DNA of 64,000 bases from a virus (lineage: Duplodnaviria; Caudoviricetes), in the IMG/VR virus record IMGVR_UViG_3300021431_000089, positions 47,103 to 111,102 of that record; one strand, 5' to 3'. Position numbers and translations under genes: made by a program. Every line of letters begins with the position of its first letter. The first letter of the stretch is position 1. The notes beneath the pieces were generated by a model, which was given only the letters and a program-made list of their open reading frames with translations, was not told the DNA's origin and made no database searches. Of the stretch, positions 1 through 64,000 are shown one piece after another.

Positions 1-762
1 ACCGAGACAATTGTTGACACCGTCTACCCTTCTGTCGCAGAGTGGGCACCGGAATGGAGTGAAAACATCCCGCCATATATCGCCGGATACTATTACTGGA
101 AACGTGTAATCACTACTTACACAGACGACACGCAGGTCATTGGAGAGCCGTTTGTCGACTATCTGCTTAGCACTATGTACACTTCGATTACGACCAATTC
201 GACACGTATCGATCAGACTGATCGTGAAATTTCTTTGGTCGCCAATCGCACGACAACGGTAGCACAGGGAATCGCAGACCTTGATTCTAAGATTGATAAC
301 TCAATTAAGAAGGTTACAGAAAACATTGCTTCGCTGAATATTACAGCGGATCAGATTACTGCCGAAGTAGCTCAGACAGTACGCGAAGGCATTGACCGTG
401 ATTACAAGTACGCCAGAACTTGGCTCAACCAGGATGGACTGAATATAGCAACCAGCGCGTCAACAACAGAGAGCTTGATTGATGGTACTGGTCTTGAGGT
501 TCGCGAAGTAATCAGAGAGGCCGATGGAACTATTGCCAAAGACGAAAACGGCAATGAAAAGATCACAACAATTATGAAGGCTAAGGGCGGCGAAGTAGAG
601 GCCGCTCGTTTTAAAGCTACAGAAACATTTACATACGACTCAGGCAAAGGATATACCACTACGATGAAGGTCTACTACTCGTCAGTCGATCAAGAGTCCG
701 GCATCGGATGGTATTGGAGAGAATTGCCCCAAGAAGAGGAAGGAACGGAGGTGGGTAACTAA
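1..762 (+). CDS. Phage tail host-specificity/minor tail protein, C-terminal part (5'-truncated by window edge)
   Basis: Frame is open from base 1, upstream of the annotated Met at 175. It contains WSENIPPYIAGYYYWKRVITTYTD, a motif typical of siphophage tail host-specificity proteins, followed by a coiled-coil segment. Confidence 0.7.
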   Translation, partial: TETIVDTVYPSVAEWAPEWSENIPPYIAGYYYWKRVITTYTDDTQVIGEPFVDYLLSTMYTSITTNSTRIDQTDREISLVANRTTTVAQGIADLDSKIDNSIKKVTENIASLNITADQITAEVAQTVREGIDRDYKYARTWLNQDGLNIATSASTTESLIDGTGLEVREVIREADGTIAKDENGNEKITTIMKAKGGEVEAARFKATETFTYDSGKGYTTTMKVYYSSVDQESGIGWYWRELPQEEEGTEVGN

Positions 763-2609
763 TGGCAAATATCACCGCAAGTAAATCGGTTAATACATAC
801 GCTCCGGCATATCCATCATCGTACCCGTATGAATTATATATATCTGTCGAAGAGACCGGAACAAGTACTGCGGCTAATACATCATCGCTAAAATTCGAGG
901 CGTGGATATGGTCGCATGGAGCTTCATTTAGTTCTAACTACTCAAACTCGATGAGTATTTGGTGGTACGACGACAATAACTATAAAAACGGAAAGTGTAT
1001 TGTACGCAATACATCAATCTCATCGCTCGCACAGAATTCGTGGATTACAATTACAGGCACTGCAGAGGTCTCACATAACAACAGTGGTAAGCTCAAGGGC
1101 TGGGCTGGTGTTTATTGGACAAAGAGCGACAACAACTCTTATACACCAGCGACCGCTCAGGCAGAGACGGCATGGTTCGATCTGTCGACGATTAAACGCG
1201 CATCGGTTATTTCTCTCGACAAGGATTCTGTCGTGTGTGACGGGCGCAACTCGGTTGTTATTAGCCTCTCGCGCCCCACTTCCAGCTTCACTGACACTAT
1301 CACTTACTCTTTTGGCAGAGCGACTGGAACAATTGCCACAAAGACAACAAGTACTTCTATTACGTGGGTTGTCCCAACAACGCTTCTCGATCAGATCCCG
1401 AACGACAAAGAAGGAACTGTTGAGCTAAAGTGCCAATCTTATAACGGGAACACTGCATACGGTTCGAGCACGGCTTCATTAAGAATCACAACAACCGAGG
1501 CTTTCCACGGCCCGAAAATAGTTGTCAAGCTGGAGTACGACGGGAACGGCAACGTTGCATACGGTAATCGTACGCTTAGTGACATCACTGGTGCGAACAA
1601 ATACATTTCTGGTAAATCAAAAATCTGCTTTGAATTAGAATGTACGGCGTATTATGGCGCGTCACGTGCTCGTACCGAAACAACGCTCAACGGGATGATG
1701 TCGGGCGGTACGCTAACACCATCATTCGAAGGTGATTTCGGCGACGGGAAGGTTGTCATTACAACCAGAGACACACGTGGTTATGTTGCTAAAAAGGAAA
1801 TCACTTTAGATGTTGTCAATTACTTCGAGCCAACAATCACAAGTGCTGTTGCCGACAGAGACACTACTAACGTTCAAAAGGTAATAGGTTCCCTGTCTGG
1901 TAAGTGGTTCAACGGTAGCCTTGGTGCCGAGGATAATGCATTAACAATTTCTGTTTCTTACAACAATCCTGATACGGGCCCGACCACAGTGACGGCAACC
2001 AGTGTTGGTAACACATGGTCTTATACGGGGGAACTGTTCACTGGCTTGGCTGAGGCGCAGAGCAGTAACGTACAGTTCGTCATCAGCGATGTATTCTCAA
2101 GCGTTACCTCAAACATCATTCCGATTTATGAATACATACCTGTGTTTGCCATGTTCCAGAACCACTTCGATGTCTTTGGAACTTTACACATTCATGACCG
2201 AGAAGATCCATCAAAGTTTACGGTCATCGGGTATGATTATTGGAATTATCATGCGGGTGATGTGGTTACCTTCGAACCACTGACGGCGTCATTCAGCGGA
2301 TTTATGACGTCAGATTCGGGCGTAATCGTATTCACAATTCCGCTCGTTAAGAACGTTCCAGATGGCGTTACAACAACGGTCATCGGTGATATCATTGTCC
2401 GCCATGCAGACGGAAGCTATATCGGCGGTCAGAATGGCGATCTTATTACAAACATCGGTGTTCCCGAAATTACGACAGACAATAACTACGTGCGCATCAA
2501 AATCACGTTGCCGAGCAAATCGTCATTGACGAACAACTCGGTTCTGTGTGTAACACCGGGAACAACGGGTTTAACAGTTGCTTTTGCAGAAGCACAACAA
2601 GGAGGATGA
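762..2609 (+). CDS. Siphovirus minor structural/baseplate protein (DUF859-like)
   Basis: 615 aa, S/T-rich beta protein. The L.TI.RAS and SSFT.T..YSFG motifs resemble DUF859 proteins. TAATG coupling and GGAGG RBS. Confidence 0.65.
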   Translation: MANITASKSVNTYAPAYPSSYPYELYISVEETGTSTAANTSSLKFEAWIWSHGASFSSNYSNSMSIWWYDDNNYKNGKCIVRNTSISSLAQNSWITITGTAEVSHNNSGKLKGWAGVYWTKSDNNSYTPATAQAETAWFDLSTIKRASVISLDKDSVVCDGRNSVVISLSRPTSSFTDTITYSFGRATGTIATKTTSTSITWVVPTTLLDQIPNDKEGTVELKCQSYNGNTAYGSSTASLRITTTEAFHGPKIVVKLEYDGNGNVAYGNRTLSDITGANKYISGKSKICFELECTAYYGASRARTETTLNGMMSGGTLTPSFEGDFGDGKVVITTRDTRGYVAKKEITLDVVNYFEPTITSAVADRDTTNVQKVIGSLSGKWFNGSLGAEDNALTISVSYNNPDTGPTTVTATSVGNTWSYTGELFTGLAEAQSSNVQFVISDVFSSVTSNIIPIYEYIPVFAMFQNHFDVFGTLHIHDREDPSKFTVIGYDYWNYHAGDVVTFEPLTASFSGFMTSDSGVIVFTIPLVKNVPDGVTTTVIGDIIVRHADGSYIGGQNGDLITNIGVPEITTDNNYVRIKITLPSKSSLTNNSVLCVTPGTTGLTVAFAEAQQGG

Positions 2610-2613
2610 TTGA

Positions 2614-2826
2614 ATGCCATACAACAAAACAACCTGGGTCGATAATACGACAGCGATCACGGCGGAACGGCTCAATAACATGGAAAATGGCATTGAGTCC
2701 GCAAACGGGATCGTGCCAACCACTGAGGGTGAAGCTGGTCAGGTATTAACTAAAACAGAAAACGGAGTGACGTGGGCGGAGTCCGCAACATCCCCTAACG
2801 TTGTCGGGGAGGTTCTTGAATTATGA
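2614..2826 (+). CDS. Small tail-associated protein
   Basis: MPYNKTTWVD..T.ITAERLNNMENGI, a motif common in phage tail modules; GQVLTKT..G..W motif; GGAGG RBS. Confidence 0.6.
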   Translation: MPYNKTTWVDNTTAITAERLNNMENGIESANGIVPTTEGEAGQVLTKTENGVTWAESATSPNVVGEVLEL

Positions 2827-3161
2827 CAGCAAGGATCAGCGGCAAGAACATTTCACTGACTCGCGGCGACACATTCAAAGCGGTTGTCGAAATTCTAAAT
2901 GAAGATGGAACACCGTACACACCGTTGCCCGGCGACTCCGTTCGTTTCAAAATGAAAGCGAACTATAACGCGTCAGAGGTCAAGATCGAGAAAGAGATTC
3001 CTCTGGATACATTATTATTGGAGATCGACCCTGAAGATACTAAAGGACTAAAGATGCCGTCTGAGTATGTTTATGATATTCAGATCACACATATCAATGG
3101 CGACGTCGATACATTCATAGACAGGGGTAAATTTAAGATTACCGAGGAGACAGATAAATGA
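2823..3161 (+). CDS. BppU N-terminal-like baseplate/tail protein
   Basis: ISLTRGDT...YVYDIQI..NG.V.T motif; ATGA coupling. Confidence 0.6.
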   Translation: MTARISGKNISLTRGDTFKAVVEILNEDGTPYTPLPGDSVRFKMKANYNASEVKIEKEIPLDTLLLEIDPEDTKGLKMPSEYVYDIQITHINGDVDTFIDRGKFKITEETDK

Positions 3162-3418
3162 CAGAGAAATTAAGTGGCACCCTCTCTCAGACGGGTAAAT
3201 TAAGCGGCACATTAACTTCAAAAAATCGCTTATCTGGAAGTCTATCTATGGCGGTCGATACAATTTTCAATGATGACTATAACAAATTAAAAGAGGAGAC
3301 GCTTCCTCAGATCAACAGCGTGACTTTAAAGGGAAATAAACTTTCGTCTGAACTGCATGTTCAGCATGAGATGAATGCAATTTCATATCAGGATATTGAT
3401 GAATTGCTTTTTGGTTAA
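3158..3418 (+). CDS. Tail-associated hypothetical protein
   Basis: Coupled ORF; LSGTLS repeats; PQINSVTL.GNK motif. Confidence 0.55.
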   Translation: MTEKLSGTLSQTGKLSGTLTSKNRLSGSLSMAVDTIFNDDYNKLKEETLPQINSVTLKGNKLSSELHVQHEMNAISYQDIDELLFG

Positions 3419-3434
3419 ATAGGAGGTTATACAC

Positions 3435-4802
3435 ATGTCCGATAGTTTTCTGAACTTAACTGGCCTCAGGTATTATCACGAGAAGTTGAAGAGTTTATTC
3501 GCAAAAAAGTCAGATGTCGACACAGCGCTTGCCGATAAAGTCGACAAAGAAACCGGTAAAGGATTATCGACAAATGACTATACAACAACCGAGAAGAATA
3601 AGTTGAGGGATATCGCTACCGGTGCTCAGGTAAACGTAATCGAGTCTGTTAAGGTCAACGGAAATGCTTTAAGCATTACGGCTAAGGCAGTTGACGTGAC
3701 TGTGCCGACGGCAGTTTCTCAGCTTACAAATGATAGCAACTATATCACGCTCGCGGATGTTCCAGAAGGAGCGGCGGCGTCAACAGTGACTCCGAAAATG
3801 GACGGAACAGCCGCTCGCGGTACAGATAGTGGTTTTGCCAGAGGCGACCACATCCACCCAACCGATACATCGAGAGCAGCTGCATCTGATCTGACCGCAC
3901 TTGCAGGCAGAGTCACGACCGCAGAGACAAAGCTTAGCGGAATCGCAGAGGGGGCTCAGGTCAATGCCATTGAAAGCGTCAAAGTAAACGGAACTGCGCT
4001 TTCCATTAAGAGTAAGGCCGTTGACGTGACTGTCCCAACAAAACTTAGCGACCTTTCCAATGACGGAAATTTCGTAACTGACGCATCTTACGTCCACACA
4101 GACAACAACTATACAACCGCCGAGAAGAATAAGCTTGCGGCAATCGAAGCCAGCGCAGATGCTAACGTTATTGAATCCGTTAAGCGCAACGGCGTAGCGT
4201 TAACTGTAACAAACAAGGCTGTCGATATCTCAGTACCGACTGCTTTATCAGAGCTTACTAACGATGGCGACTTTGTAACAGATGCAAGCTACGTCCATAC
4301 AGACAACAACTTCACTGACACATTGTTATCAAAGCTTAATGGTATTGCAGCTGGTGCAACAAAAACCACAATCGATTCAGAGCTGAATTCCACCAGCACC
4401 AATCCCGTACAAAACAAAGTAATCAACACAGCTCTTGGTGCAAAGGCTCCGCTCGCAACCCCTACGTTCACAGGAACGCCTAAGGCTCCGACTGCTGCCG
4501 CCGGAACAAATACAACTCAGATCGCAACCACCGAATTCGTCACGACGGCAGTTGCAAATGCGATTGCTGGCGTTACATCTATCAGCTATCAAGTCGTTAC
4601 AAGTCTGCCAGCGACAGGTGAAAACGGTGTCATTTATCTGGTTGCTCACTCGCACGGAGCCGGAGATGCATATGATGAATATGTCTGGACTGGTACATCG
4701 TTTGAAAAACTTGGCAATACAGACATTGACCTGTCTGGCTATATGCTGAAGACAGACATGATTGCAATCACCACGGCTGAGATCGATACATTATTTGCGT
4801 AA
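3435..4802 (+). CDS. Tail fibre-like structural protein with internal repeats
   Basis: Three repeats of GAQVN.IESVKVNG.AL.I..KAVD.TVPT..S.L.ND; SP.FTGTP.APT..AGTN.TQIATT.FV fibre motif; AGGAGG RBS. Confidence 0.75.
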   Translation: MSDSFLNLTGLRYYHEKLKSLFAKKSDVDTALADKVDKETGKGLSTNDYTTTEKNKLRDIATGAQVNVIESVKVNGNALSITAKAVDVTVPTAVSQLTNDSNYITLADVPEGAAASTVTPKMDGTAARGTDSGFARGDHIHPTDTSRAAASDLTALAGRVTTAETKLSGIAEGAQVNAIESVKVNGTALSIKSKAVDVTVPTKLSDLSNDGNFVTDASYVHTDNNYTTAEKNKLAAIEASADANVIESVKRNGVALTVTNKAVDISVPTALSELTNDGDFVTDASYVHTDNNFTDTLLSKLNGIAAGATKTTIDSELNSTSTNPVQNKVINTALGAKAPLATPTFTGTPKAPTAAAGTNTTQIATTEFVTTAVANAIAGVTSISYQVVTSLPATGENGVIYLVAHSHGAGDAYDEYVWTGTSFEKLGNTDIDLSGYMLKTDMIAITTAEIDTLFA

Positions 4803-4816
4803 GGCGGTGACGCTCT

Positions 4817-6916
4817 ATGGCAAATAAGTATTTGGATACCATCGGTTTAGGACATTTAGTTGATAAAATCAAGAGTAAGTTTGTTCCAAAAAGAGAGGGC
4901 GGACACGCATATAACAACGTTGCTTCGGCATATTCCAAAGATGCCCCAGGCTACTGGCGAATAACGCTGCCAACGGTGACGGCATATGAAATGCTTCAGA
5001 TTGAAATCGGCGTTCGACAGCACTATTACGTTCCATACTATGGAAAAATCATACTGCATGCATATCATAATAATACATCGCCATACGATTGGCGCCAGTT
5101 CAAAGCCACTTTAATAGGCGAGTTTAACGAAAACTTACAAATCTACGGAAGTGAAGGGAAATACTTTTACATTGCGGGATGCGCTGAATACTCGGCTATA
5201 AGTGTGGATAAGATCCTTGTTGGCGACAGTGCCATTTATTCTGATCTTTCAAATGTTGTGATAGACCACGTGTCCGCATTACCGAGTACTAAACAACAGG
5301 CAACCCTAACACGTATGGTGACTGGTGTAAAAGGTAATAACGAATCTACATATAGTACCGGCAATGTAAATCTTACGGCGGATAAAATAGGTGCTTTTGA
5401 AAAACAGCCATACGCTGAAGGTACTCTTGAGGCTGGGATCAGACCGTACGTCGATTTCGCAAGGGCTAATAGGCTTGCGTTTTTACCGGCAGACCAAATT
5501 ATTATTGAGCAGACAACTGATGGTGGAGAAACATGGACTTCTGCTGAAATAACAGATGCCACAAAAGAATCATTATTCTCTGAATTTAGTACGCCGGTCA
5601 ACATACCTTTGTTAAATAACCAGAAATCAACGTCTTGTGGATTGAGAATTACTATTACTGGCATGAAATATAATGTTCCATCGGGAACTGCGGAGACGGA
5701 AAAGTACAACTATTGGAATAGCGAGTATTTCAAAAGTACCGAAAGATATTTTAACGTCAGAGAATGGTGGTTTTGGTTATCTTCGACTGGCGACCGTATT
5801 AGACCACAGATATTTTATGCAACGGGGAATAAGCCGAACGACTGGAAAACCTGTTTTGATAAAGATTTCAGAATGAATGGATGGTCTGGATCAGACTGGA
5901 TCAGAGCTGGAAGCGGCATGGCTTTTGGTGGTTATACCGGTCAATTCGATCAACCGTGGAATTGGAGACTAATATTTTGGAGTGCCACAAAAGAAAATCG
6001 AGATACATTCATCAGTGCGTCAGTACAGAACATTCAACAGATAAGATGTTACGGCGACAGTGTTTGGACGGCCGCAAACTGGTTAATGCGTCATGATCAT
6101 TTATACACATGGGATTCGCAACAAAATGTTGCATTCCCAGCAAATGTTAGAGCCACTCAATTTACAGGTGCTCTTAACGGAACCGCGACAAATGCGTCAA
6201 AAGTCAATAACCACACAGTCAACTCAGACGTTCCTGCAAATGCCGTTTTCACCGACACGGTCACCACAGCTTCTACAACTGGAACTGGTAATGCGGTAAC
6301 GGCTATCACGGCTTCCAACGGAGCATTAACTGTGACTAAGGGCACAACGTTCTTGACATCACATCAAGATATTTCCGGCAAGGCTGATAAGTCGGCCACC
6401 GTTTCCACCGTCGCGTGGGATTCGGCAAATAAAAAACTGACGAAAACAATTAACGGCACAACAACAGATGTTGTAGCAGGCTCGGCAATTCTTAGCGGGT
6501 TAACCAAATCGCAGGTAACGACAGCGCTTGGATATACACCGCCTGAAACAGACACAGTTGCCACTGTGACAACAACTGGTTCGGGAAATGCAATTACAGC
6601 ATTGACGGCCACAAATGGCGCCATCACAGCAACACTTGGGGCTACATTCCTTACAGAGCATCAGGATATCTCAGGCAAGATGAATGTGCCAGTTGGCGGT
6701 AATGCAGGACAGGTGCTTACGAAAACAGCCACTGGTTATGAGTGGCGAGATCCCATTTCGCTTGAGGCATATGTCGCAGGCGAGGTAGTAACATTCGAAG
6801 ATGGTGTCGTTGATACAGCGACTGGAGGCGGTGGCGGTGTCACAGTAGAACAGGTTCAACAAATGATCAACGATGCAATTTCAGATATAACAGACGGAGA
6901 TGAGGTGAGTTATTAA
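4817..6916 (+). CDS. Tail fibre / receptor-binding protein
   Basis: 699 aa; repeated TGNA(V/I)TA.TA.NGA.T.T.G.TFLT.HQDISGK; TALGYTP; Trp-rich central globular domain. Confidence 0.7.
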   Translation: MANKYLDTIGLGHLVDKIKSKFVPKREGGHAYNNVASAYSKDAPGYWRITLPTVTAYEMLQIEIGVRQHYYVPYYGKIILHAYHNNTSPYDWRQFKATLIGEFNENLQIYGSEGKYFYIAGCAEYSAISVDKILVGDSAIYSDLSNVVIDHVSALPSTKQQATLTRMVTGVKGNNESTYSTGNVNLTADKIGAFEKQPYAEGTLEAGIRPYVDFARANRLAFLPADQIIIEQTTDGGETWTSAEITDATKESLFSEFSTPVNIPLLNNQKSTSCGLRITITGMKYNVPSGTAETEKYNYWNSEYFKSTERYFNVREWWFWLSSTGDRIRPQIFYATGNKPNDWKTCFDKDFRMNGWSGSDWIRAGSGMAFGGYTGQFDQPWNWRLIFWSATKENRDTFISASVQNIQQIRCYGDSVWTAANWLMRHDHLYTWDSQQNVAFPANVRATQFTGALNGTATNASKVNNHTVNSDVPANAVFTDTVTTASTTGTGNAVTAITASNGALTVTKGTTFLTSHQDISGKADKSATVSTVAWDSANKKLTKTINGTTTDVVAGSAILSGLTKSQVTTALGYTPPETDTVATVTTTGSGNAITALTATNGAITATLGATFLTEHQDISGKMNVPVGGNAGQVLTKTATGYEWRDPISLEAYVAGEVVTFEDGVVDTATGGGGGVTVEQVQQMINDAISDITDGDEVSY

Positions 6917-7677
6917 TGGCTAAGGTTTTAGTCACAGAATCATATCTTACAGCTATTGCCAATGCCATTAGAAACAAGCTTGGCGGTAGCGCAGCGTATA
7001 AGCCATCACAGATGGCAGATGCGATTTCAAGTATTCCGACAGGCGGCAGTGGTAAGCCCGAACAGACAAAGAACGCCACTCCATCCGAAACCGCCCAGAC
7101 GATCAAGCCTGACAGTGGTTATACACTTTCCAGTGTCACTGTAGGTGCGATTTCGTCAACGTATGTCGGCAGCGGCGTCGCCAGAAAATCATCTAGCAAT
7201 CTGACGGCTTCAGGTGCAACAGTGACAGTACCCGCCGGGTATTATTCTTCACAAGCGTCAAAGGCTGTTGCAGCGGCAACACAGGCAACACCAAGTATTA
7301 GTGTAAGTAGTGCCGGATTAATAACGGCCAGCGCTACACAAACCGCAGGATACGTTACTGCCGGAACTAAATCTGCAACAAAACAGTTAAGCACTGATAG
7401 CGGTTCAACAGTAACACCGACAAAGTCATCGCAGACGGTGTCTGTCAGTGGCAAATATATGACCGGGAATGTCGTTGTTAATGCGATTCCTGCAGCATAT
7501 ATCACTACCACTGACGCCACCGCCGGTGCGGGAGATATTTTATCCGGCGAGACTGCATACGTGAACGGCTCAAAGGTCACTGGAACTCTGCAAGTCCATA
7601 ATTATTACACAGGTACGGGCGACCCATCCTCTGCCACTGGAAACAATGGTGATCTATATTTAAAGGTGAATAGCTAA
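6916..7677 (+). CDS. Tail-associated structural protein
   Basis: LTAIANAIR.K N-terminus; DAT..AGDILSG.TAYVNG.KVTG motif; S/T/A-rich. Confidence 0.65.
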   Translation: MAKVLVTESYLTAIANAIRNKLGGSAAYKPSQMADAISSIPTGGSGKPEQTKNATPSETAQTIKPDSGYTLSSVTVGAISSTYVGSGVARKSSSNLTASGATVTVPAGYYSSQASKAVAAATQATPSISVSSAGLITASATQTAGYVTAGTKSATKQLSTDSGSTVTPTKSSQTVSVSGKYMTGNVVVNAIPAAYITTTDATAGAGDILSGETAYVNGSKVTGTLQVHNYYTGTGDPSSATGNNGDLYLKVNS

Positions 7678-9020
7678 TGCCTACAGCAAGATTAATTCCA
7701 AGTGATTACTACCTGAGTAGTTCTTCATACTTGTCCGTATCCAACGAGGATAATATGTATGCCAATACCGATAGCACAACATATGCAAGTGTTTATAATT
7801 CTCGGGCGAGCACCACGTCATATTACATCTACCTGCGTGGATTTAATTTTGGTTCGGTTCCAAGTGCTGCGGTCGTGAATTCGTTTACGGTTAAGCTTAA
7901 GGCAAGTGAAAGCGGTGTGAGCACATCTACATCTTATAAACCATATTTGGCCAATGGTACATCTGCCATCAACGGAACGTGTGATCCTATAACAGCATCA
8001 GTTCAGACACTTGAGTTTGATGGATTGACGGCGGATTGGGAAACAATTGTTGGATACGGAAGTGACTTCGGGATTCGCATCAACTGTCGAAGAGCATCAA
8101 GAAACACCGCTGCTTATATGTATATCTATGGCGCAGAGATAGAAGTCAATTACACCGTTCCCAACCCGGCGACGGTGACATCAACTCTGGTTGGTAACGG
8201 TACAATTTCACCAAATGGTGCATATTCAACATCCGAAGGCGCAACATATGAGTTAACGATTACGCCCGATGATGTCTCGGAGGAAGTGACAATTACAAAG
8301 GACGGCGTTGATGTAACCGCCGACTTGGTTGTGCATGCGCCCGGGCAGACGACCAATTTCGTCCCCGCCGATGTTACCACATCCTATATACAAAGCGGTT
8401 CTTCATATGCAGAGTATGCAGTCGGGCATAGCGCGGAAGATCCGTCCAGTTCTGGAACGTCATCGAACATGTATGCTTCAGATACAGGTTATGCGGATTA
8501 CACATTTAATTTCAGTTCCATTCCGAGCAACGCCGTGATCGATGAGTTCTCTGTCAGGTGCTATGGGCACAGAGAGAATGCAACCATTGACTCAAGCCAC
8601 ATCTCGAGTGTAGCAATAGTTGTGAATGATACCGCCGTCAGTGAAGAGGTTGACTTCCCATCGACAAGTAATACAACAATTACTGTTGAGCCGACGGGTA
8701 ATATCACGAGAGCAGATCTCAATAATTTAGCCATTCGTCATACGGTTGGTTATTACGGTGGACTGGTTCTAGGTATCACTATAACAATTACATATTCAAC
8801 CGGTTCCGGTACGATTGATCATTATACATACACTTACACTGTAAGTGGAGATGCGGCGATCATCGTTACTATTGGATCGCAGGAGAAGATGTACCTTAAA
8901 GTCAATGGATCGTGGAAGGTCGTTGATAAAGTTTATAAGAAAGTTAATGGCGCCTGGGTTGAGCAGACAGATTTGGCGTCGCTTTTCAATACAGCCTATG
9001 CCTATGTGCATAGAGAATAA
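7677..9020 (+). CDS. Tail-associated structural protein (two related beta domains)
   Basis: FNF.S(V/I)PS.AV...F.V repeated; C-terminal MYLKVNGSWK...VYKKVNGAW motif. Confidence 0.6.
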   Translation: MPTARLIPSDYYLSSSSYLSVSNEDNMYANTDSTTYASVYNSRASTTSYYIYLRGFNFGSVPSAAVVNSFTVKLKASESGVSTSTSYKPYLANGTSAINGTCDPITASVQTLEFDGLTADWETIVGYGSDFGIRINCRRASRNTAAYMYIYGAEIEVNYTVPNPATVTSTLVGNGTISPNGAYSTSEGATYELTITPDDVSEEVTITKDGVDVTADLVVHAPGQTTNFVPADVTTSYIQSGSSYAEYAVGHSAEDPSSSGTSSNMYASDTGYADYTFNFSSIPSNAVIDEFSVRCYGHRENATIDSSHISSVAIVVNDTAVSEEVDFPSTSNTTITVEPTGNITRADLNNLAIRHTVGYYGGLVLGITITITYSTGSGTIDHYTYTYTVSGDAAIIVTIGSQEKMYLKVNGSWKVVDKVYKKVNGAWVEQTDLASLFNTAYAYVHRE

Positions 9021-9032
9021 GGAGGTAGGACT

Positions 9033-10607
9033 ATGTCAGAAGTGTCGCAGATTAGAGTCAAAGGCACTTTATATGATATCAAGGACGCGGTCGCGAGACT
9101 TGCGACTGGTGCCCCTGCTGTGGCATCAACCGCTGCGGGCATGACCGACACGTCCAAGATTTACGTATATACGGGTACTGAAAGTGGCTACACTAAAGGC
9201 CACTGGTACTACCACGACGGAACATCGTGGGTGAGCGGCGGCGTATACCAAAGCTCAGGAATCGAAACAGATTCTAGCCTGTCCGTAAGCGGCGCCGCGG
9301 CAGATGCTAAAGTTACAGGCGACGCAATTAACAATGTTGTTTACGTCGGAACCGAGGCAACAGATAGTCATACACAGGTCTTAGTATCGCCGACAAATAC
9401 CGAGTTGGATATTGTTACGCAGGCCGATTTCGATGCGGAGATCAGTGATTTGAGGATCGCAATAAGTTCTTCACAGGGCATGAGCGCAGAGTTCAAAGTG
9501 GCACTGGAAAATTTAGTATCGCATGTTGCCTTCATTGGCGATGATCCTACTGGACGGGCATATATTGATGCACTGCATACGGCTATGTATCCTCCTGCTA
9601 ATCTGACAAGGATTTCAGCGGTATATACGCAGAGCGGGACAGTTTATGCTACGGATTCTATTGATTCGTTGAAAGATGATTTGACAGTTACTGCATCGTA
9701 TAGCAACGGAACAATATCAACGGTTGCAAAGACTGATTACACATTAAGCGGAACACTTACTGAGGGCACAAGTACTATCACAGTTTCGTATGGTGGTAAG
9801 ACAACCTCGTTCAATGTCACTGTTTCATCCGTTCCGGAGTATGGCACGTTTACTCCGCAGAATATCGTAAACGGAAAATACATTTCTGATACTGGTGTTA
9901 TTTCAGATTCTACATATGGATCATATAGTGAAGACTATTTACGAGTAATGTCCCATGTATATTTTATTAAATTCGATAACCTGAAAGGATCGAACCCTAA
10001 CTATAGAATTTGCGAGTATGATTCTACAAAGAATTACTTGAGGCAGAACCATGTTTCAAACACTGGAGCGAATTATGGCTTGACGGGTTCATCGAATACT
10101 TTTGCTTTCCCTGACGATACCAGCTATGTAAGATTGTCTTGGTATGGTGAAGATCAGCTCCGCACGCCTTCGGTCACTATAAACACAGTGTCCTATACTG
10201 ACTTACCTATGGAAATAGGTGATATAGATAGTGCTACTGGCGAGAATAAAGTGGAATCCAAGCGTTGCAGAACGCAAACATTTATTCCTGTTACAGGTTC
10301 CACTATTACCGTTTCCAACTGTCCTTTCTTTGCAAACTGGCATGCAACGGCGGTCAGCAAAGAGGGCACTGATGGTTGGGGCAACGGTGCAGGATATTTC
10401 TTTAGGTGTTATGACTCATCGCATAATATCGTAGGAACGTTATCTTATTACAACAACAACATTACAGATGTCGCTTTACCGAGCGGCACTGCATACGTCC
10501 GAATGATCTTCCAAAAGAACAGCAATGATTTTCCAACGGATTTTGATAAGTTGGTGATACAGCCGATTGTGATTAATGGTGTCAATTACAGAATTGTGAA
10601 GGCTTAA
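9033..10607 (+). CDS. Structural protein with bacterial Ig-like domain
   Basis: AADAK.TGDAI motif; LTVTASYSNG...DYTLSGTL..GTSTITVSYGGKTTSFNVTV (Big_3-like); AGGAGG RBS. Confidence 0.65.
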   Translation: MSEVSQIRVKGTLYDIKDAVARLATGAPAVASTAAGMTDTSKIYVYTGTESGYTKGHWYYHDGTSWVSGGVYQSSGIETDSSLSVSGAAADAKVTGDAINNVVYVGTEATDSHTQVLVSPTNTELDIVTQADFDAEISDLRIAISSSQGMSAEFKVALENLVSHVAFIGDDPTGRAYIDALHTAMYPPANLTRISAVYTQSGTVYATDSIDSLKDDLTVTASYSNGTISTVAKTDYTLSGTLTEGTSTITVSYGGKTTSFNVTVSSVPEYGTFTPQNIVNGKYISDTGVISDSTYGSYSEDYLRVMSHVYFIKFDNLKGSNPNYRICEYDSTKNYLRQNHVSNTGANYGLTGSSNTFAFPDDTSYVRLSWYGEDQLRTPSVTINTVSYTDLPMEIGDIDSATGENKVESKRCRTQTFIPVTGSTITVSNCPFFANWHATAVSKEGTDGWGNGAGYFFRCYDSSHNIVGTLSYYNNNITDVALPSGTAYVRMIFQKNSNDFPTDFDKLVIQPIVINGVNYRIVKA

Positions 10608-10609
10608 GT

Positions 10610-11905
10610 ATGGCAGTATATGATGTGAATGGTGTTGCTCTTAATGCCATATATAATGCTGATGGAAGTGAATTGAACAAGGCTTATAATGCCGACGGAA
10701 ACATTGTTTATCAGAAGCAATCAATCGTAATTCCGACGGGTGATTATTCAACACAGATTGGTTATCTGTCGGATTGGTTGATTAATCTTGCGACATACAC
10801 AGCGAACGGTGAGACATATGTCAAAGAGCGTTACCGCATGGACACATGGGCATGGTCAAGCGGTGCAACGGCAATGGCTTGTGCTCAAACTGCATGGATG
10901 TATCTGAACTTGTGGCAGTACACGGGTAATAGCAATTATTTGACTACCGCTCGGAACCTTGTCACGAGTCTGGAAAAAGGTAGAGCGTCAAACGGTGGAT
11001 TCCCCATGTTCATCTATAACGCAGGCGATCATTATATGGATACCAACATTTATACAGGCGGTAATTCAGAAGTCCCGATCAGTCTGTTCAGATGTGCGGA
11101 GATTGATGCCGAAAATGCACAGACATATATCACGAACGGTCTGCGGTCATGCGAATATCTGCTTTCGATTCAGAACAGTAATGGCTCATGGAGAACGGTA
11201 ACGAATGACACTTCTCAGACGGCTATGTTCACTGCACAAGCAATAAGCGCATTGGCTATGGGGTATCAGCACGCTTCAAATAAAAGCGTTTATCAGACGG
11301 CTATAGAAAAAGGTATTGCTTTTATTCAGACACAGTTACTGTCAGACAATCGCATTAAGACTTGCCGTGAAGTAAGTCCGAACACTGAATACTGGCGACC
11401 GCCTACATCAGACCAGTCTATCGTTATAAGAGGGCTTGCCTTAGCAGAATACTATTTGCCGAATAACTCCAATGTTTCCAGTTGGAGAACATTACGGCGG
11501 ACACTTTTGTCATATCTGAATCAGTGCATCGGTTCTGAGGGTGCTGTCAGAAATGGCCTTGAAACAACAAATCTTCCGAATGATTTCTATGGATTGACTG
11601 ACCATGTATACACAACATCGTGGGCGATTGAAGCATATCATTTCTGCGGACTTGTTGATAACGATCAGACTGAAATGAACATATCCAAGGGAATCGTTGA
11701 TTTCTGTAAAGGAAACCTGTATTTCAACACAGGCAACGAAAACACGAACGGAACGCTCAGAGGTGCGTACAACATTCAAGACGGCAACTGGGATACATCA
11801 GCGTTGACACAGGATAGCGGTAACGAAGGCGGTGCTGAGATGATTTATGTCGGATGGGTAATGTCTCCGATTTGTACATGGATGATGAAGTACCAAGAGA
11901 ACTAA
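10610..11905 (+). CDS. Putative (alpha/alpha)6 toroid-fold protein (prenyltransferase/six-hairpin glycosidase-like), probably virion-associated
   Basis: YLLSIQNSNGSW QW-like motif; TAQAISALA and AIEKGIAFI helical repeats; MAVYDVNG N-terminus. Confidence 0.45.
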   Translation: MAVYDVNGVALNAIYNADGSELNKAYNADGNIVYQKQSIVIPTGDYSTQIGYLSDWLINLATYTANGETYVKERYRMDTWAWSSGATAMACAQTAWMYLNLWQYTGNSNYLTTARNLVTSLEKGRASNGGFPMFIYNAGDHYMDTNIYTGGNSEVPISLFRCAEIDAENAQTYITNGLRSCEYLLSIQNSNGSWRTVTNDTSQTAMFTAQAISALAMGYQHASNKSVYQTAIEKGIAFIQTQLLSDNRIKTCREVSPNTEYWRPPTSDQSIVIRGLALAEYYLPNNSNVSSWRTLRRTLLSYLNQCIGSEGAVRNGLETTNLPNDFYGLTDHVYTTSWAIEAYHFCGLVDNDQTEMNISKGIVDFCKGNLYFNTGNENTNGTLRGAYNIQDGNWDTSALTQDSGNEGGAEMIYVGWVMSPICTWMMKYQEN

Positions 11906-12000
11906 AGGAAATTTTAACACTAAACGAATACGTTACACAGGTGCGCGGTTAGCGAATAATTGCGCACCTTTTTAAATTCTTTACAACAACAAGCGAATAA

Positions 12001-12025
12001 GGCGGGAAAGACTCCCGCCCTTTTT
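12001..12025 (+). terminator. Rho-independent terminator after tail module
   Basis: GGCGGGA-aagac-TCCCGCC followed by a T-tract. Confidence 0.75.
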
Positions 12026-12060
12026 ATTTTCGCGACAAAGGCGATGAAAGGAGAAAGCCT

Positions 12061-12843
12061 ATGGCTACAAAATCTTATCAGGACTTTAAAGAAAAGTATC
12101 TCGGCAAACGCGTCGACATCGACGGGTTCCCCGCCAACCAGCCCTATCAGTGCTGGGACTATGTCAGTGGACTTTACTTCCCTTATATCGGGGGCAAAGT
12201 CATCCATTGTGGACAGAGCGGCTATGTAAAAGATATTGCCAATCAGCGCAATAGCAATGGCATTCTTGACTTTTGTGTAGATGTAGGGCTGAAAGCAACA
12301 TTGCAGCCCGGCGACATCTGCATTTGGACAAACTGCCCCGCCTGCCCCTACTCTCACATTGCTATCTACGACCACGACGACGGTCAGGAGGCAGTGTTCT
12401 TCATCGGTCAGAACCAGTCTGCCACATACGTCAACATTATCAAGATTCCTGTAGCAGGAATCATTGGCGTATTCAGACCGAAAATTTTCGTCGGCAAGAA
12501 AGAGGCTTCCGAAGTTAAACAGGCAAAGAAGAAAAAGAAGCCTGATCAGATTCTGACCAAAGGCTCCAAGGTTATTTCTGAAGGATTCTACATCCAGAAG
12601 ATTAACTACCAGAAAGACTGGGGCTACAACAGCTGGGTTGGCGGATGGTTCCCGCTCAAGGACGTTAACGAGGTTGACGCTCTTGACGGCAGAAAGGATC
12701 AGATCGTTCACATCGGTTCCGGCTGTGCGTTTAACAAGGGCGTTATGACTGTCATTGACATCAACGTCAAGAATGATACAGCGCTGTGTAAAGAACTTGG
12801 CTACTGGGTCAAGTCCAGATGCCTGCGCGAAGTGGAGGACTAA
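12061..12843 (+). CDS. Endolysin, CHAP-type catalytic domain plus C-terminal cell-wall-binding region
   Basis: VDIDG...QCWDY (catalytic Cys), YSHIAI (His), GQNQ; Lys-rich linker; adjacent to holin. Confidence 0.8.
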   Translation: MATKSYQDFKEKYLGKRVDIDGFPANQPYQCWDYVSGLYFPYIGGKVIHCGQSGYVKDIANQRNSNGILDFCVDVGLKATLQPGDICIWTNCPACPYSHIAIYDHDDGQEAVFFIGQNQSATYVNIIKIPVAGIIGVFRPKIFVGKKEASEVKQAKKKKKPDQILTKGSKVISEGFYIQKINYQKDWGYNSWVGGWFPLKDVNEVDALDGRKDQIVHIGSGCAFNKGVMTVIDINVKNDTALCKELGYWVKSRCLREVED

Positions 12844-12846
12844 ATT

Positions 12847-13083
12847 ATGAGTATTGATTGGAAAAGAAAATTATCGTCAAGGAAACTCTGGCTTGCTATT
12901 GCAGGTCTCGTATCGGGTATTATGATTTTTCTCGGAAGACCTGAGAGCGAAGCCACACAGGTATCGGCACTGATTATGTCGGCCGCATCTGTAGTTAGCT
13001 ACGTTGTGGCTGAAGGTCTCATCGATTCCGCCAACGCACCCTATGTAGGCGCCGTGGAGGATGAGGCCGATGAATCCAACTGA
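12847..13083 (+). CDS. Holin
   Basis: 78 aa; WKRKLSSRKLW N-terminus; two TM helices; EGLID motif. Confidence 0.8.
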   Translation: MSIDWKRKLSSRKLWLAIAGLVSGIMIFLGRPESEATQVSALIMSAASVVSYVVAEGLIDSANAPYVGAVEDEADESN

Positions 13084-13447
13084 GTTAGAAGTAGTCTGGT
13101 CATTTGTCGGTAAATTGGCCGCAGTTGTTGGTGTTCTCGTAGCTCTGGTCAAAGGCTATCAGTTTTTGAGATCGCTGACCCCGATCTCCAAACTCGAATT
13201 ACGAGTTGGCGAGGCGGAACAGAAATTAAGGAACGATTACGATCATTTAAAAAAGATCGATGAACAAATCGAGCATTTGGAGAAGACGTCCGATGATACG
13301 CAACTCCAGATTAAAGAAGTTAATGAGGGCATTCAGCGGATAGGAAAGTCACAGATTTCGCTCTTGCGTCATTTTGTGACTGGGAACGGCCAGAAAGAAA
13401 TGGCAGATGAAGCGGACGATCTAACTGAGTGGTTCATCGATAGATAG
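13070..13447 (+). CDS. Membrane/coiled-coil lysis-module protein (holin- or XhlA-like)
   Basis: One N-terminal TM helix and a coiled coil; start placed at 13070 from RBS spacing. Confidence 0.55.
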   Translation: MNPTELEVVWSFVGKLAAVVGVLVALVKGYQFLRSLTPISKLELRVGEAEQKLRNDYDHLKKIDEQIEHLEKTSDDTQLQIKEVNEGIQRIGKSQISLLRHFVTGNGQKEMADEADDLTEWFIDR

Positions 13448-13456
13448 ATGTATCTC

Positions 13457-13480
13457 GGGGTCGCGCAAGCGGCCCTTTTT
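13457..13480 (+). terminator. Rho-independent terminator
   Basis: GGGTCGC-gcaa-GCGGCCC followed by TTTTT. Confidence 0.7.
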
Positions 13481-13494
13481 AGGAGGCTAAATAA

Positions 13495-13722
13495 ATGAAA
13501 AATTTAACACCTGTAACAAGATTAGAGAAGTATCTTCATGCAATTGCGACCGGAGAGTCGATCAACCTAACTCCGACGAACGACGAAGAGAAGCTGCTCG
13601 ACGCGATCATGCGTGGAAATGGAGAGTCGATCCACATCAACCCGAAGACGCGTGATAGTTATTTCCTCGCAAAGATTGCTGGCGCACACATTGTCGGAGA
13701 AGACACTGGAAACTTCGATTAA
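13495..13722 (+). CDS. Hypothetical protein, paralog 1 (internal P-x-T-R/N repeats)
   Basis: AGGAGG RBS; MKNLTPVTR N-terminus shared with the next ORF. Confidence 0.65.
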   Translation: MKNLTPVTRLEKYLHAIATGESINLTPTNDEEKLLDAIMRGNGESIHINPKTRDSYFLAKIAGAHIVGEDTGNFD

Positions 13723-13753
13723 AAGGATCAAGTGTGAGGAGGCATGAATAGTT

Positions 13754-13993
13754 ATGAAGAATTTAACACCCGTAACCCGCGAAGAAAAGTTCATGGACGC
13801 AATCGCAAAGCACGAAGTCATCAATCTTACACCTACAAACGATACGGAAAGATTACTTGATTCTATTATGCGCGATAGTCCAATCGCAATTAACCCCAAA
13901 ACACGCACTGATTACTTCATCGCAAAGAACGCATCTGCGACAATCCTCGGAGAACCGAAGACTGATGATGTTACAGTGTCCGATGAACAGTAA
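13754..13993 (+). CDS. Hypothetical protein, paralog 2
   Basis: Colinear with 13495-13722 (INLTPTND, INPKTR.DYF.AK). Confidence 0.65.
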   Translation: MKNLTPVTREEKFMDAIAKHEVINLTPTNDTERLLDSIMRDSPIAINPKTRTDYFIAKNASATILGEPKTDDVTVSDEQ

Positions 13994-14006
13994 AATTAAC
14001 TAGACC

Positions 14007-14029
14007 AGCCCAGCGCAAGCTGGGCTTTT
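14007..14029 (+). terminator. Terminator-like hairpin immediately before the tRNA
   Basis: AGCCCAGC-gcaa-GCTGGGCT followed by TTT. Confidence 0.6.
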
Positions 14030-14031
14030 AT

Positions 14032-14105
14032 CCCCCTGTGGCCTAATGGTAAGGCAAGCGACTTTGACTCGCTACATATGGGTTCGACCCCCATCAGGGG
14101 TGCCA
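14032..14105 (+). tRNA. tRNA-Gln(UUG)
   Basis: Cloverleaf: acceptor CCCCTG/CAGGGG; D-arm GCC-TAATGGTAA-GGC; anticodon arm AGCGA-CT TTG AC-TCGCT; T-loop TTCGACC; encoded CCA. Confidence 0.92.
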
Positions 14106-14145
14106 TTTCTACATAGCTAAATACGGCTAATAAAATACCAGTTTG

Positions 14146-14172
14146 AGAGGGCGTAACTGCCCTCTTTTTTTT
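14146..14172 (+). terminator. Rho-independent terminator
   Basis: AGAGGGC-gtaact-GCCCTCT followed by a T-tract. Confidence 0.75.
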
Positions 14173-14230
14173 GTTTTGACGATGAATGTATATGAAATTG
14201 TCGTGCGCAGATATGGCGGTTCACTAAAAT

Positions 14231-14274
14231 AAAAAATAGGCAGATTGACTTAATTGTCAGTCTGCCTTCTTTTT
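14231..14274. terminator. Bidirectional terminator at the convergence of the two arms
   Basis: A-tract, AGGCAGATTGAC-ttaatt-GTCAGTCTGCCT, T-tract. Confidence 0.75.
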
Positions 14275-14406
14275 CACAATCGTTCAACTATAGCTTGTAT
14301 GAATACTATAACCCAAACCATTACCATGGCGAACATGGCAGCCTCTGCTAATGTACCCCCAATGTACATCCCTGTCAGCAGCAGGATTATTTGGAGTATT
14401 ACGTAG

Positions 14407-14697
14407 TCAATCATCCCCATCATATGCTTCAATGAGATTCATCCACGCTGTTACCTTGGTGTGGTCATCCTCGATTTCACGGTACATGTAATCGTCCTCG
14501 TCGAGGCCGAACCATCCTGCGTGATCTTCAGTCGGAAAGTCCTCCGGGCAGAACTCATGCAGGTTTGTTGAATAACACGCCTTCTGTACGTTTCTGTACT
14601 CGGCGAAGGTGCCAAGTCTACCGTGGATGGTTACGAGATACGTTTCACCGTCTTGGCCGTCAGGCAGCCGTTCACTCACTGGAATCCATTCGTTCAT
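14407..14697 (-). CDS. DUF551-like phage protein
   Basis: WIPVSERLP...VTAWM.L motif. Confidence 0.7.
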   Translation of the reverse strand: MNEWIPVSERLPDGQDGETYLVTIHGRLGTFAEYRNVQKACYSTNLHEFCPEDFPTEDHAGWFGLDEDDYMYREIEDDHTKVTAWMNLIEAYDGDD

Positions 14698-14857
14698 CTT
14701 GTTTTTCTCCTTTTCCGATAAATCTCTTTACTATAATAGCGATCGTAAGGCCTGTCATTTCGAACGCCATGCTTATCTCAATCACCAGCACAGTCGCCAC
14801 TATCGAGATCAGCACACAGGCAAGCGCAACTCCCATCGCTGTATGCATATCCATCAG

Positions 14858-15085
14858 TTAGTTGCCCTCACCGTCTATTGGTATCTGTACCGTGCAGAGG
14901 ATATGTGTATCTGTACCGTACAGAGGAATCGTTCTGCCGTACTCATCTGTTGGTTGATACACCACACCACCGATTTCACATCCAGCTTCGCGCTCAACTT
15001 CTTCCCTGACCGAAGCAAAGTAATTTGCGATTTCTTCGTGCGATCTCTCGGTGCTGCCGATGATCTCAATTTTGAAATAATTCAT
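14858..15085 (-). CDS. Hypothetical protein (MNYFKIE family, copy 1)
   Basis: GGAGG RBS; paralogous to 46551-46766 and 47601-47795. Confidence 0.6.
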   Translation of the reverse strand: MNYFKIEIIGSTERSHEEIANYFASVREEVEREAGCEIGGVVYQPTDEYGRTIPLYGTDTHILCTVQIPIDGEGN

Positions 15086-15800
15086 TCGCCCTCCTGTCGT
15101 TTATCTTTAATACATCGTCATAGATGATTCTTACGTCCCTGAATTTTCTGTCCATATGGTAATGACCCGCATACCACTTTTCATAGCTGACGTTGCCGAG
15201 TAATTCTTCCAAGAAGTAGTTAAGCTCGTTTGGCTTGTATAATCCGTGGCTAAGTTCGTAGAGTGTGTTCGCGGGTATGTCGTGCGTGAATATGTAGTCT
15301 ACGGTGTTGTCGTTTGCGCGAAGATTCTTCTTTGCCTCTGCGTATTCGAATGAGGACGGCATCTCTTCATCCCACCAGTTGACTCCCCTGTCTGCATACT
15401 CCGTCTTTGTATACACGCCGCGATCAACCGATCTCGCCCCGCCCATTGCGAAAATCTTCTTTCCGTCGATGTTGAATACCTGACCGCGCATTAGGTGGAT
15501 GACCGAATCGCGTAGGAACTGCACCCTGCCGCCTTTCCACTCTTCGAATTTAAATCTGTTATAAAGCGCTGTGAAGTTCTCGTGATTTCCATCAACGAAC
15601 AGCGTCGTCCATGGAAAGTTATTTATATAATCGAGCCAGTATCTTTCCACCTCGTCCTCGCGGTTCTCCCACACAAATCCGAAATCACCGCAGATAACAA
15701 CGTAATCATCTTTAGTCAGTTCTTTGCCTTTGCCCGCCTCAAAGCGAAGCAACTTTTTAATATCGTATGTCCCGTGGGTGTCGCCAGTTACATAAAACAT
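15066..15800 (-). CDS. Calcineurin-like metallophosphoesterase
   Basis: GDTHG, GDFG, GNHE, TH and GHYH motifs; start at MFYVTGD. Confidence 0.85.
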   Translation of the reverse strand: MFYVTGDTHGTYDIKKLLRFEAGKGKELTKDDYVVICGDFGFVWENREDEVERYWLDYINNFPWTTLFVDGNHENFTALYNRFKFEEWKGGRVQFLRDSVIHLMRGQVFNIDGKKIFAMGGARSVDRGVYTKTEYADRGVNWWDEEMPSSFEYAEAKKNLRANDNTVDYIFTHDIPANTLYELSHGLYKPNELNYFLEELLGNVSYEKWYAGHYHMDRKFRDVRIIYDDVLKINDRRANELFQN

Positions 15801-15929
15801 AATTCTTATCACCTTCCCTGAGTCCCATACAGCCATTCTGAGGCGCACGGCAGAACCATGATCGAGTGTTCAAAGTTGCCAGAGAATCGCTCGGCAGAGG
15901 CTCTGTGTGGCTGTGTGTGGCTGTTATGC

Positions 15930-16220
15930 CTAATCATCTTCTGTTTCCATATCTTCGCCGTATTCGCAGTATACCGAGTCGTCGAAGTCGGCGATGTCGA
16001 CACGTGCGACACCATACATACGCCGATCCAAGTTCGATCCGTAACTCGTCAATCCAAGCGTATAGAGCTTGTAATATGCGTGTGCGATGTTTGTTTGCAG
16101 GTCGATCAGGATCTCCTTAGCCATGTTTGCATTGTGCTCGTCTAGGAACGTGCCAATTACTCGGTCGAAATCCTCGCCTGATTCATGAAGCAGATAAATG
16201 TACGGTTCTGTTATTCTCAT
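15930..16220 (-). CDS. Hypothetical protein
   Basis: AGGAGG RBS; acidic 96-aa ORF. Confidence 0.6.
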   Translation of the reverse strand: MRITEPYIYLLHESGEDFDRVIGTFLDEHNANMAKEILIDLQTNIAHAYYKLYTLGLTSYGSNLDRRMYGVARVDIADFDDSVYCEYGEDMETEDD

Positions 16221-16239
16221 GTGACCTCCTGTTTTTATC

Positions 16240-16288
16240 GAGGAATTACTTGGGGAATTAATTGGGGAATTAGTTGGGGAATTAATTG
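16240..16288. repeat. 12-bp tandem repeat (TTGGGGAATTAn), about 4 copies
   Basis: gaggaattac-ttggggaattaa-ttggggaattag-ttggggaattaa-ttg. Confidence 0.85.
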
Positions 16289-16356
16289 CTATTGATTCCT
16301 GAAGTAATGCTTCGATTGATGAGCAAACTACATATCATAGCGGCCCGCCCGTCATT

Positions 16357-16580
16357 CAAAAGTGGTAAATAGGTGGTACAAACTGAGTTGAAAATAAAAG
16401 AAACGCCCGATTTATAGGCGTTTCTGAGCTCTGTTAGCACTGTCAATATCAAAGTGCTAAGTTCTTCTCAGATCGTCTCAAATCGTTTTAAATCGCCATT
16501 TCTGGCTATTCCTATTTAATATATCGTCTCAAATCGTCTTTATTCGTTGCTGTCAAAAGTGGTACAAAGAGTGGTACAAC
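16357..16580. mobile_element. Putative attP with integrase arm-type repeats
   Basis: Non-coding region just downstream of the integrase. Paired GTGGTA(A/C)AA repeats at both ends (about 16358-16382 and 16555-16579), internal ATCGTCTCAAATCGT direct repeats (about 16472 and 16523), and an inverted repeat AGAAACGCC/GGCGTTTCT. Confidence 0.65.
16434..16460. promoter_or_regulatory. CIRCE-like inverted repeat (HrcA operator)
   Basis: TTAGCACTG-N9-AAGTGCTAA versus consensus TTAGCACTC-N9-GAGTGCTAA (16/18, exact spacing). Confidence 0.7.
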
Positions 16581-16592
16581 CATGCATGCGTG

Positions 16593-17852
16593 TCATAACA
16601 CCTTACCATTTAACTTTTTAAAGCTCTCCTTTTTGGCGTCCTTGGTCGCCTCGTTGTAAACGTCCATCGTAACCGTGATGGATGAGTGTCCCATCACTTC
16701 TTGGATAACTTTCAGGTTTGATTCATTCTCGCACAGCCTTGTGCAGAATGTATGGCGCAATACGTGAACGCTGAATTTCGGCAAGTATACACACTTTTTG
16801 CCGATATTCCAATTCGCTTCAACCTGTTCGTTGTAATCTCTCTGGATCGCATACAGCGCCGCGTTTACGGTGCCGGGGATCGGCAATGACCCAAACTTTG
16901 TGCGCCAGACGAACCCCGTCATCCCGTCAATGCACAGATCGGCAACACCCTCATCGGTCTGCCGTCTTTTCTCGTTCTCCAATATTGTCCGCACTGTATC
17001 CAACATTGGAATAATTCTCACACCAGCTTCCGTCTTCGTCCTGTTAATACTCAACCCGTACTCATCTGATTCCCCCAACTTATAATACTTAACCGTATGG
17101 TTGATACTGATCAAACCTTCTTCGAAGTCACAGTCGTTCCACGTCAACCCAAGGGCTTCGCCGACACGGCATCCGGTACCCAGTATAAATGCGAATAATG
17201 GGTACCAGTGCGCATGTCTTGCAGAGCGTTTTGTAAAGCTTAGAAAAGCCTCCTGCTCTTGAATGGTTAAACAGTGGACACGTTCGTTATCGTTTCTGAG
17301 ATCCGCCTTCATACTTTTCAACAGTCCTTTGCATGGATTGTAGTTGATGGCGTGATTGCTGATTGCGATATCGAACATCTGGCTAAGCATTGAATCCAGA
17401 TGCCTGATAGTCGACACGGTGGTTCCGTCGTTGAGTAGGTTTAGATAGTGCCGTCTTAACATCGGCTGTGTCAGGGCAGCTATCTTTGTATTGCCAAGCT
17501 GCCTGCTGACACGAGTTTGATACAGGTTTTCGTAGATGTCTCTGCTTTTCCGGTTTAGACGTGATTTTGTTTCCATGAACTGCTTGAAGCAATCCTCAAC
17601 GGTTTCTATATTCGCCGCATGTGCGTCAATTCCGTTAAGGACGTTCTTCTGGATTTCTGCCTCGAGCTCTCGGAGCGATTTATCACACCGTTTGCCGGAT
17701 GGTGTTCTGTCGGTCGAAACGAGTTTCCAACTGTACACGCTATGCTTGCGCCCGCTACTATCACTGTAGCGATACTCATACATGCCGTTTGCCCGCTGTC
17801 GCTCGTTAGGTTGTAGTAATCTGCCCTTCCTGTCTCTACGCTTTTCAGACAT
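16593..17852 (-). CDS. int: Tyrosine integrase, Tn916-like
   Basis: MSEKRRDRKGR.L...E.QR..G.Y.Y.Y arm-binding domain; catalytic GCRVGE, KT, HVLRHT, MGH, DVY. Confidence 0.92.
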   Translation of the reverse strand: MSEKRRDRKGRLLQPNERQRANGMYEYRYSDSSGRKHSVYSWKLVSTDRTPSGKRCDKSLRELEAEIQKNVLNGIDAHAANIETVEDCFKQFMETKSRLNRKSRDIYENLYQTRVSRQLGNTKIAALTQPMLRRHYLNLLNDGTTVSTIRHLDSMLSQMFDIAISNHAINYNPCKGLLKSMKADLRNDNERVHCLTIQEQEAFLSFTKRSARHAHWYPLFAFILGTGCRVGEALGLTWNDCDFEEGLISINHTVKYYKLGESDEYGLSINRTKTEAGVRIIPMLDTVRTILENEKRRQTDEGVADLCIDGMTGFVWRTKFGSLPIPGTVNAALYAIQRDYNEQVEANWNIGKKCVYLPKFSVHVLRHTFCTRLCENESNLKVIQEVMGHSSITVTMDVYNEATKDAKKESFKKLNGKVL

Positions 17853-17919
17853 AGGGTTTCTCCTTTCTTGGAAGGGTCGCTATGATATGTATCGGAATTC
17901 TATCACGAAACATACAGGA

Positions 17920-18204
17920 TTACATTCCATGAGTTACTTTGGAGATGTCTTCCTTTGCGCCATCAACTGTCGTGCGGAGAATGTCGATAGCGTCTTTGAT
18001 ATCAAGATCTTTATCTTTTAATGCATCTCTGACCGCGTATGTCACATACTGGTTCAGGGCATCGGCGAGCGTCCTGTGATAGGTTGTATTGGTATACGAC
18101 TCACGTTCCTCGCCATTCTTATCTGTATACTTGCCAGCATATCGTGTCAGGTTATATGACCACTCGTCGACATCAATATACCAGTCGCCTTTAATATGAA
18201 TCAT
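17920..18204 (-). CDS. Hypothetical phage protein
   Basis: In operon with a plausible RBS. Confidence 0.55.
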   Translation of the reverse strand: MIHIKGDWYIDVDEWSYNLTRYAGKYTDKNGEERESYTNTTYHRTLADALNQYVTYAVRDALKDKDLDIKDAIDILRTTVDGAKEDISKVTHGM

Positions 18205-18219
18205 TATTCACACCGCCAA

Positions 18220-18561
18220 TCAGAATTCATTAACAGCAGCGATGAAGTCTTCGAGTGCCGCATATCTGATTCCGTCATTCAGTTTTGTATAACTGTCTTT
18301 AATTGCCTGCATCGTTACGCCGTGCGGAATACAGCGATTCTCGAATTTTTTATACGCGTCAAGGTACCATTCGTCTTTGTCACCGTTGTAGGTTGCCTCG
18401 TAATACATACCATCGGGAAGTGTTGTCGAGATCAAAAACTTCCAATTCTGAAGTGCTTTGCATTTCCACACCGTGTATACATCGAATACCGCTTCGCCCT
18501 CTGGTTTATCAAGGTGCGAGTAGGTGTACCACCTGACAAGTTCTAATGCCATTTCTTCCAT
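18220..18561 (-). CDS. Conserved phage protein (DUF6275-like)
   Basis: VWKCKALQNWK.L.STT..DGMYYE.TYNGDK.E.YLDAYKK.EN motif. Confidence 0.7.
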   Translation of the reverse strand: MEEMALELVRWYTYSHLDKPEGEAVFDVYTVWKCKALQNWKFLISTTLPDGMYYEATYNGDKDEWYLDAYKKFENRCIPHGVTMQAIKDSYTKLNDGIRYAALEDFIAAVNEF

Positions 18562-18833
18562 TGTTCATTACCTTCTTTCATGAGAGAATTTCTTCGTCGT
18601 TACTGCGCCACCAATCCACAAGCTGCCTAAGACTGGTGCTAAAATCTGGGTCAGCATTATAATCGGCCAGACGTTCGATCAGTTCAACTGGGATAGCGTC
18701 CTTGGGGTGCTGCCAGAACTGCAATGATACGTTGCCGTTATATTCAGAGATCGATCCTTCATACCCGGCGTCCATAATAATCTTTAAGTATTTCTCAACG
18801 TCCATATCCTTCTCCTTCTAACCTGAGATGTTT

Positions 18834-19276
18834 TTATATTGGCGCTGTCCACGCCATGATGATGAGGAGGACTAAGAACCCGATGCATACAATGACGGCA
18901 AATGACGTCATAATGCACATAGAGATCGAGAAACACACACTCCAGAACTCATAAGTGTAATCGGCGCGTTCCATGGCGATGTACGAGATAAACGAAACTG
19001 GGATTGATAGTATTGCTATTGTTAATGCTACTCTTAATGCTGTTTCCATATTTACATTGTCCAAATTGTTAAAATTAATTTCACGATGAGTAGGACGACC
19101 ACAACAGTGCACACCCCCGCCATGATAAATGTAGACACCTCAAAACACGCATTCCAGAACTTATAATAAGTCGGTTTTGACTGATCCATGGCAATGGTCG
19201 AGATGAGGCAGGTGGGGATTGATAGTGTTGCTGCTATTAATACCACTTTTAATGCAACTCTTAATACTATTTCCAC
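18834..19276 (-). CDS. Two tandem paralogous small membrane proteins (18834-19049, 19052-19276)
   Basis: Both read ME..LRVAL...LSIP...IS.IAM....Y.FW..CF..S..IM; two TM helices each. Confidence 0.6.
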
Positions 19277-19278
19277 TT

Positions 19279-19494
19279 TTATACCTCTGTTGCCGCTTCC
19301 AAGAATTTTTCAAACGCTTTTCTATTGATGAGCGCACGATTCCCGGAGAGGACATACAGTCTCGAGTCGCGGTGATCCGCTAATATATTGCGTAGTTTGC
19401 CTTCGCCAATGTTGAAGTACTTTGAGGCTTCGTTAACCGTAAGTAAGAACTTGTCGCCCGGTTTAAGATCTGTCTTGTTCATGATTCTCTCCAT
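19279..19494 (-). CDS. xis: Excisionase, Tn916 Xis-like
   Basis: K..LT..EASKYFNIGE.KLR......GNR.LI.RK.FE.FL. Confidence 0.8.
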   Translation of the reverse strand: MERIMNKTDLKPGDKFLLTVNEASKYFNIGEGKLRNILADHRDSRLYVLSGNRALINRKAFEKFLEAATEV

Positions 19495-20554
19495 CTAACC
19501 TGACGGGTTCTCCGGTTTCAATCGGGCAATAGTATGTAATCGACGCCCCGCAGTTTGCGCAGTGGCATTCATGTATGATTCCAATACCGTCAAGCCCGTA
19601 GTCTTCGAAATCGAAATCAGCATCCCAGACCACCGAACGGCTCAAGCAGTTGAAGCACTCATACATCTTTTGGCTCCTCTCCTGTGAGCTCGTTCATAAC
19701 CTTGTCGTACATATCGAGGATGATTTTTGCGAATGTCTTACTCTTCGGGTTGATATTGATCGTCGGGTTTCTGCGCACATGTTTGTACCAAGAGATCCTG
19801 ACACCGTCACAGCTGAAGTTACACGGTAAGAAATCGTCCTCATCCCAGTTGTATGCATGTACTTCGAAGCACTTACCAATGTATTCGTTACCTGTGTTTG
19901 CGAACGCTGAGTCCCAGACCTTTTGGTTTTCGTTCCAGTATTTTCTGCTAATTTCGTTGTTGATGTCAGCGAGCAGGGCGACCACCCAACGCGGGCAGTC
20001 GTAGATCTGATTGTCGTTGCTGTTATTCCACAGCATGTTGCCTAATTCAAGTTCTGCCATTATAGACCCCCTATCTGAACTCTCTATCCGAAAAGCGATA
20101 GCCATCAACATTCCGGCAGTTTATGAACATTTCATCACTCTCTAAGCTCTGCTTCCTCTGGATGAAATCCTCAAAGTCGCGGAGGCTGAAAACCTCGTCA
20201 TATTCATCAATGATTACGTATTTCGGATCGTCAACAGTATATTTTTTCAACCACCCAATGACATCATCATATGATTTCCAAGTGATCGGTGGATCGTGCC
20301 ATGTTTCGTCATGCGATTGGAAGAGAAATCTCCAGCCTATGGATGACTTCCCGATGTGTATTGGGCTTTCACATGTTGGTCTTGTCCGTACTGCGTAATA
20401 ATTCGTTCCCATCTTTACGCTCCTTTAGCTTGAAGTTGTGACACTTCGCGTTGGCGATAAATCTGAAGATTGGTATATAGTCGTTGTATCTAGCACAGAA
20501 TGGTTCCTCACCAAGCAACCGATAATAGCGGCAATTGGTGCACATACTTTCCAT
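19463..20554 (-). other. Cluster of small hypothetical ORFs (19463-19666 Zn-finger-like, 19659-20060, 20071-20412, 20369-20554)
   Basis: Overlapping/coupled ORFs with RBSs. Confidence 0.55.
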
Positions 20555-20642
20555 CAGAACCCATCTCCATTTTTGATCTGGAAGAACTCATATATAATGA
20601 GCAGTGTCATTGCGGCGACCGCATAGTATACAGCCATCGGCA

Positions 20643-21104
20643 TCAGCGTTCACCAGTACTTCCGAAACCGTTTGCGCCACGCTCTGTATCGTCAAGTGAA
20701 TAGACCTCGCACGGCCTGATGTCCATATACGGCATCACGACAAGCTGTGCTATGCGGGTGTTCTCCTCGATGCTCACCATTTCATCTGTATCATTGTGCA
20801 GTGCGACAATAATTTCGCCGCGGTAGTCAGAATCAACAACACCTACGCAGTTTGCCGGGCGCAGTCCCTTCTTTAAGGCCAGGCCAGATCTTGCGAAGAT
20901 AGCTCCGAATGTTCCTTTCGGAAGAGCTATGGCAAGTCCGGTGCCAACAGGAACTGTTGAATGCGGTGCTATATCGCAAGCCGCAGTTGAGAACAAGTCC
21001 CAGCCCGCCGCTTCCGTGGAGCCCCTTCTTGGGCAGACGGCTTTGTCTGTGAGTCTTTTGTATTCGACTTTGAACGGCTTCGTCCATTTGAGTTGTGTGA
21101 ACAT
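20643..21104 (-). CDS. dut: Trimeric dUTPase
   Basis: AAGWDL, RSGLA, GVVDSDYRGEI, RIAQL, RGANGFGSTG. Confidence 0.95.
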   Translation of the reverse strand: MFTQLKWTKPFKVEYKRLTDKAVCPRRGSTEAAGWDLFSTAACDIAPHSTVPVGTGLAIALPKGTFGAIFARSGLALKKGLRPANCVGVVDSDYRGEIIVALHNDTDEMVSIEENTRIAQLVVMPYMDIRPCEVYSLDDTERGANGFGSTGER

Positions 21105-21328
21105 GTCTTCTCCTTTGTTTCTTTTTTACTTCTAGTACGCTTCTTTTTTGCGTCTGGATCGGTACGTGTAATCGTTGATGTGTCTTCTGTCTTTTTGAAC
21201 ACACATAGGTCGCTATCGGCGGTTACCACCCATGTTAGGAAGCAGGTTCCATTGATGTGATAGCCGCATGTTTTACATGTTGGTCTGCTGCCCATATCTG
21301 TCCTCTCATAACTTTTTTATAAAAGATT

Positions 21329-21468
21329 TGCAAGGCGGGGATTTTCACCCCGCATGATCCACATTACGTGCGCCAGAGTCTGAGGTCGTCCGAAGCGCTA
21401 TCACAGTCCGCTCCTAAAGCGATTGGATCTTACACATCATAAGCGTCTACATATTCCGCCACTTGCAC
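21329..21468 (-). ncRNA. tRNA-like ncRNA with Leu-type 5' end, T-like arm and a long insertion in place of the anticodon arm
   Basis: On - strand: TGCAAG-TGGCGGAATATGTAGACGC ... GCGGGG-TGAAAAT-CCCCGC-CTTGCA; the termini pair; internal GATCCA/TGGATC stem. Confidence 0.55.
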
Positions 21469-21480
21469 TAGAACCGCCGT

Positions 21481-21553
21481 ACCTGCCATGTAATTGGTTG
21501 CGGATCACGAACTAAATCTGATCCAGTTATCTACTAACAACCTGCATGGCAGG
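21481..21553. ncRNA. Long stem-loop element in non-coding region
   Basis: CCTGCCATG...CATGGCAGG outer stem and GGATCA...TGATCC inner stem. Confidence 0.4.
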
Positions 21554-21740
21554 CCAGCAGTCGAGGTGGGAATTCGTGGCCACGGAACTCCTAGCTCTAG
21601 CAGGAGCCAAACCCTTATAACCTCCCTGCCCGTAGGTTCCGACGTTTCCCTGATCGGCTTTATGATTGGAGACATCACCCGAGCACTTGCTTGCCCTTGG
21701 AAACGGTTTTGCCAGTCAACCAATGGATTTATCTTTTTCT

Positions 21741-22445
21741 TTAGATCTGATCAGCCCAGTCGCTGATCCAGCTTCTATGATTGATCGACAGCGTACAGAC
21801 TGCCGCCCGATCGTGTCCACGGAAGTGTTCAATGTATCTCTGAAAACCACTCTGTGAGATATCGTCCAGATCACATTGCCCGTCATGTCCGATCACGATG
21901 ACCTTCGCGTGTTTGCCGACACGGGTCAGCGTTTTCTGTAGCTGTGGCACGGTGTAGTTCTGTGCTTCGTCGATAATGATGACGGCATCATCCAGATTCG
22001 AACCCCTCAGGTAGGTATCTGTGATACATGTGATGTAGCCGCCACTCTTACTATCGCCCTCCGACAGCGAGGTGTCTCTCATGGCCGTATTGAGATTTAC
22101 GTGACACCTTACTAACGCTTGGTAGAACGCTTCGAAGTACACTGAGCTTTTTTCGGTAATAGTACCGGGCAACCAGCCCTGTTTCTTTTCGCCGTAGGGT
22201 GCCATGATGTAGATCAGGTCTTTATAAAAACCTGATTTTATTAACAGATTTGCAGCTCCTGTGGCTATGGTTGTCTTGCCCGTTCCAGCTTTTGCGTTTA
22301 CGAATACAATGTCGATGTCGGGGTTGATGATTGTGTCTGCGAGAATGATCTGCTCTTCATCCAGTTCCAAGCCGTAGAACGGTTCGTCTCTGAATGTGTG
22401 AGGGAGTTCGCTCCCCGAGCTTTTCTTTCTAGGCATTCTCTTCAA
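21741..22445 (-). CDS. phoH: PhoH-family ATPase
   Basis: AGTGKT, YLRG, IIDEAQN, LTRVG, GH..QCD. Confidence 0.9.
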   Translation of the reverse strand: MKRMPRKKSSGSELPHTFRDEPFYGLELDEEQIILADTIINPDIDIVFVNAKAGTGKTTIATGAANLLIKSGFYKDLIYIMAPYGEKKQGWLPGTITEKSSVYFEAFYQALVRCHVNLNTAMRDTSLSEGDSKSGGYITCITDTYLRGSNLDDAVIIIDEAQNYTVPQLQKTLTRVGKHAKVIVIGHDGQCDLDDISQSGFQRYIEHFRGHDRAAVCTLSINHRSWISDWADQI

Positions 22446-23089
22446 AGAACCTCATCGAGATCGCAGTCGACTCCAATCAGGTAATCAACGAACCCGAGTT
22501 CCTTTGCCTCATCTGCAAGCATGTACCATTCGACTCTCGACTTTTTGTCATACATCTCTTCTGTCATGTTGGTGTGGGCGATTACGATTTCCTTCAGTCT
22601 CGCATCAAGCTTTTTGAAGAAATCCATCTGATCCTGCACCTTATTGCCAGAGTTATAGACAAAGTTCGAACCGTCGTGCAGCAGAACAGAAGAGTTGGGT
22701 GTGGCATAACGCTTGTGTCCTGTGAGACCGATCATAAGTGCCATGCTGTACCAGTATCCGAGATTGATTGTGTATACCGGTGTTTTACTTGTCATAATGA
22801 CATCCATAAGCCCAAGGCCAGACTGAACGTCACCACCTTCTGATGTGATGTACAGGCGAATAGGTGTTCTTTCTTCGACCGGAATATCTTTATCATCTGC
22901 GTTGTACTGCAGGATCTTGTGTATAAGGTCTGTTGTGTTCAGCGTGTTAACCTCGCCTGTGAGATAAAGCTTTCTTTCCTCGAGATCCTTATATTCAAGG
23001 ATGTCCTCGAGACCAATATTCTGTAAGAGAGCCTCTATGTCGAGATCATCGTACACAATGTCAATGCCACGAAACCTTTTATTTGTCAT
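22442..23089 (-). CDS. clpP: ClpP-like protease
   Basis: PIRLYITSEGG, SM (catalytic Ser), LLH, A.EAKELGFVD. Confidence 0.85.
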   Translation of the reverse strand: MTNKRFRGIDIVYDDLDIEALLQNIGLEDILEYKDLEERKLYLTGEVNTLNTTDLIHKILQYNADDKDIPVEERTPIRLYITSEGGDVQSGLGLMDVIMTSKTPVYTINLGYWYSMALMIGLTGHKRYATPNSSVLLHDGSNFVYNSGNKVQDQMDFFKKLDARLKEIVIAHTNMTEEMYDKKSRVEWYMLADEAKELGFVDYLIGVDCDLDEVL

Positions 23090-23631
23090 TCCTTTGTAAT
23101 CCTCCGTAAGAATTCTATTGTTGATTCCCGAAGATCTTTCAATGTGCCAGCATTTTCGATCTTGAAGTCGGGGATGTGGTAACCAGGATAATCGAGAGCT
23201 GTTTCTGACGGATGCTGTCTCTGCTCTGCCGTAAGTGGAGATTCAAAATTAGTACGCTCTACCCTGACGTGCCAACAATTGTCGGTCAAGCTTCTCGGCC
23301 TCCACACTTCATTTGGAAACCGTGTATCGGGTACGATAACGTAGTCCCATTCGTTCCAAAACATTGCGATCAGGCTCGTCAGTCGGTCGACCCAGAAGTC
23401 TGGATCTTGTTTGCGCACGACATCTGTGCCTATGTATTGCAGGATGTGCCGCCCTGCGTCATCCTTGTTACCATCCCATCCGAAGTATTGCTTACAGATG
23501 AATTTGAGTTCGTCAGCATAGTGCATTATCTGCACCTTACATCCTCGTGCCTCGAGGTATTCACGCATGAAGTTTGCACATGTGTCCTTGCCGTTCTGTG
23601 CATGTCCGGAAATGAGAATGATTCCTTTCAC
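23086..23631 (-). CDS. Deoxynucleoside monophosphate kinase
   Basis: SGHAQNGKDT, R..LQ..GT...R, DTRFPNE, H.SET. Confidence 0.85.
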   Translation of the reverse strand: MKGIILISGHAQNGKDTCANFMREYLEARGCKVQIMHYADELKFICKQYFGWDGNKDDAGRHILQYIGTDVVRKQDPDFWVDRLTSLIAMFWNEWDYVIVPDTRFPNEVWRPRSLTDNCWHVRVERTNFESPLTAEQRQHPSETALDYPGYHIPDFKIENAGTLKDLRESTIEFLRRITKE

Positions 23632-23633
23632 AA

Positions 23634-24263
23634 TTACACCTCGCCGTGTTCACATGTGATCAAATACCCGTATGGGAGAGTGGCGATCCATTTACAGAAT
23701 TCTCTCCACTCTGGGAGACGGTGGTTCAGACGCTGTTTATAAATGGTTTTGAGCTGTCTGTAGTTCGTGGTCATGCCAGCTGTAAGCATGAATCCGGCTG
23801 GATTACTGTATAGAATTTCCAGATATTTATGCGTTCTGATCTCCGGGTCTTCCGTGAGGTTGTACTCGTTGATTTTTTCCCGCATGATTGCGATGATGCG
23901 CGGGTCTACATATTCGTTGTAGGTCGTGTTGATGTCAAACTTTGCAATTCGATGCATCGTGCTCTGCGAACTTACGAAGTCGAGGAAGTGATAACGCTCG
24001 GCTTCAACCCACACCTTATTGCTGAATGTGAGATCGAACTGGACAATGACGCCTGTCAGCCACTGGTCGTGACCGCTTCCGGGTTCCGACTGGGCGATCG
24101 CCTCAATGCCCTTGGTGAGCTCCGTGTTTACCGCATCTGTGTCAACATTCATTGGAAATTTGGCTCTGCGTATGCTATTGCGCAGGCCATACACTTTTGC
24201 GTTTGACACACAGCTGCATCCCTGAACGTCGATCTCGTCTGTCGAGTATGTCTGATCTGCCAT
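23634..24263 (-). CDS. ThyX-like (flavin-dependent thymidylate synthase-related) protein
   Basis: GH, ERYHF...SSQST, NYRQL...Y.QR..HRLPEWREFC motifs of the phage ThyX-like family; start at MADQ after an AGGAGG RBS. Confidence 0.6.
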   Translation of the reverse strand: MADQTYSTDEIDVQGCSCVSNAKVYGLRNSIRRAKFPMNVDTDAVNTELTKGIEAIAQSEPGSGHDQWLTGVIVQFDLTFSNKVWVEAERYHFLDFVSSQSTMHRIAKFDINTTYNEYVDPRIIAIMREKINEYNLTEDPEIRTHKYLEILYSNPAGFMLTAGMTTNYRQLKTIYKQRLNHRLPEWREFCKWIATLPYGYLITCEHGEV

Positions 24264-24270
24264 AATCCTC

Positions 24271-24660
24271 CTATCTATGCCGTTTGTGCGTGTTGCACGG
24301 AAGGTTCTCGGGAGTGTATCTGAAGACACATACTGGGTAATACCCGGAGATATCTTCCGTTCCAATCACGAGAACCTCTTTCCCATTCGTCGTTTCTACA
24401 AGCCTCATCATCCGATGATTTTCGTCGGCATCGAATGAAATGAGGACTTCTGTGTCGGGAATATTGGCAGGAATTTTCTTAGGAGCGTATTCGACACCCT
24501 CAACCCACGACCGATAGCCGTCGGATGGGTTCTCTGTAGCTCGATAGGTTTTCCCGTCCAGAATGAAGTCGACGCACTCGGCATCATTCATGGTGTAGTC
24601 CATACTGACGCCGGAGAGGATGTGCTTACCGCACAACTTCTTAGGTTTAATCTTGTTCAT
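24271..24660 (-). CDS. Hypothetical phage protein
   Basis: GGAGG RBS; F.LDG.TY.A.E.P.DGYRS motif. Confidence 0.6.
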   Translation of the reverse strand: MNKIKPKKLCGKHILSGVSMDYTMNDAECVDFILDGKTYRATENPSDGYRSWVEGVEYAPKKIPANIPDTEVLISFDADENHRMMRLVETTNGKEVLVIGTEDISGYYPVCVFRYTPENLPCNTHKRHR

Positions 24661-24671
24661 AAGCCTCCGTC

Positions 24672-24691
24672 ATTCACATTTTCATTAGTTG
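24672..24691 (-). promoter_or_regulatory. Repeated intergenic motif CAAYYAATGAAAAYGTGAA (copy 1)
   Basis: 17/20 identical to 37812-37831; related to repeats at 57293-57376. Confidence 0.45.
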
Positions 24692-24793
24692 AAAACGTAT
24701 TTTTTGTCGCCCATCGGCGACGCCCAATTATCTTAACTGGTATGCTTATATTATATACGATTCCAATGAATATGTGAACATATTTCGGCTCAT

Positions 24794-27700
24794 TTAGATC
24801 ATCTTTTCGTACCGTTCCAGCGTGAAGTATATGCCGTCTCTGTTGTATGACTTACATACAATGATATCGCCCTCTTTAACCGGCTCCTGTTTATAAACTC
24901 TATCCCAACAAGTGAACCGGCTCTCCTTGCCGCTGCCGATTGATTTGGTAAATAGCGATCTACCTATAATTTTCCCTGTTTTACGGCTTCTAATAGGCCT
25001 AACCTCGGTGATGTAAAGTTTTCTACGATCTTCTTCACTGCCAGTAACGTAGCCCATATACCCCATTGCCTCGACATAATTCTTCACCTTTACCGGTTCG
25101 CTCATGTCTTCAAGGTTCTGGTTTTTAATGATACATTCGCACTCGTTCATTGCTGATTGTACATCAAGCAAGGTATAACTCTTTGCCTCACCGCCCGATT
25201 TTGTCACCCCAACAGCGTATCGGCGGATCGCTTCCTCATACAGCGTACCATCGACCTGACTTCGCTTAATCTGTTTCGCATCTCCGTCTTTAAACATGTT
25301 ACGGAAAATGGATGTGATGTAAGCGAGTTCTCTTTGATTGCCAAAATCCCTGAAGAAATCAATTCCGATCAGGATATCAACCTGTTTCGCATTAACATTT
25401 GTTTCGTGTCGAATGTCGTACAGCACCTGCATGAAGCGAGTATATTGTTTACCGGTGTGTGCCAGGTTATAGAGTGCGTTAGCAACGTTCTTATTCATGA
25501 ATTTGATTGATGTAACGCCCTTAGCGATAATTTTTCTTTGCCAGTCACACACGTAGTCGTTCTTGGAAATGCCCCATCTCGGGGTCGACACCTCAATTCC
25601 AACCTTTTTGCCGTACGCAATAATCTTTCCGGTCTTTTCAAGGTCATCTCCAAAGGCGTTTAACGACGCTGTAAGGAATTCGAGGGGATGATAGTACCTT
25701 AAATACCCGCAAATATAGCCAATCATTGAGTATGCATCGGAATGATTCCAAGAAAACCCGTATTCTGACGCATCGAGGATAATTTGAATGAACGGCTTGA
25801 TGATGGAATTGCACCTTTCGACAGACATATCGTATTTTTCGGTGCAAAATTCGATAAATCTGCGCTCAATTTCTGGTAACAGGGTCTCCGTCCCCTTCTT
25901 TTTTGCAATCGCACGGCGAACGGTATCCGATTCAGCCGCTGAGTAACCGCAAAATTTGACAAGAAACTGCATAATTGTCTCCTGCATGGCGATTCTGCCC
26001 GCTTCTGGAGCTAAAAATTCATTCAATGCATCGAAACCGTTGTCATAAAACTGCCCGGCGGCCACGCTGTCGCGGAAACTGGCACACGCAGGCCGTAAAA
26101 GCCCGTTGCCAAACGACATCCACTTCAACATGGAGAAGTTTGGGATCTTCGATCTGGCTATGGACAGTGTTTTATCGGACATAAACTTGCGAATGAACTG
26201 CTGAGCGCTGTTTGATTCCCATTGGAAGATCATTGTGGTGTCATCGCGGATACTTTTCCACACATTTTCGTCTTCAAGGTCGACAGTGTCCGGTGTTAAT
26301 GGCTCTATACCAAGTAATTTGCATGTGTCATTGATGATTTTGACATTGTCCAAACCCAAGCAATCGAGTTTTACCATCATCAGTGAGTCAAGTTCTTTCA
26401 TATTGAGCATTGATACAGGATAATCTGTCGTTGCCAGCGAACAAAGGCCAATTTCTGCCTCGATATCTCTGTCACTGACGAGTACGCCGCTCGGGTGTGT
26501 TCCAACCGATACGATTGTACCGATTACGATGTCAACATATCGGAAAACAGGCTTATATTTCTCTCTGGCGGCGTCAATATCGGTCTCTGCAAGCTCGGCT
26601 ATCTCATCTGCCTTGGCCATGTAACCAGATGGGCCGACATCTGTGGCCATCAGGGCTCTACAAACATCTCTAATCGCCCCTCGGAGCTTAATTGTGTTGA
26701 ATGTAATAATTTCAGCCGTCTGAATCTGCGGCAAATCCATCTTATCTCTCAATAAGAACTGTTTAACACGGTCTCTGTCCTCGCCGCCGTAGTCTGTATC
26801 AATATCAGCGAGTGAAACACGGTCGGGATTGGAGAATCTGAAGAAATTTAGGTTAAATTTGAGGCTATCCATCTGCGTAATGCCTAACAGGTAAGCCACC
26901 ATGCTGCCAGACACCGATCCACGGCCCGGCCCGCAGTTAATTCCGTTCTTTTTCTCCCATTCCCGCAGGTAAGTCTGCAAAAGCATGAAGTCAATGGACT
27001 TTGTCTTCTCGAAAACGCTGATTTCCTGCTCGACGGCGGCCGTCAGCTCCTCTCTGGTATGATTTTTAAGTGCAAACGGGTGAGTGTCGATCGCGTCGTA
27101 CACTTTTTTCCTGAAAGTCTGCACAGGATGCTCGTAAATGTGCGGATACTTCGGTGAACGGTCAATTTCGAACGGCTCCACCATGTCAGCGAGCACATTT
27201 GTGTTCTCAATCGCCTTCAGATAGACCTTTTCCGGCAACGTACCCTGCATCTGATATGCTTCAACCAGTTGGTCGTATGTTTTAAACCTCAAGTCCCAGT
27301 TATCTTCACCATCGAAGTGAATTTTCTTACTCCTCTGGAGAATTTTACGTCCTTCGACATGCGCATTGTTCAGAGCGTGCGTATCCGTGCCTGCTATCAG
27401 TGGAATTCCCGTTTGACCGCTCAACAAAACGAGCTTTTCATTGTACGCTTTCTGTTTGTCGTCGATGTGGTGCCCTATTTCCAAAAATGTACGGTGTTTG
27501 TTCTCGGTCATGAATCTCATGAACCGCTCAACCACGAATGGATTGTCAGCGCCTTTGCCAAGTACTCCGCCAACGCATGCGGAAGTGACAATAATGTTGT
27601 CAGATGTTGCAAACAGCTCATCAAAGCTGATTCTTGGGGCGTAATAGAAATGATTGTCCCGCCTGTTAAAGCTTCTGGAAATTAAACGGTTTAGTTCAAG

Positions 27701-27997
27701 AACTCCATCATAATTCTTTGCGATCAGCACGCAATGGTAGTTGTCACGCACCTTGCAGTCGAGCGATGCTGTGAGATATGCTTCAACAGCATGCACATAC
27801 TTCATCCCGGCCGCTTCGATTGTTTCTTTTTTATGTAACCACTCCATTACAGACCCGTGTTCTGAAAACCCGAACGTCTTCATGCCACACTGCTGTGCGG
27901 CTTTTACATAATCTTCGAATTTTGTAACACTATCTATGTTCGTGACAGCATTACTCAGATCCGAATGGATATGATAGCAGAAGTAGTTATCAGTCAT
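24794..27997 (-). CDS. dnaE: DNA polymerase III alpha subunit
   Basis: PHP domain (HIHSDLS, SEHG, DTH); GPGRGSVSGS; DIDTD; HPSGV; KLDCLGL; YGFSWNHS.AY. Confidence 0.95.
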   Translation of the reverse strand: MTDNYFCYHIHSDLSNAVTNIDSVTKFEDYVKAAQQCGMKTFGFSEHGSVMEWLHKKETIEAAGMKYVHAVEAYLTASLDCKVRDNYHCVLIAKNYDGVLELNRLISRSFNRRDNHFYYAPRISFDELFATSDNIIVTSACVGGVLGKGADNPFVVERFMRFMTENKHRTFLEIGHHIDDKQKAYNEKLVLLSGQTGIPLIAGTDTHALNNAHVEGRKILQRSKKIHFDGEDNWDLRFKTYDQLVEAYQMQGTLPEKVYLKAIENTNVLADMVEPFEIDRSPKYPHIYEHPVQTFRKKVYDAIDTHPFALKNHTREELTAAVEQEISVFEKTKSIDFMLLQTYLREWEKKNGINCGPGRGSVSGSMVAYLLGITQMDSLKFNLNFFRFSNPDRVSLADIDTDYGGEDRDRVKQFLLRDKMDLPQIQTAEIITFNTIKLRGAIRDVCRALMATDVGPSGYMAKADEIAELAETDIDAAREKYKPVFRYVDIVIGTIVSVGTHPSGVLVSDRDIEAEIGLCSLATTDYPVSMLNMKELDSLMMVKLDCLGLDNVKIINDTCKLLGIEPLTPDTVDLEDENVWKSIRDDTTMIFQWESNSAQQFIRKFMSDKTLSIARSKIPNFSMLKWMSFGNGLLRPACASFRDSVAAGQFYDNGFDALNEFLAPEAGRIAMQETIMQFLVKFCGYSAAESDTVRRAIAKKKGTETLLPEIERRFIEFCTEKYDMSVERCNSIIKPFIQIILDASEYGFSWNHSDAYSMIGYICGYLRYYHPLEFLTASLNAFGDDLEKTGKIIAYGKKVGIEVSTPRWGISKNDYVCDWQRKIIAKGVTSIKFMNKNVANALYNLAHTGKQYTRFMQVLYDIRHETNVNAKQVDILIGIDFFRDFGNQRELAYITSIFRNMFKDGDAKQIKRSQVDGTLYEEAIRRYAVGVTKSGGEAKSYTLLDVQSAMNECECIIKNQNLEDMSEPVKVKNYVEAMGYMGYVTGSEEDRRKLYITEVRPIRSRKTGKIIGRSLFTKSIGSGKESRFTCWDRVYKQEPVKEGDIIVCKSYNRDGIYFTLERYEKMI

Positions 27998-30900
27998 CGC
28001 AAATCTTTATCGAGCTTTCTTACCTCGGAGATATGATCCCATACATAGTCAGCAAAGATATCGAAGTTCAGCGATAACTGATCGAAAACGTCGATCTTGA
28101 TGGATTCTTTATCGAACGCTTCCTGATTGGCAATCCACGGGCCAATGATGACCTCCCATTCAGCCTTAGACCAGTAGCAATACATCATCCAGCTTCTGAG
28201 CTCTTTTACGAATTCTTCTTTTGTAATTGAATGCCGCTTGCCATCTGTTCCCTTTTTTCGTTGCCTGGCAATTTTGGCTAACTGCTTGCATAATGTGCCA
28301 TGATTGAAGACGTTGTACGTCGTGATACGCCTGCCATTAAAATCATGGTAATAAACGTTCCATTCAAGCTTTGATTCTCTATCAGCCATGGAATCCCTCC
28401 TATTCTATTTGTTCTGGATTGAATAATTCTGTTAATTTACATGCCGGACGTAGCTCGGTGCTGTCATCGTCGTTGCCATTCGGAACTATATACAGCATCC
28501 CGGGACGCATGTTCTCAGCCACATCCGTACTTGTGCCACCCAGCTCCACGGCTCTGTATAACGTGCCGCCATCAAGCCAAAATACACAAGATTCGCTGTT
28601 AATGTCTAAATCGATCATCTGAGCTTATCCCCTTTGAAAATAATTCTTCGAGTGTAATTGATGACTCCAGCGACTCCACAACCACACATACACCGTTATT
28701 ACACCCGTGGCGTTCGTAGACCATTGCCCACATTGCTTCTTGAAGTGCTGACTCATATGCGTCGTTAAAGTAACGCATATAGTCGATCTCGTCGTCTCTC
28801 ATTCGAGTGATGAACGGCTCGCTATCAGGAGACCAAGGGCGCGATTCGGTCGGCGTGCGCGGGTGTATTGGCTGTGGGCAAGGAGCCCAGTCTGGCTGAT
28901 TAAACGCAGCTATGTGCGGGTGTGTGTCGAATCCTGCGGTTGAGACCCATATTTGATTTCGCCATCTTTCGATATTACCTCGCTCCATCTGCACCACCCT
29001 CAAACAGCTCGGTCAATGACATTTGTGACTGATAACCCTCATTTAAATCTTTTAAAATGACTCTGATATCATCAACAATGTGACATACGTCCGACGCACG
29101 AACATCAATATTGAATCGAACACAGACACCAGACTCCAAGTAGTACTCCTCCCCGTGGCCACCGTACTCGATATCCTGTTTAAATCTTGGACATGCAATA
29201 CACCGATGGCTTCCAAGAAATGTATCATGTAGTTTACTCTCTGCCTCTGTCATCATCCACCTCCTTAAGAATCTCACGGGCCAATTCGGCTATGTCCCAA
29301 AGAAGATCGCTGATTATCAGAAGGAAGAGAGCAATCCCATATTCGGCCTGGCCGACCATGAACGCAAATGCGGCAAAGAATATGCAGACAATCCTAAACC
29401 ATTTCATTATGCACATCTCCTGAATCATCCAAGCTTTCACAAAGCATTCTAATCGCCTCGTCCCTCAAAGCCCCTTCAAAGACCTTCATGTCGTCATGCT
29501 CCATAACATATCTCATGAGTCTGCCATATACTTTACGGCGTTCCCCAGATTTATATGTATCAATGAGGGCTTCGAAATTGTCGTCGACATCAGCGAGAGG
29601 GCACCAGCTTGGACGCTGGAGCTTCTCGTCTTTGTCATGTACTTCCAATCCTGTGAATTTCCGGTTGTCTTTTGCAAGGCACTCTCCCCACGGTTCCCAC
29701 TCGTCCATGAGATCTGAGAGCGGGCAGACCCCGCAATCACTCGGAAGTTCCATATCTTTAATCAGTATCGCCATATGTATCTGTCACCGCAGTCCGTTTC
29801 TCTCAAGCTCCACCTCTGCATCGTCGAGGCAAACAGCCAAGTACTCAATGCATTCCATGGCTTTGAAGAGGGTATTCTTACTGCCCTCATTCCGTGCACG
29901 TTTAAGCATAGTGTTCAGATCCTCAATGATACCCGCACATTTATCAAAATTTTCACCAAGCATTTTCGTTCCTCCTCCACTCCTCGATGATTCTTTGTAC
30001 TAATTCATTATCTTTGTACGTCTCTGTCAGCCACTGAATCGGGATGGCGTCAACATATGGTTGTTCTGGATCAATATTCCAGTTTTGGTACTCGCCGTAC
30101 TCGCCGATGTAGCAGTGATTATCGTCTTCCAAATCAACGAGCCGCATCATTCTTCCCCTCGAACCTATAGCAGTAACCCGTGCGAGGAGTGTTGGAGAAC
30201 CACACCGTGCAAGTGTTTGTCATATTCGAATGATACTTGCAATCCATGCACTGCCTTGCCTTTACGTATAACGTCGTGCCAACGAACACACTGTTTTCGC
30301 CAACCACGATCTCTGTTCTTGCTGAATCAAGGAAGTCTCTGACTGCCTGCTTACTAATGTAATTCATCTTCTTTACCCCTCATCTTGTATTCAACATATT
30401 TAGAAAGCACATTTGAGGCGTCCTTTAAGCCGTCAAAGTAGCCGTCGTTATAATGCTTCTTGTGCCCGAAAATTTCATATGCCGCGACCGTTAATATGGT
30501 GCCGACAATCAGACCGCCAAGGTAGTCAATCATCGCCCTTACCTTCGCTAGACACGACATCAATTAATCCGTGCTCAAGCATTTCTTTTGCCGGGAAGAA
30601 GCTGATGTTGTATGCATATGGCGTCACACTTGCGGGCTCTGTCTGAATAACCGTATAGGTGACATCATTTCCGAGATGTGCATAGAAGAGCTTAAATTCG
30701 TCCGCGCCAGTCTGAATCGTCACATTCAAATCCCCATCAGAATCGACATCGACCGAGATATACCCTTCGACTGCAAACAGCGTTTCGTTGAGTCTTGTGT
30801 TAATGGCGACGACACGTCTGTAGATATTGAAGTTGTTGGCTTCTCTTCTTATGTTGTAGTTAACCCGGTCGGACTTTTCACAGCCCGCCATCGTCAGCAG

Positions 30901-33452
30901 CAACATGATCGCCAGAAATACTTTTTTCATTCTTTTTTCCTCTTTCCCTCAGAACAGTACGCAACTGGGCAATATATGTTAGATCCGTTCCCAAGGTTCC
31001 GCACCATCGTGTGCGTACAGCTGTGGTCATATTCACACTCACTGCACGGAACCAGTTCGAAGCTGTAACACATCTCTCTTTTGAATCTAGGAACCTGGTC
31101 TTCTGAAACTTTAACTGCGAAGTAGTGTAGATCACTCATTCTTCTTTCCTCTCTGCCCTATAGACTGTGTCTGTTGATGATGTAGCGTATGTCGGTATAA
31201 GCCTTGGGCATTTATCGCACTCCCCATCGCAGTACACATAGTCATTGCCACAAACTCTTACTTCACTCATTCTTCTTTCCTCTCTGACCAGTCGATTTTC
31301 TGACCGCAATGTGGACAATAATCATGCTGTTCACCTTCGATTTCATACGTCGCTCCGCATGATGGACATTCCCATGTATCGTAGACCAGAGACCCGTCTG
31401 CATAGCCATCTCCCCATACGTCCGGTATAATCGGAACTTGCTTTTTAAGGGCTTTGACCGCCTCATAAAGTGCTTCAGACGTATTGCCGAAGTGAGTACC
31501 ACCGTCAGCCATTACTATTTCAATCGCTTCTTTTGGTGTCATCTCTCTCTCCTTTTTGCGTTTCCGCAATACCAATTATCTGAAGGCATCCAGCTATAAA
31601 ACGGGTCATCGCACTGACACGGGCATACACCATCCGGGAATCGAAGGTTGAGCCTCCCTATCTCGTTTTCATATATTATGGCTGGTCTGTGCTCGCAATC
31701 TTTGCATCGGATCAGTTCCCGCAGATATCCCTGTGATTCCGCAGACACCTTTGTTTCGTTATCAAGGAAATCGTCGTTAATAATGTATTCAACCCTTGTC
31801 ATTCTTCTTTCCTCTCAGCCCACCAAATAAGCAATTCGTTGATTGCATCTTCCACTTCCTCGTAATAACGGATGCGCTCTTCGCTATTACTCTTGTCTTC
31901 AATTACCTTGTGTCGCTCATTTAACACAGCTTTAATCCAGTTGATAGGGATCGCATCGGCTTTCAATGCTCCGATAGCCACATCTAAGGCTTCCAGATAT
32001 GCTTTGCTGTATTGATATATTGAATCGTCTAAGATTTTGACCTCTTCAAGAATTTCGATAGCTTCGGACTTGTTCATTCTTCTTTCCACATTTTCTGAAT
32101 CGGGTACTAGCTCCTTAATTTGCGTCTGCATATCTGCTAGTTTTTTCAAATAATTTTCGTCTGTCATTCTTCTCTCCGCTCCGCTTTGGCAGATGTCGAT
32201 GATGCTGTCAAGCAATGCATTTGACGGCTCCCAATTCATGTACTTGCGATGACAGTCATCACATCCAATGGGGCCGTACTCATCTCTTGGGGCATCCGGT
32301 TCATTGTGTTTGCAGTTATAGCAGTAGATTCCGCACAGCTCCCACTGTAGTTTCTTTTTAATTTCTTCTCTGTCCATTATCGTTTACCATCCATTTTTGA
32401 CCCGCACCATGGACAATATGGCGTGACATTACCCCACGAATGTCCGCATTCGGAGCACTTCCGCATCATGTAGACAAACTCAGGAAACCCGACCTGCGAA
32501 TGAGGATCTTTCAACCATCTTCCGTGTCTGACAGGCTCCGCGTCAACAACGGGTTGATCGAGAGCAATGTTGAGCGCCTGATCGATTGTGTATAATTCAG
32601 CGAGCCTATGGTCATCGTCGACCGTCTCTCGATATTCTTTTAGATCCGCTAAGAACAGGTCTTGGTCAATTAAGTTTTTCATTCTGGTTCACCGTCCATC
32701 TTCGATCCGCACCAAGGGCAGTAGTCAGTTAGAAACTCATTTCCTTCTGCTTCCAGCGCATCAGCGCCACAAACTGAGCACTTCATGGCGATCACATAAG
32801 AAGGCTTACCGGCGAGCGTTCCCATTCTCGGAACCCATTTACCGTGTCTGACAGGCCCCGCATCAACTGTCGGCGCGTTTTTAAACCCGTCCAAACTTGT
32901 TCCATCCAGTTCTGACACAACCTGTTCAAGTACTTCTGCTACTGTGATATGTTCACCAAGTTCTAAATCCCTGTACTTGTGCTCGCTTATTGCATTTTTG
33001 ATAAATGTGGCAAACGCATCTGCATTAATCAATCTGGTCATCTTCATCAGCCTTATAGGGCTTTGGACACTTTGCCCACGCTGTAGCGATGCCGCCCCAC
33101 AAATCACCATCATCGTTCCACAAATGTTCATAAGCGTTCCACCTCAGCACGCACACTTCCGATTCATTCTCTGCCCATTTAATTGTCACGAGATAACGGT
33201 CGCTTTTCTCTGGCAAGTTTTTCTTGCATGGAATCCATTCAACATTATTCATTTGCATTACTCCTTCTCGATCACGAATATAGCTATTAAGATGACCGCA
33301 ACGGTGACCACGACGTCGACCATAGTTGGAAGTAAGACAAGCCACCACGACCAGTCAATGACATTACAGAGCTTCAGGCCGATAAGCAGAACCTGTAAAG
33401 CCCCACAAAATCCAATACCCGTTGAGGTATATGAAACTTTTTCTTTCTTCAT
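27994..33452 (-). other. Array of about 20 small coupled hypothetical ORFs, including a lipoprotein (30526-30930), several Zn-ribbon proteins and a DUF551-like ORF (33025-33258)
   Basis: Continuous ATGA/TAATG coupling; CxxC pairs; VDAEPVRHG.W paralogs (32377-32682, 32679-33041); lipobox MAGC at 30526-30930. Confidence 0.6.
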
Positions 33453-34432
33453 CTCACCCTTCTCCTTCCCTTATAAAGTTCTCGGAAAACATCAAGACCT
33501 TTATCGACCGGGGCATCTTTAGCACCCAACAGATCACCAGTGTCATAGATATAACTGACATTTACGTATTGTTTGAGCTGGTAGATCCGGTCAATCGTCC
33601 ATGGTTGTACGTCTTTATCGAGGGCGAACACAACATTGGCTCCAGCTCTTGCAAGGATCTTCATTTGATTTTCTGAGAAGTGTGATGTGAGTATCGCGCC
33701 AGTGTTGTGAATTCCCCATGTATCTGCCATTAACACACTTTTACATCCCTCGAAGAGGATAACTTCATGCTTTTCATTTATTTTCGGCAGATTCTCATAC
33801 ATGCCGTAAATCGTGTTAATCTGTCCCCATGGATAGAAGTACGTATACTTACGAAGCCCCTTCTCCTTGAAGTGCGGATCAAGCGTCCTGCCGCCAATGT
33901 TTACAATCTTTCCCTGCATATTACGTATCGGATAAACCAAGCGATTGGAGAAGGGATCATATCTAACTTGGAATTTATTAAGGGACTCCATGCTGATTCC
34001 CTCTCTCTCCCAGACAGCCAGTTTATCTTCGCGAATCTCATACTTATCCATGCAGTCCTCTCCGAGTATTACCCCGGCTGATGCTTTTCCCTCGTGCTTT
34101 TTTGGCTTAAACTTTTTTAAGATAGATGTTGTTGCGAGTTTCTTGCCGCCGATCACAACCGTGCCGGAGTATCCGGCATATTCCTTGATGATGTTTACGG
34201 CCTCTGTATTTGAACAGTTGAAGTAACGTTTTACGAAATGGAAGATGTTCCCACCTTGTCCAGATGAGAAGTCATACCACTGGTTAATCTCGCGCCTTAC
34301 CGAGAATGAAGGGGTTTTCTCGTCCTTAAACGGAGAAAGCCCCCAGTATTCGTCATTCTTCGGAAAGAGCTCAACGTACTGGCCGATAAACTCGACGATG
34401 TCGATTTGCTGAATCAGTTCTTCCAGTTCCAT
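33449..34432 (-). CDS. dnaG: DNA primase (DnaG-type) with degenerate CHC2 Zn-finger
   Basis: PF.DEKTPSF N-domain; R.VYPI.N..G.IV..GGR; KY; TOPRIM FEG and LDKD. Confidence 0.85.
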   Translation of the reverse strand: MELEELIQQIDIVEFIGQYVELFPKNDEYWGLSPFKDEKTPSFSVRREINQWYDFSSGQGGNIFHFVKRYFNCSNTEAVNIIKEYAGYSGTVVIGGKKLATTSILKKFKPKKHEGKASAGVILGEDCMDKYEIREDKLAVWEREGISMESLNKFQVRYDPFSNRLVYPIRNMQGKIVNIGGRTLDPHFKEKGLRKYTYFYPWGQINTIYGMYENLPKINEKHEVILFEGCKSVLMADTWGIHNTGAILTSHFSENQMKILARAGANVVFALDKDVQPWTIDRIYQLKQYVNVSYIYDTGDLLGAKDAPVDKGLDVFRELYKGRRRVR

Positions 34433-34447
34433 ATCGCTCTTCCTTTA

Positions 34448-35785
34448 TTAATATGGTGTCACCGGTATGTGTTGCTTTGCTTCTGTCAACATGCAAGTGT
34501 TTCCCTCAAACTCGATATCGATCCACTCCCCGGAAACATGCTGCATACCGTTTCTGTTGTGTGAGACAATGAGTTTTTTGTTGCCACATTCGATACCATC
34601 TGCCTCGATCTCTTCATCGGTTTTATCAGTTAGCAACAAGATGGAGCTTGCGTTTCTATATATCTTTGCGCTATCCGCAAGTTTCCCGTAATTGTTTAAC
34701 TGCGCTGCGGCGAGTGCGGCGATACCCATCGCACCGGCAATGTCATTTTTTACCATGTCAGTCAGCTTTCCCAACTCTGCATAGGTAGCAAACGCATCCG
34801 AGTCACCGCTCGACTTAAGGTAGTCGACAATGAGGATGTCGAGACCGTCGAACTTATGTGAAATCTTTTGAACGGCCGTATAGATCGCATCCTGACTGAA
34901 TAGTGGCATGTACAGGTGTACAAATTTCTGCTCTTTAACCCAGTTCAATGCAGACTGAATGCGCTCGTTTTCCTCTGCTGTGTAGTTACCACTTCTCACC
35001 CTTCTGAATTCAATCCCTGTAAGATGTGAGACGAGTCTGCACAGGAACAACCTACTGGACAGTTCGCTGTCGATGTACATCACCGACTTACCCCTCTTCA
35101 TAAGGTCGACAGCTTCGTTCAACATGAACATTGACTTCGCGCCCTTTGCCGGTGCACCGAGAACCACAAGCTCCCCGGGTTCGATGGTCACATACTCGTT
35201 CAATGTCGGGAACTTGAAAGGCGTACCTGCAAATTTACCATCCTGATGAGCTTCAATTTCCAGCCATAAGTCGTCGATAACTTCTCCGAAAACGGGGGTG
35301 TCATCGATTACCGAGTAAGCCGTCATAGTCTCATCGATGATGCTATAAATCTTCTGTTGCACCCCTTCGACACTTCTGTCGTAGCAGAGCCCCTGACACT
35401 CCTGAAGCTTTCTGAAAACCTCCTGGCGGAACGCCGCATCAAGTACGTTGGAAACCAATAGCTTGTATTCTTCTACCGTATTTCTGCACAGGACATCGCT
35501 CATGTCGAATAATTCCTGTAGCTTTTCTACGGAAAGCCCATCCGCAAGCTTCCTTGTCGCCTCCGAAGAATTCAGATCCTCGATGATGTTGTACGGGTCA
35601 ATGTGTTTGATGTCCCGCTTTACCAGATCGCAGATGGCAGTGTAGATGAGCCGATTTTCCTTATTCGTGAAATGGTTCGGCAGTAAGAATTCAGAATAAT
35701 AGATCAGCTCAGGATTATGTATAAGCGATGCTATAATACCTGCTTCGCTCTCAATGCTGTTAATATCATCAGCCCTCATCATCAT
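34448..35785 (-). CDS. dnaB: Replicative DNA helicase, DnaB-like
   Basis: DnaB N-domain (ESEAGIIASL); PGELVVLGA...KS; IVDYL; AAQLN; NRNG. Confidence 0.85.
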   Translation of the reverse strand: MMMRADDINSIESEAGIIASLIHNPELIYYSEFLLPNHFTNKENRLIYTAICDLVKRDIKHIDPYNIIEDLNSSEATRKLADGLSVEKLQELFDMSDVLCRNTVEEYKLLVSNVLDAAFRQEVFRKLQECQGLCYDRSVEGVQQKIYSIIDETMTAYSVIDDTPVFGEVIDDLWLEIEAHQDGKFAGTPFKFPTLNEYVTIEPGELVVLGAPAKGAKSMFMLNEAVDLMKRGKSVMYIDSELSSRLFLCRLVSHLTGIEFRRVRSGNYTAEENERIQSALNWVKEQKFVHLYMPLFSQDAIYTAVQKISHKFDGLDILIVDYLKSSGDSDAFATYAELGKLTDMVKNDIAGAMGIAALAAAQLNNYGKLADSAKIYRNASSILLLTDKTDEEIEADGIECGNKKLIVSHNRNGMQHVSGEWIDIEFEGNTCMLTEAKQHIPVTPY

Positions 35786-36569
35786 CGCCCCTACCTACAT
35801 AGCAACATTCGTCTTGGTATTCGCAGAGGTACCTGCAGAAGAAGTAGTCAAGGCTCGGATAATACTCATTCGCCAGAACGATCTTCTCAATGGTCTTATG
35901 AGCCCACTCCATCGCTTCATCGAAGCGCTCCTTCTTGAACGGCTCTTCGATGAACACCCCCGTCTTGAAGCAGTTGAAGCACAGTGCCTTCGGGTATTTC
36001 CCATATTCTTCGAATACCGCCGCAGAGTACAGGTACAACTGTCTCAGCATCTCATCAAGCTCGACATCTTTCTGTGTTGGCTTCTTGCGTTTGCTTCTCG
36101 GTTTCAGATCACGGGACTTATTGTCGACGACGTATAACTCTCCGTCTTTTTCTCCGAGCAGGTCGATAAACCCTACAAATTGACGCTCACCGATCTTGAA
36201 GCTGACTTTCTTCTCCACCCCCAGAATGTTGAATGGCAGCGGTTCGAACGATTTGAAGTAATCGTAGCCAGCTTGAATGTATTTCTGGGCAATTCCGCCC
36301 GGTGGGCGTTCGCCACGCACCATATCCCCGAACTGAGCCAGGAACAGCGACGGAAGTTCCTCTTTGGAATAAATTCCCTTATAGAACCCCTCGAGCAGTG
36401 CATGCACGAACGACCCGTAAGAGCTGCAGAACATAGGCTTCGAGTTCACACCGAGCGGATCGTCAATATATCGCAGGAACCATTTGTATCTACAGGTGTT
36501 AAAGCAATCAACTCTCGAATAGCTCCATATCATTTTCTCAATCAGAGACCTGTACTTATTTTCTGACAT
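35769..36569 (-). CDS. PD-(D/E)XK nuclease (RecB/Cas4-like, 4 Cys)
   Basis: WSYSR..F..C.Y, GSFVH..LE, GFIDL, VDNKS, QL.LY, C..LC.Y...C. Confidence 0.85.
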   Translation of the reverse strand: MSENKYRSLIEKMIWSYSRVDCFNTCRYKWFLRYIDDPLGVNSKPMFCSSYGSFVHALLEGFYKGIYSKEELPSLFLAQFGDMVRGERPPGGIAQKYIQAGYDYFKSFEPLPFNILGVEKKVSFKIGERQFVGFIDLLGEKDGELYVVDNKSRDLKPRSKRKKPTQKDVELDEMLRQLYLYSAAVFEEYGKYPKALCFNCFKTGVFIEEPFKKERFDEAMEWAHKTIEKIVLANEYYPSLDYFFCRYLCEYQDECCYVGRGDDDEG

Positions 36570-36584
36570 GTAGCTACCCTCTTA

Positions 36585-36971
36585 TCAGAACGGAAGATTA
36601 GAATCGTCGATTTCCAGATCCGGTTCGTTCTTCGTCTCTACGCTTGTTTCACTCTTGTTTTCGGACTTGCCGCCATTGAACTCGTCCTCTGTTTCGAAGG
36701 AGAAGATCTTGAAGTTCGTGTACAGAACCTTCTTTTCCTTGTCATATTTTGTTGACACATCAACATCTCCAAGCTTGATGCGGTCTTTGTCTGTCAGTCT
36801 TGCCGCCTTCGATGCCGCTGACGTGCCGATGAATGCTACGAATGAACTGAACTCCTGTTCGTACTCTCCGTCTCTGTTCTTGCGGCTGATCGAAAGCTGT
36901 GCCTTTGTCAGTGTCGGTGAAATCGACTCCACCTTCCATACAGATCCATATGCTCCATGTCTAAAGCCCAT
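36585..36971 (-). CDS. Single-stranded DNA-binding protein
   Basis: OB-fold-sized protein with acidic tail ending DDSNLPF. Confidence 0.75.
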   Translation of the reverse strand: MGFRHGAYGSVWKVESISPTLTKAQLSISRKNRDGEYEQEFSSFVAFIGTSAASKAARLTDKDRIKLGDVDVSTKYDKEKKVLYTNFKIFSFETEDEFNGGKSENKSETSVETKNEPDLEIDDSNLPF

Positions 36972-36973
36972 GA

Positions 36974-37735
36974 TTATTTGCCCTCCTGTTTGACTTCTTC
37001 TGCTTTTTTAGGTTCCTCTGTTTCCTCTTTCGCTTTCGCTAAGAATGTCTCGTTGAATTCTTTGAGGAGTTTGCCCGCTGTATTCGAGTCTTTAATTTTC
37101 TTGTAGTTGGAACCCTTGACATACCTTCCAATGAAGTCCTTGACGATATCTCCACTGTCCGGATTGTTCTCGAGATAGCCCCTCACTGCTGTGTCGATTT
37201 CCCCAATCATAGTTTCAACAAGCGCCTTCTCTTCCTGCTCTTCAGCTTCCTTCTGCTTACTGCGGTAAGCATCGACGTCGTTGTCCGGTGTTGCAATCTG
37301 GAAGTATTCAATTAAGAAATACCTCGTGCAGTATGTAAGTGCGGAACCCATTGCCTGTGATGGATCGGACTGCGATCCTACAAGATGCCACGGCACAACG
37401 ATGGACTCATCGAGATTTTCATCGTTAATCCATTTGAATAGCATCTGCGCATTGACCATCGTTTCGGTCGAGACCTCGGTGAACGGTGTACCGTCTTTAG
37501 CCTTTTTAGTTTTCTCATTCCTCACCGTCTCTACAACGAATGTCCCAGGGACGATCTCAGGAATCAGACTGACACGATACTTCTTCATTCCGGCTGTGAC
37601 TTTTGCCAAGATCTCAGTGATATCTGCATACTTGTAACCGTAACCGCTTTTGGATCTGGCCACGGCGTCAGACATCTCACGGATCTTAGCGAGCTTTTGA
37701 ACCAAGTTGAGCTTAACTTCTTCAATCTCTTCCAT
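36974..37735 (-). CDS. ERF-family ssDNA-annealing protein
   Basis: GYKYA...I; SQAMGSALTYC.RYFL...F.IAT..D.D. Confidence 0.85.
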   Translation of the reverse strand: MEEIEEVKLNLVQKLAKIREMSDAVARSKSGYGYKYADITEILAKVTAGMKKYRVSLIPEIVPGTFVVETVRNEKTKKAKDGTPFTEVSTETMVNAQMLFKWINDENLDESIVVPWHLVGSQSDPSQAMGSALTYCTRYFLIEYFQIATPDNDVDAYRSKQKEAEEQEEKALVETMIGEIDTAVRGYLENNPDSGDIVKDFIGRYVKGSNYKKIKDSNTAGKLLKEFNETFLAKAKEETEEPKKAEEVKQEGK

Positions 37736-37763
37736 GATCTTTACTAACCTCCTATTCTCTGCT

Positions 37764-37810
37764 TGGTGGTGGAGAATGACAGAGTCGAACTGTCGTTTCC
37801 CTTTTCTCCA
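37764..37810 (-). ncRNA. Mini-tRNA-like element (acceptor stem + T-arm + CCA; no D or anticodon arm)
   Basis: GGAGAAA-AGGGAAAC-GACAG-TTCGACT-CTGTC-ATTCTCC-A-CCACCA. Confidence 0.6.
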
Positions 37811-37811
37811 T

Positions 37812-37831
37812 GTTCACGTTTTCATTGGTTG
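37812..37831 (-). promoter_or_regulatory. Repeated intergenic motif (copy 2)
   Basis: 17/20 identical to 24672-24691. Confidence 0.45.
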
Positions 37832-37867
37832 GTAATTAAAGTCTAGCAGTTATTTTTGGTATGTAAA

Positions 37868-37890
37868 GAAAAACCTGCGTTTCCGCAGGT
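37868..37890 (-). terminator. Rho-independent terminator after the repressor-like gene
   Basis: ACCTGCG-gaaa-CGCAGGT followed by TTTTC on - strand. Confidence 0.7.
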
Positions 37891-37894
37891 AAGT

Positions 37895-38893
37895 TTAATC
37901 ATTCACAAGATCGAATGCGATTTTCCATTTCCGGTAGTCGTTCCTCATGTTCAGCGACCACTTATAAACCCTATCTTTCTTAGATTTTTCACTAGAGGTT
38001 TGCCAATTTTTTGTTCTTTCTAAATCGCGTTTTGCCTGCACAACAAAGCGGGGTTCAATACCCGTCTCGGTCTCTTCCAAGTATGCCTCGTAAAAAATAC
38101 CAGACATATGAACCTTCTTGTAGGACAATGGTATGACATCGGGGTTATGCTTGGCCGCTTCTGACAGCAGCATCGCGAAATTATTATAAAGTGATTTAAA
38201 TGTTGGGTTGGCTTCACCTCGTAGTAGAAGATCCCCTTCGATTCTTGGGAGTTGTACTACAATTTTTCTGGGCGTCTTTTTAGCCGACATTTCTTTCATC
38301 GATAACAAATCCTTAAAATCTTGAATGGATAGATAATAAATAGGATACATGTCGTCACCGAAAACGATCATCCTGTGTTTTAGATCCACATTTTCATCTT
38401 TGATTTTTACGATATCCTCCTGAGACAAACCTGCATACATAAGCCAAGCAAAAACCCGTCTGATTTTATTCAGACCCATAAAGGTAGGAGGTGTATCGTT
38501 GAAGACGTCAACAGCATCGAGGATTTTTTTGAGATGTTGTGGATCTTTAATTAAACTTTTTGAAATATTGCCAGAGGCATCAACCTTGCTTTGACTTGTT
38601 CGAGGCATTAAAAAAAGCGATGTGTTTGGATGTAACTCATCATGGCCACTGTCATATACCCACCTAACATATCGCCTGTAGTTTGAAGCCTTAGTCTGGA
38701 GTGAGTGGGTTGAAGAACCACCCAACTCATTGACAACTTTTTGAAACTCTTCGGTGGTAAATTCACAGAGGTCTTTGTGGAACAGCTCTTCATAGGCAGA
38801 CACACGTCCGAGTTCCCTTTCATATCCTTCGAGGGTTCTTCCGCTGGCATCTATCTCCTTTAAAAACTGCCTTTTAATTTCGTCATTATACAT
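37895..38893 (-). CDS. SPbeta MrpR(YopR)-like lytic-cycle repressor (tyrosine-recombinase fold lacking catalytic residues)
   Basis: MYN.EIK..FL...EE..HKDL..FT..E N-terminus; Y..Y..W; L...GL; L....V..SG..Y.AY, matching MrpR architecture as recalled; no HxxR. Confidence 0.6.
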   Translation of the reverse strand: MYNDEIKRQFLKEIDASGRTLEGYERELGRVSAYEELFHKDLCEFTTEEFQKVVNELGGSSTHSLQTKASNYRRYVRWVYDSGHDELHPNTSLFLMPRTSQSKVDASGNISKSLIKDPQHLKKILDAVDVFNDTPPTFMGLNKIRRVFAWLMYAGLSQEDIVKIKDENVDLKHRMIVFGDDMYPIYYLSIQDFKDLLSMKEMSAKKTPRKIVVQLPRIEGDLLLRGEANPTFKSLYNNFAMLLSEAAKHNPDVIPLSYKKVHMSGIFYEAYLEETETGIEPRFVVQAKRDLERTKNWQTSSEKSKKDRVYKWSLNMRNDYRKWKIAFDLVND

Positions 38894-38930
38894 ATTTCTT
38901 TACCTCATTTCTTAATATGTACAACGAAAA

Positions 38931-39356
38931 TCAATTCGCGTCAAGCGACAAAGCCCTTTTCCTCAAATTTAACAATTGTTCCTCCGACAGTTTTGAGAGT
39001 GCTCCGGTTGCCAATAAGTACGCGGTTGATACCTCCGCCAGTTGCTGCGGTTGTAATGTTGTGATATATCTGGTAAACCTTTCTTTCGATACGCACACAG
39101 GATTTTCACATAAAACCATACTGTCGTACGCAAGACCAGAAGTTGACGCGTTAACGACAACGTGTGTTGGTTGATCCAGATGTTTGAGGGATGTGGTAAG
39201 CGGAAGAACGATAACATTTGGGCTATATCGATTGCCCTTGTTATTCGAAATAACCAAGCCAGGTCTTACACCCGATTGTTCTCTTCCAACACCATCGAAC
39301 TTTAATAAGTAAATATCGCCAAGACGCGGTGATTGACTATGGTGATTAGCACACGT
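38931..39356 (-). CDS. MazF/PemK-family endoribonuclease; start codon non-canonical (ACG at 39356?)
   Basis: PRLGDIYLLKFDGVGREQSGVRPGLVISNN.GN.YSP.VIVLPLTT; frame is open to 39362 with no ATG/GTG/TTG upstream of the conserved N-terminal motif. Confidence 0.8.
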   Translation of the reverse strand, partial: TCANHHSQSPRLGDIYLLKFDGVGREQSGVRPGLVISNNKGNRYSPNVIVLPLTTSLKHLDQPTHVVVNASTSGLAYDSMVLCENPVCVSKERFTRYITTLQPQQLAEVSTAYLLATGALSKLSEEQLLNLRKRALSLDAN

Positions 39357-39370
39357 CTTTGGTCAGATCC

Positions 39371-40618
39371 TTACGGAACTGGCACCCAGATAATTTTTTC
39401 TTCATATTTTCCTCCTTGATAATCATCTTTACAGGTAATAGTAAAATGGACGGCACCATTTTCGCCGTCAACCTTTTGGATATGTATAACCCCGCTGAGC
39501 ACAAGTGCTGCAACGGGGTTGGTAAATGCAATAGACCTGCTATTGCCACTAATGCGAACCTTGTTAAATTTTACTGATCCCTTTGATCGATATGCTCTGC
39601 ACGGTCTATGATCGTGGACGCTTAAATCGCATATATACACGCCGTTTTTATGGTTTTGTACAAAAATATTAAGCTCTGCTAAATTCATTTATACTCCTTC
39701 AAGTTAGACGGTTATTGCACCGCCTCTTCAAGAGCATCTCTCGCATCCTCAATACTTGAAATTGCATCTTCAAGCTGTTCAACCGCATTTTCCATTTTCT
39801 CATAACGATCCGAACCTTCAAGGTTTTCCGGCATATTATTAAGGCACTCTTTCTCGTCGTCATATGAACACTCTACGATATTTAAAACCGTTTCCAAAAT
39901 GGAAACGGCCCTTCTAAGTACAGTTCTTCTCCTATCGTTCATTATTCATCCTCGATATCATAAACACCATCAAACACCAGCGTTACCATTCCACCGCCAC
40001 TGTTGCCGTCGCAATAGTCAACACAAAAACGCTTAGTGGCAGGTAAAACACATTCAAAAAATGGAGTGCCTGGCAGAAACTCAATATAATGATAACGAAA
40101 TCTTATCGTTGTTTCATTGTTTTCGGCACAGTTTTTAATATTCAGTGATCTAATGTCGGTATTTTCATACATTTTTTTCAATATTTCGATAATTTCATTC
40201 ATCAATTCTTACTCCGATCTCTAACCTTTTTTAACATATCAAAAAAGGTCAAGCTCACTTCCACGTTTCCGTCCAGATAAGTTTCCAATTCAAGACTGTC
40301 CGCGGATAGTACAGCATTTTTGAAAAGAAGATGGTTTTTTGGTTCAATATGCCTGCCTAAAATCGAAATTGTACCAATCAGCCCGCCCCTTCCGAGGCTT
40401 GATTTCACATTGCAATCGCATCCAGTAAACGCCTCTGAAACAATCTTAGTGGCATACTCAAACAACTCGTATCGTTTCTCGTCTTGTTCGTATTCACTGA
40501 GATCGATGTAACCAGAAGATTTATACAACTCGTATAATACCTTTATGAAGGCATTATCTTCTTCCTCTCTACGTCTCTCATCAATTTCTAGCAAATCAAT
40601 CTTATACTCTTTACTCAT
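39371..40618 (-). other. Four hypothetical ORFs (39371-39688, 39712-39942, 39942-40205, 40202-40618)
   Basis: Coupled ORFs; 39712-39942 carries the NMPENL.GS.RY motif seen in phage proteins. Confidence 0.6.
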
Positions 40619-40627
40619 GTTTTACAT

Positions 40628-41752
40628 TCACCTCATTGCCGTAACCGTTGCCGCTATAATCCTAGCGGCTTCAACAATATCAGCCTGTGTATTATTGCTG
40701 GAGAAAGAAACCCTGATTGTGCTCATCGCATCCTCATCAGTAACCCCGATCGCCTTTAGCACCCTGCTCGGTCTGGTCGTATTGGCATGGCACGCGGAGC
40801 CGGCTGATACACAAACACCTTTGGCCGAAAGCGCCATAATTAACGTTTCTGCATCAACCCCTTTGAACGAAATGTTCACAATTTTTGGATTCGGTTCTCC
40901 ATTAATTCTCATTATATCATATGCTTCGCCCCCGCAACGGGATTCCATCTCGTTATTTAAACATTCGACAAACGCATTTGTAACACCGTCGGAAACCGTC
41001 GTTGCTCCGTCGATTACATCGGCACATGCGGTACCAAATCCAACAATCCCAAGCACATTCTTTGTGCCAGGACGGAGACCGAACTCTTGTTCCTTAGCAC
41101 CACTCAATATCGACGACAAACGTTCAGGCGATTTGACATACAGAGCACCAACCCCCTGCGGGCCGTGAACCTTGTGAGAAGATATTGACAAGGAATCAAT
41201 CTCCGGATGCCTACTAACATCGATTGGAAACTGGCCGAACGCTTGGACATAGTCGATATGCAACCATGCATCAGATGGCTTCAGTTTAACAATTTTGGAA
41301 ATGTTATTTACCGTGCCAATCTCGTTGTTGACGGCAGTAAACGCAAGCAGCGGGTTTGGAACCACGATCATATCAAGCTTGCTTGCAAGATCGTCATAGT
41401 CAATTTGCCCATACGAATTCAATTTCACAACACAGTGTAAGTCATAATCTAAAACAGACTGATAAACCGAATCATGTTCTCCCTCGGAACACATAGCGAA
41501 CACTGCACTACACCCCTTTATTGCCAAATTGTTGGCCTCAGTCCCGCCAGACGTAAAAACTATCTGGTCGGGTCGCGCACCAATTGATTTGGCAACAACC
41601 TCTCTTGCCCCTTCCACCATTCTACTAGCTTCAAGCCCAATAGCATGCCGCGAATCCGGGTTGCCGTAATATCCGCCTTCCATATATGCCTTCATTGCAT
41701 TGATAACCCTTGTAGACATTTGCGTTGACGCCGCATTATCAAGATAAATCAC
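40628..41752 (-). CDS. iscS: Cysteine desulfurase (IscS/NifS class V PLP enzyme)
   Basis: IYLDNAAST, FTSGGTEANN, NNEIGT, SSHK.HGPQGVGAL, RPGT.NV, VSAGSAC. Confidence 0.92.
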   Translation of the reverse strand: MIYLDNAASTQMSTRVINAMKAYMEGGYYGNPDSRHAIGLEASRMVEGAREVVAKSIGARPDQIVFTSGGTEANNLAIKGCSAVFAMCSEGEHDSVYQSVLDYDLHCVVKLNSYGQIDYDDLASKLDMIVVPNPLLAFTAVNNEIGTVNNISKIVKLKPSDAWLHIDYVQAFGQFPIDVSRHPEIDSLSISSHKVHGPQGVGALYVKSPERLSSILSGAKEQEFGLRPGTKNVLGIVGFGTACADVIDGATTVSDGVTNAFVECLNNEMESRCGGEAYDIMRINGEPNPKIVNISFKGVDAETLIMALSAKGVCVSAGSACHANTTRPSRVLKAIGVTDEDAMSTIRVSFSSNNTQADIVEAARIIAATVTAMR

Positions 41753-41775
41753 AAACTCACCCTCCTAGACTTAAT

Positions 41776-42078
41776 TCATTCGTCTTTTCCTGTAATAATT
41801 TGAAACTCTATATCACCAGCAATAAACGCAGCTGTACTTAAACACTCACGATATTCCTTACCATGATTGCTATAAAACTCTGCTCTCAATACAATAAAGC
41901 GCGGGTAAACCTGTTCAATAATCGCCCTGTCTGGTACGTGAGCCGGAATTCCTGAGAGAGATTCATTAAATAAAAAGCCGCGTCTACAGATTAATCTGTC
42001 CCCCGGCTTAAGTCCAAGATCAATTTCGGCATCAATTGGTTTGCCCCTTCTTATATTTACTACTTTATTTTTCATCAA
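41776..42078 (-). CDS. Hypothetical protein
   Basis: AGGAGG RBS. Confidence 0.55.
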   Translation of the reverse strand: MMKNKVVNIRRGKPIDAEIDLGLKPGDRLICRRGFLFNESLSGIPAHVPDRAIIEQVYPRFIVLRAEFYSNHGKEYRECLSTAAFIAGDIEFQIITGKDE

Positions 42079-42085
42079 TACCTCC

Positions 42086-42982
42086 TTAGCTATAGTTAGC
42101 TACAGCAGCGTGCTGTTCATTTGACTGTAACGCCTGCGGGAATGTAATAGCATATTCCTGCGGCTTATCTTTTGTAATTTCCATCTCGTCATCTTGTGCT
42201 CCGGATTCCATAATCATGCTGTCGACAAGATAATTTTCCGTAAGTGAACCAAGATTTAGTTTTTTATACGCTTCCTCGATTTCCTCGCCCGTGATACCAA
42301 TATAATCAAGCGTCTGAGCCGGCGTCGAATGACCAAGCATTTTCTGAAGGAGTAAAAGCTTTCGGCTATCGTTATTGCTCATTACCATCTGGTGATAACA
42401 GAATGTCTTTCTCAATGAATGGCTCGACATTTTTATGTTAAGGTCAAGCTCATTTGCCAACCCGACAAGAATCCTGTTTATTGACTGTATAGTAAGTGGT
42501 TTCCCGAGATTCTTACCACGATTCGAAGTTGCCTTAAACATGTAATCACTCAGGCTAACACCTTCGGTGTGCTCGAGAAATAAAGTAACCGCATCGACCA
42601 CAGCATTGTTCACTGTGATGTAACGGTTCTTTTTTCTCTTTCGCGTGTTCCTAGTCTTCTTCTCGAAAACCGGGAACGTATCTTTAAATGTCAGATTGTC
42701 GTTAATCAAATTTGAAAAACGCAAAACCCGAAGATCACTCGCTCGCAAACCAAAGTTAATGCCGACAATAAACAGCATGTTATCTCTGTATCGCCCATGG
42801 TCAATCAAATATTTTGAAATGCGATTGATGTCATGTAAATCCTTCACAGGTTCTGCGGCGTGATCAATTGCAAGTTCTTCATCAACGTTTTCCTTTGCCG
42901 GAGAAATCATTCCGTCAGCAAGTTTGCGCACCCTGTTCTCTTTGAGTGCACGAATATCAATTGTTCCGTTTGACATCGGCAA
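42086..42982 (-). CDS. Second tyrosine recombinase (catalytic domain only)
   Basis: GINFGLRASDL, EKKT, HSLRKTF, LGHS...TLDYIG. Confidence 0.88.
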   Translation of the reverse strand: MPMSNGTIDIRALKENRVRKLADGMISPAKENVDEELAIDHAAEPVKDLHDINRISKYLIDHGRYRDNMLFIVGINFGLRASDLRVLRFSNLINDNLTFKDTFPVFEKKTRNTRKRKKNRYITVNNAVVDAVTLFLEHTEGVSLSDYMFKATSNRGKNLGKPLTIQSINRILVGLANELDLNIKMSSHSLRKTFCYHQMVMSNNDSRKLLLLQKMLGHSTPAQTLDYIGITGEEIEEAYKKLNLGSLTENYLVDSMIMESGAQDDEMEITKDKPQEYAITFPQALQSNEQHAAVANYS

Positions 42983-44635
42983 TATCCTCCCACATGTAAG
43001 TTGGAGGGTTTAAAGCCCCGTGAAATTCAAGGTTTGAAACCCTCGCATAATAAGATGTGTTGTTTACTTTAGCAATTTCCATGCGAACGTCAAGCCCGTA
43101 TTTTCTTAAATTGTCCTCGATGCATTTTACTGCCATTAGATTGTGTTCCGTCGGGCCGATTCCATCGAAGTTCAACAGCATGTTTGTATCACATTTCCCA
43201 TTCCTTGCCAGATCAATTCTTGCCAACCACATATATAGATTACTATATTGCAAACCGATCTTTTCTCGGTGTGCCATACGATCCAGTTCGTCAGCCCAAT
43301 CGTTACCAAAAAGTTGGTACATCTCGTGTCGATACTCGTTTATAATCTTCTTCGTTGCTACAAGCTTATGCATTTTTGTAAATGCATCAAGGTATTCAGA
43401 CCGTGTGTATGCTAGCTGTTGTCGAAGGCGGTCAGCATCCGCTTCGTACTGTTGACGGCCTCTGTTATAAAGTGCGCCAGCGAATAAACGGAACAGAAAC
43501 GCTAGGAGATATGCACAAAGACCAAAAACCAGAAATATAAAAGAGCAAATATATCCTAACGTCATACGACCATCTCCTTTAGTCGCCGACAGAACAGAAT
43601 ACAATGGCTAACAGAAAAACCGTCTGCCCGATAAATAATCCGCTCATGAAAATCAGGAACTCTTTAAGCGTTGGCATCTTCTGTATCGAATCCTACCTTA
43701 TTTTTGGAGACGTAGTTCATATAATACGTTCTGATCTCCCGCTCATCACGTTCGACTTCGCGAATACCGGCCTCTGCCGCTTCCATACGGTCGATAATAT
43801 GTTGCATGTCCTCGTTAAAGCAGCTAAATTCATCCTGAATTGTTTTGCTGTTCTTGTTCGAGACAGTGATGAGATTTGAAACTCTGTTTTCAATACCGGA
43901 GGCATGTCTTTCTACGTCAGTAATCCTTTTATCAATCTCCGAACGTTCCTGCCTGTCAGCGTTCATATACTTATATGTATTATACAGCCCGAAACCAGAA
44001 AGGATAAGATTAAAAACCAGTACTAAAATCACAACAGCATTCATTTTTTATTACCCCCTTTGTTCTTTACATACTCATGCCATGCGTCTACAAGCCTGAG
44101 CACATCGCAGCGTGCCCAAAAATTCTCTTCAAGATAATCCATAATCCACGAAACCGGAATCGCATCTACGGATGGCTCGTTGTAAATTAAATCCTGTGAC
44201 ATGATGAGCCCGTTTACCCAATCTTCCCCAGTGTGCTGGTATGCCGGTTCATTAATCATCGCATCAATCTTGCCAAGGATACTTTTTTCCTTTATCAATC
44301 TGTCCATACTACCTCCTATCGTTTAAAATGTCATAAACCCGAGATGAGCTAATACATAGTTCGCTTGCTATCTCAGTTGGCTGGTATCCACACCTATACA
44401 TTTTCTTAACAGCCCGCGTTGTTTTCTTCTCATCCGATTCGACAGTTTTTCGTTTGATTCCTTTAGCCTTGATTGCCTGACGGCGACGCCGGTTCTCCTC
44501 AGTAACCTTGGCGTCGCAATCATAGCAAATCATACCGGCCGAAATTCCGTATCTGTATGTGCCGAACGGCCCCGTAATAACACGGCCGCATATCGCACAT
44601 TTTCTACGGACGTCTTCATACCGGGGCTTAGTCAT
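42957..44635 (-). other. Hypothetical ORFs (42957-43565 and 43664-44044 membrane-anchored; 44041-44307; 44309-44635 Zn-finger + HTH)
   Basis: TM helices, CxxC pairs, and an EIASELCIS.SRVY.IL HTH. Confidence 0.55.
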
Positions 44636-45012
44636 TAAAAGCCGCCCTGCTTAAGCATCATCTTAAACTCAGTAGCCTTCTGCTTGGCGCCAGCCTTAAC
44701 GCCATCGTTGTAACTGTCATCAATGCGACGCTGGATTTCGGCGGCAAGCTGTTCAACCGTTGCCAGTTTCAAGCTTGCAGCAACCTCTGCGGCTTCAACC
44801 TTCACGGACTTACGGTCTTCGACCCATTCAAGAAGGTCAGATTCCGTGATCAGATATGTATGGCCACGAGTCTTTCCCGGGACAGTAGACGCACGAAGGG
44901 TACCCTTCAATACAGCATTACGAAGCGTCTGTTCGGAGACGCCAGCGGTCTGTGCCGCAATACTCAGTTTTAAATACTTTTCAGACATGTTTTTTAATTT
45001 TTCCTCCCTCAT
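44635..45012 (-). CDS. MerR/excisionase-like HTH DNA-binding protein
   Basis: L...AA..AGVS.QTLR.....G.L.A...YLI...DL..W. Confidence 0.7.
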   Translation of the reverse strand: MREEKLKNMSEKYLKLSIAAQTAGVSEQTLRNAVLKGTLRASTVPGKTRGHTYLITESDLLEWVEDRKSVKVEAAEVAASLKLATVEQLAAEIQRRIDDSYNDGVKAGAKQKATEFKMMLKQGGF

Positions 45013-45038
45013 CTTTCCAAGTAAAAAACCCGACTTGT

Positions 45039-45341
45039 TTATTTGTAATCGGGCAGATCAACATCAATGTAGACATATTCCAGACTGATCGGCTTTTCTG
45101 CGCTCATGTTGACGTCTGGCGAAACCAGGTGCCCAGTATAAACCGCTTTTGCAATCGCCTCTGGCAAAGTAGATGGTTCAAGATAGAACTTTGACTTTAA
45201 AATCAGAGCCCTAGCTCGTTGCATTGCATCGTAAAGCGAGTCACCTTTCACGCTTCCCTTGAAGTCTGGTATGTAAAGTAAATAATCCGATCCATCTTTC
45301 GTTAAGATTGTTGGATAAACTGCGTGGATGATACCAATCAC
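45039..45341 (-). CDS. HicB-like antitoxin (orphan)
   Basis: YP.I......YL..IPDF.....G.SL.DA...AR..I; no HicA nearby. Confidence 0.7.
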   Translation of the reverse strand: MIGIIHAVYPTILTKDGSDYLLYIPDFKGSVKGDSLYDAMQRARALILKSKFYLEPSTLPEAIAKAVYTGHLVSPDVNMSAEKPISLEYVYIDVDLPDYK

Positions 45342-45351
45342 CTCCTACCTG

Positions 45352-45705
45352 CTAAAGTGTTATCTTATCGAGAAAAACCATCATACCCTCATAGCACACA
45401 ACCTCGCCATCTTTGAATACGAACCGCCACCCAGCAGGCCAGCTTGCATCCTCATCAATTACATAAGCGTCCTCGCCGTCGCATACATACGGTACAAACT
45501 CATTCAATAAATGGTGAACATTGCGGAGACAAGACATCACATCGTTCGTTTCTACAAGCCCCATAATGTCATATGTGTTGCTTTCTGGATCATAACCCCA
45601 TTCACTGAAGTAAGTCTCCCACGGTGCGTTGTCGAAATGCAGGTCGTCTGCAACAACCCCTTCGCGAACTTTCAGCGCGGCATCAATGCTTAATACATGA
45701 GACAT
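45352..45705 (-). CDS. Hypothetical acidic protein
   Basis: RBS present; in operon. Confidence 0.5.
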   Translation of the reverse strand: MSHVLSIDAALKVREGVVADDLHFDNAPWETYFSEWGYDPESNTYDIMGLVETNDVMSCLRNVHHLLNEFVPYVCDGEDAYVIDEDASWPAGWRFVFKDGEVVCYEGMMVFLDKITL

Positions 45706-45859
45706 AATTCATCAATCCTTTCCATTTCGAAAATACAATTTTCAAGATACTCAATCTGATAAGCGACGATTTCCAGTGGCAGGTGACTCGTTTTCAAATC
45801 ACGAATCGCCTGCTTGTAGCTTTCAATCATGTCATCCATACCTCTTTCCTTTCCGTTGC

Positions 45860-46053
45860 CACATGGCAAACTCCGTTTCCCGTGTGCGTACCTGGCTTTT
45901 AAACGAGCATCGACGATTTAACACCCTTTTAAATCGTCGATGTGAGTTTTAAAGTCAAGTACAGGCACTGATCGAAGAACAGATACCTTCTCGTTACTAT
46001 CGCTAACAGCGGTAGCTGCTGTGGTTAAAACGCCAAAGCTATATACCCATGTG
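45860..46053 (-). ncRNA. Retron-like msr-msd unit 4
   Basis: Terminal IR CACATGG (45860-66)/CCATGTG (46047-53); G at 46046 follows the 5' arm on - strand; core 45997-46016; long hairpin at about 45888-45962. Confidence 0.7.
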
Positions 46054-46058
46054 TGTTA

Positions 46059-46301
46059 AACCCTGATCCGGCACTTAATTCCCTAAGTAGAAATTAAGTG
46101 TGATTTTAAAAATCCGATCGCCCGATTCGGAGGGCTGATCGGATGGGGCGAAGCCCCTTAAATTTCCGCAGAGCGGAAATTTAAGGCTCATCCTTTCCCC
46201 GACAATGCATTTCTATCGCTAACAGCGGTAGCCAAACCAACAATTATGTAGATGTAAGAGAGGGAGAAAACCAGCTTGTTGGAATGAATTGCATCAGGGC
46301 T
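46059..46301 (-). ncRNA. Retron-like msr-msd unit 3
   Basis: Terminal IR CCCTGAT (46061-67)/ATCAGGG (46293-99); G at 46292 in TGCAATT; core 46213-46232 is 20/20 identical to unit 4; four consecutive hairpins. Confidence 0.72.
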
Positions 46302-46329
46302 ATCAAATTTAGTTATATACTCGATGTGT

Positions 46330-47982
46330 TCAAATATGTTCTTTATTTTTGTTCACAGATTCCGCAGTCTGCGATCTATATTTTGTCAATGCTTCGATTG
46401 CCATCTTATGTGCTGTGGAAGATCGACATGTTTTGAGATCATAAACTCTTTCCGCGCCGTAGTACGGACATTTTGTACAGTGTTCCGCCGAATCCGCGTC
46501 GGGCAGATAAGACTTCATACAATAAATCGCCTCGTCGATTGTCATTTCATTCATAAAACCTCACTTTTATTATCCTCTGACAATACCTTTATGTAGACAT
46601 TGCCGTCATTTCCATGCTCGTCGATTTCACGACAGGCCAGATAACCGACCTGCCCTTTAACTGTTCCCTCAATGCTGGTAACGACATCATCAAAAGATGT
46701 CTTACACATTTCCTCATATGAGAGAGGCGTTTCACACGCAATTTCGATTTTAAAATAGTTCATCATACCTCCTATTTATTAGCGGCTTTCGCCTTTGCCA
46801 GATCGACATAAATGTCGCAGTAAGTATCGTCGAAATAGTCATCGACCTTTTCAATAAACCACGGCTGTCTGGCAACGGTTTTGTATGCGTCATAGAAAAT
46901 CCAATTCTTTCCGCCGATTCTTGCATGCACATACAAGATGTTGTCATTTCCAACATACTTATTAAAAGTGTCGATCTGCTTTTTGACAGCGCGGCGATGT
47001 TGTTTGATCAGGAACTTGGCACGCTTACGGTTCTTGCCATGGACACGAGCCCAATTAACATCAACTGCCATATCGTCCTTGTAAATCAGATACTTTTTCA
47101 TAGCTGCTTTAGTTCTCAGACTGGACACATACCATCCATTACATGCCCATCTTGGATATGATCTGATCAAATCCTCAAGTAAAAAGCTGAAGCCCGAACC
47201 ATCATCGTACTCAGCTTTCTGTTCCTGCCCCATGAGTCGATACCCACGAAGTCTTGGAATATTAAGGTGAATGTTATTTTCATGCAGATATTTACTGATG
47301 TCTTCAATCTGCGCATACGCTCCCAAATCCATATAAACCCTCCTTTATTACATGCTTCTGAATTTGTAATAATACAGTACGTTCTCCATCTGAACGCAGA
47401 CTTCACCGGTAGTTTGTAGTGGCATATATTACCTCGCTTTCCTCATCCGTTTCGGTTTGCCATGCTTGAACAATGCGTGATGCCAATAACGATGGATGGT
47501 CAACACACCACCCTCACAGGTTGTATAGAATTCACAGTAGCGCCCCCTTCTGACCGGAACAGAAGGATCAATCTTCCACGCCCTACGGAATACTTCGAGA
47601 TTAATCATTAGCATTTGCGTATCCGTTATAGCGGATGACGTCCCCATGTTCGTCTATCTGAGTGTAAGACGCAAACCCAACCTCACCTTTAATTATCTGT
47701 TCCGTGTAGTCAATAACTGACTCTAAAAACACATCACACATTTCATCGTATGTAAGCGGACTCTCACATACCATTTCGATTTTGAAATAATTCATATTAC
47801 TTTGCCCTCCTCATTCTTTTCGGCTTGCGATGTTTATACAGCAGGTGATATGAATCGTTTGTGACCATAATCAATTCACCACAGTACCCGCTGAAGTAAC
47901 AATTGTTGTGCCGCAAGAGTCGATAATCCGGGCCATCATCGCCCTGCCGTTCGTAAATCAGTTTGTAAAGTCTCAAGTTCAT
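46330..47982 (-). other. Small hypothetical ORFs (46330-46554; 46551-46766 and 47601-47795 MNYFKIE paralogs; 46772-47332; 47429-47647 and 47797-47982 sharing a KH.KPKRMR C-terminus)
   Basis: Coupled ORFs with internal paralogy. Confidence 0.55.
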
Positions 47983-49691
47983 ATGCTTCCATCCTTATAT
48001 TTAAGAAGCGCGGATAAATCACCCGGCTCAATTCCATCCTCGACTAGCTCAAGTGCAAAATCAGGAAAGTACCAGTACCACTGCTCACCTTTTTCAAATT
48101 CGACTCGATATACACCGTGGAGAATTCCAATGCAGGCACTAGCGACCTCGCCGACTCTCCCTATATGATCATCATATGCCGGTATATATCCGACCCAATG
48201 CTTAATATTTGGAGTTACACGAACAATATCACCTTGTTGGAAAAAGACCATTCACAAGTTCACCCCACCAAAAAGCCCGGACAAATCGCCCGGCTCAATC
48301 TTGGTTTCGGCAAACTCAAGAACCCATTCTGGGAAATACCATAACGTTTCACCATCTTTAAAATCAATACGGCACAGATCCTTGCTAACTCCACCGCTGC
48401 TGGGGACAACTTCGCCAATCTCCCCGATATAGGCGTCAAGTTGGGGGACATACCCGCCCCATTCTCTTGAGCTCTTCATCACACGCACAAGATCACCCGC
48501 CATAAACTTGTTCATTATTTATACCCCCGTCCAAATTGCGAAACGAGATTCATAACAGACATCTCTGATGAGATTTCTTCAGCCGGTTCGTTTGCTACCA
48601 ATCGCAAATATTCATCTTTATAAAACCATTTGCCATCAATTCCTTCAAAACCACCGACTATAGCGTAAATAGTATCATCTATATCATCTTCAAAGCCAAC
48701 AACCTCGCCCGTGCAACCTACTGTTTTGTCCATACCGGGCACCCAGTACTCCCAATCGGAGCCATTGCGAACAACAGTTACCTTATCTCCAATCCAAAAC
48801 ATTGTCCTTGTCATCATAATTCACCTCCAACATTGCCGCTGAATAATTCTGTAAGATCACAGGTCGACTTAAAGCATGGCTCAAGGTTATCGTCGTAATA
48901 AGTCAATAATCGTTCGTCCCAGAACCACGGAGTCTCCCTGAGATGATACCCAAACGAACCGTTGGACGCCTGATCTCTATACTCTATTGTGTAAGTATTG
49001 CCGTCTCCGACATATTGGTTCATGTCACGATTCCAACCACCGGCGCATCTTTCCAGATCCTCTCCGCTGCCAACAATCTGTACCTTATCTCCACTGCGAA
49101 AAATCATTTGCCATCTCTCCTCACACTACGTTCCTGAGTCCATTGGAATAGATCGTTGATAGAAAATTCCGGTTCGACGCAATCATCAACAAGCTCAAGA
49201 CATCTTTCATCCCATTTGTAAGGGAACGGTGTCAGATACCAAGACGCGTCATGAAAGCAGCTCTCATCCTCAAAGAGATACCCCGGCCTCCCATCTGACA
49301 AGAGTCCCTTGGCAATTACGTAGACAGCACCATCGTTGACAAACTTACCCATTTTAGGGTCATTCCAACCGAATGCGCAGTCATACAAATCCTTGCCCGA
49401 TCTCGAGATCAAAACCTTGTCGCCCGGTTGAAACTTAAAAGCCCCAGCAGGCTCAAGTAATCTTTCATCCCAAACACAGTCAATTTCATCAAAGTAGTAT
49501 CCAACCCGTCCGTCTTCGTTTCCGTAATCAATATCTGAATCAGCATAATCAATATCGTAATCAGCAATTGTGTAAATGTTCCCGTCATTCACATATACAG
49601 ACATACCATCATCCCAACCGCCAAAACAATCTTCGAATTTGTCTCCACTGCGGGTAATACGAACCCTGTCTCCAATCTTAAATTTTGCCAT
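47979..49691 (-). CDS. Tandem array of five paralogous KOW/SH3-like small proteins (47979-48251, 48252-48515, 48515-48817, 48814-49107, 49104-49691 with two domains)
   Basis: Each begins F-x-x-G-D-x-V-x-(V/I), has a W(Y/F/V)(F/W)....L motif, and ends in an acidic DL..LF-type tail. Confidence 0.7.
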
Positions 49692-49712
49692 GATCTCTCC
49701 TTTCATCTATGC

Positions 49713-50068
49713 AATTCAAACTCTCATATAGTTTTACGCCTGAGCCCGCGGCCGGCGCCTCCATCGGGAAACTCACGTTCTGGTTTTTGCATCAAAAATC
49801 CCTGTATCGATATTCTTATTGGAATAAAAATATTCCAATTATGAATAATTGCGCCACAAAGTCTTATGTTTTTGGGATTTTGTTTTTCATAAAACCTTGA
49901 CCTCATTGCAGCTGTATGTTATGCATACACGCAGCAATTAACTCGTGGTTTTCGCTTCCGGCGACCTGCAGCGTGCCTCCTGCTCCCGGGTACTTTCATA
50001 CCCCAGCAAGTTGTTACTTTCGCTAACAGCAAAAGCTCATCTGAAAAGATGAAATTGCAGTTTGAATT
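49713..50068 (-). ncRNA. Retron-like msr-msd unit 2
   Basis: Terminal IR AATTCAAACT (49713-22)/AGTTTGAATT (50059-68); G at 50058 in TGCAATTT; hairpin; core 50007-50036 is 29/30 identical to unit 1. Confidence 0.78.
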
Positions 50069-50083
50069 ATTGATTAGTTACTT

Positions 50084-50467
50084 TTATTCATCATCAAAAA
50101 CAAAGGATACCGTATTGTAAAGTGGTAAGACCCAGATGTGTTCATCATCATACCCTTCGGTATCGATATAGAATTCCGTAAACATATAGCGGTCATCATT
50201 GTAATGATCATCACCGAGAGCGTCTCTCGTAAGCGCAATGGAGTTCGGGAACGCGTATGTGTCTAACCCATACACATAATAGTGAGCGATATGCGGATTG
50301 TGTGCGTCAATTTCGCCCCTGCTATATATAAAGTCAAATGCGAATTTACGACCATCCTTAAATGTAATCTCGTATCCACCCGGCGATGTCTTCAACCCGC
50401 CAGGTTTTAACGGTTTGTCATGCCATATGTCAAATTTCATACCATACAGTCTTGCACTTTTTTCCAC
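50084..50467 (-). CDS. Hypothetical protein
   Basis: AGGAGG RBS; GTG start. Confidence 0.55.
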   Translation of the reverse strand: MEKSARLYGMKFDIWHDKPLKPGGLKTSPGGYEITFKDGRKFAFDFIYSRGEIDAHNPHIAHYYVYGLDTYAFPNSIALTRDALGDDHYNDDRYMFTEFYIDTEGYDDEHIWVLPLYNTVSFVFDDE

Positions 50468-50478
50468 CTGATTACCTC

Positions 50479-50808
50479 CTAATCAAAGAACCCATCGTCT
50501 TCAAGTTTGTGCGCAAGCTTATCGATAAGCCGCCACACATCACCCAGGCCGACGGGGTTCCATTTACCCTCTTCTTTCTTCCAAAATTCGAGCGTGCTGC
50601 GTGGATCTAGCATTTCGAGGTAATGCAATACACCCCGCCATCCTTCATGAGGAAGTTTGATGGCGACCTCGGAGTCGATTTCAAAGTCGCGATCAATATA
50701 ATTGTAGATATTGTTCTCTCTTAAGAAGTTATCGAACCCGTAGTCATTGCAGAATTCGGCAATGTCATAGATATCCTTTACATCAGCATAAAACTCACCT
50801 TTATTCAT
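50479..50808 (-). CDS. Hypothetical protein, paralog of the N-terminal domain of 53653-54255
   Basis: Shared EF.....D..D...FC.D...D ... W ... E.W......W ... L..DGFF. Confidence 0.6.
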   Translation of the reverse strand: MNKGEFYADVKDIYDIAEFCNDYGFDNFLRENNIYNYIDRDFEIDSEVAIKLPHEGWRGVLHYLEMLDPRSTLEFWKKEEGKWNPVGLGDVWRLIDKLAHKLEDDGFFD

Positions 50809-51014
50809 AAACGTCCCCTCTGCTTGTAAAACCCGAAGGAATCAATAGAACCATTGCAGACGAAGTTTACATCGCCATCCGCAGTATCAAATCTCAAATG
50901 GGTTTCCGATACGGCGATATAAACTATGTTAGTGAACCGTATAGCCCTGTCCTCACTCTTAAATTTAAGGTCAAGGCCGTATGGGCCGCCTTTAAATTCC
51001 TGAACCATATTCAC
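50805..51014 (-). CDS. Hypothetical protein immediately downstream of RT
   Basis: Coupled ORF, 69 aa. Confidence 0.5.
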   Translation of the reverse strand: MNMVQEFKGGPYGLDLKFKSEDRAIRFTNIVYIAVSETHLRFDTADGDVNFVCNGSIDSFGFYKQRGRL

Positions 51015-51017
51015 CCC

Positions 51018-52181
51018 CTAGCACTGGCTTGCCGCCTTAATATCTGCACGAAGGCAAGCCTCAACATTGACATTGAACTTATCACTGAGCTTCTTAATAA
51101 TCCCGTTGATAGTTTCTTTTTCAACCATCCGACAATAGGAAATATTTCCCTGCAAGACCTGAAGATCGCCGAGTTCCCAAGCAATTCCATGCTCTCTGTC
51201 TTTCACATATGACGTAATTGCAGCTTTCAGTTCACGTTTCCGTTTGCTACCGACCGTGATCTGATTGTCTTTATTGAGCATTACGCCGAGATTCCAATTC
51301 TGCCCGGCGCTTGAACCATACCTTGTCTTCTCTGCATTCAACCGATACGGGGCTTCAAATTCTGCAAGAACCTTATTGATCTCAGATTCCACTTCCCTGT
51401 AATCGAAACCATACTCAGAAGACACGAGGAAATCATCAGCATATCTCGTATAAACCAAACGCTGTTTCTTAAACTGATGGAGACGCTTGTTCAGTTCGTG
51501 ATCGATCGGCATCATAACGATGTTCGTCAGTAACGGACTCAACTGTGTTCCCTGCGGCAGACCGCCGTCCAAAAACCCGAGCTCTATAGCTTTCATTAAT
51601 GCCGGTCTTCCGGCGGTGTCTTCCATAATCATGTTGAATGGGTAGATGATACTTAACTGTTTAACGACAAACTCAAAAGTCGTATTGCCAAAGAAGTTTG
51701 ACAAATCATACTTGCCAAACCAGCGACTTTTATTTGCCTGATGTCTTTTCACAGAGTCAATATGCGACCTGCGCTTTATGTAAGCAAACGCTGTAGTGTG
51801 ATACAGCGGAATATCGTAGCACTGTAAGATCCCCTTTAACTCTATCAGCGCATTGGAAAGCTGCTCATTCGGTGCATCGATTTTGCGATACCCGTGAGAT
51901 CTTTTGGGGATGTAGAATGTTCTATAAAGCCTGTGACGATCGCCATCAAACAGTTCTGCATATTTTCTATTGAACGACTGTAACAATCCGATCATCGTGT
52001 TGATGTCAACGCCAACCCTTTCGGACATTCTACGGGATATTTTATCCTTGTCGATACGATAAGTGATGGTGTTTGTTCCGTTGCGATTTGTGTAGTGGAA
52101 ATTTACTTTACCCGAGAACAACTCCTCAAGTGTCATTCTGTGAACGACATATTTAGGAGCCGGTGTTGCTACATAAATCAT
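51018..52181 (-). CDS. Retron-type reverse transcriptase (387 aa)
   Basis: YRTFYIPKRS.G.R.I.AP; AFAY; SVKRH (region X variant); DLSNFF; LPQGTQLSP.LTN; YTRYADD; N.EKT; NLGV (VTG variant). Start placed at 52181 by the GGAAAGGAG RBS. Confidence 0.9.
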   Translation of the reverse strand: MIYVATPAPKYVVHRMTLEELFSGKVNFHYTNRNGTNTITYRIDKDKISRRMSERVGVDINTMIGLLQSFNRKYAELFDGDRHRLYRTFYIPKRSHGYRKIDAPNEQLSNALIELKGILQCYDIPLYHTTAFAYIKRRSHIDSVKRHQANKSRWFGKYDLSNFFGNTTFEFVVKQLSIIYPFNMIMEDTAGRPALMKAIELGFLDGGLPQGTQLSPLLTNIVMMPIDHELNKRLHQFKKQRLVYTRYADDFLVSSEYGFDYREVESEINKVLAEFEAPYRLNAEKTRYGSSAGQNWNLGVMLNKDNQITVGSKRKRELKAAITSYVKDREHGIAWELGDLQVLQGNISYCRMVEKETINGIIKKLSDKFNVNVEACLRADIKAASQC

Positions 52182-52203
52182 GATCTTCTCCTTTCCATTC
52201 ATT

Positions 52204-52505
52204 AACCCAATCTCATTCATTTTCCTGCTGCGACTCGCCGAGTCGTCTGGCTTGATCCGCCGGAATTTCGCGGTTGCGAAGCTGGTCGAAATGCCTACCA
52301 AGGAATATCTGATATATAATTCTCTGATTTTTTATCTTGTTCGAGGGTGTTTGGTCGGCGTGCCGTCTTTTTCAGGAAGTTCAGCCCGTGCAGGCGCATG
52401 TTCCGGACATCCTCCAGGGCACATACCCGTCCTCCATCTTCGATCAAGTTGTTACTTTCGCTGACAGCAAAAGCCCTATATGAAATATAGAAATTGCATT
52501 GGGTT
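52204..52505 (-). ncRNA. Retron-like msr-msd unit 1 (directly upstream of RT)
   Basis: Terminal IR AACCCAAT (52204-11)/ATTGGGTT (52498-505); G at 52497 in TGCAATTT; hairpin CTATAT-TTC-ATATAG; core 52445-52474. Confidence 0.82.
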
Positions 52506-52534
52506 TTAAAAGGCTGGTAAACCAACCTTAAACA

Positions 52535-52756
52535 TTACTTATTCTGCTTTTCGGCAAGCGGAACACACTTCTGTAAAGCCATGATGACATCTTTCAGCTC
52601 ATCTGAACCGACAATCCAGATATGCTGATCGGGGCCGCATTCATCATTCGCGTCGCAGATGGCTACATCTCCATCCGCATACTGCAATACTGTCAGTGTT
52701 CTGCCAACACTTTTAGTTTTCAGAAATTCTGTTGCGTCAAGTCTAAAATCCATCAT
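52535..52756 (-). CDS. Hypothetical protein
   Basis: AGGAGG RBS. Confidence 0.55.
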   Translation of the reverse strand: MMDFRLDATEFLKTKSVGRTLTVLQYADGDVAICDANDECGPDQHIWIVGSDELKDVIMALQKCVPLAEKQNK

Positions 52757-52775
52757 TACCTCCTATTTGACTCAA

Positions 52776-53450
52776 TCAAAATGCATCCAGTGTGAAGTGA
52801 AAGCCATCTACAATGGCGAACTTTTTGATTTCACCATTCTTCACGAAGTTGATAAAGTTGTTCACGCCGAGGGCGCAAACAAGCCTGACTGTTGTGGCAA
52901 CACCAAGCGTTACACCACAGGCAGAAACCGGTGTGTCCACATCCGCCTCGTCGGCGGTAAAATCCATGGAGTTCAACAGGTTCTGTTTCATTGCGACATC
53001 GCTCCAGTCTGCGGCATAATGCTGTGCAACTTCGAGCTCTGTTCTGAAATCAAACACCGCTTTTACCATCGGTGAGTTGAAGTGCTTCTTGACGAAATCC
53101 CTGCGGACATCGATTGAATCTGGGCACAGGAATACATAACCCGTAAGAAGTTTCCCTGTCCATCCTTCGGGCTTCGTCTGTACCTTCTCACATTCCGGGT
53201 TAATCTCACACAGGATTTCCTTCAAGGCATCAACCTTCGGCATACCCACATGACGCTGGAAGAACATCTGGTTAACAATGTTCTTCGGTTCAACCTTGTC
53301 GAAATCGTAGAGAACCATATCGGTGACCCCACATCTTGCGAGATTCTCAGCCAGCACTGAGCCGACTGAGCCGCAACCGATGATATGTACTTTGCCTTTG
53401 ATACTTGCCGGATCGAAATACTCTCTTGACTTTGATAAATCCATCTCCAT
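52776..53450 (-). CDS. ThiF/E1-like adenylyltransferase
   Basis: GCGSVGS, DFDKVE.KN..NQ, G.PKV.A, D....R, C-terminal SACG Cys; start MEMD after an AGGAGG RBS. Confidence 0.88.
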   Translation of the reverse strand: MEMDLSKSREYFDPASIKGKVHIIGCGSVGSVLAENLARCGVTDMVLYDFDKVEPKNIVNQMFFQRHVGMPKVDALKEILCEINPECEKVQTKPEGWTGKLLTGYVFLCPDSIDVRRDFVKKHFNSPMVKAVFDFRTELEVAQHYAADWSDVAMKQNLLNSMDFTADEADVDTPVSACGVTLGVATTVRLVCALGVNNFINFVKNGEIKKFAIVDGFHFTLDAF

Positions 53451-53652
53451 GATCGTTCCTCCTTTATTTATGATCTTTGTTTTCTTTAAGGCGTTGCATC
53501 TCTTCAATAAACCTGTCGTAGAGATAGTCAAACTTCGCATTGCTGAATGGCGTAGAAGAGATACTTTCGAGCAACCCAAAAGCCATTTGAGCAAGACTCA
53601 CGGCGCTCTTCGCTGGTCTCTCAGACCAATGCTCTATCATTTGGCTATACCC

Positions 53653-54255
53653 TTACCGCAAAACCGCAGAGAGATCCCCTGCGGTTAAGCGATTGCTTTC
53701 TTCGATGATTTTTCTGAATTCCTCATCAGCCTTCACGCTTGCATCATGTGCCGCACGGAGCTTTGCAAGGTTCATCGCAACCACCGTGTCGTATTGCGGA
53801 ACACCCTGCATTGAACTCAAGATTCCGCTGAAGTCGCCCGGCTCCAGATGGTCTTCCTCTGTGAAAGGATCTTCAATGTCGAGCAGGGGGCACTGTTCTT
53901 CGCCGTCATTATCCTCGTCCTCTGATCCATCTTCGAAGAAACCGTCATTATCGAGATACTCAAGCAGTTCGTTCTTCATATATTCGAATTCCGAATCATC
54001 AATGCCGACCCAGTCTCCGTAGTCGTCACGGCGCCAGTATTCATAGGTGCCCTGATCAGCAAGAGAGTTCAGAGTATCCTTGATATCGTACCAAGAATCG
54101 TACGAAACCGTTTCAGAGAGCCAGTCATTGATATACTCATCGCGTGCTTCGTCACTGTAGATGCATTCAGCGTGGCCATCATAGTTGTTGTCGAAACAGA
54201 AGTTCAAAAAATCACTTACATCTTCGATGTTGTCGATAAATTCCTGTCGATACAT
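53653..54255 (-). CDS. Highly acidic hypothetical protein within the Ubl cassette
   Basis: D/E-rich; AAAGGAG RBS; EPGDFSGIL and AGDLSAVL motifs. Confidence 0.65.
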   Translation of the reverse strand: MYRQEFIDNIEDVSDFLNFCFDNNYDGHAECIYSDEARDEYINDWLSETVSYDSWYDIKDTLNSLADQGTYEYWRRDDYGDWVGIDDSEFEYMKNELLEYLDNDGFFEDGSEDEDNDGEEQCPLLDIEDPFTEEDHLEPGDFSGILSSMQGVPQYDTVVAMNLAKLRAAHDASVKADEEFRKIIEESNRLTAGDLSAVLR

Positions 54256-54278
54256 AAAATTCTCCTTTCGTTATTTAT

Positions 54279-55088
54279 TTAGTCTTCCCATTCGGGATAA
54301 TTTGCTGCATAAGATTTTCCTGTGCCGACACCGTAGTACCCATATCCACCGTAAGGTTCATAGGTCGGATACCCACGATGATCCACATATGTAACGCCGC
54401 CATAATTTGGCTGTTTGGCGGCGACCGGCTTCGGCTTGCTTACCTTGACCATATCCTCTGCATCCGAGATAAATTCCATAAGCCCATCCGGTCTCCACTT
54501 AATATCGACATCCTTGGATTCGTAGAGGACATTGTCCTCAAGATCGTAGATGTTCATCCAACAATCCCCCTTACGATTCCATATTGAGAAGATGTAGAAC
54601 TGATTCGGCATGCCCTTCTGCAGATCACCGAGCCAGTCCTCATACATGGTCTTATCAACACTGGATGGTGAGGCCGTCATGTCAACATGTGAATGCCCGT
54701 GGAATCTGATGTTGTTGAATTCCTCATCAGGTCTCTGATAGAGCCACATATCAAATTCCTCTTTGTTTGTGTTTACCGTAGACCCAGTGACTTCCTGGGG
54801 ATAAACCATGATCCCATAAACCTCATAGCGACTCGCATATTCCTCATTGGGCTCGACCTTGCGAGCGAGGCAGTGCCAGCCGACCTCTTTGTCGGTGCAC
54901 GCAATAAGCGTTTTCATCTTTGCGAACGTGTCGCCATCGAAAACGACCTCTGCCTTCTTATCGATTTTGCCGAGGTCTTTCTCAAATTTAAATTTCCCGT
55001 CAGCCGCCTTGATACTTGCCAGCTTCTTTTCAAACTCTTCGCGAAGCTCTTTAATTTCGGCCTCGCCGACCATGATCCTTTTAGCCAT
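54279..55088 (-). CDS. JAB/JAMM (MPN+) metallo-isopeptidase
   Basis: E (KEVGW)...H-S-H-x7-S-x2-D (HSHVDMTASPSSVD), an exact JAMM motif. Confidence 0.85.
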   Translation of the reverse strand: MAKRIMVGEAEIKELREEFEKKLASIKAADGKFKFEKDLGKIDKKAEVVFDGDTFAKMKTLIACTDKEVGWHCLARKVEPNEEYASRYEVYGIMVYPQEVTGSTVNTNKEEFDMWLYQRPDEEFNNIRFHGHSHVDMTASPSSVDKTMYEDWLGDLQKGMPNQFYIFSIWNRKGDCWMNIYDLEDNVLYESKDVDIKWRPDGLMEFISDAEDMVKVSKPKPVAAKQPNYGGVTYVDHRGYPTYEPYGGYGYYGVGTGKSYAANYPEWED

Positions 55089-55107
55089 TCGTTTTCCTCT
55101 CTTTCTT

Positions 55108-56628
55108 CTATTCTTCCTCGTCAAGATATTTCAGCGCTCCTTCGATTGTTACCTCGGAACCATCCGGCAGAACAATACACTTCCTTGTATTGTAATTCGA
55201 AGCCAGATCAGACACCAATTCTCTGGTGACTGTTGAATCGAAGAAGTTCATAGTAGCGTTAGATGCCACACACTGATCTACAACACCCATCCAGTTACCA
55301 TCTGTGATATACTGCATCATCGTTTTCGCATAATCTCCGATGCACCCATGGTGGTAGATATGAGGATTTGGGAAGTAATCCTCAAACCCTGTTGGATCTG
55401 ACACGCCACTCAGTGCATGAACCTCGACATCTCTGACGGAAATTCTGTACGGCGCACACACTTTCAAGCGGAGACTCTCATCAATGAAAATCGCCTTTAA
55501 CAGCTTCGCAATTTTGCCTTCGAGTTTTGTGCCCGCAGAAGCTGAATAAATGTACGATCTGCGATTATCGATCAGCTCCTGCAATTGATCCGAATCATAA
55601 TATTCGAATAACCCATGACACAGGATTTCCATGGTACCCGTGCCGAATTCACGCACGTCAACCGAATCATTGTTTCTGATATATTCGGCGAATTCACCCG
55701 TCTGAGTGTTTTCCACGGCGAGTTCCAAGCCAGCAATGTATACAAGCTTTTCATTTACAGATCGTGTATACCTTCCGATTTCATCCATATACTCCTGAAT
55801 TCGACGTCTGATATCTGAAACCTCAGACTGTGCACGATCAATCTGATTACGCTGTGCGGAGACAAGGAAATCCTTGAGCCTCGAATCGACGTATGTTTCT
55901 TCAAACCCGAGCTGATCGGCAAATTCCTTCAGTAAAGACAGGTATCCATCCTTGTCTACTGAGTTCAGCTTTTCGAGCAGATTCAAAGACTCTCTATCAA
56001 GAGAGATAGACCCATCTGAACCCGCCCAATACCAGGGCATCAGCATCGGGATAACCGCCTGCAACCAATGAAACTTCTGATTATTTAATCTCGATGTAAT
56101 AACCATCGAGATTCTTTTTTCAGCATCTGTGAAAGCATACACTCCGAACTTTACACCGAAGAAGTATGTGATACTCGGCTGGTACTCCAGTTTAATCGGA
56201 ATCTCTTCACCAGTCCGTGATGTTACCGTTCCGCAATCAAAAACCGTACCGGCTGGGAGAAGATTACCATCTGATTTATCAAGGCCAAGGAAATTTTCGA
56301 GACCCTGTTTCAATACATCTGGCGCAGATCCCGTTTCGATAAACTCGAGACAACTGTCTACGCTGTTGTCTCTGCATCGCGCATACAGTCTTCTTATGCG
56401 ATAAGGGATATTTGATTCCTCCACAGGAGAACCGGTCTGCACTCCGAGAACCCTAACCTGTTCCCCGGAAACCTTTTTGTACAGCAGAAACCTCAGAGTC
56501 GCCAAAAGCGATTCATCAGATGTTGATCTTTCATCCGACAATTCAATACCAAGCGGATGTTCGGTGTTGAAAAACCAGCCTGCGGCCGGTGTAGTCAACG
56601 CTGTGTAGTTAATCCTGTCATTCCACAT
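55108..56628 (-). CDS. Large protein with coiled coil and C-terminal prokaryotic E2-like domain
   Basis: FPNPHIYHHGCIGDY resembles the E2 HP(N/H)...CLG active site; lies between Ubl and JAB. Confidence 0.6.
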   Translation of the reverse strand: MWNDRINYTALTTPAAGWFFNTEHPLGIELSDERSTSDESLLATLRFLLYKKVSGEQVRVLGVQTGSPVEESNIPYRIRRLYARCRDNSVDSCLEFIETGSAPDVLKQGLENFLGLDKSDGNLLPAGTVFDCGTVTSRTGEEIPIKLEYQPSITYFFGVKFGVYAFTDAEKRISMVITSRLNNQKFHWLQAVIPMLMPWYWAGSDGSISLDRESLNLLEKLNSVDKDGYLSLLKEFADQLGFEETYVDSRLKDFLVSAQRNQIDRAQSEVSDIRRRIQEYMDEIGRYTRSVNEKLVYIAGLELAVENTQTGEFAEYIRNNDSVDVREFGTGTMEILCHGLFEYYDSDQLQELIDNRRSYIYSASAGTKLEGKIAKLLKAIFIDESLRLKVCAPYRISVRDVEVHALSGVSDPTGFEDYFPNPHIYHHGCIGDYAKTMMQYITDGNWMGVVDQCVASNATMNFFDSTVTRELVSDLASNYNTRKCIVLPDGSEVTIEGALKYLDEEE

Positions 56629-56663
56629 TGTTTTCTCCTTTCATGTGATCGTTCATAATTAAT

Positions 56664-56740
56664 TGGGGAGGAGGGGATTCGAACCCCTCGAGTGCCAAAA
56701 GAAAGGAAAACGATCATGAATTTTAATTATTTACTCCCCA
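56664..56740 (-). ncRNA. Second tRNA-like element (acceptor + T-arm; no D or anticodon arm)
   Basis: GGGGAG...AGGGG-TTCGAAT-CCCCT-CCTCCCC-A with an unstructured AT-rich middle. Confidence 0.5.
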
Positions 56741-56744
56741 TGAG

Positions 56745-56763
56745 AAAGGGGCCGAAGCCCCTA
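56745..56763 (-). terminator. Terminator-like cUUCGg hairpin
   Basis: AGGGGC-TTCG-GCCCCT-TTC on - strand. Confidence 0.6.
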
Positions 56764-56940
56764 CGGTTGGCGGGTGCCCTACTTTCAGACACCGGGATCA
56801 TTCCCATTGTTTTACACCGCGGGAGCGCCACGGAAGCGGGCCAACCACGTCCGCCTAGTTTGAGGATTTAATGGCCTGTCAAGCAGGCGTTATCCTCAGC
56901 CGATTCGGGTAATACCCTATCGACCACACCTTTTATAACA

Positions 56941-56960
56941 AGGGGTGCCGAAGCACCCCT
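56941..56960 (-). terminator. cUUCGg hairpin after the Ubl gene
   Basis: AGGGGTGC-TTCG-GCACCCCT-TGTT on - strand. Confidence 0.6.
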
Positions 56961-56974
56961 GTGTTACCTACCCG

Positions 56975-57220
56975 TTAGGCATTCTGTGAGTTCTTGACAG
57001 AAGCGAGATATGCACGTCCGGTGATACCAAGTTCACCGAATGTGTGATCCAGATCACCACGGGAACGCTTGACGGATGTTCCATTCAGTGTGAACATCTC
57101 TGTCTGGTCGAACACGACGCCCTCTTCAGCCGCCATTTCGATTGCCTTTGCCAGTGTTGTGTCCTCGGTGACCATCAGTGTTCTTCTATCAGTTGTATTT
57201 CCTACGATTGCCTGTAACAT
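56975..57220 (-). CDS. Ubiquitin-like (beta-grasp) protein
   Basis: 81 aa; beta-beta-alpha pattern (V...TTL....E; F.LNG....LD.TF.ELGI....L); ends -KNSQNA. Confidence 0.7.
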   Translation of the reverse strand: MLQAIVGNTTDRRTLMVTEDTTLAKAIEMAAEEGVVFDQTEMFTLNGTSVKRSRGDLDHTFGELGITGRAYLASVKNSQNA

Positions 57221-57292
57221 GTTGTACTCCTCTTACCCCTTAGGGGCGACTTTTCAAAAACCTGTTTTATGTATGCGACGATGATGAAACCC

Positions 57293-57376
57293 TATTCACT
57301 TTTCACGTAAAGCCAACTACTATTCAATTTTTAATATTCACTTTTCATGTAAGGCCAAAAAACTATTCACTTTTCA
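57293..57376 (-). repeat. Direct repeats TATTCACTTTTCA x3 upstream of the Ubl gene
   Basis: Three near-perfect copies and one partial; probable operator/promoter. Confidence 0.7.
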
Positions 57377-57397
57377 AAAGGGGCGCCGAAGCGCCCC
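57376..57397 (-). terminator. Rho-independent terminator
   Basis: GGGGCGC-TTCG-GCGCCCC-TTTT on - strand. Confidence 0.75.
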
Positions 57398-57413
57398 ACC
57401 CGGGATGGAACTC

Positions 57414-57809
57414 TTAGAGAACTTCGATCTTCTCCATCGCCTTTTCGACCTTCAGATCGATGGCTGTGAGGGAAGCCGGAATTGCATCTTCGATTTCCGC
57501 GAGCTTGGTGAGAGTGCCAGCGAAAGCCTCGGCGAGCTGCTTCTTAACCTCGTCGGCTGTGGTATCAGCACCGAAGCACATCTTGATTGTGGCAATCGCG
57601 TTGCCGTTCAGATCAGGCTTCGGAGAGAATTCCACGCCGTATGCGGAGATGTTACCCTCGCCGCTTCCGATAGCGACCGCGAAGACAGGATCACCCTCTT
57701 CGTCTTTGAGACAGAGGATTTCCGGGTCGAAGGACTGAACCTTCTTGATGTCGTCGAGCTTAGCGCTCACGAGTGTGGCCTGATGGCCGGAGATAACGAA
57801 TTTTGCCAT
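57414..57809 (-). CDS. Hypothetical protein
   Basis: AGGAGG RBS; own terminator. Confidence 0.7.
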   Translation of the reverse strand: MAKFVISGHQATLVSAKLDDIKKVQSFDPEILCLKDEEGDPVFAVAIGSGEGNISAYGVEFSPKPDLNGNAIATIKMCFGADTTADEVKKQLAEAFAGTLTKLAEIEDAIPASLTAIDLKVEKAMEKIEVL

Positions 57810-57920
57810 GTTTATTTTCCTCCTGTGGCTCTTCTGAACTTCAATAAGCCCAGATCAAAAGCCCCGAACACCTTAGTGGCACAACTGTGTACCATGTTCG
57901 GAGCTTCTCATACGGGTTTA

Positions 57921-58409
57921 TTAGATGGCGACTGGAAACCCCCACTTGAGGAGTATATCCTCTGCTGAAAGCCGCAGATCTTCACGCATATCCTCATAGA
58001 AAGGATCAAGAACTGATGCACCCGGGGAAATCTGTGCGATGAATTCATCGATAACGTCTCCATTTAAACCCGAGACACCGCTCGGTTCATAAGCAAGCTC
58101 GTCTTCGTCATCGAAGTCATCAAAATCATGTGGAATATCATCATCCACCGGCTCTGTCATATAGAAATCATATAAATATGTCAGCTCGTCTTCGAAACGC
58201 TGCTTTGACAAAACCGTTTCATCATATTCCGGTTCGCTATCGTCTCTTTTATCAAAGACCATAAGATGTGCGCCAGCACTTGAGGCGTCCAGCGTGATCC
58301 GATAGCGATCACTTTCTGCAATCGTGCGTCCTTGCTTCTGAAGCTCTGCAAATTTATTGCAGAACCCAGCCCATGCTTTATCGATGGGCAATTTGATTGT
58401 CGGCTCCAT
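57921..58409 (-). CDS. Acidic hypothetical protein
   Basis: D/E-rich ORF with RBS. Confidence 0.55.
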   Translation of the reverse strand: MEPTIKLPIDKAWAGFCNKFAELQKQGRTIAESDRYRITLDASSAGAHLMVFDKRDDSEPEYDETVLSKQRFEDELTYLYDFYMTEPVDDDIPHDFDDFDDEDELAYEPSGVSGLNGDVIDEFIAQISPGASVLDPFYEDMREDLRLSAEDILLKWGFPVAI

Positions 58410-58412
58410 CTT

Positions 58413-58679
58413 CTAAAACCTCTCCTTGAAAACTTTTGTAAATTTGAACACCGGAGTAATCCCTGCGCTCTTGATTACTACCTCACCCTGCGGAGAAACA
58501 AGTCTCCGTTTCTTTAAATGTTTGCAACTGAAAATCCCGAAATTATTGAGCACAATCCGGCCCCCATTCGAGACTTCCTCAGTGATAATATCGAGGGTTT
58601 CTTCAAAAACTCTCGATAGCAAGACCTGTGTCAAACCCGTTCTACGGGACAGCTCCTGCATGAATTCTTTTTTTGTCAT
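58413..58679 (-). CDS. HU/IHF-like DNA-binding protein
   Basis: MTKKEF..ELS..TGL.....I...V..G..I.L.NFG.F....K.R...P.G......P.FK. Confidence 0.8.
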   Translation of the reverse strand: MTKKEFMQELSRRTGLTQVLLSRVFEETLDIITEEVSNGGRIVLNNFGIFSCKHLKKRRLVSPQGEVVIKSAGITPVFKFTKVFKERF

Positions 58680-59322
58680 ACATCTCACCACCTCTCTGAT
58701 GGGCAAGCGAGAAGTTCACATTTCCTACCATGCTTTACGCGGTTAGCAAACTTCTGTGCTTCCCTGATTGTGTAAAAATCTCTTTCAAGAACCGTGCCGG
58801 TTTTCTTAATCAGATATTTAACTACGAACGGGGCCCGGCTCATTCCCGTGGCATATCTAGCTCTGCCGTTCATTTTCAATCTCCCATTCAACTACTGACA
58901 GGAGACACACAGGAACCCAGAAAAGCTCCCAAAGGAACCAGCGGAATAAACCCGTGTAGTCAACAGGGGTGGCAAGCACCATTAAAAAAGCGATGACTGC
59001 AATCACCGCACACAATTTCTTTTTCATTTGTCATTCTCCTTAGATGCTCACCCACGGCTGTGCTTCCAGAATTTCCTCAAGCGTATGCACGCTCAGATAA
59101 AAAGCCGGAATAACCTTGACGAGTGGATCTTTCTGATCGTCGGAATGGTACCAGACGTACCACGCCATGCCGTCGTCACTCAACGACATCGTCATGTGAG
59201 GTGCAAGATCAACTTCCCTTCTCTCAGATTTATAAACCTCACGCATTTTCTTATAGCTGTTCTCAATTGAGAACACCTTTTTAGCAATGCATTGATGATT
59301 ATTTTTCATCATCACCCTCCTG

Positions 59323-59353
59323 CATCAGTGGCGCAGGTGTGTACCCTGCCGCC
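59323..59353 (-). promoter_or_regulatory. Conserved leader hairpin (copy 1; copy 2 at 60322-60352)
   Basis: GCARG(G)-GTACACA-CYTGC-GCCACTGATG just before an RBS, with a compensatory stem change between copies. Confidence 0.5.
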
Positions 59354-59726
59354 TTCTGCGATATTCCCGTTATTCTTCGGGGAACAGCTCTCCTGTGTAA
59401 AACGGCTGTCCTACCTCATAAACCCTGATGACTTTCTGACCGACAGTCAACAGCCAATCTTCGGCGGTGTCGGGATCAACATCATCAGCGATGCATTCTG
59501 TTCTTCCGGTATCGAAGTTAAAACCGAAAACCGTGTAATACGTGTAATCGGTTTCCTCAACGTAGGTCGGATAAACCCCGTTGATTTCAAAGTGCTCAGT
59601 GATACACTGAGGTTCTGTGACCGGCACATTGATGTCGGGATTAAAAGACCCGTTTGATGCCGGCACGCATGCACTCATAAGGGCGAGTGCCGCCGCTATA
59701 AACTTTTCATTCATGATGTAAACCCC

Positions 59727-60302
59727 TCATATCAAAACCCCTTCAGCAAGGCATACATTCCTAGAAATCCTGAATGCCGTAATGTGGCACACGTAACCAG
59801 GTTTGATTCCGAAATCATCGAAGGAATGCTCAAGATCTTTGGAACCAAGAGGAATACCGTTCAGCCCGAATGGCCCGCACTCTGAAAAATCGACTTCGGA
59901 TTCCGTTATTACATCTTTCAATGTACGCTCGGGAACCACGTCCAAAGACCGGCGTTCAAATGAATTACCAACAACCACGCGAATGTGACCATCAGCGATA
60001 GGCTCTCGAATGACAGGAGGGGCGGTTTCATTATCCTTAGATTCATCGAATTCCTCGTCTTCATCATCCCCGCACTGATACGCGGCCGCCTCAGATTCCC
60101 AAGCCTTTCTCATCTTATCGATGCTCCCGTATCTTTTTGGAGCTTCATAACGGAGATATGCATCAGACCCCGCCTCATAGCGTTCGTTATTAATCTGTTC
60201 TACAAAATCCTCAAGCTCTGACTCTTCGGCTAAAACCAGCCCTTCAAAGCTCTCGCCCTCATAATTATATTCATCGATTAGGGCGAACCATTTCTTTGCC
60301 AT
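59727..60302 (-). CDS. Acidic protein with C-terminal ubiquitin-like domain paralogous to 56975-57220
   Basis: VVGNSFERR.L.V....TL...F.LNG.....DL.H.F...GI aligns with the Ubl (IVGNTTDRR.L.V...TL...F.LNG...DLDHTF..LGI). Confidence 0.65.
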   Translation of the reverse strand: MAKKWFALIDEYNYEGESFEGLVLAEESELEDFVEQINNERYEAGSDAYLRYEAPKRYGSIDKMRKAWESEAAAYQCGDDEDEEFDESKDNETAPPVIREPIADGHIRVVVGNSFERRSLDVVPERTLKDVITESEVDFSECGPFGLNGIPLGSKDLEHSFDDFGIKPGYVCHITAFRISRNVCLAEGVLI

Positions 60303-60496
60303 AAACCCTTCCTTTCTTTCACATCAGTGGCGCAAGTGTGTACCCTTGCACCGATACATTATTGAGATAAAACCCGCAACATAAATCCATAAGACCTTGC
60401 AGATGAAAAGCCTGACAAGGTCGGCGGTGCTTTCAATGGTCGCTGGCGAAAAAACCAGCATGATAAAAGCAACCGCCGTGAGAATAACCCGCCGTG

Positions 60497-60850
60497 TCAT
60501 GCTACCGTACCGAGTGAGTGATACCCGATAACCTTTTCACCATCGTAGACAGGTTCTGCAGGATACAGGAAATCCCGTCTCCACGGGAAGGCGTAGGCAA
60601 TCGCCTCGGGGACAATGTAGTAAACCCCAGGAGTTTCAAAATACAACTCCTCATCCGCCATTTCCCCTGTGAGTATAGGGTAACCACGCTGTGTGCGGGT
60701 GATGTAAATCCCGTCAATATTCCCGACCTCGTACGGTTCGGAATGCATGAGCATTTCCCGTCCGCTCGGCATATATGTGTGACCTTTGACGCACTCGTCG
60801 TCAAGAAAAACCCGCACTGGTGCGGGCGTACAGTTAATCATTTTTGCCAT
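60497..60850 (-). CDS. Hypothetical early protein, paralog A
   Basis: Colinear with 61500-61853 (N.TP..VRVFLD, HTYMPSG, PGVYYIV, R.D.L.PAE). Confidence 0.7.
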   Translation of the reverse strand: MAKMINCTPAPVRVFLDDECVKGHTYMPSGREMLMHSEPYEVGNIDGIYITRTQRGYPILTGEMADEELYFETPGVYYIVPEAIAYAFPWRRDFLYPAEPVYDGEKVIGYHSLGTVA

Positions 60851-61499
60851 AAAACCCTCATTTTGCCGGGATCATAATCGTATGACCATCGCCACGGTTG
60901 AGGGCAAGAGCCCCTGAAGAAACCCGTCCTGTAATGTTGATGCGGTCGAAGGCGTCACATTCGTCTAAGTAGGCGATGTAATTTCCCTCGTTGTCGTAGA
61001 CACGAGAAACCCGTGTCTTTAGGTACGCAGCAATGCTGTTTACCTTTTTTTCAAATTCCTGAAAATTCATGATCTGTTCTCCTTTTCCAGAGAAGGATTA
61101 TCAAGGTCAGAAAGGCGGGAGAAAGACCCTTGATAACCCTTCTCAAGAAAGGAGCCGGCACCGAGCAAGCAAAAACCCGGTGCCGGAGGAGCGGTGATAA
61201 AAAACCGTCAGGCGACGATTTCGACAGAGCCAAAGGGCCCAAAAGATGCCTTTAACCCATGCTCATATTTGAAAAGCTGACGGCGGAAGAAAAGCCGATT
61301 GCCGACGGTATTAGAAACATTTTCGGCATACAGCTTGCAAATTTCCATTGTGTACGTCTTGATGATTTCAGCGGGAGAAAGACCCTTGATGTCAATTTCC
61401 CGCACATCGTTGACGGGTTCGATATACCAGCAGCCCTCGGAATCGAGACATTCCTGAGCCCCGTTCAGCGTTTTTATGATAATTTTCATTAACCCTCCT

Positions 61500-61853
61500 C
61501 TATGAAATAGTGCCGAGCGATCGGCACCCGATGATTTTCCCGTCAGAGTCCCTGACCTGCTCGGCAGGGACTAATAAATCCTTGCGATGTGGTAAAGCCT
61601 GGGCGACCATTGCGGAAACGATGTAGTAAACCCCAGGAGCTTCAAAGTACAACTCCTCAGAAACCCCATCAGCAACGATGACAGGATTCCCGTAGATAGT
61701 GCGGGTAATCGGAACGCCATCGATTTCCCCAACCTTGTAGGTTTCGGATTCTAAGCGGATAGATTTCCCGCTCGGCATGTAGGTGTGAACGTTGACGCCC
61801 TCGGCGTCAAGAAAAACCCGCACTACATGCGGGGTCATATTGATTACCTTCAT
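61500..61853 (-). CDS. Hypothetical early protein, paralog B
   Basis: See paralog A. Confidence 0.7.
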   Translation of the reverse strand: MKVINMTPHVVRVFLDAEGVNVHTYMPSGKSIRLESETYKVGEIDGVPITRTIYGNPVIVADGVSEELYFEAPGVYYIVSAMVAQALPHRKDLLVPAEQVRDSDGKIIGCRSLGTIS

Positions 61854-62800
61854 AAACCAAACCATCACTGAATAAATGTGCAGTCCTCGACCGCTTCGCG
61901 GTCGAACCATAGCTCGGGCACAGATTCCCCGTCATAGCGAAGAATCGTCATGCCCGGCTCAAACGAGCACACGACAACCCGTGTGCGATCTTCGGGAAAT
62001 TCCAACACGGAACCCTTGCGGATTTCGTGAATCCCGTTCCGAAACCTGAAAACTCTTGACATAAAACCTTCCTTCCTGAAAAACCCGTATGATTATGCGA
62101 GAGAAACTGTCACGTTGCCGATGCGGCAACTCAGGTTCTCCCATGAAATACCCGTTCTGCGTTCGTCGAGGTGGCGGACGGTTGGAGCGCACGAAACCCA
62201 CCTTACATATGCTTTGATTACCTCATTCAGAAAAACCCGCATGAGGTCTGACGCAGAGCCGTCGACGCTGATTTCGTCGACATACTCGAGCGAGCAGAAA
62301 AACCCGACACGCTCGAGTCGGCTGATGATTACTTTTGATGCGGTCATAAATCTTCCTTTCTTGAGGGAAAACCCTCGATGTATTCGCATCTTTGTGCTTG
62401 CATCGTTGAAACACGATGCAACTACAAAAGCGCGAATGAGCGCCTTTACCCTGTGACATGCACAGTTGCCTGCTCCCCGATGCACAGACAAAAGCCCATG
62501 TCATAAGGAAAAACCCTATTATTCACGGGACTATGTCGGGGTCTACCCTTTTTGATGTTACATGATACCTCCTTTTGACGATGAAAACCCTGATGAACGA
62601 TTACGCCAGATCGGCGATTTGCTTTTCGAGCTTATTAACCAAAAACTGCATGGTGCTATAATGACTCATGCACTGATATGGATCTTGAATTGAACGAGTG
62701 GCTTCTCCCATGAGACCAATAATCAAAAGATGTAACTTGTGAATACGTGCCACTCTGACGAGTGTAGATTCCATGACTACTCCCTCCTTTTCCAGAGGAT

Positions 62801-62917
62801 CTGAAAAACCCTGCACGAACGCGCAGAGTCTGAAAAACCCTTTTATGAACCATCAGAGACTGAAAAACCCTGATAGCTCGTAAAAGGGTAGGATCTGAAA
62901 AACCCTTCAGATCCTAC
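62801..62917. repeat. Four CTGAAAAACCCT direct repeats at 29/30/35-bp spacing; the last lies inside a hairpin
   Basis: Copies at 62801, 62830, 62860, 62895; GTAGGATCTGAA...TTCAGATCCTAC. Confidence 0.8.
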
Positions 62918-62952
62918 TCTGATGGTGGACTGATGAACAGCCCTGCTGATGA

Positions 62953-63771
62953 TTACTTCTTGAGCAGATCGGATTCGAGAGTATAGTGGCCGTCTGTGAG
63001 AATGCGATAGCAGATATCCTTGAGTGCAGCGACGAAGGACTCATTGTTCTTGGACTTGACGGTGTTTCTAGCCTTCTTCTTGAGCGAGATGAGTGTGCGA
63101 GTGAGAGTGCGCCAGTCTTCATTGTTCGGTTCGAACTCGTCACCGAGCATTTTGTGGATGACGGATACAAATGCATCCCAGTCACCGTCTCCGAGGGCGG
63201 CCTCGAAGTCAATTTCATTGGTCTTTCTGTACTGCGAAAGATCGCAGAACCGTTTTGCGGTCTCCGTGTCACCGATCGCGACCGCGTTCGATCTTGTCAG
63301 CGCGGCATTGAAGCCAGCAGCTGCACGGGGCCATGTGGGATCGGCACCGATACCGCGAGCGTTCTTGTGCTCCTTGATCCACTGATGGAGATCGAGCAGA
63401 TCGATGTCCTTGTCACACTGAGCGATTTCGCGGATGGTATCACGAGTCACCTTGTCACGGGTCTCCTTGACTCTGATGGACTTGAAGGTGTAAGTGAGGC
63501 AAGCATACTTCATCGGATCTGATGTTTCGCTCGCGGTACGATAGCACTCAAGACGAGCCTCGGAGGTGTAGTAGTTGACGGTCTTCTCGAGCAGTTCGTT
63601 GAGCCAGGCGATCTCCGCTCTAACCTCGGCGCTATCCGCCAGCAGGAGCAGAACGCTTGCCTGTTCCTTCACTTCGGGAAGCGATTTTTTCGCCATTTCA
63701 AGGGCAAAGTTCTGAGCGAGGATGCGGTACTTCTGGACGAGTTCCTGTCTGTTTTCGATTGTGTTATTCAT
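62953..63771 (-). CDS. Hypothetical early protein (272 aa)
   Basis: AAGGGAG RBS before MNNTIEN. Confidence 0.7.
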   Translation of the reverse strand: MNNTIENRQELVQKYRILAQNFALEMAKKSLPEVKEQASVLLLLADSAEVRAEIAWLNELLEKTVNYYTSEARLECYRTASETSDPMKYACLTYTFKSIRVKETRDKVTRDTIREIAQCDKDIDLLDLHQWIKEHKNARGIGADPTWPRAAAGFNAALTRSNAVAIGDTETAKRFCDLSQYRKTNEIDFEAALGDGDWDAFVSVIHKMLGDEFEPNNEDWRTLTRTLISLKKKARNTVKSKNNESFVAALKDICYRILTDGHYTLESDLLKK

Positions 63772-63873
63772 GATTTTTCTCCCTTCACCGGCTGAGCCGG
63801 AATATACGCCGACCAATGCGTGGCATATATTTCAGTTCAGATGATTCTGGGCTTGGCTTGGTATCACTCCTTT

Positions 63874-64000
63874 CTTTTTTTCTGTACATCTATACATCGG
63901 TGCTTGTGGGGTATGTACAGCTTTTTTTCTGTACATCTATACATCGGTGCTTGTGGGGTATGTACAGCTTTTTTTCTGTACATCTATACATCGGTGCTTG
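63874..64000. repeat. 47-bp perfect tandem repeat, at least 2.7 copies, running off the window
   Basis: Unit CTTTTTTTCTGTACATCTATACATCGGTGCTTGTGGGGTATGTACAG at 63874, 63921 and 63968; internal IR CTGTACAT/ATGTACAG. Confidence 0.9.

Follow-up and report, generated by a model that had tools for sequence, protein, structure and literature searches.

Unit 3, an interval on the minus strand of a ruminant-gut phage genome (46301-46059), has the layout of a complete retron-style non-coding RNA. By analogy with known retrons it would act in trans as a template for a retron-like system carried by the phage and be copied into a four-hairpin, RNA-linked single-stranded DNA, a reading to which we give a probability of about 0.58. 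The window analyzed here, a stretch of 64,000 nt, is part of a 111-kb IMG/VR virus record. Retron DNAs are sensors or antitoxins in bacterial defence, and their single- or double-hairpin template is encoded beside the reverse transcriptase (RT).

A sequence-only reading of this DNA had described four consecutive hairpins on the + strand, and inspection of the sequence found all four inverted repeats exactly where it had placed them:

46072-46100, read on the + strand: hairpin A, CACTTAATT (46072-46080) pairing with AATTAAGTG (46092-46100), 9 bp as DNA
46112-46144, read on the + strand: hairpin B, ATCCGATC (46112-46119) pairing with GATCGGAT (46137-46144)
46145-46157, read on the + strand: hairpin C, GGGGC-GAA-GCCCC, which includes the mini-hairpin GCGAAGC in the cDNA (+) sense
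46158-46184, read on the + strand: hairpin D, TTAAATTTCCGC (46158-46169) pairing with GCGGAAATTTAA (46173-46184)

Hairpin B is made up of 8 + 4 bp with an inner GCCC/GGGC stem and a bulged T at 46136, hairpin D has a perfect 12-bp stem and a 3-nt loop, and hairpins B, C and D abut one another with no spacer between them. The comparison of DNA and RNA folding that the same reading had proposed gave significant values for both. Folded as + strand DNA, the interval 46059-46301 reached -48.1 kcal/mol compared to -27.1 +/- 3.7 for shuffled versions (z -5.63), with 0 of 200 shuffles folding as well, while as minus strand RNA it reached -93.6 kcal/mol compared to -64.6 +/- 4.5 (z -6.50). The 134-nt cargo of unit 3, which contains all four hairpins, gave a z of -5.9 when folded by itself as RNA. 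The four-hairpin observation is confirmed and lies well beyond chance.

The stem of hairpin B also forms a double-stranded GATC site (46116-46119 and 46137-46140) that is without counterpart in the corresponding hairpin of L058, another ruminant-gut phage contig. GATC methylation of msDNA is a known retron trigger in bacteria. In the window as well as in L058, a conserved CGGGG beside hairpin D (46196-46205) can pair with the CCCC of hairpin C (46145-46157); a two-state switch in unit 3 is possible, since the RNA minimum-energy fold takes this alternative pairing.

Unit 3 belongs to a set of four, as a 30-nt motif occurs four times on one strand, that of the RT gene (minus), once in each of the following units:

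52204-52505, minus strand: unit 1, a cassette directly upstream of the RT gene
49712-50069, minus strand: unit 2, a cassette downstream of the RT gene
46059-46301, minus strand: unit 3, with the four-hairpin cargo
45860-46056, minus strand: unit 4, in tandem with unit 3, with a1 CACAUGG, hp1, an hp2 identical to that of unit 3, and a2 CCAUGUG

Read in the RNA sense, every unit follows the same plan, in which a1, a G, about 6 nt, the hairpins hp1 and hp2, a short box and a purine-rich segment are followed by a variable cargo, a G and a2. Unit 1 is the only one contiguous with the RT gene. The 20-nt hp2 is exactly duplicated between units 3 and 4. A fifth match to the core in the genome (record position 31317) was without the stem and was dismissed as chance. 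The hp2 core is found, together with an outer stem that covaries, in every unit of this phage and of related phages. Forms of the outer stem include CUUUU/GAAAG, CUUCU/GGAAG, CUACC/GAUAG, CUGUU/GACAG and UCCGC/CGGAG, and all hits of a covariance model of the handle (R1) in the window and related phages fell on the RT strand (45 of 45).

A reverse complement of the 8-12 nt that immediately precede the anchor G lies 110-310 nt downstream, and the sequence of these arms is unique to each unit. When a1 was compared over 8 nt in a matched-versus-mismatched test, it agreed with the 3' part of its own unit at a mean of 7.8 of 8 positions and with that of other units at 4.5. The a1/a2 arms were unit-specific in all 19 units. 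An unanchored wide-window search for these arms had been swamped by chance 8-mers, a difficulty that was solved by anchoring on the conserved G. Each of the 19 units has a G before a2, a condition not imposed by the search, as well as a G after a1, a condition that the search did impose. The end-closing a1/a2 arms, the G and the handle are hallmarks of retron non-coding RNA as defined in PMC7736814 and PMC10849725.

The interval of unit 3 runs exactly from a2 to a1 and, outside its cargo, comprises the following elements:

46291-46299, minus strand: a1 (RNA AGCCCUGAU), 5' arm of the stem that closes the unit, pairing with 46060-46068
46203-46289, minus strand: the msr-like handle, consisting of CAAUUC, hp1 and hp2
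46185-46202, minus strand: the linker from handle to cargo, the 3' part of a conserved purine-rich UGCAUUGYCGGGGARA
46060-46068, minus strand: a2 (RNA AUCAGGGUU), 3' arm of the stem that closes the unit

The G at 46290 directly after a1 is the candidate branching G, and the G at 46069 directly before a2 is the predicted first template base. Within the handle, whose site in unit 3 is matched by model R1 on the RT strand, hp1 is a long hairpin (CCAACAA...UUGUUGG, about 46238-46282) and hp2 is GCUACCGCUGUUAGCGAUAG (46213-46232) with the invariant core GCUGUUAGC (GCUGUYAGC). The UGCAUUGYCGGGGARA segment is conserved in L058, hp2 is followed by comparable purine-rich segments in other units, and the linker at 46185-46202 is a candidate stop region of reverse transcription. 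The minus strand carries the RT gene and every handle motif, so that the + strand is the cDNA sense, as the sequence-only reading had claimed. Its template geometry held up equally well: the unit is a retron-style msr-msd on the RT strand, and the predicted cDNA, at most about 134 nt long, would cover all four hairpins.

Units 1-4 were without a match at gathering scores to Rfam (release 15, 4227 families), and no family was matched over 45700-52700 at E <= 5 either. A megablast of 45000-53600 against phage sequences in GenBank likewise gave no match. Two metatranscriptome runs of the source sample contained next to none of the sequence words searched for, and no RNA run was among the public runs listed as containing them.

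The enzyme that would use these templates is encoded as follows:

51018-52181, minus strand: retron-type RT, 387 aa from the ATG at 52181, the only RT in the 111-kb record, the sequence covered by the search for handle units

Its open frame spans 51018-52301, and the ATG at 52181, preceded by the ribosome-binding site GGAAAGGAG, is the likely true start. The protein matched Pfam RVT_1 (4.6e-16), PADLOC RT_II-A (5e-42) and NCBIfam retron_St85_RT (6e-47, 160 bits, under the curated cut-off of 235), its best PDB matches were the retron RTs Ec78 and Ec83, and its active-site box is YADD. Retron RTs are recognized by the motif NAXXH in region X and the triplet VTG in region Y (PMC7736814). In the alignment to the Ec78 RT, NAAAH stands against SVKRH and VTG against NLG, with just the H and the G, the most conserved residues, kept. 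The RT has 55 relatives in phage contigs, and at the loci of the closer ones the core motif occurs 1-4 times, always on the RT strand. Two other assignments of the RT were dropped, a DGR because no TR/VR pair was found and a group II intron because no intron RNA was matched, the best matches of the enzyme being retron RTs in either case.

About 4.7 kb and roughly a dozen genes separate the end of unit 3 (46301) from the end of the RT gene (51018), and unit 3 itself sits between two minus strand gene blocks. The small proteins neighbouring units 3 and 4 belonged to no informative family, except for one excisionase-like HTH protein. Directly upstream of unit 1 and the RT gene, on the same strand, lies a ubiquitin-like conjugation cassette (52776-56628); besides large proteins without annotation, it encodes a ThiF/E1-like protein (52776-53594) and a protein with a weak JAB-like match (54279-55124). 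The phage HU that the sequence-only reading had named at 58413-58679 (minus strand) is indeed an HU-type DNA-binding protein (Pfam Bac_DNA_binding, 2e-17). The window also contains a paralogous small-gene array at 48766-49685 with 37-nt repeats at 48766, 49068 and 49649, a second small-gene array at 60585-61824 with 57-69-nt repeats 1006 nt apart (60585/61591 and 60762/61768), a 47-nt unit in three exact tandem copies that runs off the window end (63874-64000), and a phage-encoded tRNA-Gln (anticodon UUG) at 14032-14105 on the + strand.

An exact-word scan identified a homologue of unit 3 in L058, which carries the same tandem of units 3 and 4. Two further candidates from two exact-pattern scans, L059 and L060, were rejected as not homologous, and L058 is the sole true homologue found, as these two have merely the seed word in common. 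Sequence divergence from L058 amounts to about 30%, yet the structure is retained. At two pairs of the a1/a2 stem both bases have changed with full pairing kept (C-G to U-A, and U-A to C-G), the hp2 outer stem has turned from CUACC/GAUAG to CUUUU/GGAAG, and all four cargo hairpins recur at corresponding positions on stems that differ largely in sequence. Hairpin A has 12 bp of other sequence, hairpin B has 11 + 5 bp of unrelated sequence followed by a U-rich run, and hairpin D has a different stem with CCGAAGG at its apex in the + sense. In hairpin C the stem is kept and the loop has changed from GAA to GTA in the cDNA sense (GGGGC-GTA-GCCCC), giving a GCGTAGC that still fits GCGNAGC. Rather than lacking conservation in a homologous unit, the hairpins have thus been maintained through compensatory changes. 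No RT was found in the L058 record, but this fragment is 76% complete and ends 3.2 kb from the unit, so that an RT would fall outside it and the negative result does not speak for absence. The phage with the closest RT (L003) carries a unit resembling unit 3 with a two-hairpin cargo, then a unit resembling unit 4 and the same downstream gene start.

Variation within the cargo was also analyzed in assembled contigs of sheep and cattle gut metagenomes aligned to the region. Substitutions were seen at 13 cargo positions, of which ten lay in loops, the bulge or linkers and three in stems, two of the latter creating wobble pairs. With stems making up 57% of the cargo positions, this avoidance of stems corresponds to p ~0.014 in a binomial calculated by hand. 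Hairpin C was invariant in three metagenome variants, and the changes in hairpin B fell at its loop and bulge. In variant X3 the loop of hairpin D (46170-46172) was exactly inverted from AGA to TCT with the stem unchanged. Such a loop inversion is a signature of a palindrome flip at the DNA level. Together, the sequence comparisons show the plan of the RNA, along with its conservation and its covariation, and they show that the four stems are under purifying selection. What the finding adds is that a defined multi-hairpin layout of a cargo can persist from one phage to another as the sequences of its stems are replaced.

Cargos across the family fell into a weakly structured class with z near 0 and a strongly structured class with z of -3.4 to -10, the latter including those of units 3 and 4. 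Unit 4 carries one long hairpin, the classical form. Multi-hairpin cargos were found in several other units of this phage family as well and are not unique to unit 3. The RT-adjacent cargos of what we term class A (units U1, L006a, L007a/b/d and L013a) are rich in C and A and have almost no structure as RNA (z near 0). Folding is better for the complements, which form many G-T pairs, and this strand asymmetry is opposite to what a structured RNA would lead one to expect. The apex of the unit 4 cargo (45896-45947) was swapped for 71 unrelated letters in the sheep/cattle gut variant X3, with the flanks still aligned, and variant X2 had several insertions at the same apex. By this pattern the unit 4 cargo behaves like an exchangeable cassette.

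The sequence-only reading had placed selection on the unit 3 structure at the DNA level. The stems are under purifying selection, but selection on DNA rather than RNA is only a possibility, as perfect Watson-Crick stems fold equally well as RNA. The folding energy of the unit 3 cargo was alike in sense and antisense, with no asymmetry, and single mismatches in cargo stems were evenly split between G-U (2) and A-C (2), few counts for 19 cargos. GNA triloops were found five times in the cDNA sense and once in the RNA sense among 29 triloop hairpins, a difference that is not significant, and only the unit 3 pair was closed by C-G. That GCGAAGC is an extra-stable DNA mini-hairpin is, as that reading had stated, established (PMC13037366). 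The mini-hairpins d(GCGNAGC) and d(GCGNNAGC) of Hirao and colleagues, reviewed in PMC13037366, are reported there to be nuclease-resistant, to bind SSB poorly and to occur at phage ssDNA priming sites and in hairpin promoters. Hairpin C would form a stable stem in RNA too, since three extra G-C pairs flank the motif in the genome. Sequence hints for the DNA sense come from the fit of both GCGAAGC and GCGTAGC to GCGNAGC, from the CCGAAGG at the apex of hairpin D in L058, and from three variant changes that would be G-T in the + sense and C-A mismatches in RNA. On the RNA side, the modelled hairpin A would reach 12 bp in the RNA sense through three extra pairs, two of them G-U, and hairpin B is followed in the RNA sense by UUUUUAAAAUC, so that, with a U-run after this hairpin in both phages, the sequence hints at an intrinsic terminator.

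These hints bear directly on how the unit should be explained. The rather unlikely alternative that it functions as RNA only, either binding the RT or, placed between two operons, providing a terminator, an attenuator or a stability element, with no DNA copy or one of hairpin A only, draws on the equal significance of the RNA and DNA folds, on the RNA-specific pairs of hairpin A, on the terminator-like hairpin B, and on the position between two minus strand gene blocks, where a search found no sigma-70-like promoter of the unit's own. Against it stand the covariation of a1/a2 across 230 nt together with the invariant G before a2, which only fit a full-length retron priming geometry; the three variant changes would be mismatches in RNA, and the triloops UUC and UAC are not known as stable RNA motifs, their complements being stable DNA motifs (PMC13037366). 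Another explanation is an element of the genomic DNA that is independent of the RT and at work in the phage chromosome or in intermediates of its replication, be it an origin, a hairpin promoter, a site for a primase or for single-strand initiation, or cruciforms that bind protein. Points in its favour are the occurrence of GCGNAGC and CCGAAGG mini-hairpins at phage ssDNA priming sites, ssiA and N4 hairpin promoters (PMC13037366), CCGAAGG in the + sense of L058, a loop inversion that is typical of DNA palindromes, and the HU protein encoded by the phage. This explanation is nevertheless improbable, as the hairpins lie precisely within a unit in which no handle feature of the RT-associated RNAs is missing, are enclosed by an a1/a2 stem whose covariation a DNA site would not need, and occupy a position that holds unrelated cargos in the other units.

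That the hairpins are chance palindromes or the remains of a decayed, functionless duplicate cassette seems very hard to credit: the exact hp2 duplication does suggest a recent duplication of units 3 and 4, but none of the 200 shuffles folded as well, the structure was maintained despite about 30% divergence in L058, and natural variants avoid the stems. The reading of unit 3 as a template has points counting against it, namely an RT in which NAXXH and VTG are not kept exactly and whose score falls short of the curated cut-offs for retrons, and the distance of the unit from the RT gene, which would make its use in trans putative.

For unit 3 as a template, the following course is proposed. The RNA would be transcribed from the minus strand and closed by a1/a2, and would present the shared handle (hp1 and the hp2 core GCUGUYAGC) to the distant RT, which by analogy with retrons may prime from the 2'-OH of the G after a1. 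Copying of the cargo would begin at the G before a2 (46069), 3 nt ahead of hairpin A, and the cDNA would run in the + sense through hairpins A, B, C and D toward the purine-rich segment near 46185-46202. Many transcripts might stop short of hairpin A and a2 because a U-run follows hairpin B in both phages. The predicted product is an RNA-linked ssDNA of about 115-135 nt in the + sense, starting at about 46069, and would fold into four stem-loops, three of them abutting and one a GCGNAGC mini-hairpin. Reverse transcription on unit 3, its stop site, and folded DNA rather than RNA as the active form are what we infer.

What such a DNA might do is a matter of conjecture. As a guess, it may serve in infection as a structured ligand or scaffold resistant to nucleases and SSB. 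The role of a decoy mimicking a junction or cruciform, which the sequence-only reading proposed, is speculation, and the properties of mini-hairpins described in PMC13037366 suggest a stable scaffold or a priming signal as alternatives to it. A doubtful wider version would have one retron-like RT and several trans templates supply a panel of small DNAs, with unit 3 giving a compact, GCGNAGC-centred four-hairpin DNA effector during infection, either a priming signal or a decoy or scaffold for host proteins that sense ssDNA or structured DNA. In that version it would be the first case in nature of an msDNA that serves a virus instead of acting against one.

In RT sequence the phage system is closest to the retrons Ec78/Eco7 and Ec83 (type I-A) and to the St85/Sen2 family. 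Similar to classical retrons, it has a probable retron-clade RT with YADD, inverted a1/a2 repeats that close the non-coding RNA, a G directly after a1, and a structured template adjoining a2; hp1 and hp2 correspond to the one to three short msr stem-loops of these elements. In contrast to them, it has one RT for four cassettes, of which unit 3 is remote, putatively used in trans and encoded by a gene not contiguous with that of the RT. It also differs in its altered NAXXH and VTG motifs, a non-coding RNA without an Rfam match, and a large-phage carrier in which it lies beside a ubiquitin-like conjugation operon without a recognizable toxin effector. The classical msd folds as a single or double long hairpin (PMC7736814, PMC8632793), whereas the msd of unit 3 consists of four separate hairpins, three of them abutting. 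The sequence-only reading had called classical msDNA a single hairpin, which is slightly too strict, as Mestre et al. 2020 allow a double one (PMC7736814), although the difference from unit 3 stands. Hairpin C resembles the described GCGNAGC mini-hairpins (GCGAAGC here and GCGTAGC in L058, both in the cDNA sense) but would, unlike them, be carried on reverse-transcribed DNA. On these sequence features unit 3 is classed as a variant that probably works like a retron msr-msd. A search of the literature found no paper describing a phage retron with several template RNAs.

The interest of unit 3 derives mostly from the multi-template system to which it belongs and from a precise, testable prediction of a four-hairpin msDNA. 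The phage carries an RT and four separate templates, one of which keeps a four-hairpin plan under selection, and this plan includes a motif whose exceptional stability is confined to DNA. With the length and fold of its product predicted to the nucleotide, the unit lends itself to a clean test. Should this DNA be made, viruses would use reverse-transcribed structured DNA for their own ends. It would also be a natural case of one retron RT serving several trans templates, with direct use for multiplexed retron engineering.

What the first reader, a model, noticed from the sequence alone, without database searches (positions are those of the whole stretch)
52776..57220. Complete phage-encoded ubiquitin-like conjugation cassette (Ubl, E2-like, JAB, E1) directly upstream of the retron
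Seen, in order on the - strand: Ubl (81 aa), a 506-aa protein with NPHIYHHGCIG, a JAMM protease with exact E...HxHx7SxxD, an acidic protein, a ThiF/E1 with GxGxxG and a C-terminal Cys, then ncRNA unit 1 and the RT. Established: bacterial E1-E2-JAB-Ubl operons exist and act in anti-phage defence (Bil; CBASS Cap2/Cap3). Inference: here the phage carries the machinery and may conjugate host or phage targets for counter-defence or superinfection exclusion. The Ubl ends -QNA rather than GG, implying Ala-terminal conjugation or JAB trimming. Adjacency raises the possibility that the Ubl cassette and the RT are one functional system.
Basis: partly seen in the sequence, partly recalled or inferred. 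Interest (0 to 1): 0.85.

Follow-up and report, generated by a model that had tools for sequence, protein, structure and literature searches.

The report
Phage ubiquitin-like tagging kit beside retron
A 111-kb gut phage carries a small ubiquitin-like tag, its activating enzyme, a trimming protease and a large candidate transfer enzyme, and in over a hundred related phage contigs this kit sits directly upstream of a retron-type reverse transcriptase; I found no paper describing the pairing, and its purpose is unknown.

Summary
On the minus strand lie an 81-aa protein predicted to have a ubiquitin fold, a 506-aa protein with an invariant His-Cys pair, a protease with an exact JAMM motif, an acidic protein, a 225-aa ThiF-type E1 with an invariant cysteine, and then a retron-type reverse transcriptase (RT).

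Ubl, E1 and JAB are well supported. The E2 call is plausible but unproven. It rests on position, the motif, topology, a protein-language-model lead to Prok-E2_D and a weak complex prediction. No HMM matched, and I could not run a fold search on the isolated C-terminal domain.

The order Ubl, 506-aa, JAB, E1, RT recurs in about 100 phage and MAG contigs, whether I search from the 506-aa protein or from the RT, while the flanking genes vary. The tag family ends in ...DNA, sometimes followed by 1-3 extra residues.

Two additions:
- A 131-aa gene just upstream of the Ubl is a core member of the block. In some phages it is fused in frame behind the Ubl.
- A tRNA-Leu gene, or its remnant in this window, lies between the Ubl and the 506-aa gene.

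The closest known system is Bil (same gene order), but this block fails several defining Bil features.

This scan has already noted the same block on other DNA: 43 notes in at least 32 genomes.

The parts
57921..58409 (-). 162-aa acidic protein; conserved upstream member of the block
   Evidence: The ~203-aa family is found in 40 of 49 non-redundant loci at about -1.9 kb from the 506-aa gene. Its HMM hits this ORF at 1.9e-11. Composition: 40 D+E against 14 K+R.
57414..57809 (-). 131-aa protein ('p131'); core member directly upstream of the Ubl; fused behind a Ubl domain in some relatives
   Evidence: Its HMM finds it in 95 of 104 loci (55 of 60 non-redundant), always just upstream of the Ubl on the same strand. 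In L063, L064 and L066 it follows ...VKADNA(A) in one frame. No Pfam or PDB family.
56975..57220 (-). Ubiquitin-like protein, 81 aa, C-terminus ...SQNA
56629..56974 (-). Structured 346-nt spacer with a tRNA remnant (T-arm hairpin at about 56670-56688)
   Evidence: Fold z-score -3.1. No tRNA and no Rfam match in this window. At the same spot ARAGORN calls tRNA-Leu(UAA) in 17 of the relatives printed before the output was cut, and the T-loop motif occurs in 34 of 56.
55108..56628 (-). 506-aa three-part protein at the E2 position. N-terminal alpha/beta domain, long helix, C-terminal domain with NPH...C (residues 421-431 = 55336-55368; C429 = 55342-55344)
   Evidence: AF2 pLDDT 94.2. D38, H187, W199, H423 and C429 are invariant in 146 sequences. 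The family has 2189 clusters at E<=1e-3. No Pfam, NCBIfam, PHROG or PDB match.
54279..55124 (-). JAMM/JAB metalloprotease, divergent (motif 54654-54695 plus E80 at 54885-54887); probable start 55088
   Evidence: E80, H144, S145, H146, S154 and D157 are invariant. The family profile's best PDB hit is Rpn11, E 0.048, aligned across the motif. PADLOC JAB 2e-3. Only 1 of 29 members reaches Pfam Prok-JAB, at 3.4e-3.
53653..54255 (-). 200-aa acidic protein; movable member of the block
   Evidence: Present in 59 of 82 loci, either between JAB and E1 or downstream of the RT. A 109-aa paralogue at 50479-50808 hits the same HMM at 6e-13.
52776..53453 (-). Minimal ThiF-type E1, about 225 aa (ORF open to 53594). 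GCGSVG at 53361-53378; invariant Cys at 52917-52919
   Evidence: Pfam ThiF 7.4e-22. PDB hits UBA5 4.7e-13, MoeB, MccB, Cap2. PADLOC E1-E2 models 1e-18. Conservation over 58 sequences.
52535..52756 (-). 73-aa ORF, probably not a conserved gene
   Evidence: No homologue in any of 82 related loci.
51018..52301 (-). Retron-type reverse transcriptase; constant downstream partner
   Evidence: RVT_1 4.6e-16. NCBIfam retron St85 RT 6e-47, 160 bits, below the 235 cut-off. PADLOC RT_II-A 5e-42. Linked to the cassette.
59727..60302 (-). 191-aa protein: acidic N-terminal half plus a second Ubl domain (residues 107-168) that runs past the NA position
   Evidence: Ubl HMM 1.6e-14 on residues 107-168.

Best explanation
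This is a phage-borne ubiquitin-like protein-conjugation module of the Bil type, and it is a fixed partner of a retron-type RT in a large group of gut phages. The proposed mechanism has four steps.

1. The JAMM protease frees the tag's ...N-A end. It does so from short tails, and in some phages from a Ubl-p131 fusion. It probably also removes the tag from targets later.
2. The minimal homodimer-type E1 adenylates the C-terminal Ala and takes the tag onto its invariant cysteine in the crossover-loop region.
3. The tag passes to Cys429 of the 506-aa protein. That protein's C-terminal domain acts as the E2. Its N-terminal domain and long helix would stand in for an E3 and select targets.
4. The tag is joined to target lysines. 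p131, the acidic proteins and host proteins are candidate targets.

Shown by computation: the folds or families of Ubl and E1, the JAMM motif, the invariant residues, and the conserved gene order with the RT. Inferred: every chemical step, the E2 role, the targets, and any functional coupling to the retron.
For: - E1: ThiF 78 bits; GCGSVG and an invariant Cys in P.SAC. By my own reading this Cys lies where MoeB and ThiF carry their crossover-loop Cys.
- JAMM: invariant E...HSHx7SxxD, aligned to Rpn11.
- The tag family ends in ...DNA: 48 of 82 end in ADNA and about a dozen carry 1-3 extra residues. Natural Ubl-p131 fusions break exactly after DNA(A). Together these are the signature of a processed, activatable C-terminus.
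- The 506-aa protein sits where the E2 sits in Bil operons, which run Ubl-E2-DUB-E1 (PMC10557695, read).
- H423 and C429 are invariant in 146 sequences.
- In the model, four strands are followed by the NPH loop, the Cys and three helices.
- The language-model search places a main-clade homologue's C-domain next to a viral cluster in which 44% of members carry Prok-E2_D (score 0.90, 178 shared features).
- Complex prediction of Ubl against the 506-aa protein gave weak support: score 0.54, best of 3 controls 0.00. The mark was reached by 58 of 80 solved complexes and 2 of 110 mismatched pairs. At 0.60 or under it was reached by only 7 of those 80, and by both mismatches that passed. The runs agree in at least 79% of contacts and the partner's pLDDT is at least 86.
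- Linkage: the order Ubl, 506-aa, JAB, E1, RT holds in 80 viral and 22 MAG loci. It also holds in all RT-centred loci with enough upstream flank.
- Among 49 non-redundant loci, only the block's genes are present in more than 30. The next-commonest families are in 21 and 18.
- RNA-library contigs from two studies match p131+Ubl and parts of the 506-aa, JAB and acidic genes at 100% identity. DNA carry-over is not excluded.
Against: - No E2 HMM matches the 506-aa protein or its relatives. This covers Pfam, NCBIfam and PADLOC, and PF14460 even at E<=10 in six phage records.
- hhalign against one Cap2 E2 domain aligned Cys to Cys, but at E 0.43.
- The tag ends in Asn-Ala, not Gly.
- The E1 has no CYS domain, no UFD and no zinc site.
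- The JAB family is below Pfam thresholds.
- All related contigs may belong to one phage lineage, so conserved order alone does not prove joint function with the RT.
Confidence: 0.55

Rival explanations
1. The system has no E2. The Ubl, the E1 and the JAMM protease work alone, as in archaeal SAMP/UbaA or Thermus TtuB/TtuC. The 506-aa protein is then something else: a Cys-His hydrolase, a target, or an adaptor.
Against: An invariant His-x5-Cys sits in a loop after a four-strand sheet. The gene always lies between the Ubl and the JAB. There is a Prok-E2_D lead and a weak complex pass with the Ubl.
Confidence: 0.2
2. The module is a sulfur-carrier or adenylation system rather than a protein tagger. 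The Ubl would be thiocarboxylated, or otherwise modified at its C-terminus, by the E1, as with ThiS/ThiF, MoaD/MoeB, CysO/Mec+ or MccB on a C-terminal Asn. It would serve to modify a nucleic acid such as the neighbouring tRNA or the retron's DNA product.
Against: Sulfur carriers end in Gly-Gly, which this tag does not. The top fold matches are ubiquitin, SUMO, NEDD8 and the Bil Ubl rather than ThiS or MoaD. No sulfurtransferase or rhodanese is in the block. Ubl-protein fusions point to protein-level processing.
Confidence: 0.1
3. The cassette and the RT are two separate functions. They are merely syntenic because all carriers descend from one phage lineage with a conserved early region.
For: All loci come from similar phage contigs of 60-135 kb. 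The E1-RT spacing varies from about 0.2 to 6 kb, and the acidic gene moves between two positions. No sequence feature links the proteins directly.
Against: The order is kept while the 506-aa protein falls to 25-30% identity and the flanking genes turn over. No RT of this clade was found without the cassette, and almost no cassette without the RT.
Confidence: 0.3

Closest known systems
BilABCD (Bacterial ISG15-like) operons, Types I and II (PMC10557695)
   Different: Encoded by phages rather than in bacterial defence islands. The tag ends in Asn-Ala, not a conserved Gly. The E1 is a 225-aa single adenylation domain without IAD, CYS domain or zinc site. The E2-position protein is 506 aa with the His before the Cys (NPH-x5-C), whereas BilB has Cys138...His151. 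It is always joined to an RT, p131 and often a tRNA.
Type II CBASS Cap2/Cap3
   Same: A ThiF-type adenylation domain (PADLOC E1-E2 models 1e-18; Cap2 in PDB hits) together with a JAB protease.
   Different: No CD-NTase is in the block. E1 and E2 are not fused. A free Ubl is the substrate. hhalign to a Cap2 E2 domain gave E 0.43 and to Cap3 E 0.19.
PRTRC cassette of plasmids and ICEs (NCBIfam TIGR03735-03742)
   Same: A mobile-element cassette with ThiF-like, E2-like, JAB-like and Ubl-like genes.
   Different: PRTRC_ThiF scores 20.3 bits against a cut-off of 144.75. No other PRTRC model hits any protein of the block.
Retrons (RT + msr-msd RNA + effector)
   Same: The RT is closest to retron RTs: St85 family 6e-47 and PADLOC RT_II-A 5e-42. 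Accessory genes stay in fixed linkage.
   Different: I know of no retron type with a Ubl/E1/JAB partner, and the paper searches found none. The RT scores below the NCBIfam cut-off. The carrier is a phage.

Membership tests
Ubiquitin-like beta-grasp proteins | beta-grasp fold (beta-beta-alpha-beta-beta-beta) | tested here: met
   The model has the expected order of elements. All top Foldseek and VIA-align matches are ubiquitin-like proteins. This is a prediction, not a solved structure.
Ubiquitin-like beta-grasp proteins | C-terminal Gly or Gly-Gly for activation | tested here: not met
   The family ends in ...DNA. N80 and A81 are nearly invariant.
ThiF/E1 superfamily | Adenylation domain with a nucleotide-binding glycine motif, scoring above the Pfam cut-off | tested here: met
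   PF00899 78.1 bits against a cut-off of 28.1. GCGSVG is invariant.
ThiF/E1 superfamily | Catalytic cysteine for a thioester | tested here: inconclusive
   An invariant Cys lies in P.SAC. Its equivalence to the MoeB/ThiF crossover-loop Cys is my own reading and was not tested by structure.
JAMM/MPN+ metalloproteases | E...H(S/T)Hx7SxxD zinc motif | tested here: met
   Invariant in 29 homologues and aligned with the Rpn11 motif.
JAMM/MPN+ metalloproteases | Match to the Pfam JAB or Prok-JAB models above threshold | tested here: not met
   No hit for the window protein. One of 29 members reaches Prok-JAB at 3.4e-3. PADLOC JAB 2e-3.
UBC/E2 superfamily | UBC fold | tested here: inconclusive
   The whole-model searches were filled by the long helix or the N-terminal domain. 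Its topology is compatible with a UBC core.
UBC/E2 superfamily | Conserved catalytic Cys after an HPN-like loop | tested here: met
   N421 is nearly invariant and H423 and C429 are invariant. The spacing differs from the canonical HPN-x(7-8)-C.
UBC/E2 superfamily | Match to any E2 profile (UQ_con, Prok-E2_A to E, E2-ntca) | tested here: not met
   Searches found nothing. The only lead is from the language-model search.
BilABCD | Gene order Ubl-E2-DUB-E1 | tested here: met
   compared with PMC10557695.
BilABCD | Multidomain E1 with IAD, AAD and CYS domain | tested here: not met
   The E1 family is 223-229 aa with a single adenylation domain.
BilABCD | Anti-phage defence when encoded by the host | not testable with these tools
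   Here the carrier is a phage.
Type II CBASS | CD-NTase gene and an E1-E2 fusion (Cap2) | tested here: not met
   None of the block's proteins matches a CD-NTase. E1 and the 506-aa protein are separate genes.
PRTRC | Matches to the PRTRC ThiF, A, B and C models | tested here: not met
   Only PRTRC_ThiF hits, at 20.3 bits against 144.75.
Retron | Retron-clade RT | tested here: inconclusive
   Best match is the St85 family at 160 bits, below the 235 cut-off.

The most novel reading that the evidence does not exclude
The Ubl kit and the retron form one machine. In this reading a phage-borne retron uses protein tagging as its effector or regulatory arm. For example, the Ubl or the 506-aa ligase might act on the RT-DNA complex, on p131, or on host defence proteins in a way set by the reverse-transcribed DNA. 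The built-in tRNA-Leu and the multiple template RNAs would be further parts.
Probability: 0.3. Interest if true: 0.9.

Novelty: new variant of a known kind. Interest (0 to 1): 0.72.

Why it matters
The prokaryotic ubiquitin-like conjugation systems discussed in the papers I read (Bil, CBASS Cap2/Cap3, Bub) are host-encoded and linked to anti-phage immunity. Here the virus carries such a kit, in a very large uncultured family: 2189 clusters of the 506-aa protein at 50% identity. The kit has an unusual Asn-Ala tag end, a minimal E1 and a three-part candidate E2/E3. It is locked to a retron-type RT.

If the chemistry is confirmed, three things follow. Ubl tagging would become a viral tool as well as a host one. 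We would have a compact E1/E2 pair with a non-glycine substrate. And it would offer a testable case of what a retron could do for a phage.

Tried and rejected
- A single-protein scan and the first alignment scan of viral contigs found nothing. The metagenome scan gave only two short contigs.
- Foldseek of the 506-aa model against PDB had no match at E<=0.001.
- VIA-align wide was filled by coiled coils on residues 252-309.
- BFVD gave one uncharacterised phage homologue.
- Profiles of the whole protein and of the C-domain found nothing in PDB or Pfam.
- A search for stand-alone C-domain relatives gave only six unnamed short proteins, several on short contigs, with no Pfam label.
- Prok-E2_B was not found in 401 genomes of the phylum of a MAG that carries the block, nor in the control genomes. 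I therefore could not build an E2 reference profile that way.
- PF14460 and PF20298 gave no relevant hit in the phage records.
- hhalign against single Cap2 and Cap3 sequences aligned the active-site motifs but without significance.
- GenBank phages hold only one distant, unannotated homologue, MT835544.1.
- Paper searches for the Ubl-plus-RT pairing found nothing relevant.
- No promoter or terminator pattern stood out.
- The RNA-library contigs I laid did not cover the E1 or the RT. This shows nothing either way.
- The 73-aa ORF between the E1 and the RT has no relatives.
Full report
**What is there.** The window is bases 47103-111102 of a 111,102-bp IMG/VR virus record that CheckV rates 94% complete.
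- Ubl, 56975-57220, 81 aa
- 506-aa protein, 55108-56628
- JAB, 54279-55124
- 200-aa acidic protein, 53653-54255
- E1, 52776-53594 (real start probably near 53450)
- 73-aa ORF
- RT, 51018-52301

Standard libraries recognise only two of them. The E1 matches Pfam ThiF at 78 bits against a cut-off of 28.1. Its best NCBIfam hits are ThiF and MoeB, and its PADLOC hits are the E1-E2 models at 1e-18. The RT matches RVT_1, the NCBIfam retron St85 family at 6e-47 (160 bits, below the 235 cut-off), and PADLOC RT_II-A at 5e-42.

**The tag.** I collected 37 homologues from related loci (alignment A5). With these, AlphaFold2 gives a model of pLDDT 86 with the beta-grasp order of elements.
- Foldseek's best matches are NEDD8, FAT10, SUMO and ubiquitin, at prob 1.00 and TM 0.6-0.76.
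- The C-terminus is the most conserved part of the family...VKADNA. Of 82 copies, 48 end in ADNA. About a dozen carry one to three further residues after NA (A, R, AA, GQ). The window's copy ends in SQNA.
- This is the pattern of a tag whose end is exposed by a protease, as shown for Bil, where the JAB removes residues after the conserved Gly (PMC10557695). Here the exposed end is Asn-Ala, not Gly.

**The protease and the E1.** The 281-aa protein has 37 homologues. In an alignment of 29 sequences (the window protein plus 28 of these), E80, H144, S145, H146, S154 and D157 are invariant, which is an exact JAMM motif. The family profile's best PDB hit is Rpn11 (E 0.048), aligned across that motif. 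Pfam's JAB models stay below threshold, so this is a divergent JAMM protease.

The E1 family is 223-229 aa, a single adenylation domain. It has an invariant GCGSVG and an invariant Cys in P.SAC. By my reading this Cys lies where MoeB and ThiF carry their crossover-loop cysteine. The E1 has no CYS domain, no UFD and no zinc-binding cysteine pairs.

**The 506-aa protein.** A profile search of 1.84 billion representatives found 2189 clusters at E<=1e-3, and 890 at E<=1e-30. Most are about 480 aa, and the ten clusters I looked up carried no family name. Across 146 diverse members only D38, H187, W199, H423 and C429 are invariant.

The model is confident, with pLDDT 94.2. It shows three parts:
- an alpha/beta N-terminal domain, residues 1-200
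- a 65-residue helix
- a C-terminal domain, in which two strands, a helical insert and two more strands are followed by the NPH loop, C429 and three helices

That order is compatible with a UBC core, but I could not test it. No E2 profile matches, even at E<=10, in this phage and five relatives.

Four things favour an E2 role:
- Position. Bil operons run Ubl-E2-DUB-E1.
- The invariant His-x5-Cys.
- A language-model neighbour: a viral cluster in which 44% of members carry Prok-E2_D (score 0.90; a weaker version).
- A weak pass in complex prediction with the Ubl. The score was 0.54 and the best control 0.00. At 0.60 or under, only 7 of 80 solved complexes and both passing mismatches of 110 reached the mark. 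The runs agree in at least 79% of contacts and the partner's pLDDT is at least 86.

I rate the E2 reading at about two in three.

**Linkage with the RT.** A sub-alignment of the 506-aa family retrieved 80 viral loci and 22 loci from MAGs, mostly bins labelled Clostridia, Oscillospiraceae or Lachnospiraceae.
- HMMs built from the window's proteins find the order Ubl, 506-aa, JAB, (acidic), E1, RT in nearly all of these loci. Most loci with a member missing are cut by a contig end.
- In L060 the RT lies about 6 kb further on. L086 shows no RT within 5.8 kb.
- Searching from the RT instead gave 246 relatives. In the best 80, every locus with enough upstream flank has the E1, and where the flank reaches further, the rest of the cassette.
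- Among 49 non-redundant loci of at least 14 kb, the families present in more than 30 loci are just the block's own. The next most frequent families reach 21 and 18 loci.
- The block therefore persists while its surroundings turn over and while the 506-aa protein drops to 25-30% identity.

- The 131-aa gene just upstream of the Ubl (57414-57809) is present in 95 of 104 loci. In L063, L064 and L066 it is fused in frame right behind ...VKADNA(A) of a Ubl domain. This is a Rosetta-stone link. It marks p131 as a processing partner or a candidate target. It has no known family.
- A 162-aa acidic protein (57921-58409) belongs to a family found in 40 of 49 loci.
- The 346-nt spacer between the Ubl and the 506-aa gene folds better than shuffled controls, z -3.1, and holds a T-arm-like hairpin. 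In many relatives the same spot holds a real tRNA-Leu(UAA), or tRNA-Met in three. The window keeps only a remnant.
- The acidic protein has a 109-aa paralogue downstream of the RT. The 191-aa protein at 59727-60302 carries a second Ubl domain.

**Expression and habitat.** The stretch occurs in sheep, goat and bovine gut metagenomes from several studies. Contigs from three RNA libraries of two studies match at 100% identity. One 1,002-nt contig spans p131 and the Ubl, and others cover parts of the spacer and of the 506-aa, JAB and acidic genes. DNA carry-over in these libraries cannot be excluded.

**Comparison with known systems.**
- The block works like Bil in layout, but it fails defining Bil features: the multidomain E1 and the C-terminal Gly.
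- It is not CBASS. There is no CD-NTase and no E1-E2 fusion.
- It is not PRTRC.
- The paper searches returned nothing on a Ubl kit joined to an RT. GenBank phages hold one distant unannotated homologue.
- This scan has already noted the same block on other DNA, with 43 notes in at least 32 genomes. I used those notes as leads only.

**Verdict.** 'Complete cassette' is partly supported, because the E2 is inferred. Linkage to the RT is strongly supported as a pattern. Function is untested.

Noticed in passing
window 56629-56974 (- strand); T-arm hairpin about 56670-56688: The spacer between the Ubl and the 506-aa gene is structured (z -3.1) and ends in a tRNA T-arm-like hairpin. Many related phages have a real tRNA-Leu(UAA) at this exact spot, and three have tRNA-Met. 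The window seems to keep only a decayed tRNA.
   Followed up: partly
L063:6462-7082, L064:6443-7063, L066:6119-6736 and 6848-7480; window 57414-57809: Natural in-frame fusions of a Ubl domain to the p131 domain, joined right after ...VKADNA(A). L066 carries two such fusions plus a free Ubl.
   Followed up: partly
window 59727-60302: A 191-aa protein with an acidic N-terminal half and a second Ubl domain (residues 107-168). Its sequence runs on past the NA position (..SRNVCLAEGVLI).
   Followed up: partly
window 50479-50808: A 109-aa protein downstream of the RT is a paralogue of the N-terminal part of the 200-aa acidic protein (HMM 6e-13). In relatives the acidic gene sits at one or the other of these two positions.
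   Followed up: partly
L016:7152-7400: This relative's Ubl ORF stops at ...VKAD with a TGA. The next codons read LAGNAK, so there may be a read-through, an indel or a broken copy.
   Followed up: no
[not shown]
   Followed up: no
window 54279-54500 (C-terminal tail of the JAB protein): The JAB family carries variable Tyr/Gly/Asp-rich low-complexity tails. In the window's closest relatives the tail ends in a conserved YP(D/E)W motif.
   Followed up: no
L007 (IMGVR_UViG_2921473944_000002): IMG/VR classes one related 117-kb record as a provirus, and one MAG contig with the block is 359 kb long (L085). Some carriers may therefore be temperate.
   Followed up: no
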